This document shows, piece after piece, positions 1 to 56,520 of a stretch of 56,520 nucleotides of DNA. How positions within the stretch are numbered: position 1 is the first letter of the stretch; each line of letters opens with the position of its first letter. The notes below the pieces were generated by a model, which was given only the letters and a program-made list of their open reading frames with translations, was not told the origin of the DNA and made no database searches. This stretch comes from Chiloscyllium plagiosum (taxonomy: Eukaryota). The stretch covers positions 6,454,894 through 6,511,413 of the forward strand of contig NC_057719.1 in assembly GCF_004010195.1 (NCBI RefSeq). The letters run 5' to 3'. Both the position numbers and the translations under genes were made by a program.

Positions 1-130
1 CCTGAAGAAGGGCTTATGCCCGAAACGTCGATTCTCCTGTTCCTTAGATGCTGCCTGACCTGCTGCGCATTTCCTGCAACACATTTTCAGCTCTGATCTC
101 CAGCATCTGCAGTCCTCACTTTCTCCTCGA
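1..130 (+). mobile_element. Penelope-derived short element (one arm) with minimal hammerhead motif
   Basis: CTGAAGA-A-GGGC-TTAT-GCCC-GAAACGTC at 2-29, followed by the arm shared with 8455, 14359 and 39631. Confidence 0.7.
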
Positions 131-449
131 AGATAATGTCCTTATCCAGTCTACTCCATATAAGAAAAGCAGAGAATTAAACAAGAAGACAACTTTGAAT
201 CCCCTCCCCCAGAGCGGGGGCTATCACTGTGACCATTCCGTTCTGCGTACAAACACACGCACACACACCCCTGCAGGCGCATATGAGTGTATATGAGTAC
301 GCAGTTAGACACACACATACACTGGGCCAAAAGGCTGTTTAACGATCCGAACAAGTACACCATTTACAGAGAACTCTCATTTTACATTGCATCATTTAAC
401 ATTGTTTTCTTACAGTGGCTCTTTACTTGCAAAACCATTTTCTTCAAAT

Positions 450-790
450 TATAGAATAGATTCCTTACAGTGTGGAAACAGGCCCTTCGGCCCAACCAGT
501 CCACACTGACCCTCTGAAGAGTAACCCACCCAGACCCATTCCCCCTATCTTATATTTAACCCAGACTAATACACCTAACCTACACGTCCCCAAACACTAC
601 GAGCAATTTAGCATGGCCAATTCAGCTAAGCTGCACATCTTTGGATTGTGGGAGGAAACCAGCGCACCCAGAGGAAAGCCACGCAGACATGGGGAGAACA
701 TGAAAGCTCCACACAGACAGTCACCCAAAGCTGGAATTGAACCTTCGTCCCTGGCACTATGAGGCAGCAGTGCTAACCACTGTGCCACCT
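450..790 (-). mobile_element. HE1-type tRNA-derived V-SINE
   Basis: Reverse complement of the tRNA-like head (GTGGTTAGCACTGCTGCCTCA...GGTTCAATTCC), V-domain and CR1-like tail. Confidence 0.85.
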
Positions 791-1344
791 GTTGAACACA
801 GCTGTCTTCTGGCAGTGCCTAAACCATCTATGCCTCCTTCCCCCTCCCCAACCCTGCATCCTCCCCACCTTTCCCCCACCTTGTTTCCTTGCTCCCCTGG
901 CCTTGCTTTCCCCTCCCCACCTCACTACCTTCTCTTCCCCCTGTCCTGGCTTTGGCTCCTGTCCTCCCAGAATTGTTTCCTCCACCCCGGCCTTGCCCCC
1001 CACCTCTTCTAGTCTTCAATCCAATGTGCTGCTTCGGGAGGCTCATGTACTCCCCCTGCAGGTTATCATGTACGAGACTGGCATCTCCAATCACCGCTGT
1101 CATGGAGAGCCCATGGCCTGTCCAGGGTCAGGGGCAGAGAGCTCACATGGTTACATCTTAATGGGAGCTGTGAGCACTGGACCTGGAGAACATGTGGGTT
1201 TGGTGTGACTCAGGGTATGAGCAGCTCCTGTTCTCATCATTTCACTCCACTGACAGAGTGCAAGGGGCACTCGGAATGACAGCTGGATGACAAACTGGCC
1301 AGAGGCCATTTAGCCTATCTTCCATACCCAGTGCCCTCCCAGGT

Positions 1345-1650
1345 AAGACCATGACATGTAGAAGCAGAAATTAGGCCATTCAGCCCGAGTCTGCTTCACC
1401 ATTCAATCATGGCTGACAGGTTTCTCAACCCCATTCTCCCGCTTTCTCCTCATAACCCTTGATCCCCTTGACAATCAAGAACCTATCTATCTCAGTCTCA
1501 AATATACTCAAAGTCTTGGCCTCCACAGCCTTCTGTTGCAATGAATCCATAGATTCACTGCTCTCTGGCCAAAGACGTTGCTCTTTATCTCCGTTCTAAA
1601 AGGTCTTCCCTTTCCTCTAAGGCTGTGTCCTTGGATCCCAGTCTCTCCGA
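1345..1650 (-). mobile_element. CR1/HER1 LINE 3' fragment
   Basis: Translates to GHSLRGKGRPFRTEIKSNVFGQRAVNLW, a typical CR1 ORF2 C-terminus, plus 3' UTR. Confidence 0.8.
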
Positions 1651-1844
1651 CTGTACCCAGTGCCCTGCCAGTTTCACACCAGCTTTGCCTCTCTTTCCGC
1701 TCTCCAATAGGCCTCTGACCCTGGGTTTCCTGAGCGACAGCTAGCAAGCACTCCCAACCCAACGCGTCAGAGGTCAAAGTTCAAATGTGAGCCCGGGCAC
1801 AGGTGAAAGTTCACCACCACACAGAATCATCCAGAAATATTTAA

Positions 1845-1850
1845 TTTATT
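1845..1850 (-). promoter_or_regulatory. Candidate polyadenylation signal AATAAA for kcnk13
   Basis: TTTATT on + strand about 115 nt downstream of the stop, inside an A/T-rich patch. Use is unverified. Confidence 0.4.
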
Positions 1851-1963
1851 TTTCTTTTTAAATAAAAAAAAGAGCTAGGCAGTCTTTAAGGCTGTGGTCG
1901 ATATTGTGCCGGGATTGGTGCAGAGTGTGAAGGGAGGGGCTGGCAGGGGAAGTGTCGCTCCCT

Positions 1964-2886
1964 CTATCTGTCCACACTGGTTTCTGCCAGGCGGTTGTTC
2001 ATAATGGCGAGGGCACCCACCCCCTCGGAGAAGCCGTTGTGCCGGGGGTGATGGTGGTGATGGTGTTGTGGGTGTTGCCCGCTCGCCCTGGGGTGGCCGT
2101 TTGCCGTCTCCAGCAGCTGCTTCTGCATGATGGCCAATGCCACCTTGTTGGAGGCCAGGAGGTCCCTCATGGAGATCAGCTCCCCAGACAGCCGCCTGCC
2201 CCCATCCACCGTCTCGCTCTCGTTGAAGGCGTCTGTCTCGATGGAGATCTTCCGCCTGGACAGCCCGGGAGCCACGGCGTTCCTCCCGGGCCTGAGGAGC
2301 CTCCTCTGGCACCGGACACAGCACTGGCACTCCAACCTCCTCAGGCTCCAGTTGAGGAACTGCTTGATGACAATGGATATGACGTTGAACAGGGAATAAA
2401 TACAACACACCCCCATCAGGATGAACAGGAAGTTGCCGAAACGGTAGAACCCTTGGTAGTCGTACCTCATGTTCTGGCTGCTCACCAGGTCCCCGAAGCC
2501 AATGGTGCTGAAAGCCACAAAGCAGAAGTAGATGGAGTCCAGGTAGCTCCAACCTTCCACGGGCGTGTACATGGCGGAAGCACAGCAAGAGATGGCGATG
2601 GCGGCCAGACCCAGGATCAACATGACGTAGTAGACGGAGGGCTTCCAGCCCGCCAGGCTGTCCACCTCAGCAGCGGCGGTGCCCGGCTCGGGGCAGTTTT
2701 CATGAGGAAGCACCCCCCTGCGCCTCAGCCTCCTCTCATGGCAGCTCTTCAGGACGTAGGCCAGCACGGTGATCAGCCGCTCCAGGAACAGGTTGAAGAA
2801 CAAGATGGTGGCAGCACAGCCCACCAGGCCGTAGAAGATCAGGAATACCTTCCCGCTGACCGTGGCTGGTGTGGTCATCCCGAAAC
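1964..2886 (-). CDS. kcnk13: K2P potassium channel THIK-1, coding exon 2 (GFG filter, M2-M4, P2, C-terminal tail, stop)
   Basis: Acceptor TTGCGTTCCAG|GT at 2887/2886 completes STIG-FGMTTPATVSGKVFLIFYG. Second pore FSTIGFGDLV; tail ...IETD...RRLSGELISMRDLLASNK...AIMNNRLAETSVDR-TAG (1966-1964). 334+923 nt = 419 codons including stop. Confidence 0.96.
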
Positions 2887-3679
2887 CTGGAACGCAAACA
2901 CACCACCCTGAGTCAATGGCACCGGGGCGAAGGGGGAGGGGGGGGCACGCGCGGACACGGAGGAGGGCCTGCATCAGTGTTGCGTCCGGAGCATCCCAAA
3001 CCTCCTCCCGGCCGATGAAGGACTCCTGCTGGAATGTGGGAGAGTCACTGATGCACAGCAAGCACCCACAGACCACGCCGGCTCATTCAGTGCAATCAAT
3101 GTTGGTTGAAGGATAAATATCAGCACAGGTTGTCCTGAGACTCTCTCAGAGAGAGGCCCATTGAGTCTGTGCTGCTGAAAAACAAGCACCTAACTATACT
3201 CCAGCACTTGGCCCATAGCCTTGTTCCCACAGCACATCTAAATACTTCATAGAACACTGTCATAGAATCTCGACAGTGCAGATAAAGGCCATTCAGTTCA
3301 CCAAGTCTGCACTGACTCTCTGAAGAGGATCCCATCCAGACTCACACCCTATCCCCATCATCCCACATGGCCATGACTAATCCACCTTGCCTGGGCACAA
3401 CAGAGCAATTGAGGTTCTTCAGTGTTATGAGGGTTTCTGCCTCTCCCACCCTTACAGGCAGCGGGTTCCAGATGTCCCCCCACCCTCTGGATGAAGGTAG
3501 TTCTCCTCACATCGTCTCAAAGCCTCCTGCCCCTTACCTCAATATGCCCCCTGTCACTGACCCTTCCAGCTTGGGGAAAGGCTCCTTCTCTAGGTTATGA
3601 CCAGGTGCCCTCCTGAGAGACAGGCAGGGGCACCTAACTGAACGTCTGTCCAGGAAGGTGGCACCTGGAATGAGCATAT

Positions 3680-4395
3680 TACCTTGTAACGAAGGGCTGG
3701 AGCTATAACCCATGGCGTTTGGAAGACTCAGAGGTGATGTAATTGATCCTGAGGGGACTTGACCGAGAGGATGCTGAAAGGATGTTTTCTCTTGTGGAAG
3801 AATCTAGAACTAGGGGTCACAGGTTAAAGGTAAGGTGTTGCCCATTTAAAACAGAGGTGAGGAAACTTTTTTTCTCTCTGACGGTTGTTAGTCTTTGGAA
3901 TTCCCTTCCTCAGGATGCGGAATATTTAAATATTTTGAAGGCAGAGGCAGATAGACCTTTAGAGTCAGAGAGATGTACAGCATAGATCCAGACCCTTCCT
4001 GTCCATGCCAACCAGATACCCCAACCCAATCTAGTCCCACCTGCCAGCACCCGGCCCATATCCCCCTAAACCCTTTCTATTCATATACCCATCCAAATGC
4101 CTCTTAAATGTTGCAATTATACCAGCCTCCACCACTTCCTCTGGCAGCTCATTCTATACACGCACCACCCTCTGCGTGAAAAAGTTGCCCCTTAGGTCCC
4201 TTTCAAATCNNNNNNNNNNNNNNNCCTTGTAAATCTTTTCTGAACCCTTTCAAGTTGCACAACCTCTTTCCAATGACCAAAGGGATGAAAGGTTATTGGG
4301 GGCGTTTAGCAATGTATATTTGAGGTTAAGAAGCAGACCAGCCATGACCTTATTGACTAGCAGGACAGGTTCGAAGGGCTGAGTGGCCTTGTTTG
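3680..4395. mobile_element. Nested CR1 3' fragments (+ copy interrupted by a - copy at ~3965-4270)
   Basis: SRTRGHRLKVR...FFSLTVVSLWNSLP on +; inverse CR1 tail inside; gap at 4210-4224. Confidence 0.75.
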
Positions 4396-4910
4396 TATCG
4401 TTGTTTGTCACTGTATGTGCAGAGGAGCCTCAGCCTGGGTTTTTACACTCACATCCGCATACCTCTACCTGAGAGGACAGAGAGGTCGCCAATGAGTGAC
4501 AGAAAGTATGAGAATGTTGGCTCTATTGACACGAAATGGACAGGGGAGATAAAACAGTAAAATCATGGGCCTTTGTAACTTCTGAGTCATTTCTTGATGA
4601 TTATGATGAATACAAACCATCTGAAGTCCCATCTACAGTCTGGTCTGCGGCTGGTGGGGTCTATTGTTTCATAATTAGAAAGTTCATAGGTTTGAGCAAG
4701 AGGCATAAGCACAAAGCCCTGATTGAAAGTCCTGGCCAGCTCTGAGGGACTGCCGAGCGTTGGGGTCAATACAAAACTGACGTTCCATCAGGCAGATGCA
4801 AAAGATCAAATGGCGCTATTTCAAAGGAGAGGATGGGAGTTATCAGCATCACTTATTTCCTCACCAATAAGTGATGACTCAGTCAGCAACACTAACGCTT
4901 ATTATCTGAT

Positions 4911-5098
4911 CATAGTCAGAAATCAAATGACACCAGGTTTTGGTCCAACAGGTTCATTTGAAATCACAAGGTACATCTGATGAAGGAGCAGCGCTCTGAA
5001 AGCTTGTGATGTCAAATAAACCTGTTGGACTATAACCTGCTGTTAAGTGACTTTTGACCTTGTCCACCCCAGTCCAACACCAGCACCTCCACAGCACA
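4911..5098 (+). mobile_element. Palindromic Penelope-pLTR-derived non-autonomous element
   Basis: Inverted arms, hammerhead-like core at 4977-5005, 14-bp direct repeat GCTTATTATCTGAT at 4897-4910 and 5099-5112. Confidence 0.75.
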
Positions 5099-5329
5099 GC
5101 TTATTATCTGATGACTACACTGCGTCTTAAAATGTGCGATGAGTTCTGCACCACATTCTGACAGCTACATAAATGTGAGCCGTTCACCTCTGTGATTTAT
5201 TATCGCACAGTGGGTGTTACTTAACCGACCGGCTGACAATTGCACGCACCATCACACCAACAGCAGGGTGACAGGAATGGGATCTTTCTATTCATTCACA
5301 AGATACGGGTAACATTGGTGAGGTTGACC

Positions 5330-6330
5330 ACATACTGCCTAGTCCCACCAGGAAGGTCTCTTTAACCACAGCAGTGCGCTTGGTGTAACTACAACTGCAA
5401 GGCTGTCTGGGAGGGAGTTCTGTGATTGTGGCCCAGCAACACTGAAGGAATGACATTGTAGTTCCAAGGCAGGATGGTGAGCGGCTGGCAGGGAAGTGGG
5501 TAGGTGGTAGTCTGGCCTGCAAGGAGCCCTGAGCTGTAACTTTCACCAGCTTTAGGTATGCCTGGTGCTGCTCCTGGCATGCCCTCCTGCACTCTCCATT
5601 GAACCAGGGTTGATCCCCTGGCATGATGGTAATGGTAGAGTGGGTGATGTGCCAGGCCCTGGGGTTGTACTTTGTTCTGGAGAACAATTCTGCTGCTGTT
5701 GACAGCCCACAGCGCCTCATGGACACCCAATTACGGAGCTGCCATATCTGAATCTCTTATTTATCACAATGGCAGTGCCACACAATGTAATAGAGGCTAT
5801 CTTCCAATGTGAAGATGGGACTTTCTCCCCACAAAGACTGTGCAGTGGCTAGTCCCACAATACTATCATGGATGGATGTATTTGCAACTGGTGAATGAGT
5901 GAAGTTGAGGTCAAGCATGATATTCACTCATGTTGGTTACCTCACCACTTGCACAGACCCAGTTTAGCAACTATGTCCTTTAGGACCTGACCAGCTCGAT
6001 CAGTAGTGCTACTGCCAAGCTACTCCTTGGGGGCGGACATGGAAATACCCCACCCAGAGTATACTTTGTGCCCTGACCACCCTTAGTTGTTACTCCAGTG
6101 GCATTCAACATGGAGGTGCACAGAGTTGTCAGTCGAGGGAGGACGGTACGTAGTAATCAGCAGGAGATTTCCTTGCCCATGTTCACCCTGAAGTCACAAG
6201 AATTCAATGTGTCTGGGGTTAATGTTGAGGACTCCCAGGGCAACTCCCTCCAGACGGTATCCCACTGTGTTGGTGGCATCTGGGACTTTGCCTGTAAGGT
6301 ATTGCTTGACTCGTCTGAGAAACAACTTTC
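5330..6330 (-). mobile_element. Degenerate non-LTR retrotransposon (CR1/L2-group) endonuclease/linker remnant
   Basis: Fragments GVALGVLNINP..., GNLLLITTYRPP and GDQPWFNGECRRACQEQHQAYLK, broken by frameshifts. Confidence 0.6.
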
Positions 6331-7319
6331 CCAAATTTCTCATGGGGGTTAGTGAGGAGGACTCTACAGGGCCTAAGGTTAAGCCAATGGCTAAGGGTTG
6401 GTCTGCTCTAGTCTTACCACCTGAATTTTTCACAGCTGTTTCAATACAACTGGGCCACTTCAAGGATAAAAAGTCAACCACCATGGCATGGGCCTGGAGT
6501 CACATAGGCTAGGTAAGGGGCAGATGTCCTTTCCTAAAAGCTATATGTGAATGATTTCACATCAAGACAAATCAGTAGAAATGGGTAAAACTAGTTTTTA
6601 ACAACAGCTCCGCGTTGTCACCATGACTGAGCGACCGACAAAACTGAATTTAAAATCCCCAGCTCCACGTGTCGGGGAATTGAACTTGATGTCCCAGGAA
6701 GAGGGCAGGCCTCAGGGTAACATTGCCCACCAGAGAAACATTGCTACACTGGGGCGGGGAAAGGAGGATTTCAGTCTCCCTTCCTGCAAAAAAAGCAGAA
6801 AGTCCAACTGCCAAGGGACAGCTTTCACAGAGAGAAAAAAACCAACGGAATCATTTGATCAGTAAGAGATTAGATAAGTGGAGGCTCACAGATAACTTAT
6901 TGTGCTCAATGAGCTGAAGCTTTACCAGCTCCTTGACAAGATCGTTTTGGAGTGATTAGGCCTTGTTTTCGGAAGCAAATTGCCACCGTTGCTATGGTGA
7001 ATCACAAGGCCTGAGGGCTTGGTACGCTACATTCCCCATTAGTACTCTTGACTTCAACTGCGATTGAATGAATGGTTTCGGTCACTGAGCAGCTTGTCTA
7101 GCGTAAAGCACCATGATATCTGGGAGCTGTCCTCATGGCCGTCAAATCTTTAATGAGTTCTGATGAAGAATCTGCGTGCATAATATCAAACTACTTTTAC
7201 CCATTTCTTATTGATCCAGTTTGATGTCTATTTGGGATTTGTTCCAGCCTCTTTTTCTCCAGCTCAAAGAAGAATCAAGAACAATACGCACAGCAACAGG
7301 CCCTGCAAGCCTGTGCTGA

Positions 7320-8000
7320 TTCCGAGTGAGTTTTGAGAAGATTTGTAGCTCAGGTTGAGGTTTAGGATAGAGGTTTGCTCGCTGAGTTGAAAGGTTCATT
7401 TCCAGACGTTTCGTTACCTTACTAGGTAACATCTTCAGTGGACTTCATGTGAAGCAATGCTGAAAATTCCTGCTTTCTATTTATATCTTTGGGTTTCTTT
7501 GGGTTGGTGATTTCCTGTGGTGAAGTCACTTCCTGTCCTTTTTTCGGGGGTGGTAGATGGGGTCTAACTCGATGTGTTTGTTGATAGAATTCCAGTTGGA
7601 ATGCCATGCTTCTAGGAATTCTCGTGTGTGTCTTTGTTTGGCTTGTCCTAGGATAGATGTGTTGTCCCAGTCGAAGTGGTGTCCTTCCACATCCGTATGT
7701 GAGGATACTAGTGAGAGAGGGTCATGTCTTTTTGTGGCTAGTTGGTGTTCATGTATCCTGGTGGCTAGTTTTCTGCCTATTTGTCCAATGTGGTGTTTAT
7801 TACAGTCCTTCCACGGTATTTTGTAAATGACGTTAGTTTTGCTTGTTGTCTGTATAGGGTCTTTCAAGTTCATTATGTTGGTGAGTTTGTGGGCTACCAT
7901 GATGCCAAGGGGTCTGAGTAGTCTGGCAGTCATTTCCGAGGTGACTTTGATATAGGGGAGAGTGGCTCGGGTTTCTGGACGTGTTTTGTCTGCTTGTTTG
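7320..8000 (-). mobile_element. Penelope-like element 3' part (GIY-YIG endonuclease plus pLTR), Poseidon-like
   Basis: ORF 7526-7933 TNVIYKIPWKDCNKHHIGQIGRKLATRIHEH...REFLEAWHS; hammerhead motif at 7401-7442. Confidence 0.85.
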
Positions 8001-8454
8001 ATTCCTAGTTCTTAGACCTGCTAATTATTGCCCGTATGAGATTTCTAACCCTCTGTTCGCCTCTTGTTCACGTGTCTATCAAGATACGGTTGGATTCATG
8101 CCCAGTCAGAAGATGCTAAGATCTCAGTTCAAACCCCAATCCCGTGTCTCAGTATGCCACACTGAGGGAGTGCACCACTGGCAGAGCTGCTGTGTTTTGG
8201 GAGAGATGTTAAACTCAGGCTATCTCAGGTGATTGTCAAAAAGGCCCCATACCCAACGGGGAGGCTTCTTCCCAGCCACAGACATCATAAAAATAAATTC
8301 TCTGCCTGCTACCACAATGCTGTATGAGGGAAGATGTTGTGTGTAAATTGGTTGCAGTGTTTCCTACATTACTACAAACATATTTTTAGATGTGAAGTAT
8401 TTTGGAATGTCTAATGATAACATACATGAAATATAGGGGCTCTTATGGTATCAT

Positions 8455-8660
8455 ATTAGTGTCAAGATTAGAATGGTGCTGGAAAAGTACAGTAGGTCAG
8501 GCAGCATCGAGGAGCAGGAAAAATCGATGTTTCCTGATGAAGGGCCTTTGCCCGAAACGTCGATTTTTCTTGCTCCTCGGATGCTGCCTGACCTGCTGTG
8601 CTTTTCCAGCACCACTCAGATCTAGACTCTGATCTTCAACATCCTCTGCACCCACTTCTG
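8455..8660 (+). mobile_element. Palindromic Penelope-derived element with hammerhead motif
   Basis: Inverted arms GTGCTGGAAAAG...CTTTTCCAGCAC; CTGATGA-A-GGGC-CTTT-GCCC-GAAACGTC at 8534-8561. Confidence 0.75.
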
Positions 8661-9079
8661 TGTAGTGTCAGAACCTCTGAGCCAGGAGGCCCAAGTTCAA
8701 GACCCATTTGCTCCAGAGTTGCCTAATATCATCTCTGAACAGGGTGATTAGAAAATATCTGTAAATGAAACCTTGTCTTGTTCTCAGTATTCTTGTCAAC
8801 ACCCCTTAACGGTGCTGAACCACACCCCAGAATGACATGCTTAGCATGTGCTCAGATTGTTGGGTCATCTCTTGTTTTAAAGAGAAACCAATAATAGTTA
8901 GAAATGAATTTACTGGTTATACTGGAGCTTCATGTTGAAGAATATGAGTCTGAACAGTCACAGGTTTTACTGGGTTGTTTTGTCCAGCCAGCGTTCACGG
9001 GTGTCGCTGGCTGGACCAGCATTTATTGCCTGTTCCTTGTTGCCCTTAAGAGCTGCCATCTTGAACTGCTGCAGTCCAC

Positions 9080-9560
9080 ATAGAGTCATAGAGTCATAGA
9101 GATGTACAGCATGGAAACAGACCCTTCGGTCCAACCCGTCCATGCCGACCAGATATCCCACCCCAATCTAGTCCCACCTGCCAGCACCCGGCCCATATCC
9201 CTCCAAACCCTTCCTATTCATATACCCATCCAAATGCCTCAAATGTTGCAATTGCACAGCCTCCACCTCTTCCTCTGGCAGCTCATTCCAAACACGTACC
9301 ATCGATTAGAAAAAATTCTGAAGGACAGGATTAATCAACACTTGGAAAGACAGAGACTGAGGAGGGATAGTCAGTACAGATTTGTTGCAGGGAGATCTAA
9401 CTAATTGTGTTTTTTGAAAAGGTGACTAAATATATTACTGAGGGTAGTGCAGTTGATGTGGTTTCTATGGACTTCAGTAAGGCTCCCACATGGAAGACTA
9501 GTCTTTAAGGTAAAAGCCCGGTCACCCAAGACAAACTGGGCCCAAAATTTGCTTTGAAAC
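9080..9560. mobile_element. CR1 fragments (- 3' tail fused to a + RT fragment)
   Basis: CATAGAGT-repeat tail on -; LEKILKDRINQHLERQ...AVDVVSMDFSKA on +. Confidence 0.7.
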
Positions 9561-10744
9561 AAGAGGCTGGTTCTCCACACTGGGGAGTGAGGGGGGTGGG
9601 TTAGTCTCAGGATAAGGAGACAGACATGGAATACGGAAAATATCTTTCACTCAGATTGTTACAAATCTTTACAGTTCTCTGTTCCAGAGAGTTAGAGAAC
9701 ATCAACCGATTAGTCTATTCAAGCCTGAGATCAATAGATGTTTGGGATCCAGGGGTATGGGGAAAGATTGGGAAAGTAGAAGGAATGCAGAAGTTCAGCC
9801 TGACCTGATTGGTCAGGGAGCAGACTTTCAGAATGGTAGTTGAGGTATGTGCGAGTCCCCAAATGAGGGGACATTTAACCTCTGCATGCTCGGATTTCTC
9901 ATCTCCAAATGAGGACAATCTCTCTCGCTGGCTTCAGCCATCAAAAGGACACCCCCTGCCCCCAGCCTCAGCACTCAACTGCAAAATACAAGAGATAAAT
10001 TGTCTCAAAAAGATCGACTCCTTCAATCTCTTGAGAAGCCAGCAACAAAACTCACTATACTTCAAGCACCAATTCACAATCACGGAGCATTGTTCAAGGC
10101 CACCGCCCCGAAACAAGGGGAAATAAGCCATATCATTAAGAGAATCACTCTGAACTGTCACCACTGATTAGTATCCATTCAGCCAATCAGCCTATGAATG
10201 ATGTCTTGTTACCGGGAGGACTCCAGGGAAGCCTGCATTAAACTGGTTTATCACAGCCGGAATTTGGGAGCAGGGGGATCAATGACTGAGCTCGCTTTGT
10301 TAGACCAGGAGAAAAAAAAGACTGCAAGAAAAGAATTAAACATTTGAAAACAGGCATTGCTTATATCCCACACTCCCTTACAATTGCCAGTCAAGTCTCA
10401 GATTGGATACTGCTGGTGAAGTGTCCAAGTTGGACAAGATGGGCTGAAAGGCCTGATGCTGTGCTGCAGACCTAACCTAATCTCACACGGACTCTGAGCT
10501 GTGATAGTGTGAGGGCGGTGTTTGTGGGGGCAGGTGTGTGGGCAGATTGAAAGGCGAAAGGCTTTACCAATGAACAACATGCCGCCCAGATCCTCGCTCC
10601 TGCCCAGCTACCACCCCCTGTCCTCACTGACCTCTCTCTGAGCAATGTGTCAAGGTTCTTACCCAGGTTTTCAAATCCCGCTGTGAATTCACTGTCTCCC
10701 TGCAAACAGAGTGAGGGGCATGTGAGAAAAATGTTTCCACCCCT

Positions 10745-11120
10745 TATAGAGGTTTATAAAATCATGAGAAGCATGGATGGGGTAAATAGACATGGTGTTT
10801 TCCCTGGGTTGTGGAGGTCCAAAACTAGAGGGCATAGGGTTAAGGTCAGAGGGGAAAGAGTTAAAAGGGACCTCAGAGGCAACATTTTCACACAGAAGAT
10901 GGAGCATGTACAGAATGAGCTGCCAGAGGAAGTGGTGGAGGCTGATACAATTACAACATTTGAAAGGCATCTCGATGGGTTTATGAATAGGAAGGGTTTA
11001 GAGGGATATGGGCCAAGTGCTGGCAAATGGGACTAGATTAATTCAGAATATCTGGTCAGCATGGACAAGTTGGACTGAAGGGTCTGTCTCCGTGCTGTAC
11101 ATCTCTATGACTCTATGAGT
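10745..11120 (+). mobile_element. CR1/HER1 LINE 3' fragment
   Basis: LIEVYKIMR...RGHRVKVRGER...ELPEEVVEA...GYGPSAGKWD, with CTCTATGA tail. Confidence 0.88.
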
Positions 11121-11917
11121 CGTTGGGGTGTGGAGTGCACGCCTAGACATGTGGAGGGGACAAGTTCCATTGAGGCACTCAAAACGGTACTGGATGATTA
11201 TTTGGATAGAAATGGTGTGATGGGATATGAAGAAAAGGCTGGAGGGTATTCATGTACTAGGAGTAGTGCAGACATGATTGGCTGAATGGCTTTTCTCTGC
11301 ACTGTAATAATTGTGATGATATCTGAGTTCACCTCCAGATTTCGACACTTCTCTTGATTTTAATTGTTCCATTATTGATGGTTATGACATCAGCTACCAA
11401 GGCTCAAGAGATTTTCCAACCAACCTGTTCAGTAATGTTCTTGCACACCTCTGCAGCAGGTGGGACTTGAACCCAGGCCTATTGGTTCAGAGGTAGGGGC
11501 TTTACCACTGCATCACAAGACCCCTCTACCAAGGCTGTAAGCTCACCCTAAACCCCATTCTAACCTCCTTTAAGAAACTCCCTGAAGCCTACCTCATAAA
11601 AATGGGGTCATCTGCCCTAATATCTTCATATATGACTTGGAATTATAATTTCTTTTGTAAACTCCTATAAAGGGCCTTGGGATGTTGTGACATTAAAGGC
11701 TCAGTAACTCTCCATCTTTCCTCTAACAGCACCTTTCATATCCATGACCAATACCATCTAGAAAGAAAAGGGCAGAAGATACGTGGGAACACCACCACAC
11801 TCACCATCCTGACTTGGAAATACATCATCATTCCTTCAGTATCATTGGATCAAAATCCTGGATCTCCCTATCGAACAGCATTCTCTGTGCACCTACACCT
11901 TATGGACTGCAGTTTTC

Positions 11918-12160
11918 ATAGAAATCATATAATCCCCACAGTGTGGAAACAGGCCATTCAGCCCAACAAGTCCACACTGACCCTCCGAAGAGCAACCCAA
12001 CCCAGACCCATTCCCCCAACCTAGTACTGTACATTTACCCCTGACTAATGCACCTAGTCCACACATCCCTGAACACTATGGACAGTTTAGCATGGCCACT
12101 TCACCTAACCCACACATCTCTTAACACTATGGACAAGTTAGCATGGCCAATTCACCTGAC
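11918..12160 (-). mobile_element. Partial HE1 SINE with an internal ~51-bp tandem duplication
   Basis: HE1 tail and body; CACACATC...AACACTATGGACA...TTAGCATGGCCA...TCACCT is present twice. Confidence 0.7.
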
Positions 12161-12439
12161 AGTGATTCAAGGAGGTTGCTCACCATCACCATCTCCATGG
12201 TAACCTGTAAAGAGTAATAAATGTTGGCCTGACCAGCAACTCTCACATCCCTGAAGGAATCAAGAAAGAGCTTTCAGTCGTCTGAACTAATACCACCTTA
12301 ACTGGTTTGGTTAGGCATTGTGAAATGTTTGATTATGTTGAAGACACTTTAACAAGTTGTAGTTGTTGAAGAAAACTGGGAGAGATGGTAGGGAGGGGAG
12401 AACAAAAAGGAGCGTGAGAAGGAATACAGATAAATAGAG

Positions 12440-12760
12440 AGGTGATGGCTTAGTGATGTTATAGCTGGGTTGTTAACCCAGAGACCCAGGTAATGTCCCA
12501 GGGACCTGGGTTTGAATCCCCCCATGGTAAATGGTGGAATTAGAATTCAATAACAAAAAAATCTGGAATTTAGAGTCTAACAATGACCATAAATCCATTG
12601 TTGATTATTGGAAAAACCTATCTGGTTCATTAATGTCTTCAAGGAAGAAAACTGCCATCCTTACCTCGTCTGGCCTACATGGGATTCCAGACCCACAAAC
12701 ATGTGGTTGACTCTTAACTGTCCTCTGGGAAATCAGGGATGGGCAATAAATGCTGGTTTA
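12440..12760 (+). mobile_element. tRNA-derived SINE (non-HE1 family)
   Basis: Box A/B-like head (TGGCTTAGTGA...GGGTTTGAATCCC) and tail GGATGGGCAATAAATGCTGG, seen partially elsewhere in the window. Confidence 0.65.
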
Positions 12761-13821
12761 GCTAGCAACTGAATGAAGAAAAAAAAAATAGAGAGCAGGA
12801 AAGGGATGGGGAGAGAGAGAACAATGAGAGAAAGACAGGCTTGTCTACGATCAGAGCAAAAGTGTTGTGTAAGTGCTTCAGGATCCTGAAGTAAACCTTA
12901 TGATAATGAGACACGGACTGCACATCATTGGGCGTAAATAGCACAGTATGGGCAAAGTTGGAAGATTCAAATGAGCACATGGACAAGAAAAGTCAAAGTA
13001 GATGGATTAATCCTTACCCAATATAATTACAAGTCAGAACTTGGTATATCAGTGATTATCCGGAAGACAGGATATAGTGTTATTGTATCATAAATAGTGA
13101 TAGTTCATTTCTAAGTGTGAAGACTGTTCTTGAGTGTGCCAGTTCTGTAAAGAACACAAGCTGACATCAAGTCGCACGATAAAAGTGAAGTGTTATTTAT
13201 AATAATTTCCAGATTGGTGAATGCACAGTAAGTTGTCAAGGTGTAGATTCAGTCTGGACTAAATGTTGCAATCCACATGCTGTAGGACTTGGACTGCCCA
13301 AAGGACCCAAAGTCTCATTTCCAAATCTTTGAGAGTTATATTACTGAGCTGTGTCAACTCACAGCCAGGCTAGAACATTTGACACAATGCAACAGTACCG
13401 ACATAAGGTGTACAGCAGGAACCAACGCTGGGAGAAACCAGTGAGTGAGCGTCTGGAGAAAGGTCAAGGATATTTGCCAAACTGGAAGAGAATGGATGCT
13501 GTCTGAAATGCTGTGGCGGTTGCTCAGTGATCAGTTTACATAAAAACAAGGAGGGAAGCATTCAAACATGATTCATGAAAGGGAAGAAGTGCAACAAATA
13601 AAGGCAAAAAACATGGTAAATACTCAGCAGGGCGAGCAGCAGCTCTGAAGGCAGAGACAGAGTAAATGGGCTGGATTTTCACAATCCCCACTCACTGTGC
13701 TTCCACAACATCCTCCACAGTCCCCACAAAATGGCAGTGCCAAAATTGGCAACTCGCCAGAATTATTAATTATATTCATCATGGGACATAGCTAGACCAG
13801 CATGCATTGCCCATCCTTAAT

Positions 13822-14222
13822 GGGCGGCACGGTGGCTCAGTGGTTAGCACTGCTGCCTCACAGCGCCAGAGACCTGGGTTCGATTCCAGCCTTGGGTGAC
13901 CGTCTGTGTGGAGTTTGCACATTCTCCCCGGGTCTGCATGAGTTTCCTCCGGGGGTGCTCTGGTTTAGGGTGAGAGGGGAAAGATATAAAAGGGACCTAG
14001 GGGGCAATTTTTTCACGCAGAAGGTGGTGCACGTATAGAATGAGCTGCCAGAGGAAGTGGTGGAGGCTGGGACAATTACAACATTTAAAAGGCATCTGGA
14101 AGAGTATATGAATAGGAATCGTTTAGAGGGATATGGGCCAAATGCTGGCAAATGGGACTAGATTAATTTAGGATATCTGCTCGGCATGGATGAGTTGCAT
14201 CAAAAGGTCTGTTTCCATGCTG
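13822..14222 (+). mobile_element. HE1 head/V-domain fused to a CR1 3' fragment
   Basis: GGGCGGCACGGTGGCTCAGTGGTTAGCAC...GTTTCCTCCGGGGGTGCTC runs directly into GGTTTAGGGTGAGAGGGGAAAG (CR1) at ~13960. Confidence 0.8.
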
Positions 14223-14358
14223 CAAAGGGTGCTAGAACCAGGGTGTGTGTGCAAAGGAAGATTTGGCTAGGGACAAGTAGCTAATTGGTCCATGGAGGAT
14301 GACCAAATGTTGATGATAAAGGCCTTCTGCTTGCCTGCCAACAACTATGTGATTGGCT

Positions 14359-14525
14359 AGGAGAAAGTGAGGACTGCAGATGTTGGGGATCAGAGCTTGA
14401 AAATGTGTTGCTAGAAAAGCGCAGCAGGTCAGGAATCCTGAAGAAGGGCTTATGCCCGAAACGTCGATTCTCCTTCTCCTTTGATGCTGCCTGACCTGCT
14501 GCGCTTTTCCAGCAACACATTTTTA
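14359..14525 (+). mobile_element. Palindromic Penelope-derived element with intact hammerhead motif
   Basis: 16-bp direct repeat AACTATGTGATTGGCT at 14343-14358 and 14526-14541; hammerhead at 14433-14470. Confidence 0.8.
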
Positions 14526-14721
14526 AACTATGTGATTGGCTCCCAGATAGCTGAACAGCGTGAGGATGTGAATGTTAGGTCAGAAGCCACGAGATCTTTG
14601 GGAGGAAGGTGCTGTTCTTTCTGCTGCAAAAAAGTAAGATATTTCCAACTTGAAGAAACCTGGTTTATTTTCTCTTATCTGTGGCTGTGGCTTTGAATGG
14701 ATACATCAGAGATTATCTAAG

Positions 14722-15350
14722 TGTGGACAAAGTTAAAAATCACACAACACCAGGTTATAGTCCAACAGGTTTATTTGGAAGCACTAGCTTTCAGAGCGCT
14801 GCTCCTAAATCAGGTGGTTGTGGAGCAGGATCATCAGACACAGAATTTATAGCAAAAGATCACAGCGTCATGCAACTGATACGATATGTTGAAGAAACCT
14901 AGATTGCTGTTCAGTCTTTCATCTTTTAGAATGAGTTGCAGGTTTCAGTTTATTAATATGTAAACTCCAGAACTTCTTTCAAATCACATTCTGAAGATAA
15001 CTTACGGTTTTATAAAAAAAAGGTGACATCTCAGCTCAGACAATGCACTAAAGGGTGTGAGGTTAGAGTCTTGATTTACATATTAATGAATCAAAGCCTG
15101 CAACCCATTTAAAAGATGAAAGACTGAACAGCAATCTAGATTTGTTCAATGTATTGTATCAGTTGCATGCATGGCACTGTGATCTTTTGCTATAAATTCT
15201 GTGTCTTATGATCCTGCTCCACAGCTATCTGATGAAGGAGCGGGGCTCTGAAAGCTAGTGCTTCCAATTAAACCTGTTGGACCATAACCTGGTGTTGTGT
15301 GATTTTTAACTTTGTCCACCCCAGTCCTACACCGGCTCTTCCAAATCATT
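14722..15350. mobile_element. ~630-bp palindromic Penelope-pLTR-derived element
   Basis: Long inverted arms homologous to the pLTR of the Penelope at 20.1-23.3 kb; direct repeat TCTAAGTGTGGAC at 14716-14728 and 15351-15363. Confidence 0.8.
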
Positions 15351-16364
15351 TCTAAGTGTGGACCAGTCAGTCTGTGCCTCCAAGAAACAAGGGAAAGTCC
15401 ATGGAGAAGGAGAATCAAGAAGCAGCAAATCCCGACATTTGATCATCTCAGCGGACCCTGTGGACAGGGACCATTGAACTGCCTTCCCAGTCTTTCCTTC
15501 CACCCATAACACCGAGTTTGCTTTTGTGTCTGTCTGTGTGTACGGTGAGTTTTATAATGGGGTTAGAATTCAATTAGTAGAGTTATATATAAAGGTTCAT
15601 AGTTGTTTAGCTGTGGAGAGAGACTCTATATATTTATAATCAACAGTAATTCATGTTAAATACAGAAACCTGGCTCATCCTTTCCGTCAACCCGTGTCTT
15701 AGAGAAAGGTAATGTGGTATTTTGCATAAAATTTTAGAAAATCTTTCACTTTCGTGATGAACCTGGTCTTAGTGGGTCCTAATTTGAAGTGCAGTAATGT
15801 TAAAGCGTGCACACACCTTATGAAAATTTGAGGGAAAGGATGTGAAGGCTTTCTTCATATCATTTGAGAAAATAGTGAGACAAATGAATTGGGCTGAAGA
15901 ACACTGGACACCACTCAGGCAGAGTAAGTAGACAGACTTAGCACAGGAAATTCCTACTTCACTGGTCAGATGAAGTTTCTTCTAATTGCAACACAATCAA
16001 AAAAAAAACAACACTAGCTGCATTCAAACTCACGCCTGAGGCACATCGGCAAATGTTCCAGCACATAAGGGGCCAACCAGGGCAAACCTATCTTGATTTT
16101 GAAAGAGTTAAGCAAAGTAAGTCTGACAGGTTGATACGAGCATTAGAAATTGAAAAAACATCTGAAGTTCTTAGAGAGATTATTCTCTGAGAGTTCTTTG
16201 AAAATGCTCTACCTTCTGTAATAGCTTATGTTGAAGGCTTGAGCCATTAGACAGACAGCAACAAGCTTGTGAAAGTACAATTAGTACAGAGAGTAGGTGA
16301 CAGAGATGGAGGGTTTCTGTTTAAAGGGAATGTAACTTGCTTTTCTTTGAAGGAAACATCCAAG

Positions 16365-17345
16365 AGGTTGAGAATTCTGGTTCTGTACTCGATGGAGTTT
16401 AGAATGATGAGGGGCAATCTGATTAAGTCTCATGGAGTATTGACAAGCCTCGATAGATGTAAGGAGATGTTTTCACGAGTAGCAGAGACTAGGACCCAAG
16501 AGCACGGCCTCAGAGTGAAGGGATGGCCCTTTAGAATGGAGATGAGGAGGAATTTCTTCAGACAGGGAGTGGTGTATCTGTGGAACGCATTGCTGCAAAG
16601 GGCTGTGGAGACCAAGTCATTGCGTGCACTTAAGGTTCTTGGTTAGTAAGGATATCAAGGGTTATGGGGTGAAGGCAGGACAATGACGTTGAGAAACATA
16701 TCAGGCACGGTTGAATGGTGGAGCAGACTCGATGACCCGAATGGCCTAATTCTGCTCTTCTGTCTTATGGTTGGGACACTGAGTATAAAAGTTGGAAAGT
16801 CATGTTGCAGCTGTATAAAACTTTAGTTAGGCCATATTTGGCATATTGTGTGCAGTTCTATAGCCACACTATAGGAAGATTATAGAGGGCTTGGTCAAAG
16901 AGGTTTACCAAAATGTTACCTAGATTGGAGCATATTAACTACAAAGAGAGGTTGGACAAACTTGGATTCTTTTTACTAGAGTGTTGAGGCTGAGTGGTGA
17001 CCTCATAGAAGTATGTAAAATTATGAGAGGCACGGATAGGGTCGATAGCTGGAGTCCTTTTCCCAGGGCGGAAGTGTCAAAATTAGGGGGCAGAGGTTTA
17101 CGATGAGAGGTGGAAAGTTTAAAGGAGAGGTGAGAGGCAAGGTAGGGTGCCTGAATCAGGCTGCTGGGGAAGTGGTAAAAGCAGATACAATTGTTACGTT
17201 TCAGAGGCTTTTAGACCGACACATGAACAGGTGGGGAATAGAGAGATACAGACTATGTGCAGGCAGATGGAATTATAAAAAAATGGCACTGATTGGCACT
17301 GAAGGGCCTGTTCCTGTGCTATACTCTTCTACATTGTACGTTCTA
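16365..17345 (+). mobile_element. Two tandem CR1 3' fragments inserted in the Gypsy element
   Basis: LRILVLYSMEFRMMRGNLI...WNALLQ with TCTTATG tail; second copy LYKTLVRP...LDRHMNR. Confidence 0.8.
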
Positions 17346-18156
17346 AGGACATTTACAGCTCGGGTAATATAGAAAAATTAACTCGGTCATTTTACTCGGT
17401 ATGGACTACTAACTAAGATACAATCTGATCAGGGTTCTAACTTCATGTCCAAAGTTTTCCAGGAAATCATTAGCAGTTTGGGTTTAAAACAGTCTAAGTC
17501 AACAGCGTATCATCCACAAACACAAGGAGCTTTCGGGAGATACCATCAAACTCTGAAAACCACAGTTAAGCAGACTGTCACGAATACCCACAGGACTGGG
17601 ATAAAGGATTAGATTTCTTACTATTTGTTGCTAGAGATTCTCCAAATGAACCTACTGGTTTTAGTCCATTTGAACTGATTATGGCCAAGAGTTCCATTAA
17701 AATTGATTGGGGAGACGTTCTTGAAGTAAAAGGACAAATCCTCAGTGTTGGATTTTGGGTCTGAGTTTCTAGAAAGACTCACAGGAGCATGTAAGGTAAT
17801 ACAGGAGCATGTGAAGGTTTGCAAGCGAAAATGAAAGAACAGGCAGACGTATTCAGCAGCTAGAGTAATCCCAGTGGGCAATGATGTCATGATATTGTTG
17901 CCTTTGCAAGGTGAATCCGTGAAAGCAAAATTCATTCTGCATTAGTATTAAAGTGACCCATTTGATTAACATTCTTGATCATTGATGAAATTTGATGAAA
18001 AAGTGTCATTGTAGGAAAGCAGATAAGGAGGAACATATGGATCAAGTGGTAGGAGAAATGGAACATGACAGAGAGGTAGAAGAGGAAGACATGTCACAAC
18101 ATGAACAGTTCCGCTCGCTAACACAGAAATACTGGGACTGTTTTCTTGTACTTTAA

Positions 18157-18477
18157 TTAGATTAGATTAGATTAGATTAATTAGTGTGGAAACAGGCCCT
18201 TCGGCCCAACAAGTCCACACTGCCCCGCCGAAGCGCAATCCACCCATACCCCTACATTTACCCCTTACCTAACACTACAGGCAATTTAGCACGGCCAATT
18301 CACCTGACCTGCACAGGTTTGGACTGTTGGAGGAAACCGGAGCACCCGGAGGAAACCCATGCAGACACGGGGAGAACGTGCAAACTCCACACAGTCAGTC
18401 GCCTGAGGCGGGAATTGAACCCGGGTCTCTGGCGCTGTGAGGCAGCAGTGCTAACTGCTGTGCCACCGTGCCGCCCT
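18157..18477 (-). mobile_element. Full-length, young-looking HE1 SINE
   Basis: Head GGGCGGCACGGTGGCACAGCAGTTAGCAC, V-domain, (TAATC)n tail, CpGs retained. Confidence 0.9.
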
Positions 18478-20106
18478 TAAGAAAGCACTACATGATTATC
18501 TTGTAAGATTACTAAGAAAGTAGAGATAATCTGTAGAGATACAGTTGGATGTCCTACATTAGCTAGATATGATGTCGATGCAGGAGGGTCAGGATCAATA
18601 AAACAGCATGTAATTGGTTGAGCCCAAGGATACAAGCTCAGGTGGAAGCTGACATCAGTGTGTGCTGGAAAACCACTTCATTGAACATTGTCACAGCAGC
18701 TGAAATTCACCGGAAATATTCATTCCTAAACCAGGTGGATTAACTAGATACTGTTTTGATGGGAGAAAGATACACGTGGTCACAAACTAGGTTCATACCC
18801 TGTTCCACAATAACATATTGATAGGGTTGGAAGTGTCTAAGATCGATCCATTGGAAGGGAACTGGCTAAAGAAGCATTTACTTTTGTGACATTAGGGGGT
18901 TGTCAAGCCATGTCATTTGCATGAGTCAGATTCTAGAGCCTTATGAATCATAAGGTCATAAAACCATAAGATACCGGATCAGGTTGTAGTTGCGGTTTAC
19001 AACAGCGTACGTTATTCAGCTAATGTTGTGGTATGTTGGTACCATGCCAAGCAGAAGACCTGTTTAAGCAATTACATTTGGCTGGCTAAGTAAGACATTC
19101 AGAAAGGCAAGAGTAACTTTCCCAGGACATGTTGTAGGACAAGAACAAGTGATGTCAAGGAGAGTGAAAGTGAAGGTTCTAATAGAATTCCTGTTCCTAA
19201 AACAAAATGAGAAATCATGAGACCTGTAACAATGTGTAAGCTGTACCAGGAATTTGTGAGTCACTTCAGCACAACAGCTGCATCTCTAACAATTTGTGTT
19301 CAGGAAACAAGCAAATGAGGAATGGTCAGTAGAAGGCCTTGAGAAACCGAAGGTGATCCCGATAAATTAACCAGTATTAATCACTCATGACTTTTCCAGA
19401 ACTTTCAAAATGGCATTTGATGCTGGTGACATGACGTTGGTGCAGTTTAGTTGCACGATCATAAGCAAAGAATAGAGAAGCAGTGGGAAAATTCTCTCAG
19501 AGCCTAAGCCAGTCCCAGAAGAATTATTCTAAGATGAAAAAAGAGAGTTGGGAATTGCTGTTGGCTCTTCAGCATTGTGAAGCCTGTGCCCAGGTCGACT
19601 ATAGGTTACACTGATCATAACCTACTGGCCTTCCTTAAAAAATTTTAAAACACAGAATGCAAGACAATGTAGATGGAATTCTTTTATTTGAAACATTTAA
19701 AGTAAAGATCATTGACATTGTTAGACAATTTAATGTAATTGCACATGCATTATCCCAAGTGCAACATGTTGGAAAAAAATTGTGAATAGATATAATTCTT
19801 GTGTGGTGTTTGTGTATCATATATTTTGAAATGAAGTTTCATTTTATAAGTGTGGAGGGATGTAAAGACTGTCTATTTTTCTAGAATTTGACTGTGAACT
19901 AAGAAGAGAAAAAAGACTGGTTTGAAAACAGTTGTTGGGATTGGTTCACTTTTTAAAAGCAAGTTATCTGACACTCATCGTAAGCACTGACTACATCACT
20001 GTTTATTCAATCAAGGGGAGGTTTCTACAGCCCTGAGGCGATAAAAAGGGAGATTTGGCTAGCAATAGGCAGCTGATTCGTCTGTGGGCCAGTAACAGGT
20101 TATGAA

Positions 20107-23100
20107 TGACACCAGGTTATAGTCCAACAGGTTTATTTGAAATCACAAGCTTTCAGAGCACTGCCCCTTGGTCAGGTGAAGCTTGTGATTTCAAATAAAC
20201 CTGTTGGACTATAACCTGGCATCATGCGATTTCTGACTTTGTCCACCCCAGTCCAACACCGGCTCCTCATGGCTACCAACAACACCACAAACCGCTGGCT
20301 CAACGTGTATAGAATCTCCAGGATCACAAGTACCGACACAGACATCAAGTTTCTGTAGAGATGCAAGCGAGCAGAGAGGATCCCGAAAGGACTGCAGATC
20401 ATGAATCTACTTGAGTCGACCTACAACGCAGGCTACACTGAAAGACTCTGCTGTCACACGTCTTGCAAACTCTGCGACCACCTCATACATCAACTCTACA
20501 GCAGACGTCACAACCTTGAAATTGAGATGGAGTCCATATTCTCAACTTGTGATCGGGACACAGCGGACTGGCTATGAGACACTGCCAGGCAAACAAGGCA
20601 ACAGAACTACACCACCTACATGCAACCGAGAACAGGACAAACTCGGCATCACCACCGGCTGTAACCAAGAGGTCAGCAGTGAGCCCAATGGGACAACCAA
20701 CAAGTCGACAGAGAGATCTGCAGAGCAGTAACCAGTGAACAAAGACCCCTCTAGAAGGCGGCTGTGCCAGGCTCGACTGATATACTCAGGCTGTCAGGAA
20801 ATGTATTAATGCTAGATTGATCAGCCACACCCACAAGGTACCACAGACCATCGCATGAACACAACGCTACACCATCTGTCCCCACCTCAAGAACAATTAC
20901 AACATTGACCAGGAGATAAAGGAGGAGCCATCATCATTCAGAATAGAATGGACTACTGCAAAGAAGTGTACTGACAGCTGAACAACCAGGAACAGCACAG
21001 GCAACCACCTGCCAATCTGACCAAAGAACGCACCCGTCAACTCAACAGACTGATCAAGACCTTTGATCCAGTCCTTCAGAGTTCCCTACGTACTCTCCGC
21101 CCACGTACTTCTTGCGTAGGTGACTTCTACTGCCTTCCAAAGATACACAAAGCCAATACACCTGGACGTCCCATCCTATCAGGCAAAGGGACCCTGTGTG
21201 AGAAACTCTCTGGCTATGTTGAAGGCATCTTGAAACCCATTGTACAGAGGACCCCCAGCTTCTGTCACGACATTACAGATTTCTTACAGAAACTCAACAC
21301 CCACAGACCAGTCGAACGGGGAACATTCCTCGTTACAATGGATGTTTTAGCACTCTACACCAGCATCCCCCACAATGATGGCATTGCTGAAACAGGATCA
21401 CTTACTCAACACCAACAACTGCTAAACTCCAGGCACCATCCTACAACTCATCCACTCCACTCTTGACCACAATATCTTCACTTTCAACAACCAGCTCTTC
21501 ATCCAGACACGCGGAATAGCCATGGGCACCAAATCCGCACCCCAATATGCTGACATTTTCACGCACATGTTTGGGCAAAACATGTTTCCTGCACAGGACC
21601 TCCAACTAATGCTACACACCAGCTGTATCAACAACTTCTTCTTCCTTTGTACTCACGGTGTAGAATCACTGGAACAATTACATGACAATATCAACGAGTT
21701 CCATCCCAGCATCAGACTCGCCAAGGATTACTCTTCAGAATTGGGTTCATTCTTGGACACACTCACCTCCATCAAGGACGGCCACCTCAGTTCCTCATTC
21801 TACCGCAAACCCACAGAGAACCTCACAGTGCTGCACTTCTCCAGCTTCCACCCTAAACATATTAAAGAAGCTATCCCCTACAGAGCCCGGTGTATACACA
21901 GGATCTACTCAGACAAGGAGGAACATGATGGACACCTAAGATACTGAAAGATGCCCTCAAGAATAGGATATGATGCTCAACTTATTGATCGTCAGTTCCG
22001 ACGTGGCACAGCAAAAAAACCACAACAACCTCCTCAGAAGACAGACACAGGACATGACCGAGAGAGTACCCTTCATCATCCAGTACCTCCCTGCACCGGT
22101 GAAACTATGCCATAATCTTCACAGCCTTCAACATGTCCTCAATGATGACGAACATCTCACCAAGGACATCCCTATACCTCCACTTCTCGCCTTCAAGCAA
22201 CTGTCAAACCTTAAACAGACCATTGTTTGGAGCAAACTACCCAGCCTTCAGGGCAACATCGACCATAACACCACACAACCCTGCCATGGCAATCTCTATA
22301 AGACATGCCAGATCATTGACATAGATACTACCGTCTCATGTGGGAACACCACCCATCCTGTACATGGCAGATGTTCATGAGATTCGGCCAATGTTGTCCA
22401 CCTCATACGCTGTAGGCAAGGATGCCCTGAGGCATGGTACATTGGTGAGACCATGTAGATGCTACAGCAACGGATGGATGGACACCACACAATTGCCAGA
22501 CAGGAATGTTCCCTCCCAATCAGGGAACACCTTCAGCAGTGAAAGACATACAGCCTCCGAACTTCAAGTAAGTGTCTCTAAGACGGTGTTGAGATACACG
22601 ACAATGCAGAATCGCCAAGCAGAAACTGATAGCCAAGTTCCATACCCATGAAGACAGCCTCAACTGTGATCTTAGGTTCATGTCATGCAATATGTAACCT
22701 CACCACACTGTTCTGTGTTTGTAAAATCTTCCTTACTGTCATGTTTTGACACCATCACCCTTGATAACTTGTTATGACCTCTCTACCTGAATGGGTTTGT
22801 CCTGTTTTGGATTACTTGTTACTTTGGTTAGACCCTCAGCATGTGACTCTTATACCTATCATGTTATTCCAAACGTTTGGTTTGTCGCCAGCACCATCTT
22901 ATTTCTGACTTTTTGTAATTATCTCTCTGCCTTAATTAATCGAATTATAGGCCATCCCTTCACTTGCTGTTCAGCTGTTGACACTTTACTCACACCATCT
23001 GACAGTTTTGATCACCTGCAGAGAGTGTTATTCAGATTGTTGACATTCCATTTATACTATCTTTTGACACCCTTAATTACCTGGAATTATCTTGCACTGA

Positions 23101-23269
23101 TCTCTCTGCCTATAAGTTCTATGCCTGTGTGCTCCCCTCCACTTCACCTGATGGAGGAGCAGTGCTCCGAAAGCTTGTGATTTCAAATAAACCAGTGGGA
23201 GTATAACATGGTGTTGTGTGACTTCTGACCTGGTCCACCCCAGTCCAACACCAACACCTCCACATCATA
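20107..23269 (+). mobile_element. Near-full-length decayed Penelope-like element (Neptune-like), RT plus GIY-YIG
   Basis: Inverted pLTR segment at the 5' end; ATG at 20269; RT motifs YCLPKIHK, LVTMDVLALYTSIP, GIAMGTKSAPQYADIF, YRKPT; Cys linker then ANVVHLIRC...WYIGET; 3' pLTR at 23143-23269. Confidence 0.9.
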
Positions 23270-23679
23270 GTTATTGATGATCAAGGTCTCCTGCCTGCCA
23301 ACAGCGATATGATTGGCTCCCAAATAGCTGAACAGCTTGTAGGTGTTGGTGAGAAGATGCTGGAGCAACTCAAAGCAAGGAGCTGTCTTACTTACTGTGA
23401 TAAAACATCTCAACCCTGAAGACTGCCAGTTTATTTTCCTTTTCAAGTGCTGTAAGCTGTGCCTTTTAGTTCATAAGTCAGGGAATTGGGCAATTTTATA
23501 AAATTGTTAACTTCTGTGAGAATCGTGGGACTGCATTTCCAGCACACTAACCCAATGAGACGTCAGAGTGGTGAGCGGGCTTCTCGGCCACTTGGGATGT
23601 AGGGACACCCAGAATGCTATTCAGGAGGAAATTCCAGGCTTAGAGGGAACTTTCCATCCACCTGCTAATCTAAGGAAGA

Positions 23680-23965
23680 ATCCCTACAATGTAGAAGGGG
23701 GCCCTTGAGTCCGCACCGACCCTCTGAACATTTTCCCGCCCAGACGCACCCACAAGACTAACTCACCCAGCCTGCACCCTATGGGGAAATTTAGCACAAC
23801 AAATCCACCCTGACCTGCACATCTTCGGATTGTGGAAGGAAACCCACACAGACACAGTGAGAATGTGCAAACTCCACACAGACGGTCACCTGAGGGGGGG
23901 GAACGAACCCTGGTCCCTGGTGTTTTGTGAGGTAGCAAAGCTAACCACTGAGCCACCATGCCACT
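23680..23965 (-). mobile_element. HE1 SINE (diverged)
   Basis: V-domain TGTGGAGTTTGCACATTCTC and tRNA-like head on -. Confidence 0.8.
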
Positions 23966-25349
23966 GTGATAAAGGCTGTGGGCTTGGGAAGTGTTGTCAA
24001 AAGAGCTTGGGTGGGCGACTGGGTGAGGTGCACACCGCTGCCCCTCTGGAGAAAAAGGGGCTGAATCTTTGGTTCTTAATTCTGTTCCTCCAGACTAGAC
24101 AGTGATACTTAATGGACTTAGTCACTTGGTTTGGGTGCAGAGGGGAAGCATTTGTAAGATAGGTAACACAGTGAAATCATCACTTTGTGGTTAAGTAATG
24201 GTCTAGAGAGAGTGGATAGGAAGGCCCTATTCCCCTTGGTTGGGTGCATGCATATCGAGGGTGTATCAGTGGGTGTGAAGTTAGGGTAAGAGTTAGGATA
24301 TTTCAAGGTGGGGGTTTTAGCAACCAGAGGGTGATGAGGATCTGGAACACTTTCTGGGTGATGTTAGAGACAGGAGCCATCATCATGTATAAAAGTTATC
24401 CAGGTTAGCACCTGATCCAGGGCAACAGATCAAGAGCCAGGGCATTGGATTAGGCTTTGTGCCTTGTGGTACAGATGTGATAGATAACAAAATGACCTGT
24501 AAACATCTACAATCTCCCAGGAACACATCTCGGTATTTCCAGGAGAGAAGGGGAGAAGAACTGAAGCAGGTCTATGCTGGACTAGATGCCTCCTGACTGG
24601 GAGACAAAGAACTCTTGGCCCAGTGGGAATAACAATGGTTGATGACGATCAGATAAAGGAAATGGTCCAAAGCTGGCCTGTGGGGTGGTCCCATTAAAAT
24701 GTTTAACCCGCACGCCAGTCAAACAGCGTCTTTGCAAATACAACCCATTAAACCGTGATTTAATCTGGAAATGCAGCCAGATAAATGAGTCCCTTGTTTA
24801 TCATTCCAAGTTAGCAAAGAGATTCCCCACCAAGGGCGTGGAATGATGTCTGCGCGTGAGTTTAGCTCTGCAATATCCTGAGGATTATCTCTTGAGAGTT
24901 CAAAAATTGCTGCAAAGAGTTTTTCATGACCAATCGCATATTTTCTGCAAGATAGCGAGACAACTTGGAACCCACATCCTGTACACAAATCAGCTCATCT
25001 GATGCTACAGAGATGTGTGTCAAGATCTATTTTTCCTTCAATGTTTGAGAGGTTTGCTTTCTTTCCATTGACCCAATAACAACAAAAGCTTGCCTTTATA
25101 TAGAACCCTGAGCGTAGTAAAACTGGCCACAATTAAAACTTGGCTCTGATACCACGTGACTGAAATCTGATCCAAGATGTATCTTTTAAGGAGCAGTTTA
25201 CAGAAGGAAGGGTTAATAAAACCGTAAGATATAAGAACAGGAGTAGGCCATTCGGCCCCTCAATCAGCTTCACCATACAATAGGATCATGGCTAATCTGA
25301 CATCTCCATTTCCCTGCACTTTCCCCCAATAACCCTTGATTACCCTATT

Positions 25350-25640
25350 GGCTGGCACGGTGGCTCAGTGGTTAGCACTGCTGCCTCACAGCACTAGGGA
25401 CCCAGGTTCAATACAACCCTCGGGCGACTGTCTGTGTGGAGTTTGCACATTCTCTCCATGTCTGCGTGGGTTTCCTCCTACCGTCCAAAGATGTGCAGGT
25501 CAGGGTGGATTGGCCATGGGAAATGCAGGGTTACAGGGATAGGATTGGGGGGGGGGGGGGATGCGTCTGGATGGGATGTTGTTTGGAGGGTTGGCGTGGA
25601 TTCGCTGGGTCGAGTGGCTTGCTTCCACATTGTCAGGATT
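25350..25640 (+). mobile_element. HE1 SINE
   Basis: GGCACGGTGGCTCAGTGGTTAGCACTGCTGCCTCACAGC head plus V-domain. Confidence 0.85.
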
Positions 25641-27374
25641 CTATTCTCCGAGGTTTAAGGTGGGAATGGGAGAGGTATTCCTTCAACATTTCCAAAGTGG
25701 ATGTTAAGGAGGTTATGGTTCTGGGTGAATAGTTTCACCCTGTATTATTGCTTGCCAACTGATTTGCAGGGTCTGCATGCTCCTAATTACTGGCCCCAGG
25801 ATTATTCCAAACAGCGGGCAAGGAGCAGGGGGTACATCAGGGGTACTCAATGACCCGGCTGGAAGTACCCAGGGGGAGGGGTGCTGAGCCAGGCTGGGTA
25901 CAGACCCGGCAAGGCCCCACAGTCTTGAGTATTTCTGAAAAAAAGATACATTATGTCAGAAGTTTTACGGGCACCAGGACATTTTGCAAGAATACCAATT
26001 CAAGTGGAAACCCCAACATTTGAAAAAGAGAACGTTTACTTATTTGGCAAGTTCTGTACTCCCTAATAATGACCAAGGACCCTCTGAGAGAGAAAAAAAA
26101 TCTTCTCCTCCCTGACTTAACAGTGACATCTCTTAACGTTAAACTGTGTCCCCAGCTCTAATCTGTCGTAGCAGGGGAAAGTGATCCCACAGCACTCATC
26201 CTTTCGAATCCCCCTCAAGGGAGACATGTTTTAATAAAATCACCTCTCTTTTTCAAAAATAGCGGTGAAAGGAGAAGATTATGGATATGGAGAAGGAACA
26301 AAGTGTGAGGGAGAGGACAATCAGGAAATTCTGAAGTGAGTGGAGGGTGAGTTGGAGGACATCTGTCAACCACAACACAGAGTCATTTAAAGGGAAACTG
26401 AACAATAACTGGGGAGTGGGAAAGATTTGATGGACTCTTATCAAAGATTCAACTCCAGCCAAACCACGCCTCAGTTAGAAAGAAAATAACTTTTTGGGTT
26501 GTATAATTAATGTTGAGTACAGACCTCCTAAGCGTTGTCATGACAACGGCACTTCAGGCAAGCTTCTGGACAGTGAAATGGGAACGTAATTAAAAGGAGG
26601 GAAAGACCTTCTGAATTATAAAAGTATACAGCTCTCTACAAGAAAAATTACATATTGGGAGTAATCACGCTGATTAAATAGCTAATTTAATTAGAAAGCA
26701 AAGAATAAAACACAAAAGAAACACCAGTTTAATCAGCACTCAATAATTTGGCATCCTCTTACAAAGGGGTGTGGATGATACAGTGGCTGCAGCCAACACA
26801 TCAGTGAGACTACGACCGTGCATCCAGAAAACCCAGTCAGAAATCAAACAATGGAAGGTTGACATTTACTCCTGCCTCATTTTATACTGAGGTCACGATA
26901 AAGAACAGTGTTCCATCCATCCCAAATGTTGTCAATTTTCAGTCGAAGGAGCTCTGTCAAGGGGGGACAGGCTGCAATGCCGACTGTGGGTGACAACCAA
27001 TTCTGACCCTCGTGGGGACTCAGTAAAATTCCCATTCTGAAACTCCAATTAATTGACGCCACCAGGAGTGAAATCAAAACCCAAGCAGGCCCAAAAAGGA
27101 TCTGGAGCGACTAATTGACAGCTATCTGAACCAAAGCAACTGAAGCAGAAAGCCCAGCCAGATTTGAAAGGAGCATCCATTCACTCGGGTCCCAGTGACA
27201 GCATCAAAAGCAGCTTTCAGCTAAGGCTTGTCAATAAGTGATCCAACCATCGGAAACAGAATAAGTAAGTTCGGCAGAGACCGAGAGAAAGGTTCAGGTT
27301 GTGCTATCAGGAGAAGTTGGGGGTCCACAGGATGTGGAGAAATGTTCTGCGGAGGACAGCTAGCTGGTCACTAG

Positions 27375-28800
27375 TGTAGCAACTGGGGTGAGGTCAGCCA
27401 GGTGGACCTCATGGAATATGAGTCACTGGATTGGGGCAGTTAACCTGGTCCAATCAGGGGGCCCTGGCTGACAGGTATAAACAGGAGTGTTACCCAGGAG
27501 CCTGTGCCCCACAACCTGAGCCGTCTCCGGAATTTTAGTTTTGTCCCTTTTAAGGATGTAAAAAAGGAGGGCCCTGTATCGACTGCTGCTCCACACCGTC
27601 CACCTCTTCTCCCTCATCCACCGTCCGGACACGCCTTGGCGTGCCCATTTGCCACCGGGCGGTGGGGATCCCCAGTGGAGGGCTCTCTACGCGGGAGTCC
27701 TCCCCCTTTCTCTCGGGGATCTGGGGTGGAGGGTGCCGCACGTAGCAGTCCCCTGCAACCGCAGATTGCGGTGGTTCACGGACTCCCAGCCCAACTGCTT
27801 GTTCTGTGGCACTGTGGAGTCCGTGGACCANNNNNNNNNNNNNNNNNNNNNNNNNNNNNNNNNNNNNNNNNNNNNNNNNNNNNNNNNNNNNNNNNNNNNN
27901 NNNNNNNNNNNNNNNNNNNNNNNNNNNNNNNNNNNNNNNNNNNNNNNNNNNNNNNNNNNNNNNNNNNNNNNNNNNNNNNNNNTTCACTGTTTTGGTCACA
28001 CAGCATTGCCCTTTGATGTGAAGGGCACTGCTTGTCACTGGCCACTCGGGTGTTTCCTTTCTTCCTGGTGGTGGAAACTGAATAAAGATTCGTGCACCTT
28101 GTGTCTCTCACTGTGTCCCACACCTGCAAACACACAACATGGGGGCTGGGGAAAAAATAAGCACTACCGCAGTTAGGCAAAGAAGTCCATGGGCCAGATG
28201 GTGCATCGGGGTGGGTCAAAGCCTGATGGTATGTAGGGGCAGACCGAGAGCCAGTAGGCGGGTAGCCATCCTCAACGCTGTCACCCCGGGCGGGTACCGG
28301 GGCGAGCTGTCCTAGAGATGGTCGAAAGATGTGACAGAGCAGACCGAGAACTGGAAAGGGCATGGGGTGGACTGAGAGCCGGAAGGTGGGTAGGGGCGGG
28401 CTGCCTTAGAGTGGCCGGAAGGTGGGAGGGGCAGGGGCTTGCTGGGTCTGTATTGTATGCACTGTTTGTTATGTAATTGGATTGTCATTTTACGTACAAA
28501 TGTCATTGTTACTGTTTGTAATGATCGAAACTGGGATTTGAGGCTTGTCCTCATCTCCCTGTAAACTGGTTGAACGTTAGGGTTTGGGGCCTGGCTTCGC
28601 CATTCCTCTCCCGTGTAAAATTGCTGTTTGTCTGTATACAGCTGTAAATGTTAATAATTAATAAATAAACAAACAAACAGGAGTGTCAGGGGTTCTGCTC
28701 ACTGTAGAAGCCGGCTCTGAGCTAGCTGGGTCAGCGTTATGTACCGTGCACACGTAAATAATATGGTTGATGGGATACCAGCCTTTGTGGCGTTATTTCA
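27375..28800 (+). mobile_element. ~230-bp LTR-like repeat (27375-27490 and 28687-28800) split by an insertion
   Basis: Starts TGTAGC and ends TTTCA; CCAAT at 27450-27454 and TATAAA at 27476-27481; homologous copy at ~36275-36440. Confidence 0.6.
27491..28674 (+). mobile_element. 5'-truncated Tx1-clade (L1 superfamily) LINE insertion
   Basis: RPDTPWRAHL...PQWRALYAGVLPLSLGDLGWRVPHVAVPCNRRL...CLFCGTVESVDH (C-terminal zinc-knuckle region); 12-bp direct repeat AAACAGGAGTGT at 27479-27490 and 28675-28686; gap at 27831-27982. Confidence 0.8.
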
Positions 28801-28829
28801 GCTATTAGCGATAGAGGGCTAATCTGGAA

Positions 28830-29070
28830 TCCAAGCAGAAAGTGATGGAGAAACTCAGCAAGGCCTGGCAGCATCTGAAGTGAAACAGAGTTAATGTTTT
28901 GAGTTTGGTCTGAATCTTGTTCAGAATATTCAGATTTAAACTTCAGTTCTGACGCAGAGTTCAAAACCTTAAATATATTTCTCTCTCCACTGATGCTGCC
29001 AGACCTGTGGAGTCTCTCCTGCCCTTTTCTGCTTTTATTTCAGATCTCCAGCATCTGCCGTACTTTGTTT
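28830..29070. mobile_element. Diverged palindromic Penelope-derived-type repeat
   Basis: Inverted arms CTGGCAGCATC.../GATGCTGCCAGACCTG. Similar copies at ~32890-33830 (split by CR1), 37900-38110 and 55825-55970. Confidence 0.55.
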
Positions 29071-29749
29071 TTATGATGCAGTTGGACAGGGCCTGGTCTG
29101 GTTAGGATCAAGACGTTTGGGAACAACAGGCAGAATGTCTACGTTTCTTTACAAAGCTGGAACAGACCAACGTTTCATGAGTAAGGGGATCAAGGGTCAT
29201 GGGTGAAAGGCAGGAGGGTGAAGTTGAGGATTATTGGATCAGCCATAATCTCATTGAATGGCAGAGCTGATGGGCTGAACGGCCTACTTCTATGTCTCAC
29301 CATCCTACAGTAAAATGTTGCTTAGTTGGTCAATTGGCCTTTGGATGTTCCTGAGGATTACAATGCTGTAGGCTCCTCAAGCAACTCACTAGGATGCGCA
29401 ACACCCAGTGTGGGATCCTACCAATGACTGATCCTGACCACACCTCTTCCCTCACCTCACCCACCATGCACAGGAAGGGAATTGCTAGGTAGTTGGAAAC
29501 TGTGCTGACTTTCCCCCATATCCACCATGCAGGGCACATTAAGTACAGGAGGAGGTCATTCAGCCCCTTGGACCACCTCTCCTAGAGAACTAGAAATTGG
29601 CTGATCCCAACTCCGTTTTCTCTGACTGAACTGGTGTCTGTCATTCTCAGTCTGCAGCATTCCAAATGAGTCAGTATCTCCAGGCATCAGGGGAAGAGGA
29701 TGCCGTCTCAGTGTGAAAAGCTGGAAGCAGCTGTCCATCTATTACAGCT

Positions 29750-29845
29750 GAGAGTGTGTGGTGCTGGAAAAGCACAGCAGGTCATGCAGCCACGGAGAAG
29801 CAGGAGAATCGACGTTTCAGGTAAGAGCCCTTCATCAGGATCCAT
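29750..29845 (-). mobile_element. Single arm of the hammerhead-bearing Penelope-derived family
   Basis: Minus strand reads CCTGATGAAGGGCTCTTACCTGAAACGTCGATTC (core 29811-29838). Confidence 0.65.
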
Positions 29846-30189
29846 CACAGCTGCTGTTTCCAGTAGCCAACTACAACACTTTAAATTTATGTACCAACCT
29901 CAATGGAAAATTATCAGAGTGTTTAAGAAATGTGATAACTTTGACACTGAGTCACATAAGGAGATTGTAGGACTCACCACCAAAACCTTAAGAAGGAGGA
30001 AAGGGAGATAGAGAGCCCAAGAGGGGTATGGAGGAGATCCCAGAACGTGGGATCCTGGCAACTGAAGGGCACAGCCACTGACAGTTTCTAATCCCAATTG
30101 GAAAAGCTCGAGTTGCCAAAATTAGACAAGCATAGATATCTCAAAGTTTGTATGATTCAATCACCCAGACCAGGGGGACTACACTCCAG

Positions 30190-31725
30190 GGTTCTGAGGA
30201 AATAGCTGAACAAATTGTAGAGGCATTGATGGTGATCTTTCAGGCATCATTGGATTCAGGGTGGGTCCCAGAGGACTGGAAAATGGCTAATGTAACAGCC
30301 CTGATTAAGAAGGGAGGGAAGCAGAAGACAGGAGTACGGGCCAGTTAGCCTGGTGTTGATCATTGGTAAGACTTTAGAGCCCATTACTAAAGATGAGGTT
30401 GTGGAGGACTTGGAAGCACATGGTGAAATAGAGTTGACTCAGCATGGCTTCACCGAGGGAAGGTAATGCCTGATAAATCTGTTAGAATTATTTGAGAAGC
30501 TAACGAGCATGTTAAACAAAGCAGAGCCAGTGAATGTGATCTATTTGGATTTCCAGAAGGCCTTTGACAAGATGCTGCACAGGAGGCTGCTAAAAAAGAT
30601 AAGGCCCCATGGTGTTAGGAGCAAGGTACTGGCATGGATAGAGGATTGGCTGACTGGCAGAAGGCAGGGGGTGGGGATAAAGGAGTGTTTTTTTTCAGGA
30701 TGGCATCCAGGAACTAGTGGAGTTCCGCAGGGATAGGTGTTGGGTTTACAACAATTCACTTATTCATTAACAATCTTGATGAAGGAACTGAAGGCATTGT
30801 TGCTAAGTTTGCAGTCGATACAAAGATAGTTGGACGGTCAGGTACCGTTGAGGAAGCAGGCAGACCACAGAAGGACTTGGACAGGCTGGGAGAGTGAGTA
30901 TAGAAATGACCGATGGAATACAATGTGGGAAAGTGGGAGGTTGTACACCTTAATAGGAAGAATAGAGGCATAAACTAATTTCCAAACAGGAAAAGGCTTC
31001 AGAAATCTGAAGCGCAAAGGAACTTGTGAGTCTGAGCTCAGGATATTCTTCAGGTTAACATGCAGGTTCAGTTTGGTAGTTAGGAAGGTAAATGCAATGT
31101 TAGCATTCATTAAAGAGGGCGAGAACATAAACACAGGGATGAGCTGCTGGGACTGGACAAAGCTCTGGTGAGACTGAATTTGGAATACTGTGAGCAACTT
31201 TGGGCCCCGTATCTAAGGAAAGATGTGCTGCCATTGTAAAAGGTCCGGAGGAAGTTTATCAGAATGATCCCAGGGATGAAGGGTTTGTCACATGAGGAGT
31301 AGCTGAGGACTCTGGGTCCATACTCAATTGAGTTTAGAAGGATGGGGGAGGGAGGCGTCTGATTGAAATACCAAGCGGCTTGGATAGAGTGGACATGGAG
31401 AAGATATTTCCACCAATAGGACAGATTAGGGCCCAAGAGCACAGCCTCAGAGTGAAGGGCTGACCCTTTAGAACAGAGATGAGGAGGAACATCTTCAGCT
31501 AGAGGGTGATGAGTCCGTGGAACTCATTGCCACAGAGGGCTGTGGGGGCCAAGGCATTGAGTGTAATTAAGACAGAGTTAGGTAGGTTCTTGACTGGTTA
31601 GGGGATCATGGATTATGTAGAGAAGGCAGGGGAAATGGTGATGACAAACGTATCAGTCACCATTGAATGGCGAAGCAGACTCGATGGGCTGAATGGCCTG
31701 ATTCTGCTCCTATATCTTATGGTTT
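30190..31725 (+). mobile_element. CR1 LINE RT to 3' end (decayed)
   Basis: VPEDWKMANVTALIKKG, VIYLDFQKAFDK, SGVPQG, 3' tail TCTTATG. Confidence 0.88.
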
Positions 31726-32172
31726 TATGGTGTCGAAGGAGGAGGTCACAGGGATAGGGAGGAGTCCATGAAAGTCACTCCCTGGGCTTAAACTTGACAA
31801 AATGCCAATCCTAGGAACATTTTGCATTCCGTCTGTTTTATCCTGAGCGGTATCAGACCAACTCAAAGCCAGCTTGTGTTTAACTGGACTGTCTTTTCTA
31901 AGCACTGAAGGTAAGGCATTGGAGAAAGCAATGATGTCGATGTTACACCTAACCGTGTTGAAATTAACAAGGCTTCTATCGTTGTCTTTAAGGCTTCGGA
32001 GATTACCCAGCAGTTTGGAACCATAATACATCCAAAACCAGCAACACAGGGAAGGTAGAAAATTTAATACATAAAAGCCACCCAGGGTTACTCCTTTGAA
32101 GCTTTAAAGTGGCTATGTTCGAATGATACGCTGATGGCGTGAGGTCAATTAAGATGGGACGATGTTCATGTG

Positions 32173-32718
32173 AGTGTACAAAGTCGAAAATCACACGACA
32201 TTGGGTTACACCCCAACAAATTTATTTGAAACCGCAACCATTCGGAGCACTGCTCCTAGGCAGCTAGTGAGAGAGAATACATCGGACCCAGAATTTATAG
32301 TAAAAGATCAAAGGGTCATACAACTGATGCAAGTGCATTTAACAGACCTAGATGGCTGTTAAATCTTTAATCATTTAGAACATTGAGGCTTGTTCAATAT
32401 ATTTGTATTGGGGGTACAATTTGTATTGGGGTAAATGTAGGGGAATGGGTCTGGGTGGGTTGCCCTTCGGAGGGTGGGTGTGGACTTGTTGGGCCGAAGG
32501 GCCTGTTTCCATACTGTAAGTAATCTAAACTAATCTAATCATATTTATATAAATTGTATGACACTTTGATCTTCTACTATAAATTCTGTGTTTGATGGAT
32601 CCTCTCTCACTAGCTGCCTGAAGAAGGAACAGTGCTCTGAAAGCTTGTGATTTCAAATAACTGGGATCATAACCCGGTGTTGTGTGATTTTTGACTTTGT
32701 TCACCCCACCACGTCATA
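32173..32718. mobile_element. Palindromic Penelope-pLTR-derived element with an HE1 3' fragment at its centre (~32430-32540)
   Basis: Arms homologous to 14722-15350; hammerhead-like core at 32618-32646. Confidence 0.7.
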
Positions 32719-32733
32719 TGGAGTGTAAACAGT

Positions 32734-32774
<41 letters not shown>
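32734..32774 (+). repeat. Poly-G run (41 nt)
   Basis: Directly visible. Confidence 0.9.
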
Positions 32775-32775
<1 letters not shown>

Positions 32776-32959
32776 AAGAAGAGCTGTAAATTCTGTTCTG
32801 TAACTTCCACGTTACAACGTCACCATCAGTGTTTCTATTCCCGGCCTGTATGTGAAAGTATATCCTTCTGGTGCAAGCAACTAACGCAGGATTAGAAACA
32901 GAAACAGAAGTTGCTGCAAAAGCTCAGCAGGTCTGGCAGCAACACTGGAGAGAAAGCAT

Positions 32960-33703
32960 AAGACCATAAGACATAGGAATGGAAGTAAGGCCATTTGGCC
33001 CATCGAGTCAACTCCACCATTCAATCATGGCTAATGGGCACTTCAACTCCACTTACCCGCACTCTCCCCGTAGCCCTTAATTCCTTGCGAGATCAAGAAT
33101 TTATCAATCTCTGCCTTGAAGACATTTAACGTCCCGGCCTCCACTGCACTTTGTGGCAATGAATTCCACAGGCCCACCACTCTCTGGCTGAGGAAATGTC
33201 TCCTCATTTCCATTCTAAATTGATCCCCTCTAATTCTAACACTGTGTCCACTGGTCGTAGTCTCCCCGACTAAAGGCAACAAATTCCCAGTGTCCACCCT
33301 TTCTAAGCCATGCATTATCTTGTAAGTTTCTATTAGATCTCCCCTCAACCTTCTAAACTCTAATGAATACAATCCCAGGATCCTCAGCCGTTCATCATAT
33401 GTTAGGCCTAACATTCCAGCATTCATCCGTGTGAATCTCTGCTGGACACGCCCCAGTGCCAGTATGTCCTTCCTGAGGTGTGGGGCCCAAAATTGGATAC
33501 AATATTCTAAATGAGGCCTACCTAGAGCTTTATAAAGTCTCAGTAGCACATCGCTGCTTTTATATTCCAACCCTCTTGAGATAAATGACAACATTACACT
33601 CACTTTCTTAACCACGGACTCAACCTGCAAGTTAACCTTTAGAGAATCCTGGACTAGCACTCCCAGATCCCTTTGTACTTCGGCTTTATGAATTTTCTCA
33701 CCG
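32960..33703 (-). mobile_element. Young CR1 3' fragment
   Basis: Open 205-aa frame at 33043-33660 (LYKALGRPHLEYCIQFWAP...GYGESAGKWS). Confidence 0.92.
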
Positions 33704-33904
33704 GTGAGCTTTCAGGTGACCTGAAACATTAACTCTGATTTCTCTCCACAGGTGCTGCCAAACCTGTTCAACGTTCCCAGCAATTTCTCTTTCTGACTTC
33801 CAGCAAACGGACTGCTTTCAGTTTTTAACCCATGGGATTAGGACAAATGTCGCCTTGAGGTGGAGGGACAACAGGAAGCATGACTGCATCTTACGTTCAC
33901 CACG

Positions 33905-34330
33905 GTTGGAGGGTTTGAGCTACAGGGAGATGTTGAACAGGCTAGGGCTGTTTTCCCTAGAGGCTGAGGGGAGACCTTAAAGAGGTTTATAAAATCATGA
34001 GGGGCATGGATAGGGCAAGGTCTTTTCCCTGGGGTGAGGGAGTCCAGGACATAGGTTTAGGGTGAGAGGGGAAAGATATAAAAGAGACCTAAGGGGCAAC
34101 TTTTTCACTCAGAGGGTGGTACATATATGGAATGAGCTGCCAGAGGAAGTGGTGGGGACTAGGACAGTTACAACATTTAAAAGGCATGTGGATGGTTATA
34201 TGAATAGGAAGGGTTTGGAGGGATATGAGCCAGCTGCTGGCAAATGAGACGAGATTAGGTTAGGATATCTGGTCGGCATGGACGGGTTGGACCGAAGGGT
34301 CCGTTACCATGTTGTACATCTCTATGACTG
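33905..34330 (+). mobile_element. CR1 3' fragment
   Basis: RGERYKRDLRGNFFTQRVVHIWNELP, plus tail. Confidence 0.85.
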
Positions 34331-34514
34331 TTTACGAGCATGTACAGGAGCCAGGAGTAGGCCATTCAGCCTGTTGAGACTATGCTGATCTGATCTCTCC
34401 AGATCGCCTTTCGCATCCCCCCCCCCGGCCTTTGCGCCTTGATCAGCTGACAATCTGAACTCAGCTGACTCTCCTGCTTTACCAACATCTTCCTCTTGCT
34501 CCCATGTCATCACT

Positions 34515-34740
34515 CACAGCTCAGTGGGCAGCTGTCTCACCTCTGAGCCGGAGATTTCCACCAGAGATTTCAGTGTATGACCCATAAACAGTGCAGTACC
34601 GAGCGTGTGCTACAGGAGTGCCACTCTGTCTGAGGTAATCCCCTTCAGATGAGACGTTGAAACGTGGTTGACCATGAAGATCCTGGAGGCACTATTTGAA
34701 GAAGGATCATCAAAATGTGCCCAATGTCCTAGCTAGTATC
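34515..34740 (+). mobile_element. Old Deu-domain-type (SacSINE1-like) SINE remnant
   Basis: CAGTGCAGTACCGAG...TTCAGATGAGACGTTGAAAC...GCACTATTTGAAGAAG; related remnants at ~8100-8400 (+) and ~3050-3230 (-). Confidence 0.45.
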
Positions 34741-34834
34741 TTCAGCCAATCTGGGCTGGACAGAGTAGACAGGGAGAATCTGCTCTCCATTTGTAAATGA
34801 GAAAAGAACAAGAGGGTAAAGATCTAAAGAGAGG

Positions 34835-35112
34835 GTATAGGTTTAGGGTGGGAGAGGAAACATTTAAGAAGGGCCTGAGGAATAACCTTTTCACACAGTG
34901 GGTGGTACGTGTATGTAATGAGCTGCCAGAGGAAGTGGTGGAGGCTGGTACAATTGCAACATTTAAAATGCATCTGGATGGGTATATGGATAGGAAGGGT
35001 TTGGAGGGATATGGGCCGGGTGGGACTAGATCAGACTGGGACATCTGGTCAGTGCAGACCAGTTGGACCGAAGGGTGTTTCCGTGCTATATGACTCAATC
35101 TCTATGATTCTA
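34835..35112 (+). mobile_element. CR1 3' fragment
   Basis: NELPEEVVEAGTIATFK, plus tail. Confidence 0.85.
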
Positions 35113-35850
35113 TGGTCATTAACACATTGCTACTTGAGGGAGCTTGTTCTGTGAAATTAGCAGCTGCATTTCCTCCATTACAACAATGACAACAAATCAA
35201 ATTTACTTTATTGACTTTAAAGCACTTTGGAATGTCATCAGGTGGTAAAAATAGCTATCTGAACATAAGTAGGCTGACGGATGATTTTATCAACATATTC
35301 AAGACATTTACACTGTTTTTTTTAATTACTCGTGAGTTTGAGGAGCTGATAGGACCTTCTTGCTTTTTTCATGGCAATGATTTAGCCAATCACAGTCAAC
35401 TTAGCAACAAACCAGCATTCTTTTCTCCGGTATAGAAATTGTTGTGATTGTTTAAAATTTGGCACTCTTGCATTTATCCTGATGTCTGCAACGTGGAAAT
35501 CTTGGGTACTGTTTCCCTCTTTTTAGCAATATTCGACTTCTGTACTACCAAGTGATGATTCAAGGTACTAAAAAGGTACAGATAGGGTAGAGAGAAACTG
35601 CTTTTGCTGCTTTGCAATCTGGAATTTGGGAAAACTAGAAGCAGACATTTCAGGAGTGAAGTTAGAAAACAATTCTTCATACAATGGACAATTGGTGGCA
35701 CTTCAATCAGTTATGTTAAAACTGAGATTGATAGAATGTTGAAATATCAACAGAAAATATTCAATGTAGGTCATTGACTGTGAGATCCTTAATTGGGGTT
35801 GTTAATCTGGGCCAATCAGGAAGCCCTAGCTGACCAATATAAACAGAGGA

Positions 35851-36210
35851 TTGATCACATAGCACTGCCCTTTGATGTGAAGGGCAGTGCTTGTCACTGG
35901 CCACCCGGGTGTTTTCCTAAAAAAAAGAAAAAAAAAAAAAATAAACAGAGGATTGATCACATACCACTGCCCTTTGATGTGAAGGGCAGTGTTTGTCACT
36001 GGCCACCCGGGTGTTTTCCTATCTTCCTGGTGGTGGAAATTGAATAAAGATTCGTGCACTTTGTCTTCCACTGTGTCTGCACACACACCATGGGTGCTGG
36101 GGATAAAATAAGCACTACCGCACTTAGGAAAAAAAAAGAAAAAAAATATATAAACAGAGGATGCCAAACTGGCCATCAACAGGTCGAGGCAGCGGGCCGT
36201 GGAGGGGGAG
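35851..36210 (+). mobile_element. Stacked 3'-end fragments of the same Tx1-clade LINE
   Basis: Two copies of the 3' UTR also seen at ~27990-28177, each with an A-rich tail and separated by ATAAACAGAGGA; then AKLAINRSRQRAVEG at 36163-36207. Confidence 0.75.
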
Positions 36211-36574
36211 TTATGTTAAAACTGAGATTGATAGAATGTTGAAATATCAACAGAAAATATTCAATGTAGGTCATTGACTATGAGATCCTTGATTGGGGTT
36301 GTTAATCTGGGCCAATCAGGAAGCCCTAGCTGACCAATATAAACAGGGGATACAGAGTCTCTTGACTGATTCCTAGCTGGTTGGTTATAGCCAGTGTACT
36401 GTGCACATGTAATGAAAGGGTGTCTTAATGATGGGATACTTGGAAGAAAACGAGGACTGCAGATATTGGAGGTCAGAGTCCAACACCAACTGCCTATGAG
36501 CAGTTAGTTTAGATATGCCTCTTCTTCAGAGAAAAGAACTAGTGATGAAGAAAAGTCACATCAATTCGAATTCA

Positions 36575-37510
36575 ATCCTCAGGCCCCAATTATTTACAGT
36601 CTATATTAATGTTTTCAATGTGGGGATATAAAGTGCGATAGCCAACTTTGCAGATGACAATAAAATAGGTGGAAAAGTAAACTGAAATGATGAAATGAGA
36701 AATTCACTGTTGGATATTGGTTGTTTAGGTCAATGGGCCAAAATCTGGCAGATGAAGTTTAACGTGAATAAGTGAGAGATTATCCATTTTGGTTGGGGGA
36801 TTAGAAAGGCAAATAATCCAATGGACAGAAATTTCAAAGTGCTTCAGATCAGAGGGATCTCGTGCAGGAATTGCAGTAAAGTAGCATGCAGCTACAGCAG
36901 GCAATAGGAAGGCAAATGAAATTGTGACAGTTAGTGTCAAAGGAGTAGAGTATCAAACTAGGGAAATGTTGCAACTGTACAATTTTGGTCCCCTTTCTTC
37001 AGGTGGGATGTAGTTACAGTGGAGATAGTTTGGAGAAGGTTCACTAGCTGGATTCCAGCGATATTGGGGAGTTTGTTTTACGAAGAGAGATTGAGCAGTT
37101 TAATGTTATAATCTTTACAGCTGAGAAGAATGAGAGGAGATCTCATTGAGGTACATAAGGATGCGAAAGGAGATTGACAAAATAGATGCAGAGAGCATGT
37201 TTCCTCATGTGGGGTGATCTACAAAGAGGGATCACAGTTTTAAAATAATGGGTAGCAGGTTTAAAACAGGGAGGAAGAGAAATTACTTCGCTCAAAGGGT
37301 CATGAATCTCTGGAGGTCACTAGGTCCAAGCACACAGCTTGAGTAAATTTAGGGAGGAGATCAATTTTTTAATTAGTAATAGGTTGAATGTTATAGAGAG
37401 TGGGCAGGAAAGTGGAGTTGTTGCTGAGATGAGATCAGCCATGATCGTATTTAATAGTGGTACAGGCTTGAGGGTCTAATTGGCCTACTCCCGCTCCTAG
37501 TTCTTATGTA
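36575..37510 (+). mobile_element. Old CR1 RT to 3' fragment
   Basis: ANFADDNKIGG, FNVNK*EIIHFG, RGDLIEVHK, TTCTTATG tail. Confidence 0.75.
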
Positions 37511-38267
37511 AAATGTTAACTCTGTTAACTAAATGGTATTCATGCAGATGGGAGAATGGCCCATAAGTAGTTATTGTGCAGACCAACCTTGATCTCAGAA
37601 ATGGCTCCAAGGGGTTAAATGGGCTCCACCTGTCTCTCAGTACCATTGGCTTTCTTTGTACTTGGAACTCACTAACGAAAGAAATGGATCAACTTTATGT
37701 GTGTGAAACTTCACATGGACCTTTGTCCATTTAGAGACTGGCTTTTTTAAGTTAGGGAAAACTTGATTACAGGAGAGAGGGCTAAGAATATAACCTCTTC
37801 ACACTGCAGTCAAATCTAATGATGGTGTTTGACTCTACATGCTGGGAGAGTGCTTTCCGAGATCACAGCAAAATGGCTCAAGGCACACAAACTAACTCAT
37901 ACAAACTTGCAAAACCAAAAATTGCTGGAGAAACTCAGCAGGCCTTGTTGCATCTGTGGAGAGAGAAGCAGAGTTAATGTTTCAGACCCAGTGGTTCAGT
38001 CATTGGACCCAAGACGTTAACTCTACTTTCTTCCCTTAGACCTGCTGAGTTTCTGCAGCAATTTTGGTTCTTGCTTGTTTCAGATCTCTAGCATCCATAG
38101 TGCTTTGTTTTACTTTGATAGTAACTCGCATCCAATTCAAACCATTAGGGGGTGCTGGGGTAGAGTAGAATCATTTAACGTTTCTGTTCATGTTGTAGCT
38201 TTCATTAGGCTCCACCCAATCTGGTGACATTTGGATAGAGGCTGATGTGTCATCTCTGGCTCCTGGT

Positions 38268-38574
38268 AATTAGATTAGATTAGATTCCCTACAGTTTGGA
38301 AACAGGCCCACACTCGGCTCAACAAGTCCACACCGAGCCTCCAAAGAGTAACCCACCCAGGCCTATTTCCTTCTGACTAATGCAACTAACACTATGAGCA
38401 ATTTAGTTTGGCCAATTCACCTGATCTGCACATCTTTGGACTGTGGGAGGAAACCCACGCAGACACGGGGAGAATGTGCAAACTACACACAGTCAGTCGC
38501 CTGAGGCGGGAATTGAACCCGGGTCTCTGGCGCTGTGAGGCAGCAGTGCTAACCACTGTGCCACCGTGCCGCCC
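38268..38574 (-). mobile_element. HE1 SINE
   Basis: Complete head and tail; CTCCTGGT at 38260-38267 and 38580-38587 is a possible TSD. Confidence 0.88.
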
Positions 38575-38587
38575 ATATTCTCCTGGT

Positions 38588-40475
38588 TAGTTATCTAGAG
38601 CAATGATTTGGATGAGAATGTACGAGGCATGATCATTAAGTTTGTGGAAGACACTAAAATAGAAGGTATTGTGGATAGTGAGGAAGGTTCTCAGACATTG
38701 CAGCAGGACCTTGATCAGCTGGGGAACTGGGCTGAGAAATAGTAAATGGTGTTTAATATAGATATGTGTGAGGTCTTGCATTTTGGAAACTCAAATCAAG
38801 GTAGGACTTTCATGGTGAATGGTAGGGTCTTAAGGAGCGTAGTGGAACAGGTATTGTGGATAGTGAGGAAGGTTCTCAGACATTGCAGCAGGACCTTGAT
38901 CAGCTGGGGAACTGGGCTGAGAAATAGTAAATGGTGTTTAATATAGATAAGTGTGAGGTCTTGCATTTTGGAAACTCAAATCAAGGTAGGACTTTCATGG
39001 CGAATGGTAGGGTCTTAAGGAGTGTAGTGGAACAGAGGGACATTGGAGTTCAGGTGTACAGGTCTGTGAAAGTGGAGTCACAGGTAGACAGGGCAATGAA
39101 GGCAGCTTTTAGCACACTGGCCTTCATTAGTCAGGCACTGAGTATAGACACTTGGAAAGTTACGTTGCAGTTGTACAGGATGTTGATGAGGCCACACTTG
39201 AGTATTGTGTTCATTTTTGATCACCCTGCTATAGGAAGGATGTTATTAAACTGGGAAGAGTGCAGAAGAAATTTACAAGTATGTTACCAAGACTCAAGCG
39301 TCTGAGTTATAGGGAGAGGTTAGACAAGCTAAGACTTGCCTCTTTAGAGCATAGGAGACTGAGGCGGGAACTTATAGAAGTGTATAAGATCATGACAGGC
39401 ATGGAGAGGGTGAACGCACTGTCTTTTTCCCAGGGTTGGGGAATTGAGAACTAGAGGGCATCAGTTTAAGGTTAGAGGGGAAAGAATAAAAGGGAACCTG
39501 AGCAGCAAATCTTTTACACAGAGGGTGGTACGCATATGGAATGAGCTGCCAGCGGATGATGTGGGTATATTAACAACATTTAAAAGGTATTTGGATAAAT
39601 TTCTTGGATAGGACAGGATTAGAAGGATATTAGGAAGTGAGAACTGCAGATGCTGGAGATCAGAGTCAGGAGTGTGTTGCTGGAAAAGCACAGCAGGTCA
39701 GGCAGTGCTGAGGAGCAGGAGAATCAATGTTTCAGGCATAACCCCTTTATCAGGAATTAATCTTCCTTCCTGATGTGGGGCTCTTGCCCAAAATGTTGAT
39801 TCGCCCGTTCCTCGGATGCTGACTGACCTGCTGTGCTTTTCCAGCAACACACTCTCAACTTAGAAGGATATGAGCCAAGTGCAGGTGAATGGGGTTAGCG
39901 TAGGCAGACATTTTGGTCGGCATGGACCAGTTTGGGCCAAAGGGCCTGTCTCCATGCTGTAGCACTGTATTGGAAGGATGTTGTGAAACTTGAAAGGGTT
40001 CAGAAAAGATTTACAAGGCTGTTGGCAGGGTTGCTAGGTTTGAGCTATAGGGAGAGTCTGAACAGGCTGGGGCTGTTTTCCCTGGAGCGTCAGAGGCTGC
40101 GGGTGAGAGGTTTATAAAATCATGAGGGGCATAGATAGGGTAAATAGATAAGGTCTCTACCCTGGGGTGGGGGAATCCAGAACTAGAGGGCATAGGTTTA
40201 GGGTGAGAGGGGAAAGATATAAAAGAGACCTAAGGAGCAACTTTTTCACGCAGAGGGTGGTGCGTGTATGGAATGTGCTGCCAGAGGATGTGGTGGAGGC
40301 TGGTACAATTGCAACATTTAAAAGGCATCTGGATGGGTATATGAATAGGAAGGGTTTAGAGAGATATGGGCCAAGTCCTGGCAAATGGGACGAGATTAGT
40401 TTGGAATATCTGGTCAGTTTATGGACAGGTTCGACTGAAGGGTCTGTATCTGTGCTGTACACTTCTATGACTCTA
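38588..40475 (+). mobile_element. Two CR1 fragments (the first carries a 185-bp tandem duplication and a nested element)
   Basis: FNIDKCEVLHFG, VESQVDR; second copy from ~39962 with CTATGACTCT tail. Confidence 0.85.
39631..39859. mobile_element. Palindromic Penelope-derived element nested in CR1
   Basis: 12-bp direct repeat TTAGAAGGATAT at 39619-39630 and 39860-39871; degenerate hammerhead cores in both arms. Confidence 0.8.
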
Positions 40476-40577
40476 ATTGCCCTGGAATTAAGTGGCTTGC
40501 TAGGCGATTTCAGAAAGCAGTTAAGAGTCAGCACATTGCTGGGGGTTACCTAGTCATTTTTCATAAATCAGGAGATT

Positions 40578-40910
40578 TATAGAATCATAGAAGCCCTACA
40601 GTGAGTAAGCAGGCCATTCGGCCTGTTGAGTCTACACCCACCCTCCAAAGAAGCATTCCACCCAGATCGATTCCCACCCCATCTCCGCAATCCCGAATTT
40701 CCTATGGCTAACCCACCCAGCCTGCACCTCCCTGGACACTACAGGCAATTTAGCATGGCCAATCTGTCTAACCTGCACATCTTTGGACTGTGGGAGAAAA
40801 ACAGAGCACCCGCAGGAAATTCACACAGATAGTCACCCTTGGCTGGAATTGAATCTGGATCCCTGGTGCTGGGAGGCAGCCGTGCTAACCACTGAACCAC
40901 TGTGCTATCC
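40578..40910 (-). mobile_element. HE1 SINE
   Basis: Head, partial V-domain and tail on -. Confidence 0.8.
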
Positions 40911-41299
40911 CAGCCCCGAGGACATGAGGGAATCAGATGGGATTTTATGTAAATCAATGACAGTTTCACAGCCACCGTTCACGTGAGACAAGCTTTCAAC
41001 TGAATTTAATCCCAGTTCAGCCATGTTGGAGTTTGAACCCCTGTTCACCTAAGTGTTCAACTCAGGGACATTACCATCATGTGCCATCTCTCCTTAAACA
41101 GAGCAAGGAAGCAAATTAAGCATAGATTTTGCTCGGTTATCAAAAGGTGATTGCGCAGATAAGAATATTAGGAAGGGACACAGGATTTTTAAAAAATCTA
41201 CAGCTAGGTATTTCAGAAACCAATAAATAATGTGGATTTTAACCAGATGGCAGATTGTAGCTGGAGAGTATCATGGTAAGGTTACAAAGATAATGATGA

Positions 41300-42280
41300 A
41301 ATGTGCAGCGTAAGGTGCTGGGTCCACTGCTTTTTGTCATTTTTATAAATGATTTGGATGTGAACAGAAGAGGTATAGTTAGTAAGTTTGCAGATGACAC
41401 CAAAATTGGAGGTGTAGTGGACAGCGAAGAAGGTTACCTCAGATTACAACAGGATCTGGACCAGATGGGCCAATGGGCTGAGAAGTGGCAGATGGAGTTT
41501 AATTCAGATAAACGTGAGGTGCTGCAATTTTGGGAAAGCAAATTAAGGCAGGGCTTCTAAACCTAATGGTAAGGTCCTGGGGAGTGTTGCTGAACAAAGA
41601 GACCTTGGAGTGCAGGTTCATAGCTCCTTGAAAGTGGAGTCTCAGGTAGATTGGATAGTGAAAGCAGGTGTTTGTTATGCTTTCCTTTACTGGTCAGAGT
41701 ATTGAGTACAGGAGTTGGGAGGTCATGTTGCGGCTGTACAGGACATTGGTTAGGCCACTGTTGGAATATTGTGTTCAATTCTGGTCTCGTTCCTATTGGA
41801 AGGATGTTGTGAAACATGAAAGAGTTCAAAAGAATTTACAAGGATGTTGCCAAGGTTGGAGGGTTTGAGCTACAGGGAGAGGCTGGATAGGCTGGGGTTG
41901 TTTTCCCTGGAGATTCAGTGGTTGAGGGGTGACCTTATCGAGGTTTACGAAATCATGAGGAGCATGGATTGGATAAATAGACAAGGTCTATTCACTGGGT
42001 TGAGGGAGTCCCGAACTAGAGGCAGAGATTTAGCATGAGAGGGGAAAAATTTAAAAGGGACCAAAGGGACAACTTTTTCAAGCAGAGAGTGGTGCGTGTG
42101 TAGAATGAGCTGCCAGAGGAAGTGGTGGAGGCTGGTACAATTACTGCATTTAAAAGTCATCTGGATGGGCATATGAATAGGAAGGATTCAGAGGGATATG
42201 GGCCAAGTGCTGACAAATGGGACAAGATTAGGTTAGGATATCTGGTCGGCATGGATGAGTTGGTCCAAAGGGTCTGTTTC
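41300..42280 (+). mobile_element. CR1 RT to 3' fragment
   Basis: [15 protein letters not shown]...KFADDTKIGG, through to the tail. Confidence 0.9.
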
Positions 42281-42864
42281 CCTTGTCACTAAATTCTTTA
42301 AGGTGGTACCAGGGTTAATGCTTATGATGGCAAAGTTGAGAAGTTGAGGCTTTTAACCAGGAAGCCTGAGAACATTTAAAAGGAAACTTGACTGAGGATA
42401 TCAAGATAAGGAAAGCTACCAATCAAGGCTGATACCTACAGAAAAATACCGATAGGAGACAGAGGTTTAAAGGGATGTTGGATAAACTCTTCACATGAAC
42501 ACATTGCCATGCAGACGTCTTTACTTGAGAACATGCAGAAAAGCATCTGGCCATTTGGCCCTCTGAATGGGCTATCCTGCTACGTTTCTCACTAAACCTC
42601 ACTTTCCTCACTATCCCCCTGTCCCTTGATTCCTTTCACATCCAAAAATCTATTCATCCAATGTGCTCAATTTGCTAGTCTCAACAGCTCCTGTGGTGGA
42701 GCATTCCAAAGATTCGTAACTCTCAGTGTGAAGAAATCCCTCCTTATCTCAGTCCTAAACGACCAACTCTTTATTCTGAGGCTGTGTTGCTGTGTCCTAT
42801 ATTTCCCAAACAGGAGACACATCCTTCCAGCGTCTCCCTTGTCAAGCTCCTGAGGGAAAAAAAA

Positions 42865-44655
42865 TCTGATTCAGTATATGGATGTACCTACTAGAGAAGG
42901 AGCGAAACTTGACCTACTCTTGGGAAATAAGGCAGGGCAGGTGTCTGAGGTGTGAGTGGGGGAGAGTATAGCCCCTCAAAGATCAGCAAGGTAGCCTTTG
43001 TGTGGAGCCGTAAGAGATGGGGGAGGTACTAAATGAGTATTTTGCATCAGGGTTTACTGTCAAAAAGGAAATGGAAGGTATAGAATGTAGGGAAATAGAT
43101 GGTAATATCTTGAAAAATGTCCATATTACAGAGGAGGAAGTGCTGGAAGGCTTGAAACGCATGAAAGTGGATAAATCCCCAGGACCTGATCAGGTGTACT
43201 CTAGAACTGTGTGGGAAGCTAGAGAAGTGATTGCTGGGCCTCTTGCTGAGATATTTATATCATCGATAGTCACAGGTGTGGTGCTGGAAGACTGGAGGTT
43301 GGCAAACGTGGTGCCACTGTTTAAGAAGGGCAGTAAAGTCAAGCCAGGGAACTATAGACCAGTGAGCCTGACCTCGGTGGTGGGCAAGTTGTTGGAGGGA
43401 ATCCTGAGGGACAAGATGTACATGTATTTGGAAAGGCAAGGACTGATTAGGGATAGTTCACATGGCTTTGTGCATGGGATATCATGCCTCACAAACTTGA
43501 TTGAGTTTCTTGAAGAAGTAACAAAGAAGATTGATGAGGGCAGAGCAGTAGATGTGATCTATATGGACTTCAGTAAGACGTTTGACAAGGTTCCCCCAGG
43601 GAGTCTGGTGAGCAAGGTTAGATCTCATGGAATACAGGGAGAACTAGCCATTTGGATACAGAACTTGCTCAAAGGTAGAAGACAGAGGGTGGTGGTGGAG
43701 GGTTGTTTTTCAGACTGGAAGCCTGTGACCAGTGGTGTGCCACAAGGGTCAATGCTGAGTCCACTACTTTTCGTCATTTATATAAATAATTTGGATGTGG
43801 GCTTAAGACGTATAGATAGTAAGTTTGCAGATGACCCCAAAATTGGAGGTGTAGTCAACAGCAAAGAGGGTTACCTTAGATTACAACAGGATTTTGACCA
43901 GATGGGCTAATGGGCTGAGGAGGGGCAGATGGAGATTAATTTAGATAAATTCGAGGTGCTGCACTTTGGAAAAGCAAATCTTAGCAGCACTTATACACTT
44001 AATGGTAAGGTCCTAGGGAGTGTTGCTGAAAAAATACACCTCGGAGTGCAGGTTCTTAGCTCCTTGAAAGAAGAATCTCAGGTAGATAGGATAGTGAAGA
44101 AGGCATTTGGTATTGAATACAGGAGTTGGGAGGTCACGTTGCGGTTGTACAGGACATTGGTTGGGCCATTTTTGGAATATTATGTGCAATTCTGGTCTCC
44201 TTCCTATCGGAAAGATGTTGTGAAACGTGAAAGGTTTCAGAAAAGATTTACAAGGATGTTGCCAGGGTTGGAGGATTTGAGCTATAGGGAGAGGTTGGAT
44301 CGGCTTGGGCTGTTTGCCCTGGAGCATCAGAGGCTGAGGGGTGACCTTATAGAGGTTTATAAATGCGGAGGGTTATGGATAGGGTAAATAGACAAGGTAT
44401 TTTCCGTGGGGTGGAGCAGTCCAGAACTCGAGGGCATAGGTTTAGGGTGAGAGGGGAAAGATATAAGAGACCTAGGGGGGGCAATGTTTTCATGCAGAGG
44501 GTGGTGCACGTGTAGAATGAGCTGCCAGAGGATGTGGTGGAGACTGGTACAATTGCAACATTTAAAATGCATCTGGATGGGTATATGTACAGGAAAGTTT
44601 TGGAGGGATATGGGCTAGGTGCTGGCAAATGGGACTAGATTGGGTTAGGATATCT
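42865..44655 (+). mobile_element. CR1 LINE ORF2 (RT) fragment
   Basis: 297-aa open frame at 43017-43910 with KSPGPD, NYRPVSLTS, MDFSKTFDKV, GVPQGS, FADD; then stops and frameshifts. Confidence 0.92.
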
Positions 44656-44664
44656 GGTTAGGAT

Positions 44665-45755
44665 ACAGTTCAGCCTTCAACACTATTTTCCCCACGAGAC
44701 TGATTTCTAAATTTAGTGATCTCGGATGAAGCCCCACTCTCTGCAACTGGACCTTCAATTTCCTGACCCATAAACCACAATCAGTGAAGATTGGTAACAA
44801 TATTTCATCCTCACTAACACTCAACACTGGAGCCCCCCAGAAGTGCATACTCAGCCCTCTACTGTACTCACTGTATACCCATGACTGTGGCGCCAAATAC
44901 CAGACTAATGCCATTTACAAGTTCGCTGATGACACCACCATAGTTGGTTGAATCTCAGATGGCGACGAAACAGACTACTGACAGGAGGTGGAAGACCTGG
45001 GAAAATGGTGCACTGAGAACAACCTAGCTCTCAATGCCGGCAAAACCAAGGGACTCATTACTGACTTTCAGCGGGATGTTACTCATACCCCCCTACACAT
45101 TAACAGCACAGAGGTGGAATGAGTGGAGAGTGTCAAGCTCCTGGGAGTGGTCATCCACAACAAGCTTTCTTGGACTCTTCATATGGTCACACTGGTTACA
45201 AAGGTCCAACAATGTCTCTTCTTCCTCAGGCAGCTGAGGAAATTTGGCATGACGGTGAATACCCTTGCCAACTTTTAGAGGTGCGCCATTGTGAACATTC
45301 TGTCTGGATGTATCACTACCTGGCGTGGCAACTGTACCATTCAAGATCGGAGACGGTTACAGAGAGTGGTGAACTCGGCCCGCACAATCACAAAGGCCAA
45401 CCTCCCATCTATGGAATCCATCTACCAGGCCCACTCTCAAGGAAAAACCGCCAGCATTCTCAAAGATCCATCCCACCCTGGCAATTTTTTTATCCAACCT
45501 CTACCATCGGGGAGAAGGTACAGAAGCCTGAACACACGCACCAGCCGGTTTTGTAACAGTTTCTACCCTACTGTTGTTAGAATACTGAATGTTCTCTCAA
45601 ACTCTTAACATTCGCTTGTACCTGTGTTTTTGTTTTTGCTGCTGTTTACCTATTATTTATTTATTTATGCTACTTAACTCTGTGATCAGCCTGTATTGCT
45701 CATAAGACAAAGATTTTCACTGTGCCTCGATGACAATAAATTCAATTCAACTCAA
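44665..45755 (+). mobile_element. 5'-truncated Rex1/Babar-type LINE inserted in a CR1 3' UTR
   Basis: [63 protein letters not shown] plus (TTCAA)n tail; the CR1 tail resumes at 45756. Confidence 0.85.
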
Positions 45756-47534
45756 TGGTCGGCATGAATGAGTTGGACCAAAGGATCTGTACATCCCTAT
45801 GATTCTATAATTGTAGATTTTGAAACTAGACCACCTCTCACTCCTTCTGAACTCCAGAGAACGGAGGTTTAGATTCCTCAATTTCTCATTTCAGGAACCC
45901 CATGTCTGACTCCCTCAAGTATATCCTTCTCACGGTCAGGAGACCACCACTCTAAACAATACTCTAGGTTGAAGTAGGATCTACAGGATCTTGGAAAAAA
46001 ACCACAAATATCAAACATTGGTCTCCACACAGAAGAATGGTAAACACCTGCAGAAACAGGCCATTCAGCCTAATAGTCAGTGCTTGTTCTCTTAGTATAC
46101 TCTTCAATGAACCTACGACACCAGGGGGCTTATGTGGAGATAGACACATGTGTGATCTTGAAGGGCAGAGTGGCTGCTGCAACTACCCATGATGGGAGAA
46201 AGCTGGGCCCTTTAGGAGAGAAGTTAGGAATCATTTATAAGTCACAGAGTCACAATCACAACAATTTCTATAGCGGAGAAAAGAATGCTGGCTTGTTGCT
46301 AAGTTGACTGTGATTGGCAGAAGCACTGCCATGAAAAAAACAAGAAGGTCTTATCAGCTCCTCAAACTCACGAGTAATTAAAAAGAACAGTTTAAATGTC
46401 TTGAATATGTTGATGAAATCATCCGTCAGCCTACTTATGTTCAGATAGCAATTTTTACCACCTGTTGACATTCCAAAGTGCTTTAAAGTCAATAAAGTAA
46501 ATTTGATTTGTTGTCACTGTTGTAATGTAGGAAATGCAGCTGCTAATTTCACAGAACAAGCTCCCACAAGTAGCAATGTGGTAATGACCATAGAATCATA
46601 GAGATTGAGTCATCTTGCACGGAAACAGACCCTTTGGTTCAACTGGTCTGCACCGACCTGTCATCCCAATCTGACCTAATCCCATTTGCCAGCACTTGAC
46701 CCATATCCCTCTAAACCTCTCCTATTCATATACCCATCCAGATGCCTTTCTTTCAACATAGAATGGAATCTCACCCAGAAATAGTAATTTATGTCAACTT
46801 CATTAATAAGCTTTAATTGGAGATTGATCAATTAGTAGGAGGTATGGAGCCAAGGCAGATGGTTGGAGTCAGTATCCTAATTAAATAAAGTTTCTTTATT
46901 CTTTCTCCATAAGATGTTGGTGGCACTGGTATTAACTAGGACTTGCTGCCTATTCTTACCTTCCCTTGAGTGGTTTGCTTGTCCCCATTTCAGAGAGTAA
47001 TTAAAGGTTAACCACATTAGTCTGAAATCGCAGGCAAGCCCGACCAGGTGAGCTGATTACCCCCCCTCAAGGACATCAGTGAACCAGGTGAGTTTACCAA
47101 CAATCAAAGTTGCTACAGAGACTAGCTTTATACTGCAATTTTTTCTTGGAGACTTGTCCAATTTAAGTTTGTTATAGTGAGATTTTAACCCACACCCCCC
47201 ACAGCATTAGCCCAGGAAGTCTAGATTACGAGACCATTACCACTGCACCACCATCACCTCTTGCTTAGACTACTTTTAGAGTTGGAGAAAATATAGAAAG
47301 GGATAAATGGTCTAATCGTGTTCCTATATAAACGCCTATAACCAGCAATATGGCATCCTTCCTCTATGTCTACGTTGTGAGACCAATGAACTTTCCAAAA
47401 TAGTACACCATTACTATTTAGGATGGGTATGATTGCATTGGAGGTAGGGCAGAAGATGAGTACAAGAATGGTTCCAGGGATGGAACCTTCAATTATAAGG
47501 GTAGGCTAGAGACATCGGGACTGTTTCACTTAGA

Positions 47535-48585
47535 GTACAGCATAGAAACATATCTTTCAGTTCAACTTGTCTGTGCCGACCAGATATCCTAAAGTAATCT
47601 AGTCTCATTTGCCAGCACTTGGCCCATATCCCTCCAAACCCTTCCTATTCATATACCCATCCAGATGCCTTTTAAATGTTGCAATTGTACCAGCCTCCAC
47701 CACTTCCTCTGGCAGCTCATTATATACATGCACCACCTTCTGCGTGAAACAGTTGCCCCTTAGGTACCTTTTATATCTTTCCCCTCTCACCCTAAACTTA
47801 TGCCCTCTAGTTCTGGACCGCCTCCCCCTCCAACCGCAGGGAAAAGACTTTGTCTATTTATACTATCCTTGCCCCTCATGATTTTATAAACCTCTATAAG
47901 GTCACCTCTCAGCCTCCAACGCTCCAGGGAAAACTGCCCTAGAGTATTCAACCTCTCCCTATAGCTCAAATCCTTCAACCCTGGCAACATCCTTGTAAAC
48001 CTTCTCTGAGCCCTTTCAAGTTTCACAACATCATTCTGACAGGAAGGAGACCAGAATTGCACGCAATATTCCAAAAGTGGTCTAACCAATGTCCGGTACA
48101 GCCGCAACATGACCTCCCACACCTGTACTCAATATTCTGACCAAAAATGAAAGCATACCAAACGCCTTCTTCACTATCCTATCTACCTGCGATTCCACTT
48201 TCAAGGAGCTATGAACCTGCACTCCAAGGTCTCTTTGTTCAGCAACACTCCCCAGGACCTTCCCATTAAGTGTATAAGTCCTGCTAAGATTTGCTTTCCC
48301 AAAATGCAGCACCTCACGTTTATCTGAATTAAACTCCATCTGCCACTTCTCAGCCTACTGGCCCATCTGATCAAGATCCCGTTGTCATCTGAGGTAACCT
48401 TCTTTGCTGTCCACTACACCTCCAATTTTGGTGTCATCTGCAAACTTACTAACTGTACCTTTTATGCTCGCATCCAAATCATTAAATTAATGACGAAAAG
48501 TAGAGGACCCAGCACCGATCCTTGTGGCGCTCCACTGGTCACAGGCCTCCAGTCTGAAAAACAACCCTCCATCACCACCCTCTGT
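47535..48585 (-). mobile_element. CR1 RT to 3' fragment
   Basis: ORFs 47605-48339 encode the CR1 C-terminal motifs. Confidence 0.9.
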
Positions 48586-48589
48586 TACG

Positions 48590-48970
48590 TGGAGCGGAGA
48601 AGGCTAAGAGGAGATTTGAGAGAAGTTTTCCATATCATGAGGGGCCTGGAGGGAATAGCTAGGGAGAAACTGTTCCCACTTGTAAATGAGTGAAGAACCA
48701 ATGGGCACTGATTTAAAATAATTTCCAAAATAAGCAGATGCGAGGTGAGATAAACGTTATCACATGACAAGCGATTCAGGTCTGGAATGTGCTGTCTGGA
48801 ATTGAAGAGGCAAGTTCATTTAATGCATTCAGAAGGGAATTAGACGTTTATTTCAATAGAGAAATATAGAAAGGGCAGGAGAGTGGCACTCGGCATGACC
48901 TCACTCAGAGAGATGGTGTACACAACGGGCCAAATGGCCTCCTTCCGCACCACAATTATTCTGTGATTCC
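48590..48970 (+). mobile_element. Old CR1 3' fragment
   Basis: ERRRLRGDLREVFHIMRGL... Confidence 0.7.
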
Positions 48971-49344
48971 ATGAAGAGGGAATTATTGCAAAAAGATGTT
49001 CTGGCTTTATTCAAGATTCAAGCGCCCTTTACTTCAAAAGAGAGACAGTCTTAGTTATTTCTGAATTACAATTTAATTACTTTAAATGAGAATACTTGCA
49101 TTTTGCAAAACAATTTAATTGGCAACAACTTGTTTCTCCTCCTGAAATAAACTGGATGAAGCGGGTGCTGCATTTAATTTAATCAGACATCATCTATAGG
49201 GTGTTACATTTGTCAGTTCTAGCTCAGAAGACTGCAAATTTGAATTATGCAGCTATGGGTTCAAATACCAGCCCACCCCCTCATGGTTCAAGTAATCACG
49301 CCTGACTTCTCAGTGTAGTACTGAGATGTGCTGCCTTTCAGCTA

Positions 49345-49632
49345 AGATCACAGAACCCCTAAAGTGTGGAAACTGGCCATTCGGCCCATCAAGTCCACAC
49401 CGGCCCTCTGAATAGCATCCCACCCAGGCCCTCATCCAATCCCTGTAACCCTGCATGTCCCACAGCCAATCCATCCTAAAATCTTTGGATTGTGGGAGGA
49501 AACTGGAGCAGCCAGAGGAAACCCACACAAACACAGGGAGAATGTGCAAACTCCACACAGACAGTCACCCGAGGTGGGAATCGAACCCGGGTCCCTTGCG
49601 CTGTGAGGCAGCAGTGCTAACCACTGAGCCAA
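49345..49632 (-). mobile_element. HE1 SINE
   Basis: Head and V-domain on -. Confidence 0.85.
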
Positions 49633-50214
49633 GATGTTAGAAATGCCTTCTGCTTGCTTGGGTAGATGGAAATGATCATGAAGCAGTATGATCAACATCG
49701 CCAAATATATATTGTTTTGTCATTGTCACATTCTTGTGAGTGGGGGTATACTGGGAGCAAATTGGCTATTGCATTTCCTCCATTACTTCAGGGACTGCAT
49801 CTTGTTAACTGTACAGTCCTCTGAGATGCTCAGCTGTTATTGAAAGGTGCTGCATTAATGCAATTGTTTCTTTTTGTTTTTCTCATACAACACAAGGTAG
49901 GACATGAAATACATTCCCAACATTCAATGCGAAATGATGATATCGTTATCTTCACTTGTGACAGATTACAACCAAAACATTCAAAATACTGTGAGTAAAA
50001 TTTAAAGTCACCACAGCCCTAATCTCTCATTAGAGAGAGACAAATGGTGGTGGTTTAAACTATAGGTCACCACATGTCAGGCAGGGAAGAGGTCTTCATG
50101 GTAACCTCAGCCAGTGTGGGAATTGAATCCACGATGTTAGCATCACAGACTAAATGTCCAGCCAAATTAGATATTTTTCTATTCATTCCTTCAGTAGAAA
50201 TTCCATCTTTTCTC

Positions 50215-50685
50215 AGCCTGGTTGCCCTGCTTTAGGAAGGATGTTATTAAAGTGGAAATGGTGCAAAAAAGATTTACATGAATGTTACTGAGACTGGGCT
50301 GTTTGAGTTATAAGCAGAGGCTGAATAGGCTGGGACTTTTCCCTGGAGCTAGGAGACTGGATGGTGACCTTACAGAGGTTTCTAAAATCATCAGGGGTGT
50401 GGATTGGATGAATAGCTGAAGACTTTTCCCCAGGAAAGGGGAGTCCAAGGTGGTTTAAGGTGAGGGTAGTGCTTTTACAGAATGAGCCGTCAGAGGAAGT
50501 GGTAGAGGTGGGTACAATTACATTATTTAAAAAACATTTGGACAGATCCATGGATAGAAAAGGTTTAGAAGGATATGGGTGAAGCAATGGCAAATGGGAC
50601 GAGTTCAATTTAGGAAACCAGGTCAGCATGGATGAATTGGGCTGAAGGGCCTGTTTCCATGCTGTATGACTCTAGGACTCTAAGC
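50215..50685 (+). mobile_element. CR1 3' fragment
   Basis: RLNRLGLF, EEVVEVGTI, tail TATGACTCT. Confidence 0.8.
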
Positions 50686-51019
50686 CTGTGTTAAGTTGAC
50701 TGGTCTAGAGTTTCCTGGACACGTTGATCTCCCTTCTCAAATAGAAGCATAGGGTTAGCTATCCAAAAGTATTCTGGCATTTAACATTCTTCAAACAAAT
50801 TATTGAATACGTATCATGGTGTCTCTTGGTCTCAATCTTTTAAGTGGTGAGACTGAGTGAATTAGATCAATATCTCTGCAGGTTAGACAGATACGAGGTG
50901 ATTTCATGGAAATGTGCAGGATCCCAAAGGAACTTTGACAGGGTAGACACTGGGAGGTTGTGGGGGGCGGTAATCTAGAACACAGTGGTGGGAGGAGGAT
51001 GGTGACAGTGTCAAAATAA

Positions 51020-54000
51020 GGAGGTGATCATTTAACAGGTAAGAAGGTAGTTCAACATTCTCCAGTGGCTGTTCCTCTATCGAATAGATGTTCCGTTTTT
51101 GGAATTATAGAAGGGGATAATCTCTCTAAGGAAAATGGAAGGGCCAGGTATTGGTCACTTGGAATGATTCTTATGTTAGGCAGCGTTTGACAAGATTTAA
51201 TAGGATTATTGTTATAAGGGACTCTCCTGTCAGGGGCATAGACAGGAGATTCTGTAGCTGTGAGTGTACATTTAGGATGGTTGGTGCTTTCCGGGTGCTA
51301 AGATCAAGGACATTGCTAAACATTTCAAGCACATTGTTAAATGTGAGATTGAGAAGCCAGAAATTATTGCACATATTGGTAGGAATGACATTTTTAGGGA
51401 AAAGATCAAAGCAGTACAGAGTGAATTTAAAAGGTTAGGTAGAAGACTTAAAAACCTTAGAAGTAGTAATTTCTGGTTTACTCCCAATGCCAAACTCTAA
51501 GGGAAAGAACAAAAGGTGAAAGGAGATAAATCAATGGCTGAAGAGCTGGTGTATTGTTCAGGGATTCAGGTTTTTGGACAATTGGAATATATTTTGGGAT
51601 AGAAAAGACCTGGTCAAAAAGGATGGGTCAAACCTGATAGCAGGGAGATTTGCTCATTTCATGAAGGGAGACTTTATACTGATAGAGAGGGGGATTACGT
51701 TAGATTCCCTACAGTGTGGAAACAGGCCATTCGGCCCAACAAGTCCACACCGACCCTCCGAAAAGTAACCCACCCAGACCCATTTTCCCTCTGACTATTG
51801 CACCTAACACTACGGGCAATTTAGCACGGCCAATTCGCCTGACCTGCACATCTTTGGACTGTGGGAGGAAACGAGACCACCTGGAGGAAACCCACGCAGA
51901 CACGGGGATAATGTGCAAATTCCACACAGACAGTCACCCGAGGCTGGAATCGAACCTGGGTCCCTGGTGCTGTGAGGCAGCCGTGCTAACCACTGAATTC
52001 TAAGTAGCAGTGTAAATGGAAGGATTGATGGGGAAGGTTTTGAACGTCAGGAGAGTACGTCAATTAGAAAAGAAAGAGAAGAGAGAGTCAGAGTACGTAG
52101 TAACTCTAATCAATTAAATTGTATCTGTTTCAATGCAAAGGGGATTTACAGGTAAGGCTGATGAACTCAGAGCATGTTTAAGAACATGGGATTCAGACAT
52201 CATAGCTATTACAGAAACTTGGCTGAGAGGTGGACAGGACTGGCAGCTCAATGTTCAGAGTATTAGATGCTATAGTAAGGCAAGAAAGGGGTGGCATTTT
52301 TGATTCAGGAATAACTAGGCAAAATATTTCTGAAAAATGATCCAGTGAAAATGTATGGAGAGAAATTACAAATAAGAAAGAAAGATCACCCCGATGGGTT
52401 TGTTCTATAGGCCCTTCAGTAGTAACAGAAATTGAGAAACAAATATGCAGGAAGATCTCAGATATATTTAAACATAATAAGTTTGTATTAATGGGAGATT
52501 TTAATTTTCCAAACATTGACTGGGGCTACCATGGTGTTAAAGGTTTGGATGGTGATGAATTTGTCAAATGTGTTCAAGAGAATTTTCTTTATCACTATGT
52601 GGATGCTCCTACTAGAGAAGGAGCAAAACTAAACCTTCTTTAAGGGTAATAAGGCAGGGCAGGTGACTGAAGTGAAAGTGGGGGAACACTCTGTGTGTAG
52701 CGATCATAATTCTATTATTTTAAAAATGGTTATGGAAAAGGGTAAGCCTTGCGTAAAGTTAAAGCTTTTAATTGGAGTAAAGCAAATTTTAATGGTATGA
52801 GACAAGAACTTTCAAAAGTTGATTGCAGTAGACTGTTTGTAGGGAAAAGGATGTCTGACAGTGGGAGGCTTTCAAGATTGTGATGATGAGAGTTCAGAGG
52901 CATTATGTTCCTGTTAGAGTGAAGGGTAAGGCTAGTAAGATTAAGGAACAATGAATGAATAAAGATATAGAGGTTTTAGTCAAGAATAAAAGAGAATCTT
53001 ATTTGAGATATAGACAACTCAGTTCAATTGAATCTCTTAATCAATATAGAGAGTGTAGGGGACATTCTTAAGAGAGAAATCAGGAAAGCAAAGAGGGGTT
53101 ATGAGATAGCTTTGGCAGATAAGGTTGAGGATAATCCAAAGAGATTCTACAAATATATTAAGAGCAAGAGGGTAACTAGAGAGAGGGTAGGGCCTCTTAA
53201 ACATTATTGAACAAGAGTGATACTAAATGAATATTTTGCATCAGTTTTACTGTGGAGAAAGAAATGGAGTCTAGAGAATGCAGAGAAATAAACGTTGATG
53301 TTTTAAAAAAAAACACAGTTCACATTCCGGAACAGCAAGTTCAGGAGGTCTTAGAGAAAATAAAAGTGGATAAATCTCCAGGTCAGGATCTAATGTATCC
53401 CACAACATTGGGGGAAGAGAGGAAATTGTGAGACCCCTCGCAGAAATATTTACATCATCTACAACTATGGGTGAGGTGCCCGATGACTGGAGAGGGGTGC
53501 TGATGTTGAACCTTTGTTTAAGAAAGGTTGTAAGGAGAAACTGGAGAGTTATAGACCTGTGAGTGTGACTTCGGTTATGGGTAAATTGCTGGAGGTGAGT
53601 ATAAAAGGCAAGATTTATGGACATTTAGAGAGGCAAAAATTGATGGGCAAGGAAAATCATGTCTCAAAAACTTAATTGAGGTTTTTGAGAAAGTTACCAA
53701 AAAGATTGATGATGAGAGGTGACCTTATTAGAAGTTTATAAAATAATGAGGGGTATAGATAGTTGTCTTTTCCATAAAATAAGGAATTTCAAGACGAGGG
53801 GGTGCATTTTTAAGGTGAGAGGAGAGATTTTAAAAAGACATAAAAGGCAATTTTTTTACACAGAGGGTGGTTCATGTGTGGAATGAACGTCCTGAGGAAG
53901 TGGTGGAAGCAGGTACAATTACAACATTTAAAAGACATTTGGATAGATAGATGAATAGGAAAGGTTTGGAGGGATATGGGCCAGGAGCAGGCAGGTGGGA

Positions 54001-54080
54001 CTAGTTTGGTTTAGGATTATATTCAACATGGACTGGTTAGACCGAAGGTCAGTTTCCGTGCTGCAAGACTCTGTGACTGA
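51020..54080 (+). mobile_element. Long decayed CR1 (ORF1 SGNH-esterase part, endonuclease, deleted RT, 3' end)
   Basis: IIVIRDSPVRGIDRRFC and HIGRND (GDSL-like ORF1); ICFNAKG, DIIAITETWL, LMGDFNFPNIDW, SDHN (APE endonuclease); CR1 3' tail at ~54070. Confidence 0.82.
51695..51995 (-). mobile_element. HE1 SINE nested in the CR1 ORF1/ORF2 junction
   Basis: Typical HE1 body on -. Confidence 0.85.
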
Positions 54081-55609
54081 GATGAGAATTTTTGTTACTT
54101 ACTGGATACCACTTTGGAATTCCCTACCCCAGAGAGAGAAATGTCGATGACCCACAGATGCTCGTGGAATCAAAGGATATGGAGAGTGGGAGAGAAAGTG
54201 GAGCTGGTGGAGAAGATATGAATTGTATTGAATGGTAGGAAGTTGTTTTCCATGGAGCAGAGGAGACTGAGGGGGATATGGTGAGGTGTATAACATGAGG
54301 AGTATAGATAGGGCAGAGAGTAGGAGACTTAGGAGAGAGATCAATGATGGGGGGGCATAGATTTGAGGTAAGGGGGCAAGAGGTTCAGAGTGGGTGTGAG
54401 AGAATTTGGAACTCACACCCTGTAAGGCTGGGAGAGGCAGAAACCCTCATCACACTGAAGAAATATTTGGATGTTCACTTGTGATAGCTCAGCAGATAAA
54501 GCTATGGCCAGGTGCTGGGAGATGGCATTAGTAGAGTTAAGATGTTGTTTCTGATTGGTGCAAACCTGATGGGCCAAAGGGCCTTTTCCTGTGTTGTATG
54601 CCTCCAGGACTGTAACAGGATTGATGGGCCAAATGGTCAGCTGCTATCCTTTTTTAAAAAATTCCTTATAATGCACAAATGCCATCAGAGGATTCCGTCC
54701 TCGCTGAACTGATGAGTTCACTAGTTTTCACTAATTCACCTACAATTGGTGAATTTGGGAACTGATGTTGAGATGTGGAAGACAGAGCACAGGAAGATCC
54801 CACCTACAGCAGGGTAACTATTATCAGACAGATCATCCTTCTGTGATGATTGTGACCAAAGGAAAGCAATTGGTCCAGGGAGCACCCTTCCTCCTCAAAC
54901 TCTGCAACCCCTCCACACCTCCCCCCCCCCACCTTGAAATAAAGCAGGTGCCTGAATTTGGATATCTCTCTGATGGACTGAACCATGAACAGAGCAGCTC
55001 GCCCACAGAGTGCGGGGGGGGGGGGNNNNNNNNNNNNNNNNNNNNNNNNNNNNNNNNNNNNNNNNNNNNNNNNNNNNNNNNNNNNNNNNNNNNNNNNNNN
55101 NNNNNNNNNNNNNNNNNNNNNNNNNNNNNNNNNNNNNNNNNNNNNNNNNNNNNNNNNNNNNNNNNNNNNNNNNNNNNNNNNNNNNNNNNNNNNNNNNNNN
55201 NNNNNNNNNNNNNNNNNNNNNNNNNNNNNNNNNNNNNNNNNNNNNNNNNNNNNNNNNNNNNNNNNNNNNNNNNNNNNNNNNNNNNNNNNNNNNNNNNNNN
55301 NNNNNNNNNNNNNNNNNNNNNNNNNNNNNNNNNNNNNNNNNNNNNNNNNNNNNNNNNNNNNNNNNNNNNNNNNNNNNNNNNNNNNNNNNNNNNNNNNNNN
55401 NNNNNNNNNNNNNNNNNNNNNNNNNNNNNNNNNNNNNNNNNNNNNNNNNNNNNNNNNNNNNNNNNNNNNNNNNNNNNNNNNNNNNNNNNNNNNNNNNNNN
55501 NNNNNNNNNNNNNNNNNNNNNNNNNNNNNNNNNNNNNNNNNNNNNNNNNNNNNNNNNNNNNNNNNNNNNNNNNNNNNNNNNNNNNNNNNNNNNNNNNNNN
55601 NNNNNNNNN

Positions 55610-55690
55610 AGAGAGAGAGAGAGAGGGAGACAGACAGCGAGTGACAGAAGGAGAGAGAGAGTGACGGAGAGGGAGGAGAGAGGGAGACCT
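55610..55690 (+). repeat. (GA)-rich microsatellite adjoining the 55026-55609 gap
   Basis: Directly visible; a (TC)n run also lies at ~55864-55896. Confidence 0.85.
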
Positions 55691-55979
55691 CTCCCCTCTT
55701 CTTACAAGTCTGGCAGAAGCCACAGCACAGCTCATCCATCCTCACTTTCCGATCACTTAATCTGAACTAGCAACATCTTTTCGCCACTAGACCCACCCCG
55801 TCCTCCCCAAACTATAGCATCACTTCAGCTCTGACGGAGAGACATCTGGACTCTGAATGTTAGCTCTCTCTCTCTCTCTCTCTCTCTTGCTCTCTCTGTG
55901 TTTGGATGCTGGTTGACCCGCTGTGACCTCCAATATTTGTTGTTTCCAGGACAGACTCCAGCCCCTGCAGTAAATTGTT

Positions 55980-56520
55980 CCCACACAGAGAGAGGGAGAC
56001 TGGTCCTGGGCCGCGGCAAACTTTACGATTAAACTTTAAGAAGGAGTTGGCCAGCTCCCGGGAAGGTGCTAATTTGGAAGCCGCGGTGAGAGCCCCCCCT
56101 TTCCTTCCTTACCGATTGTAGAGACCACGGTTCCCACGAAGTAGAAGGAGCCGGTGAAGTCCCATCGGGGCCGGGTCTCATCCACCCGGACTCCCGCCAC
56201 ATTGGCCTGCTCATAGTCCCGCAGGAAGCGGCGGAGCTCGGTGCCGCTGATGTTGTAGCGGCGGCTGAAGTTGCTCTGGGCGTGGAGCCAGCGGCGCTGT
56301 GCCTCCCGCTCCTTGGGCTGTTCGATGGCCGAGAACACCGCTGCCCCGCACACCAGGTACACCGCCAATAGGGCCGCCAGCAGCACCAGGCGCCCGTTCT
56401 CCTCATTCAGGGGGCAACAACCACACCGGGAATCCCGGGCAAACATCCCGGGCTGCGGCACTGCGGGCAGGGGGGAGGCAGGGGGGGGAGAGACGGGGAG
56501 GGGGAGAGGGACAGGTGGAG
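55980..56520. promoter_or_regulatory. GC/CpG-rich region over the first coding exon (probable CpG island edge)
   Basis: Visibly higher CpG density than the CpG-depleted intron. Confidence 0.55.
56113..56446 (-). CDS. kcnk13: K2P potassium channel THIK-1, coding exon 1 (N-terminus, M1, cap, P1 up to TI-G)
   Basis: ATG at 56446-56444 opens MFARDSRCGCCPLNEENGRLVLLAALLAVYLVCGAAVFSAIE...RPRWDFTGSFYFVGTVVSTI-G, which resembles vertebrate KCNK13 (LNEDNARF...RPRWDFTGAFYFVGTVVSTIG). Ends at donor G|GTAAG (intron starts 56112), phase 1. Confidence 0.95.

What the first reader, a model, noticed from the sequence alone, without database searches (positions are those of the whole stretch)
27375..36440. 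Candidate sequence-specific Tx1 LINE that targets the TATA box of an LTR-like repeat
Seen: two diverged copies of one host repeat (TTGGGG..TTAA.CTGG.CCAATCAGG..GCCCT.GCTGAC...TATAAACAG...TGTAC.GTGCACA.GTAA...GATGGGATAC) at 27.4/28.7 kb and 35.8/36.3 kb. Both carry insertions with the same 3' end (TGCCCTTTGATGTGAAGGGCA...AATAAAGATTCGTGCAC...AAGCACTACCGCA.TTAGG) at the same position. The duplicated target begins within TATAAACAG in both (AAACAGGAGTGT; ATAAACAGAGGA). The 5' truncation points and target sequences differ, so these look like independent events. Known: Tx1-clade LINEs include target-specific families, e.g. Xenopus Tx1L inserting into a DNA transposon and families targeting U2, 5S, tRNA arrays or microsatellites. 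Inference: this shark Tx1 family recognises the promoter of a dispersed LTR-like repeat, gaining a multicopy safe harbour and possibly a CCAAT/TATA promoter directly upstream. I cannot tell whether the family is already catalogued, and n=2 loci is a small sample.
Basis: partly seen in the sequence, partly recalled or inferred. Interest (0 to 1): 0.82.

Follow-up and report, generated by a model that had tools for sequence, protein, structure and literature searches.

The report
Tx1 LINE that targets LTR TATA-box
A jumping gene of the Tx1 family in this (apparently shark) genome inserts again and again at one exact spot, the TATA box in the terminal repeat of another jumping gene; target-choosing Tx1 elements are already known from frogs and crocodilians, so this is a well-supported new example of a known kind.

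Summary
Both loci are copies of one ~235-bp LTR family, each split at the same point, TAT|AAACAGGAGTGT|CAG, by 5'-truncated copies of one LINE with 12-13-bp target duplications.

The genome supports the reading:
- 6 of 28 independent LTR copies are filled at that site and 21 are empty.
- An exact-word count gives about 19% excess interruption.
- 18 of 39 sampled LINE loci sit in this site, always in the LTR's orientation, with at least 15 different 5' ends.
- 314 exact LINE-end/tail/target junctions exist, against 0 in the control.

The ORF2 is 45-47% identical to Xenopus Tx1 ORF2 and groups with it in a tree.

Specificity is strong but not absolute: 13 of 39 loci lie elsewhere, several with their own duplications. 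A second retroposon family uses the same site.

The kind is known. Kojima 2015 reports crocodilian Tx1 families inserted in LTR retrotransposons. This scan also noted the same stacking elsewhere in this genome (e1-7789243), without the enzyme family or the target's identity. Promoter capture is not shown.

The parts
27375..27490 (+). LTR copy A, 5' part (U3-like: CCAAT 27450-27454, TATAAA 27476-27481), ending in the left target duplication 27479-27490
   Evidence: 86% to an empty LTR copy, positions 21-136
27491..28178 (+). 5'-truncated Tx1 LINE copy: end of ORF2 with zinc knuckle (27491-27830), N gap (27831-27982), 3'UTR (27983-28178) ending in ...CGCAGTTAGG
   Evidence: 94% and 85% to the near-full-length copy L071; a near-identical duplicate on another contig (L009) bridges the gap
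28179..28674 (+). 3' part of a second, unrelated retroposon family ('Atail'), joined to the LINE copy without an intervening duplication
   Evidence: 2695 first-look candidates in the genome; it inserts alone at the same LTR site in L019 and L029
28675..28800 (+). Right target duplication (28675-28686) and LTR copy A, 3' part (R/U5-like, AATAA 28759-28763) to ...TTATTTCA
35765..35851 (+). LTR copy B, 5' part (CCAAT 35812-35816), ending in duplication copy 1 (35839-35851); part of the block 35710-35851 that is repeated downstream
35852..35940 (+). Insert 1: 68 nt of LINE 3'UTR (35852-35919) plus an A-rich tail
35941..35953 (+). Target duplication copy 2 (ATAAACAGAGGAT)
35954..36149 (+). Insert 2: 175 nt of LINE 3'UTR with the same 5' end as insert 1 (35954-36128, ending ...CGCACTTAGG) plus an A-rich tail
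36150..36162 (+). Target duplication copy 3
36163..36209 (+). 47-nt fragment of the end of LINE ORF2, no tail; it begins where the 'head' of full-length copies begins
36210..36351 (+). Repeat of 35710-35851 (97.9% identity) including the LTR 5' part and an uninterrupted target ATAAACAGGGGAT (36339-36351); origin unexplained
36352..36440 (+). LTR copy B, 3' part (to at least GATGGGATAC)

Best explanation
A young, abundant Tx1-clade LINE of about 7.3 kb (ORF1 region; ORF2 with APE endonuclease, reverse transcriptase and a C-terminal zinc knuckle; 3'UTR ending in a hairpin plus A-rich tail) integrates by target-primed reverse transcription. It strongly prefers one site in a ~235-bp LTR family. 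The bottom strand is nicked within the LTR's TATA box (TAT|AAAC on the top strand). The top strand is nicked 12-15 bp further on (after GGAGTGT, before CAGGGG). The result is a 12-15-bp duplication, a fixed orientation and mostly 5'-truncated copies. The choice of site is most likely made by the element's own endonuclease, as shown biochemically for its relative Tx1L of Xenopus. The many dispersed LTR copies serve as a harmless landing place. Shown here: the anatomy, the clade, the site, the occupancy and the independence of events. Inferred: that the endonuclease (rather than RNA pairing or chromatin) sets the site, that the TATAAA is a working TATA box, and any benefit to the LINE.
For: Site and duplication: junction tables; window. 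Occupancy: 6 of 28 independent LTR copies are filled at the site, 21 are empty and 1 is unclear. The exact 23-mer spanning the site occurs 989 times; 607 keep the next 3 LTR bases, against 748 that keep 3 bases on the upstream control side, which is about 19% excess interruption. On contig 1, 4 of 10 sites without the next LTR bases have an exact LINE end downstream on the same strand within 6.1 kb, against 0 of 17 uninterrupted sites. LINE side: 18 of 39 sampled loci are in the site and 1 more has LTR-type spacers. There are 314 exact LINE-end + 5-35 nt + AACAGGAGTGT junctions among 5424 exact LINE ends, with 0 in the reversed control. Orientation is the same in 26 of 26 site insertions. Independence: at least 15 different 5' ends abut the LTR; the duplications follow each LTR's own variant; in L008 the 5' LTR is empty and the 3' LTR is filled. 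Clade: Pfam RVT_1 plus weak Exo_endo_phos and zf-RVT; Xenopus Tx1 ORF2 at 616 bits and 47% and 45% over 665 aa, against 129 bits to human L1 ORF2p; an 8-row clade with Xenopus Tx1, SH-aLRT 100. Tx1L endonuclease is sequence-specific (PMC1950540, passages read).
Against: It is not strictly site-specific. 13 of 39 sampled loci have non-LTR flanks. L002, L043 and L046 have their own 11-15-bp duplications, and these begin with A-rich words like a generic L1-type T|AAA nick. The samples are the best-scoring hits, not random draws, and 7 of 39 loci could not be classed. The exact-junction share is only 314 of 5424 (5.8%), a lower bound because of exact matching. No endonuclease assay exists. The sequenced copy used for the clade (L071) is defective: it has frameshifts and a gap of about 50 aa in the RT. 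Units within one array share a 5' end, so stacked units are probably not all separate hits.
Confidence: 0.85

Rival explanations
1. The site is chosen mainly by the RNA, not the endonuclease. Copies resident in LTRs are transcribed through into the LTR's 3' part, and this LTR sequence at the RNA's 3' end pairs with nicked LTR DNA and guides priming, as proposed for some rDNA and telomere elements.
For: Read-through RNAs were substrates. L046 carries LINE end + A-run + 47 nt of LTR 3' part + tail, inside its own duplication at a non-LTR site. L031 has LTR 3' pieces of about 44, 84 and 99 nt followed by A-runs inside an array.
Against: Most 3' junctions read LINE end - A-rich tail - duplication, with no extra LTR sequence. 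Both nick positions are fixed to within 1-3 bp. A second family with an unrelated 3' end uses the same site. Read-through copies also landed outside LTRs (L046).
Confidence: 0.07
2. There is no special recognition. A generic L1-like T|AAA nicking preference, plus an open or bent TATA box of an active promoter, makes this LTR a hot spot.
For: Non-LTR targets begin with A-rich words after T or G, and the LTR nick TAT|AAAC fits that taste.
Against: The LTR family is a tiny share of a 3.56-Gb genome. The 2343 candidates times about 235 bp would be roughly 0.02%, my own rough estimate. Yet it holds 18 of 39 sampled loci, all at one position, although the LTR has other A/T-rich words such as AATAAA. 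The top-strand nick is fixed too. None of the non-LTR targets seen was a TATA box.
Confidence: 0.05
3. One or a few ancestral insertions were multiplied by the LTR element's own retrotransposition or by segmental duplication.
For: Locus A has a 99-100% identical duplicate on another contig (L009), so some copies are duplicates. Units within arrays share a 5' end.
Against: At least 15 different 5' ends abut the LTR. Duplications flank each insert and match the local LTR variant. 21 of 28 LTR copies are empty. In L008 the 5' LTR is empty and the 3' LTR is filled. Window loci A and B differ in LTR (79%), duplication and 5' end.
Confidence: 0.02
4. A partial rival that concerns only the stacks: tandem arrays grow mostly by local duplication (unequal exchange between the short duplications and then between units), not by repeated retrotransposition into the regenerated target.
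For: Units of one array share the 5' end and spacer: L073 five times, L005 five times, L003 four times, and L031. An array with its own spacer ATACACTCTGAGG exists at a non-LTR target (L006). Window inserts 1 and 2 share a private base change and similar tails.
Against: Arrays mix units with different 3' ends, tails, tiny pieces, the second family and full-length copies. The same 5' end could also recur through microhomology with a locus's own duplication.
Confidence: 0.4

Closest known systems
Tx1L of Xenopus laevis (archetype of the Tx1 clade; Swiss-Prot YTX2_XENLA = P0125)
   Same: The ORF2 is 45-47% identical over the endonuclease and RT and falls in the same starred clade. It is an APE-type LINE that lives inside another transposon at one site and in one orientation. 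Its endonuclease is known to nick its target specifically (PMC1950540, passages).
   Different: The target is a DNA transposon (Tx1D), not an LTR. Tx1L is described as stringent, whereas a third of the sampled copies here lie outside the target. The endonuclease hairpin loop whose tip reads RDGH in Tx1L is three residues shorter and reads PGVG in the copy examined (that copy is defective, so this is only a lead).
Tx1-8_Crp and Tx1-4_AMi (crocodilian Tx1 families), Kojima 2015, PMC4494074
   Same: [quoted passage not shown] The paper's criterion of more than 20% of flanks is met here.
   Different: They come from a different host class. The paper's main text gives no site within the LTR (its supplements were not read), so whether they also hit a TATA box is unknown to me. 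Relatedness to the present family was not tested because no sequences were on hand.
Tx1-Mar LINEs with SINEU-3 in crocodilians (same paper)
   Same: A LINE group and a short non-autonomous retroposon share one 16-bp target in a transposon. [quoted passage not shown] Transcription from the flanking target is discussed there too.
   Different: The target is a Mariner DNA transposon. Here the second family's nature (SINE or end of another LINE) is unresolved.
R2 and R1 of arthropods (rDNA-specific LINEs)
   Same: They live in a multicopy target, and R2 relies on co-transcription with the target (as cited in PMC4494074, passage).
   Different: R2 has a restriction-like endonuclease and is a different clade. 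Its target is a host gene, not another transposon.
Human L1
   Same: Same superfamily layout (APE, RT, C-terminal cysteine motif), A-rich tails, 5' truncation, 3' transduction and duplications of similar length.
   Different: Human L1 shows promiscuous TTTT/AA nicking and is a far weaker match (129 bits).

Membership tests
Tx1 clade of non-LTR retrotransposons | RT/ORF2 groups with the Tx1 archetype rather than with L1 or other clades | tested here: met
   Xenopus Tx1 ORF2 at 616 bits, 47%; 45% over 665 aa; human L1 ORF2p at 129 bits; quick IQ-TREE of 26 rows places the query in an 8-row clade with Xenopus Tx1 (SH-aLRT 100), apart from the clade holding a protein with an L1 ORF1 domain. There was no curated Repbase reference set.
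Tx1 clade of non-LTR retrotransposons | N-terminal APE-type endonuclease followed by RT in ORF2 | tested here: met
   RVT_1 at E 3.7e-19; Exo_endo_phos at E 2.2e-4 (21.5 bits, under the 24.5 cut-off); the endonuclease region aligns to Tx1 residues 47-240.
Tx1 clade of non-LTR retrotransposons | C-terminal cysteine/histidine motif in ORF2 | tested here: met
   zf-RVT at E 4.1e-5 (24.6 bits, under the 27.5 cut-off). The motif C..C...H....C is visible in the translation.
Tx1 clade of non-LTR retrotransposons | ORF1 of L1/Tx1 type | tested here: inconclusive
   no Pfam family on the three upstream open frames of L071. That copy is broken.
Target-specific LINE (criterion of Kojima 2015: one kind of sequence in more than 20% of flanks) | More than 20% of copies flanked by the same repeat | tested here: met
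   18 of 39 sampled loci. The sample is the best-scoring hits, not random draws.
Stringent site-specific LINE (R2, Tx1L style: nearly all copies in the target) | Copies outside the target are rare | tested here: not met
   13 of 39 loci have non-LTR flanks, and at least three have their own duplications.
Stringent site-specific LINE (R2, Tx1L style) | Endonuclease nicks the target specifically in vitro | not testable with these tools
   Needs protein from an intact copy and target oligonucleotides.
LTR of an LTR retrotransposon (the target) | Two direct copies flank an interior coding for RT and integrase; TG..CA ends; polypurine tract before the 3' copy | tested here: met
   (L008): two copies about 1 kb apart around an RT-like frame. 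RVT_1 at E 4.9e-7; weak integrase core upstream of a 3' copy in L005 (E 1.1e-5, under the cut-off). Purine runs lie before TGTA... in L005, L008, L020 and L034. The superfamily (Gypsy, BEL or retrovirus-like) is not resolved (one search gave one unnamed hit).
LTR of an LTR retrotransposon (the target) | The TATAAA acts as the promoter's TATA box | not testable with these tools
   Inferred from layout only: CCAAT lies about 20 bp upstream and AATAAA about 85 bp downstream.

The most novel reading that the evidence does not exclude
The LINE does not merely park in the LTR; it lives off the LTR's transcription unit. Full-length copies begin with a 'head' followed by 50-100 nt that resemble the LTR sequence just downstream of the target site (one LTR subfamily only, z 6-7). 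The longest heads start right after the target duplication. Head 5' ends seen across loci (positions 6862, 6864 twice, 6866, 6884, 6899, 6930, 6945, 6950 of the full-length copy) are compatible with repeated initiation some 15-30 nt inside the insert, but random 5' truncation would fit as well. On this reading the master copies were, and perhaps are, transcribed from the LTR's CCAAT/TATA promoter. By landing 14 bp after the TATA box each new full-length copy acquires a Pol II promoter and at the same time decapitates the LTR element. That would make it a promoter-homing LINE that parasitises another retroelement.
Probability: 0.25. Interest if true: 0.7.

Novelty: new member of a known kind. 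Interest (0 to 1): 0.45.

Why it matters
It is a natural, high-copy example of an APE-type LINE endonuclease retargeted to a new 14-bp site: thousands of ends, and roughly a fifth of a large LTR family occupied. Its closest characterised relative, Tx1L, has an endonuclease that has been purified and assayed and whose DNA-reading loop has been grafted onto human L1 endonuclease. Comparing the two, which are 45% identical with a different hairpin loop, could show which residues set the target. That question bears on engineering LINE-type enzymes for site-directed insertion. It also documents transposon-in-transposon ecology in a cartilaginous-fish genome: a safe harbour, possible silencing of LTR promoters, a second family sharing the site, and array growth. 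It does not open a new category.

Tried and rejected
The LINE-side sample therefore stays at 39 best-scoring loci.
- RNA: one lay of reads. Run X22 laid nothing, so it is no test. In X21 (poly(A) single-cell library, same species label) reads pile on the last ~400 nt of the LINE with about 20:1 strand bias and with A-runs beyond the element's end. Genomic A-tails and internal priming can give the same picture, and a 3'-biased library cannot show starts, so there is no verdict on promoter use.
- Contigs of runs under two organism labels (X13, X5) show LINE end - tail - target word - next unit joints. They are 'RNA?' by guess only.
- Protein Atlas gave only generic names.
- The last protein search, with the LTR element's RT peptide, gave one unnamed hit, so the LTR superfamily is unresolved.
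- Pfam found nothing on the ORF1-region frames.
- tblastn of the ORF2 end against the long 'Atail' copy L029 found nothing, so the second family's parent is unknown.
- Christensen et al. 2000 (PMC85248) is not held. Tx1L biochemistry is cited through PMC1950540.
- Rejected: the idea that ~1.1-kb copies are a unit-length mini-element. The 12 loci were a biased set, and one search shows graded 5' ends up to about 7.3 kb.
- Rejected: a large target duplication as the cause of the 142-bp repeat in locus B. The 47-nt fragment has no tail at the expected side.


Full report
OBSERVATION. The two loci are as described. At 27375-27490 and 28675-28800 lie the two halves of one repeat, split by an insert of 1184 bp (27491-28674). 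The insert is bounded by a perfect 12-bp duplication, AAACAGGAGTGT (27479-27490 and 28675-28686). At 35765-35851 and 36352-36440 lies a diverged copy of the same repeat; the 5' parts are 79% alike over 77 bp. Here the word ATAAACAGAGGAT occurs three times (35839, 35941, 36150). It brackets two inserts with the same 5' end (35852-35940 and 35954-36149). The inserts of the two loci share a segment that is 85% identical over 187 bp.

- In locus A the shared segment is followed by 496 bp of a different retroposon before the right duplication, and an N gap hides part of the LINE.
- In locus B a 47-nt ORF2 fragment without a tail (36163-36209) is followed by a 142-bp repeat (36210-36351) of 35710-35851, which I cannot explain.
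- Younger copies elsewhere run about 29 nt beyond ...TTAGG and complete a terminal hairpin.

THE HOST REPEAT IS A REAL LTR. A search with its 3' half found 2343 first-look candidates. Twenty-one uninterrupted copies show a unit of about 235 bp running from TGTAGTG... to ...TTATTTCA. It carries CCAAT, then TATAAA about 20 bp later, then AATAAA about 85 bp further on. In L008 two copies in direct orientation flank about 1 kb that codes for a reverse-transcriptase fragment (RVT_1 at E 4.9e-7). Purine runs precede the 3' copies. A weak integrase-core match lies upstream of the 3' copy in L005. The superfamily is unresolved. That the TATAAA is the working TATA box is inferred from this layout only.

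THE INSERT IS A Tx1-CLADE LINE. Copies have graded 5' ends up to about 7.3 kb (L071, L073). ORF2 carries an APE endonuclease, RVT_1 and a C-terminal zinc motif. The best named relative is the archetype, Xenopus laevis Tx1 ORF2: 616 bits and 47% identity, and 45% over 665 residues. Human L1 ORF2p scores 129 bits. In a quick maximum-likelihood tree of 26 rows the query pairs with a Heterodontus protein (SH-aLRT 99). The pair sits inside an 8-row clade (100) with Xenopus Tx1, a sturgeon protein and sea-turtle proteins, apart from a clade that includes a protein with an L1 ORF1 domain. Curated clade references were not available. The copy used is defective.

GENOME-WIDE TEST, FROM THE LTR SIDE.
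- Of 30 loci returned for the LTR 3' half, one is the window and one is a 99-100% duplicate of locus A on another contig. Of the other 28, 21 are empty, 6 are filled at the same point (L019, L023, L028, L029, L031, L035) and 1 lacks a recognisable 5' half.
- The exact 23-mer across the site occurs 989 times (reversed control 0). 607 keep the next three LTR bases, whereas 748 keep three bases on the upstream control side. That is about 19% excess interruption right after ...GGAGTGT.
- On contig 1, within the stretch covered by the listed LINE ends, 4 of 10 sites lacking the next LTR bases have an exact LINE end downstream on the same strand within 6.1 kb, against 0 of 17 uninterrupted sites.
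- Three more such sites on contig 1 are explained by entries.

GENOME-WIDE TEST, FROM THE LINE SIDE. Three samples of best-scoring hits were examined: 7 loci for the 3' end, 12 for the ORF2 end and 20 for a more 5' segment (three of them extended). This gives 39 loci in all.
- 18 abut the LTR at the site.
- 1 has LTR-type spacers only.
- 13 have non-LTR flanks.
- 7 could not be classed because of short contigs, N gaps or array ends not reached.

Exact junctions of LINE end + 5-35 nt + AACAGGAGTGT number 314 (control 0) among 5424 exact LINE ends. This is a lower bound, since only 11 of 21 empty LTRs carry that exact word. All 26 site insertions seen have the LTR's orientation. The 5' junction always follows ...A(T)AAACAGGAGTGT(C). 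The 3' junction is an A-rich tail running into (AT)AAACAGGAGTGTCAG. The duplication is 12-15 bp.

INDEPENDENT EVENTS. At least 15 different 5' truncation points abut the LTR. Each duplication follows its own LTR's variant, for example ...GGAATCT...GCAGTGTG...GAGGAT. Most LTR copies are empty. In L008 the 5' LTR is empty while the 3' LTR is filled. Spread of a single insertion by the LTR element is therefore excluded for the family. It applies only to the near-identical duplicate of locus A (L009).

PREFERENCE, NOT STRICT SPECIFICITY. L002, L043 and L046 lie in unrelated sequence with their own 11-15-bp duplications (AAACCAAGATAGT, GAGAATGCCAGTCAA, AAAATATGGTGAG). L046 also carries 47 nt of LTR 3' part between the LINE's tail and a second tail. 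L031 has LTR 3' pieces of about 44, 84 and 99 nt inside an array. These are 3' transductions. They show that LTR-resident copies were transcribed through into the LTR and reinserted.

A SECOND FAMILY. The 496 bp at 28179-28674 belong to another abundant retroposon with 2695 first-look candidates. Its A/T-rich 3' end is unrelated to the LINE's. It inserts alone at the same site with 14-bp duplications (L019, L029). 42 of 418 exact 3' words are followed within 15-45 nt by AACAGGAG (control 0). Its parent and coding capacity are unknown.

ARRAYS. Of the first 100 exact LINE ends listed, 69 lie in 25 clusters of 2-7 ends within about 5 kb, and 31 are single. Units of one array share a 5' end and a spacer. 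An array also exists at a non-LTR target with its own spacer (L006). Local duplication therefore probably contributes alongside reinsertion. The three duplications in locus B should not be counted as three proven hits.

FULL-LENGTH STRUCTURE AND THE PROMOTER IDEA. All five near-full-length copies seen begin with a 'head'. The head is a second copy of the end of ORF2 plus the first part of the 3'UTR, fused at one fixed point to the 5'UTR. The first 50-100 nt of that 5'UTR resemble the LTR sequence just downstream of the target site, but only in one LTR subfamily. For L008, L045 and L050 the local scores are 37-48 against a shuffle maximum of 33-36, z 6-7. For the 21 majority-type LTRs z is 0-4.2. 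The longest heads start directly after the duplication, including the window's 47-nt fragment. This fits transcription of master copies from the LTR promoter but does not show it. The RNA reads available are 3'-biased and gave no verdict.

MECHANISM. Target-primed reverse transcription with two fixed nicks is what the junctions show directly. That the endonuclease reads the site is inferred from the clade. Tx1L endonuclease nicks its own target almost exclusively, and a hairpin loop with the tip RDGH is thought to read the DNA (PMC1950540, passages). In the copy examined here that loop is three residues shorter and reads PGVG.

WHAT IS KNOWN. Kojima 2015 (PMC4494074; abstract, passages and section 15 read) describes Tx1 families aimed at DNA transposons, microsatellites and snRNA genes. 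[quoted passage not shown] A search for Tx1 + shark + retrotransposon listed 6 papers, none on this by title or abstract start. Verdict: real, well supported, and a new member of a known kind. It has some unexplained anatomy (head, LTR-like 5'UTR, array growth) that could make it more interesting.

Noticed in passing
L009 (another contig of the same genome) against window 27598-28800: A 99-100% identical copy of locus A (LINE fragment, second retroposon, LTR 3' part) lies on a different contig. It is either a recent segmental duplication or assembly redundancy. It has no N gap and shows about 580 bp where the window has 152 N.
   Followed up: partly
window 36163-36351: A 47-nt fragment of the end of LINE ORF2 without a tail is followed by a 142-bp repeat of 35710-35851 (97.9% identity), which includes flank and LTR 5' part. 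It does not fit a simple insertion, a large target duplication or a deletion.
   Followed up: partly
L071 1684-2100; L048, L067, L042, L073: All five near-full-length LINE copies start with a 'head' that duplicates about 240-300 nt of the element's own ORF2 end and 3'UTR, fused at one fixed point to the 5'UTR. Short array pieces, including window insert 1 (35852-35919), end at that same point.
   Followed up: partly
L071 1966-2070 against the LTR 3' parts of L008, L045, L050: The start of the LINE 5'UTR resembles the LTR region just 3' of the target site in one LTR subfamily: shared TGAGAGCT.G, GATCAGTGT and the 12-mer CAAGGACTCTCC in the same order; z 6-7.
   Followed up: partly
window 28179-28674; L019, L029, L004, L006: A second abundant retroposon family (2695 first-look candidates) with about 100-bp internal repeats and an A/T-rich end uses the same 14-bp LTR site and also forms arrays. 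Whether it is a SINE-like partner or the tail of another LINE is open.
   Followed up: partly
L067 (reverse strand, about 350-660 of the oriented locus): An unrelated short repeat of about 300 bp (SINE-like by look, not tested) sits inside a LINE array between A-rich spacers. It may have been inserted by the same machinery or independently.
   Followed up: no
L039 6150-7700, run X21: In a poly(A) single-cell RNA run under the same species label, reads matching at 90% or more pile on the last ~400 nt of the LINE (depth up to about 480 against under 1 in its 5' part) with about 20:1 strand bias and A-runs beyond the element's end. This is compatible with expression of family members, but also with internal priming in host transcripts.
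   Followed up: partly
tables 5 and 5c (runs X13 and X5, two different coded organism labels): Contigs from runs under two organism labels contain LINE end - tail - ATAAACAGGAGTGT - next LINE unit joints. The LINE/LTR-site association therefore seems shared by more than one related species.
   Followed up: no
window 35640-35760: Just upstream of LTR copy B lies a diverged piece of yet another repeat. It is included in the 142-bp block that is duplicated at 36210.
   Followed up: no
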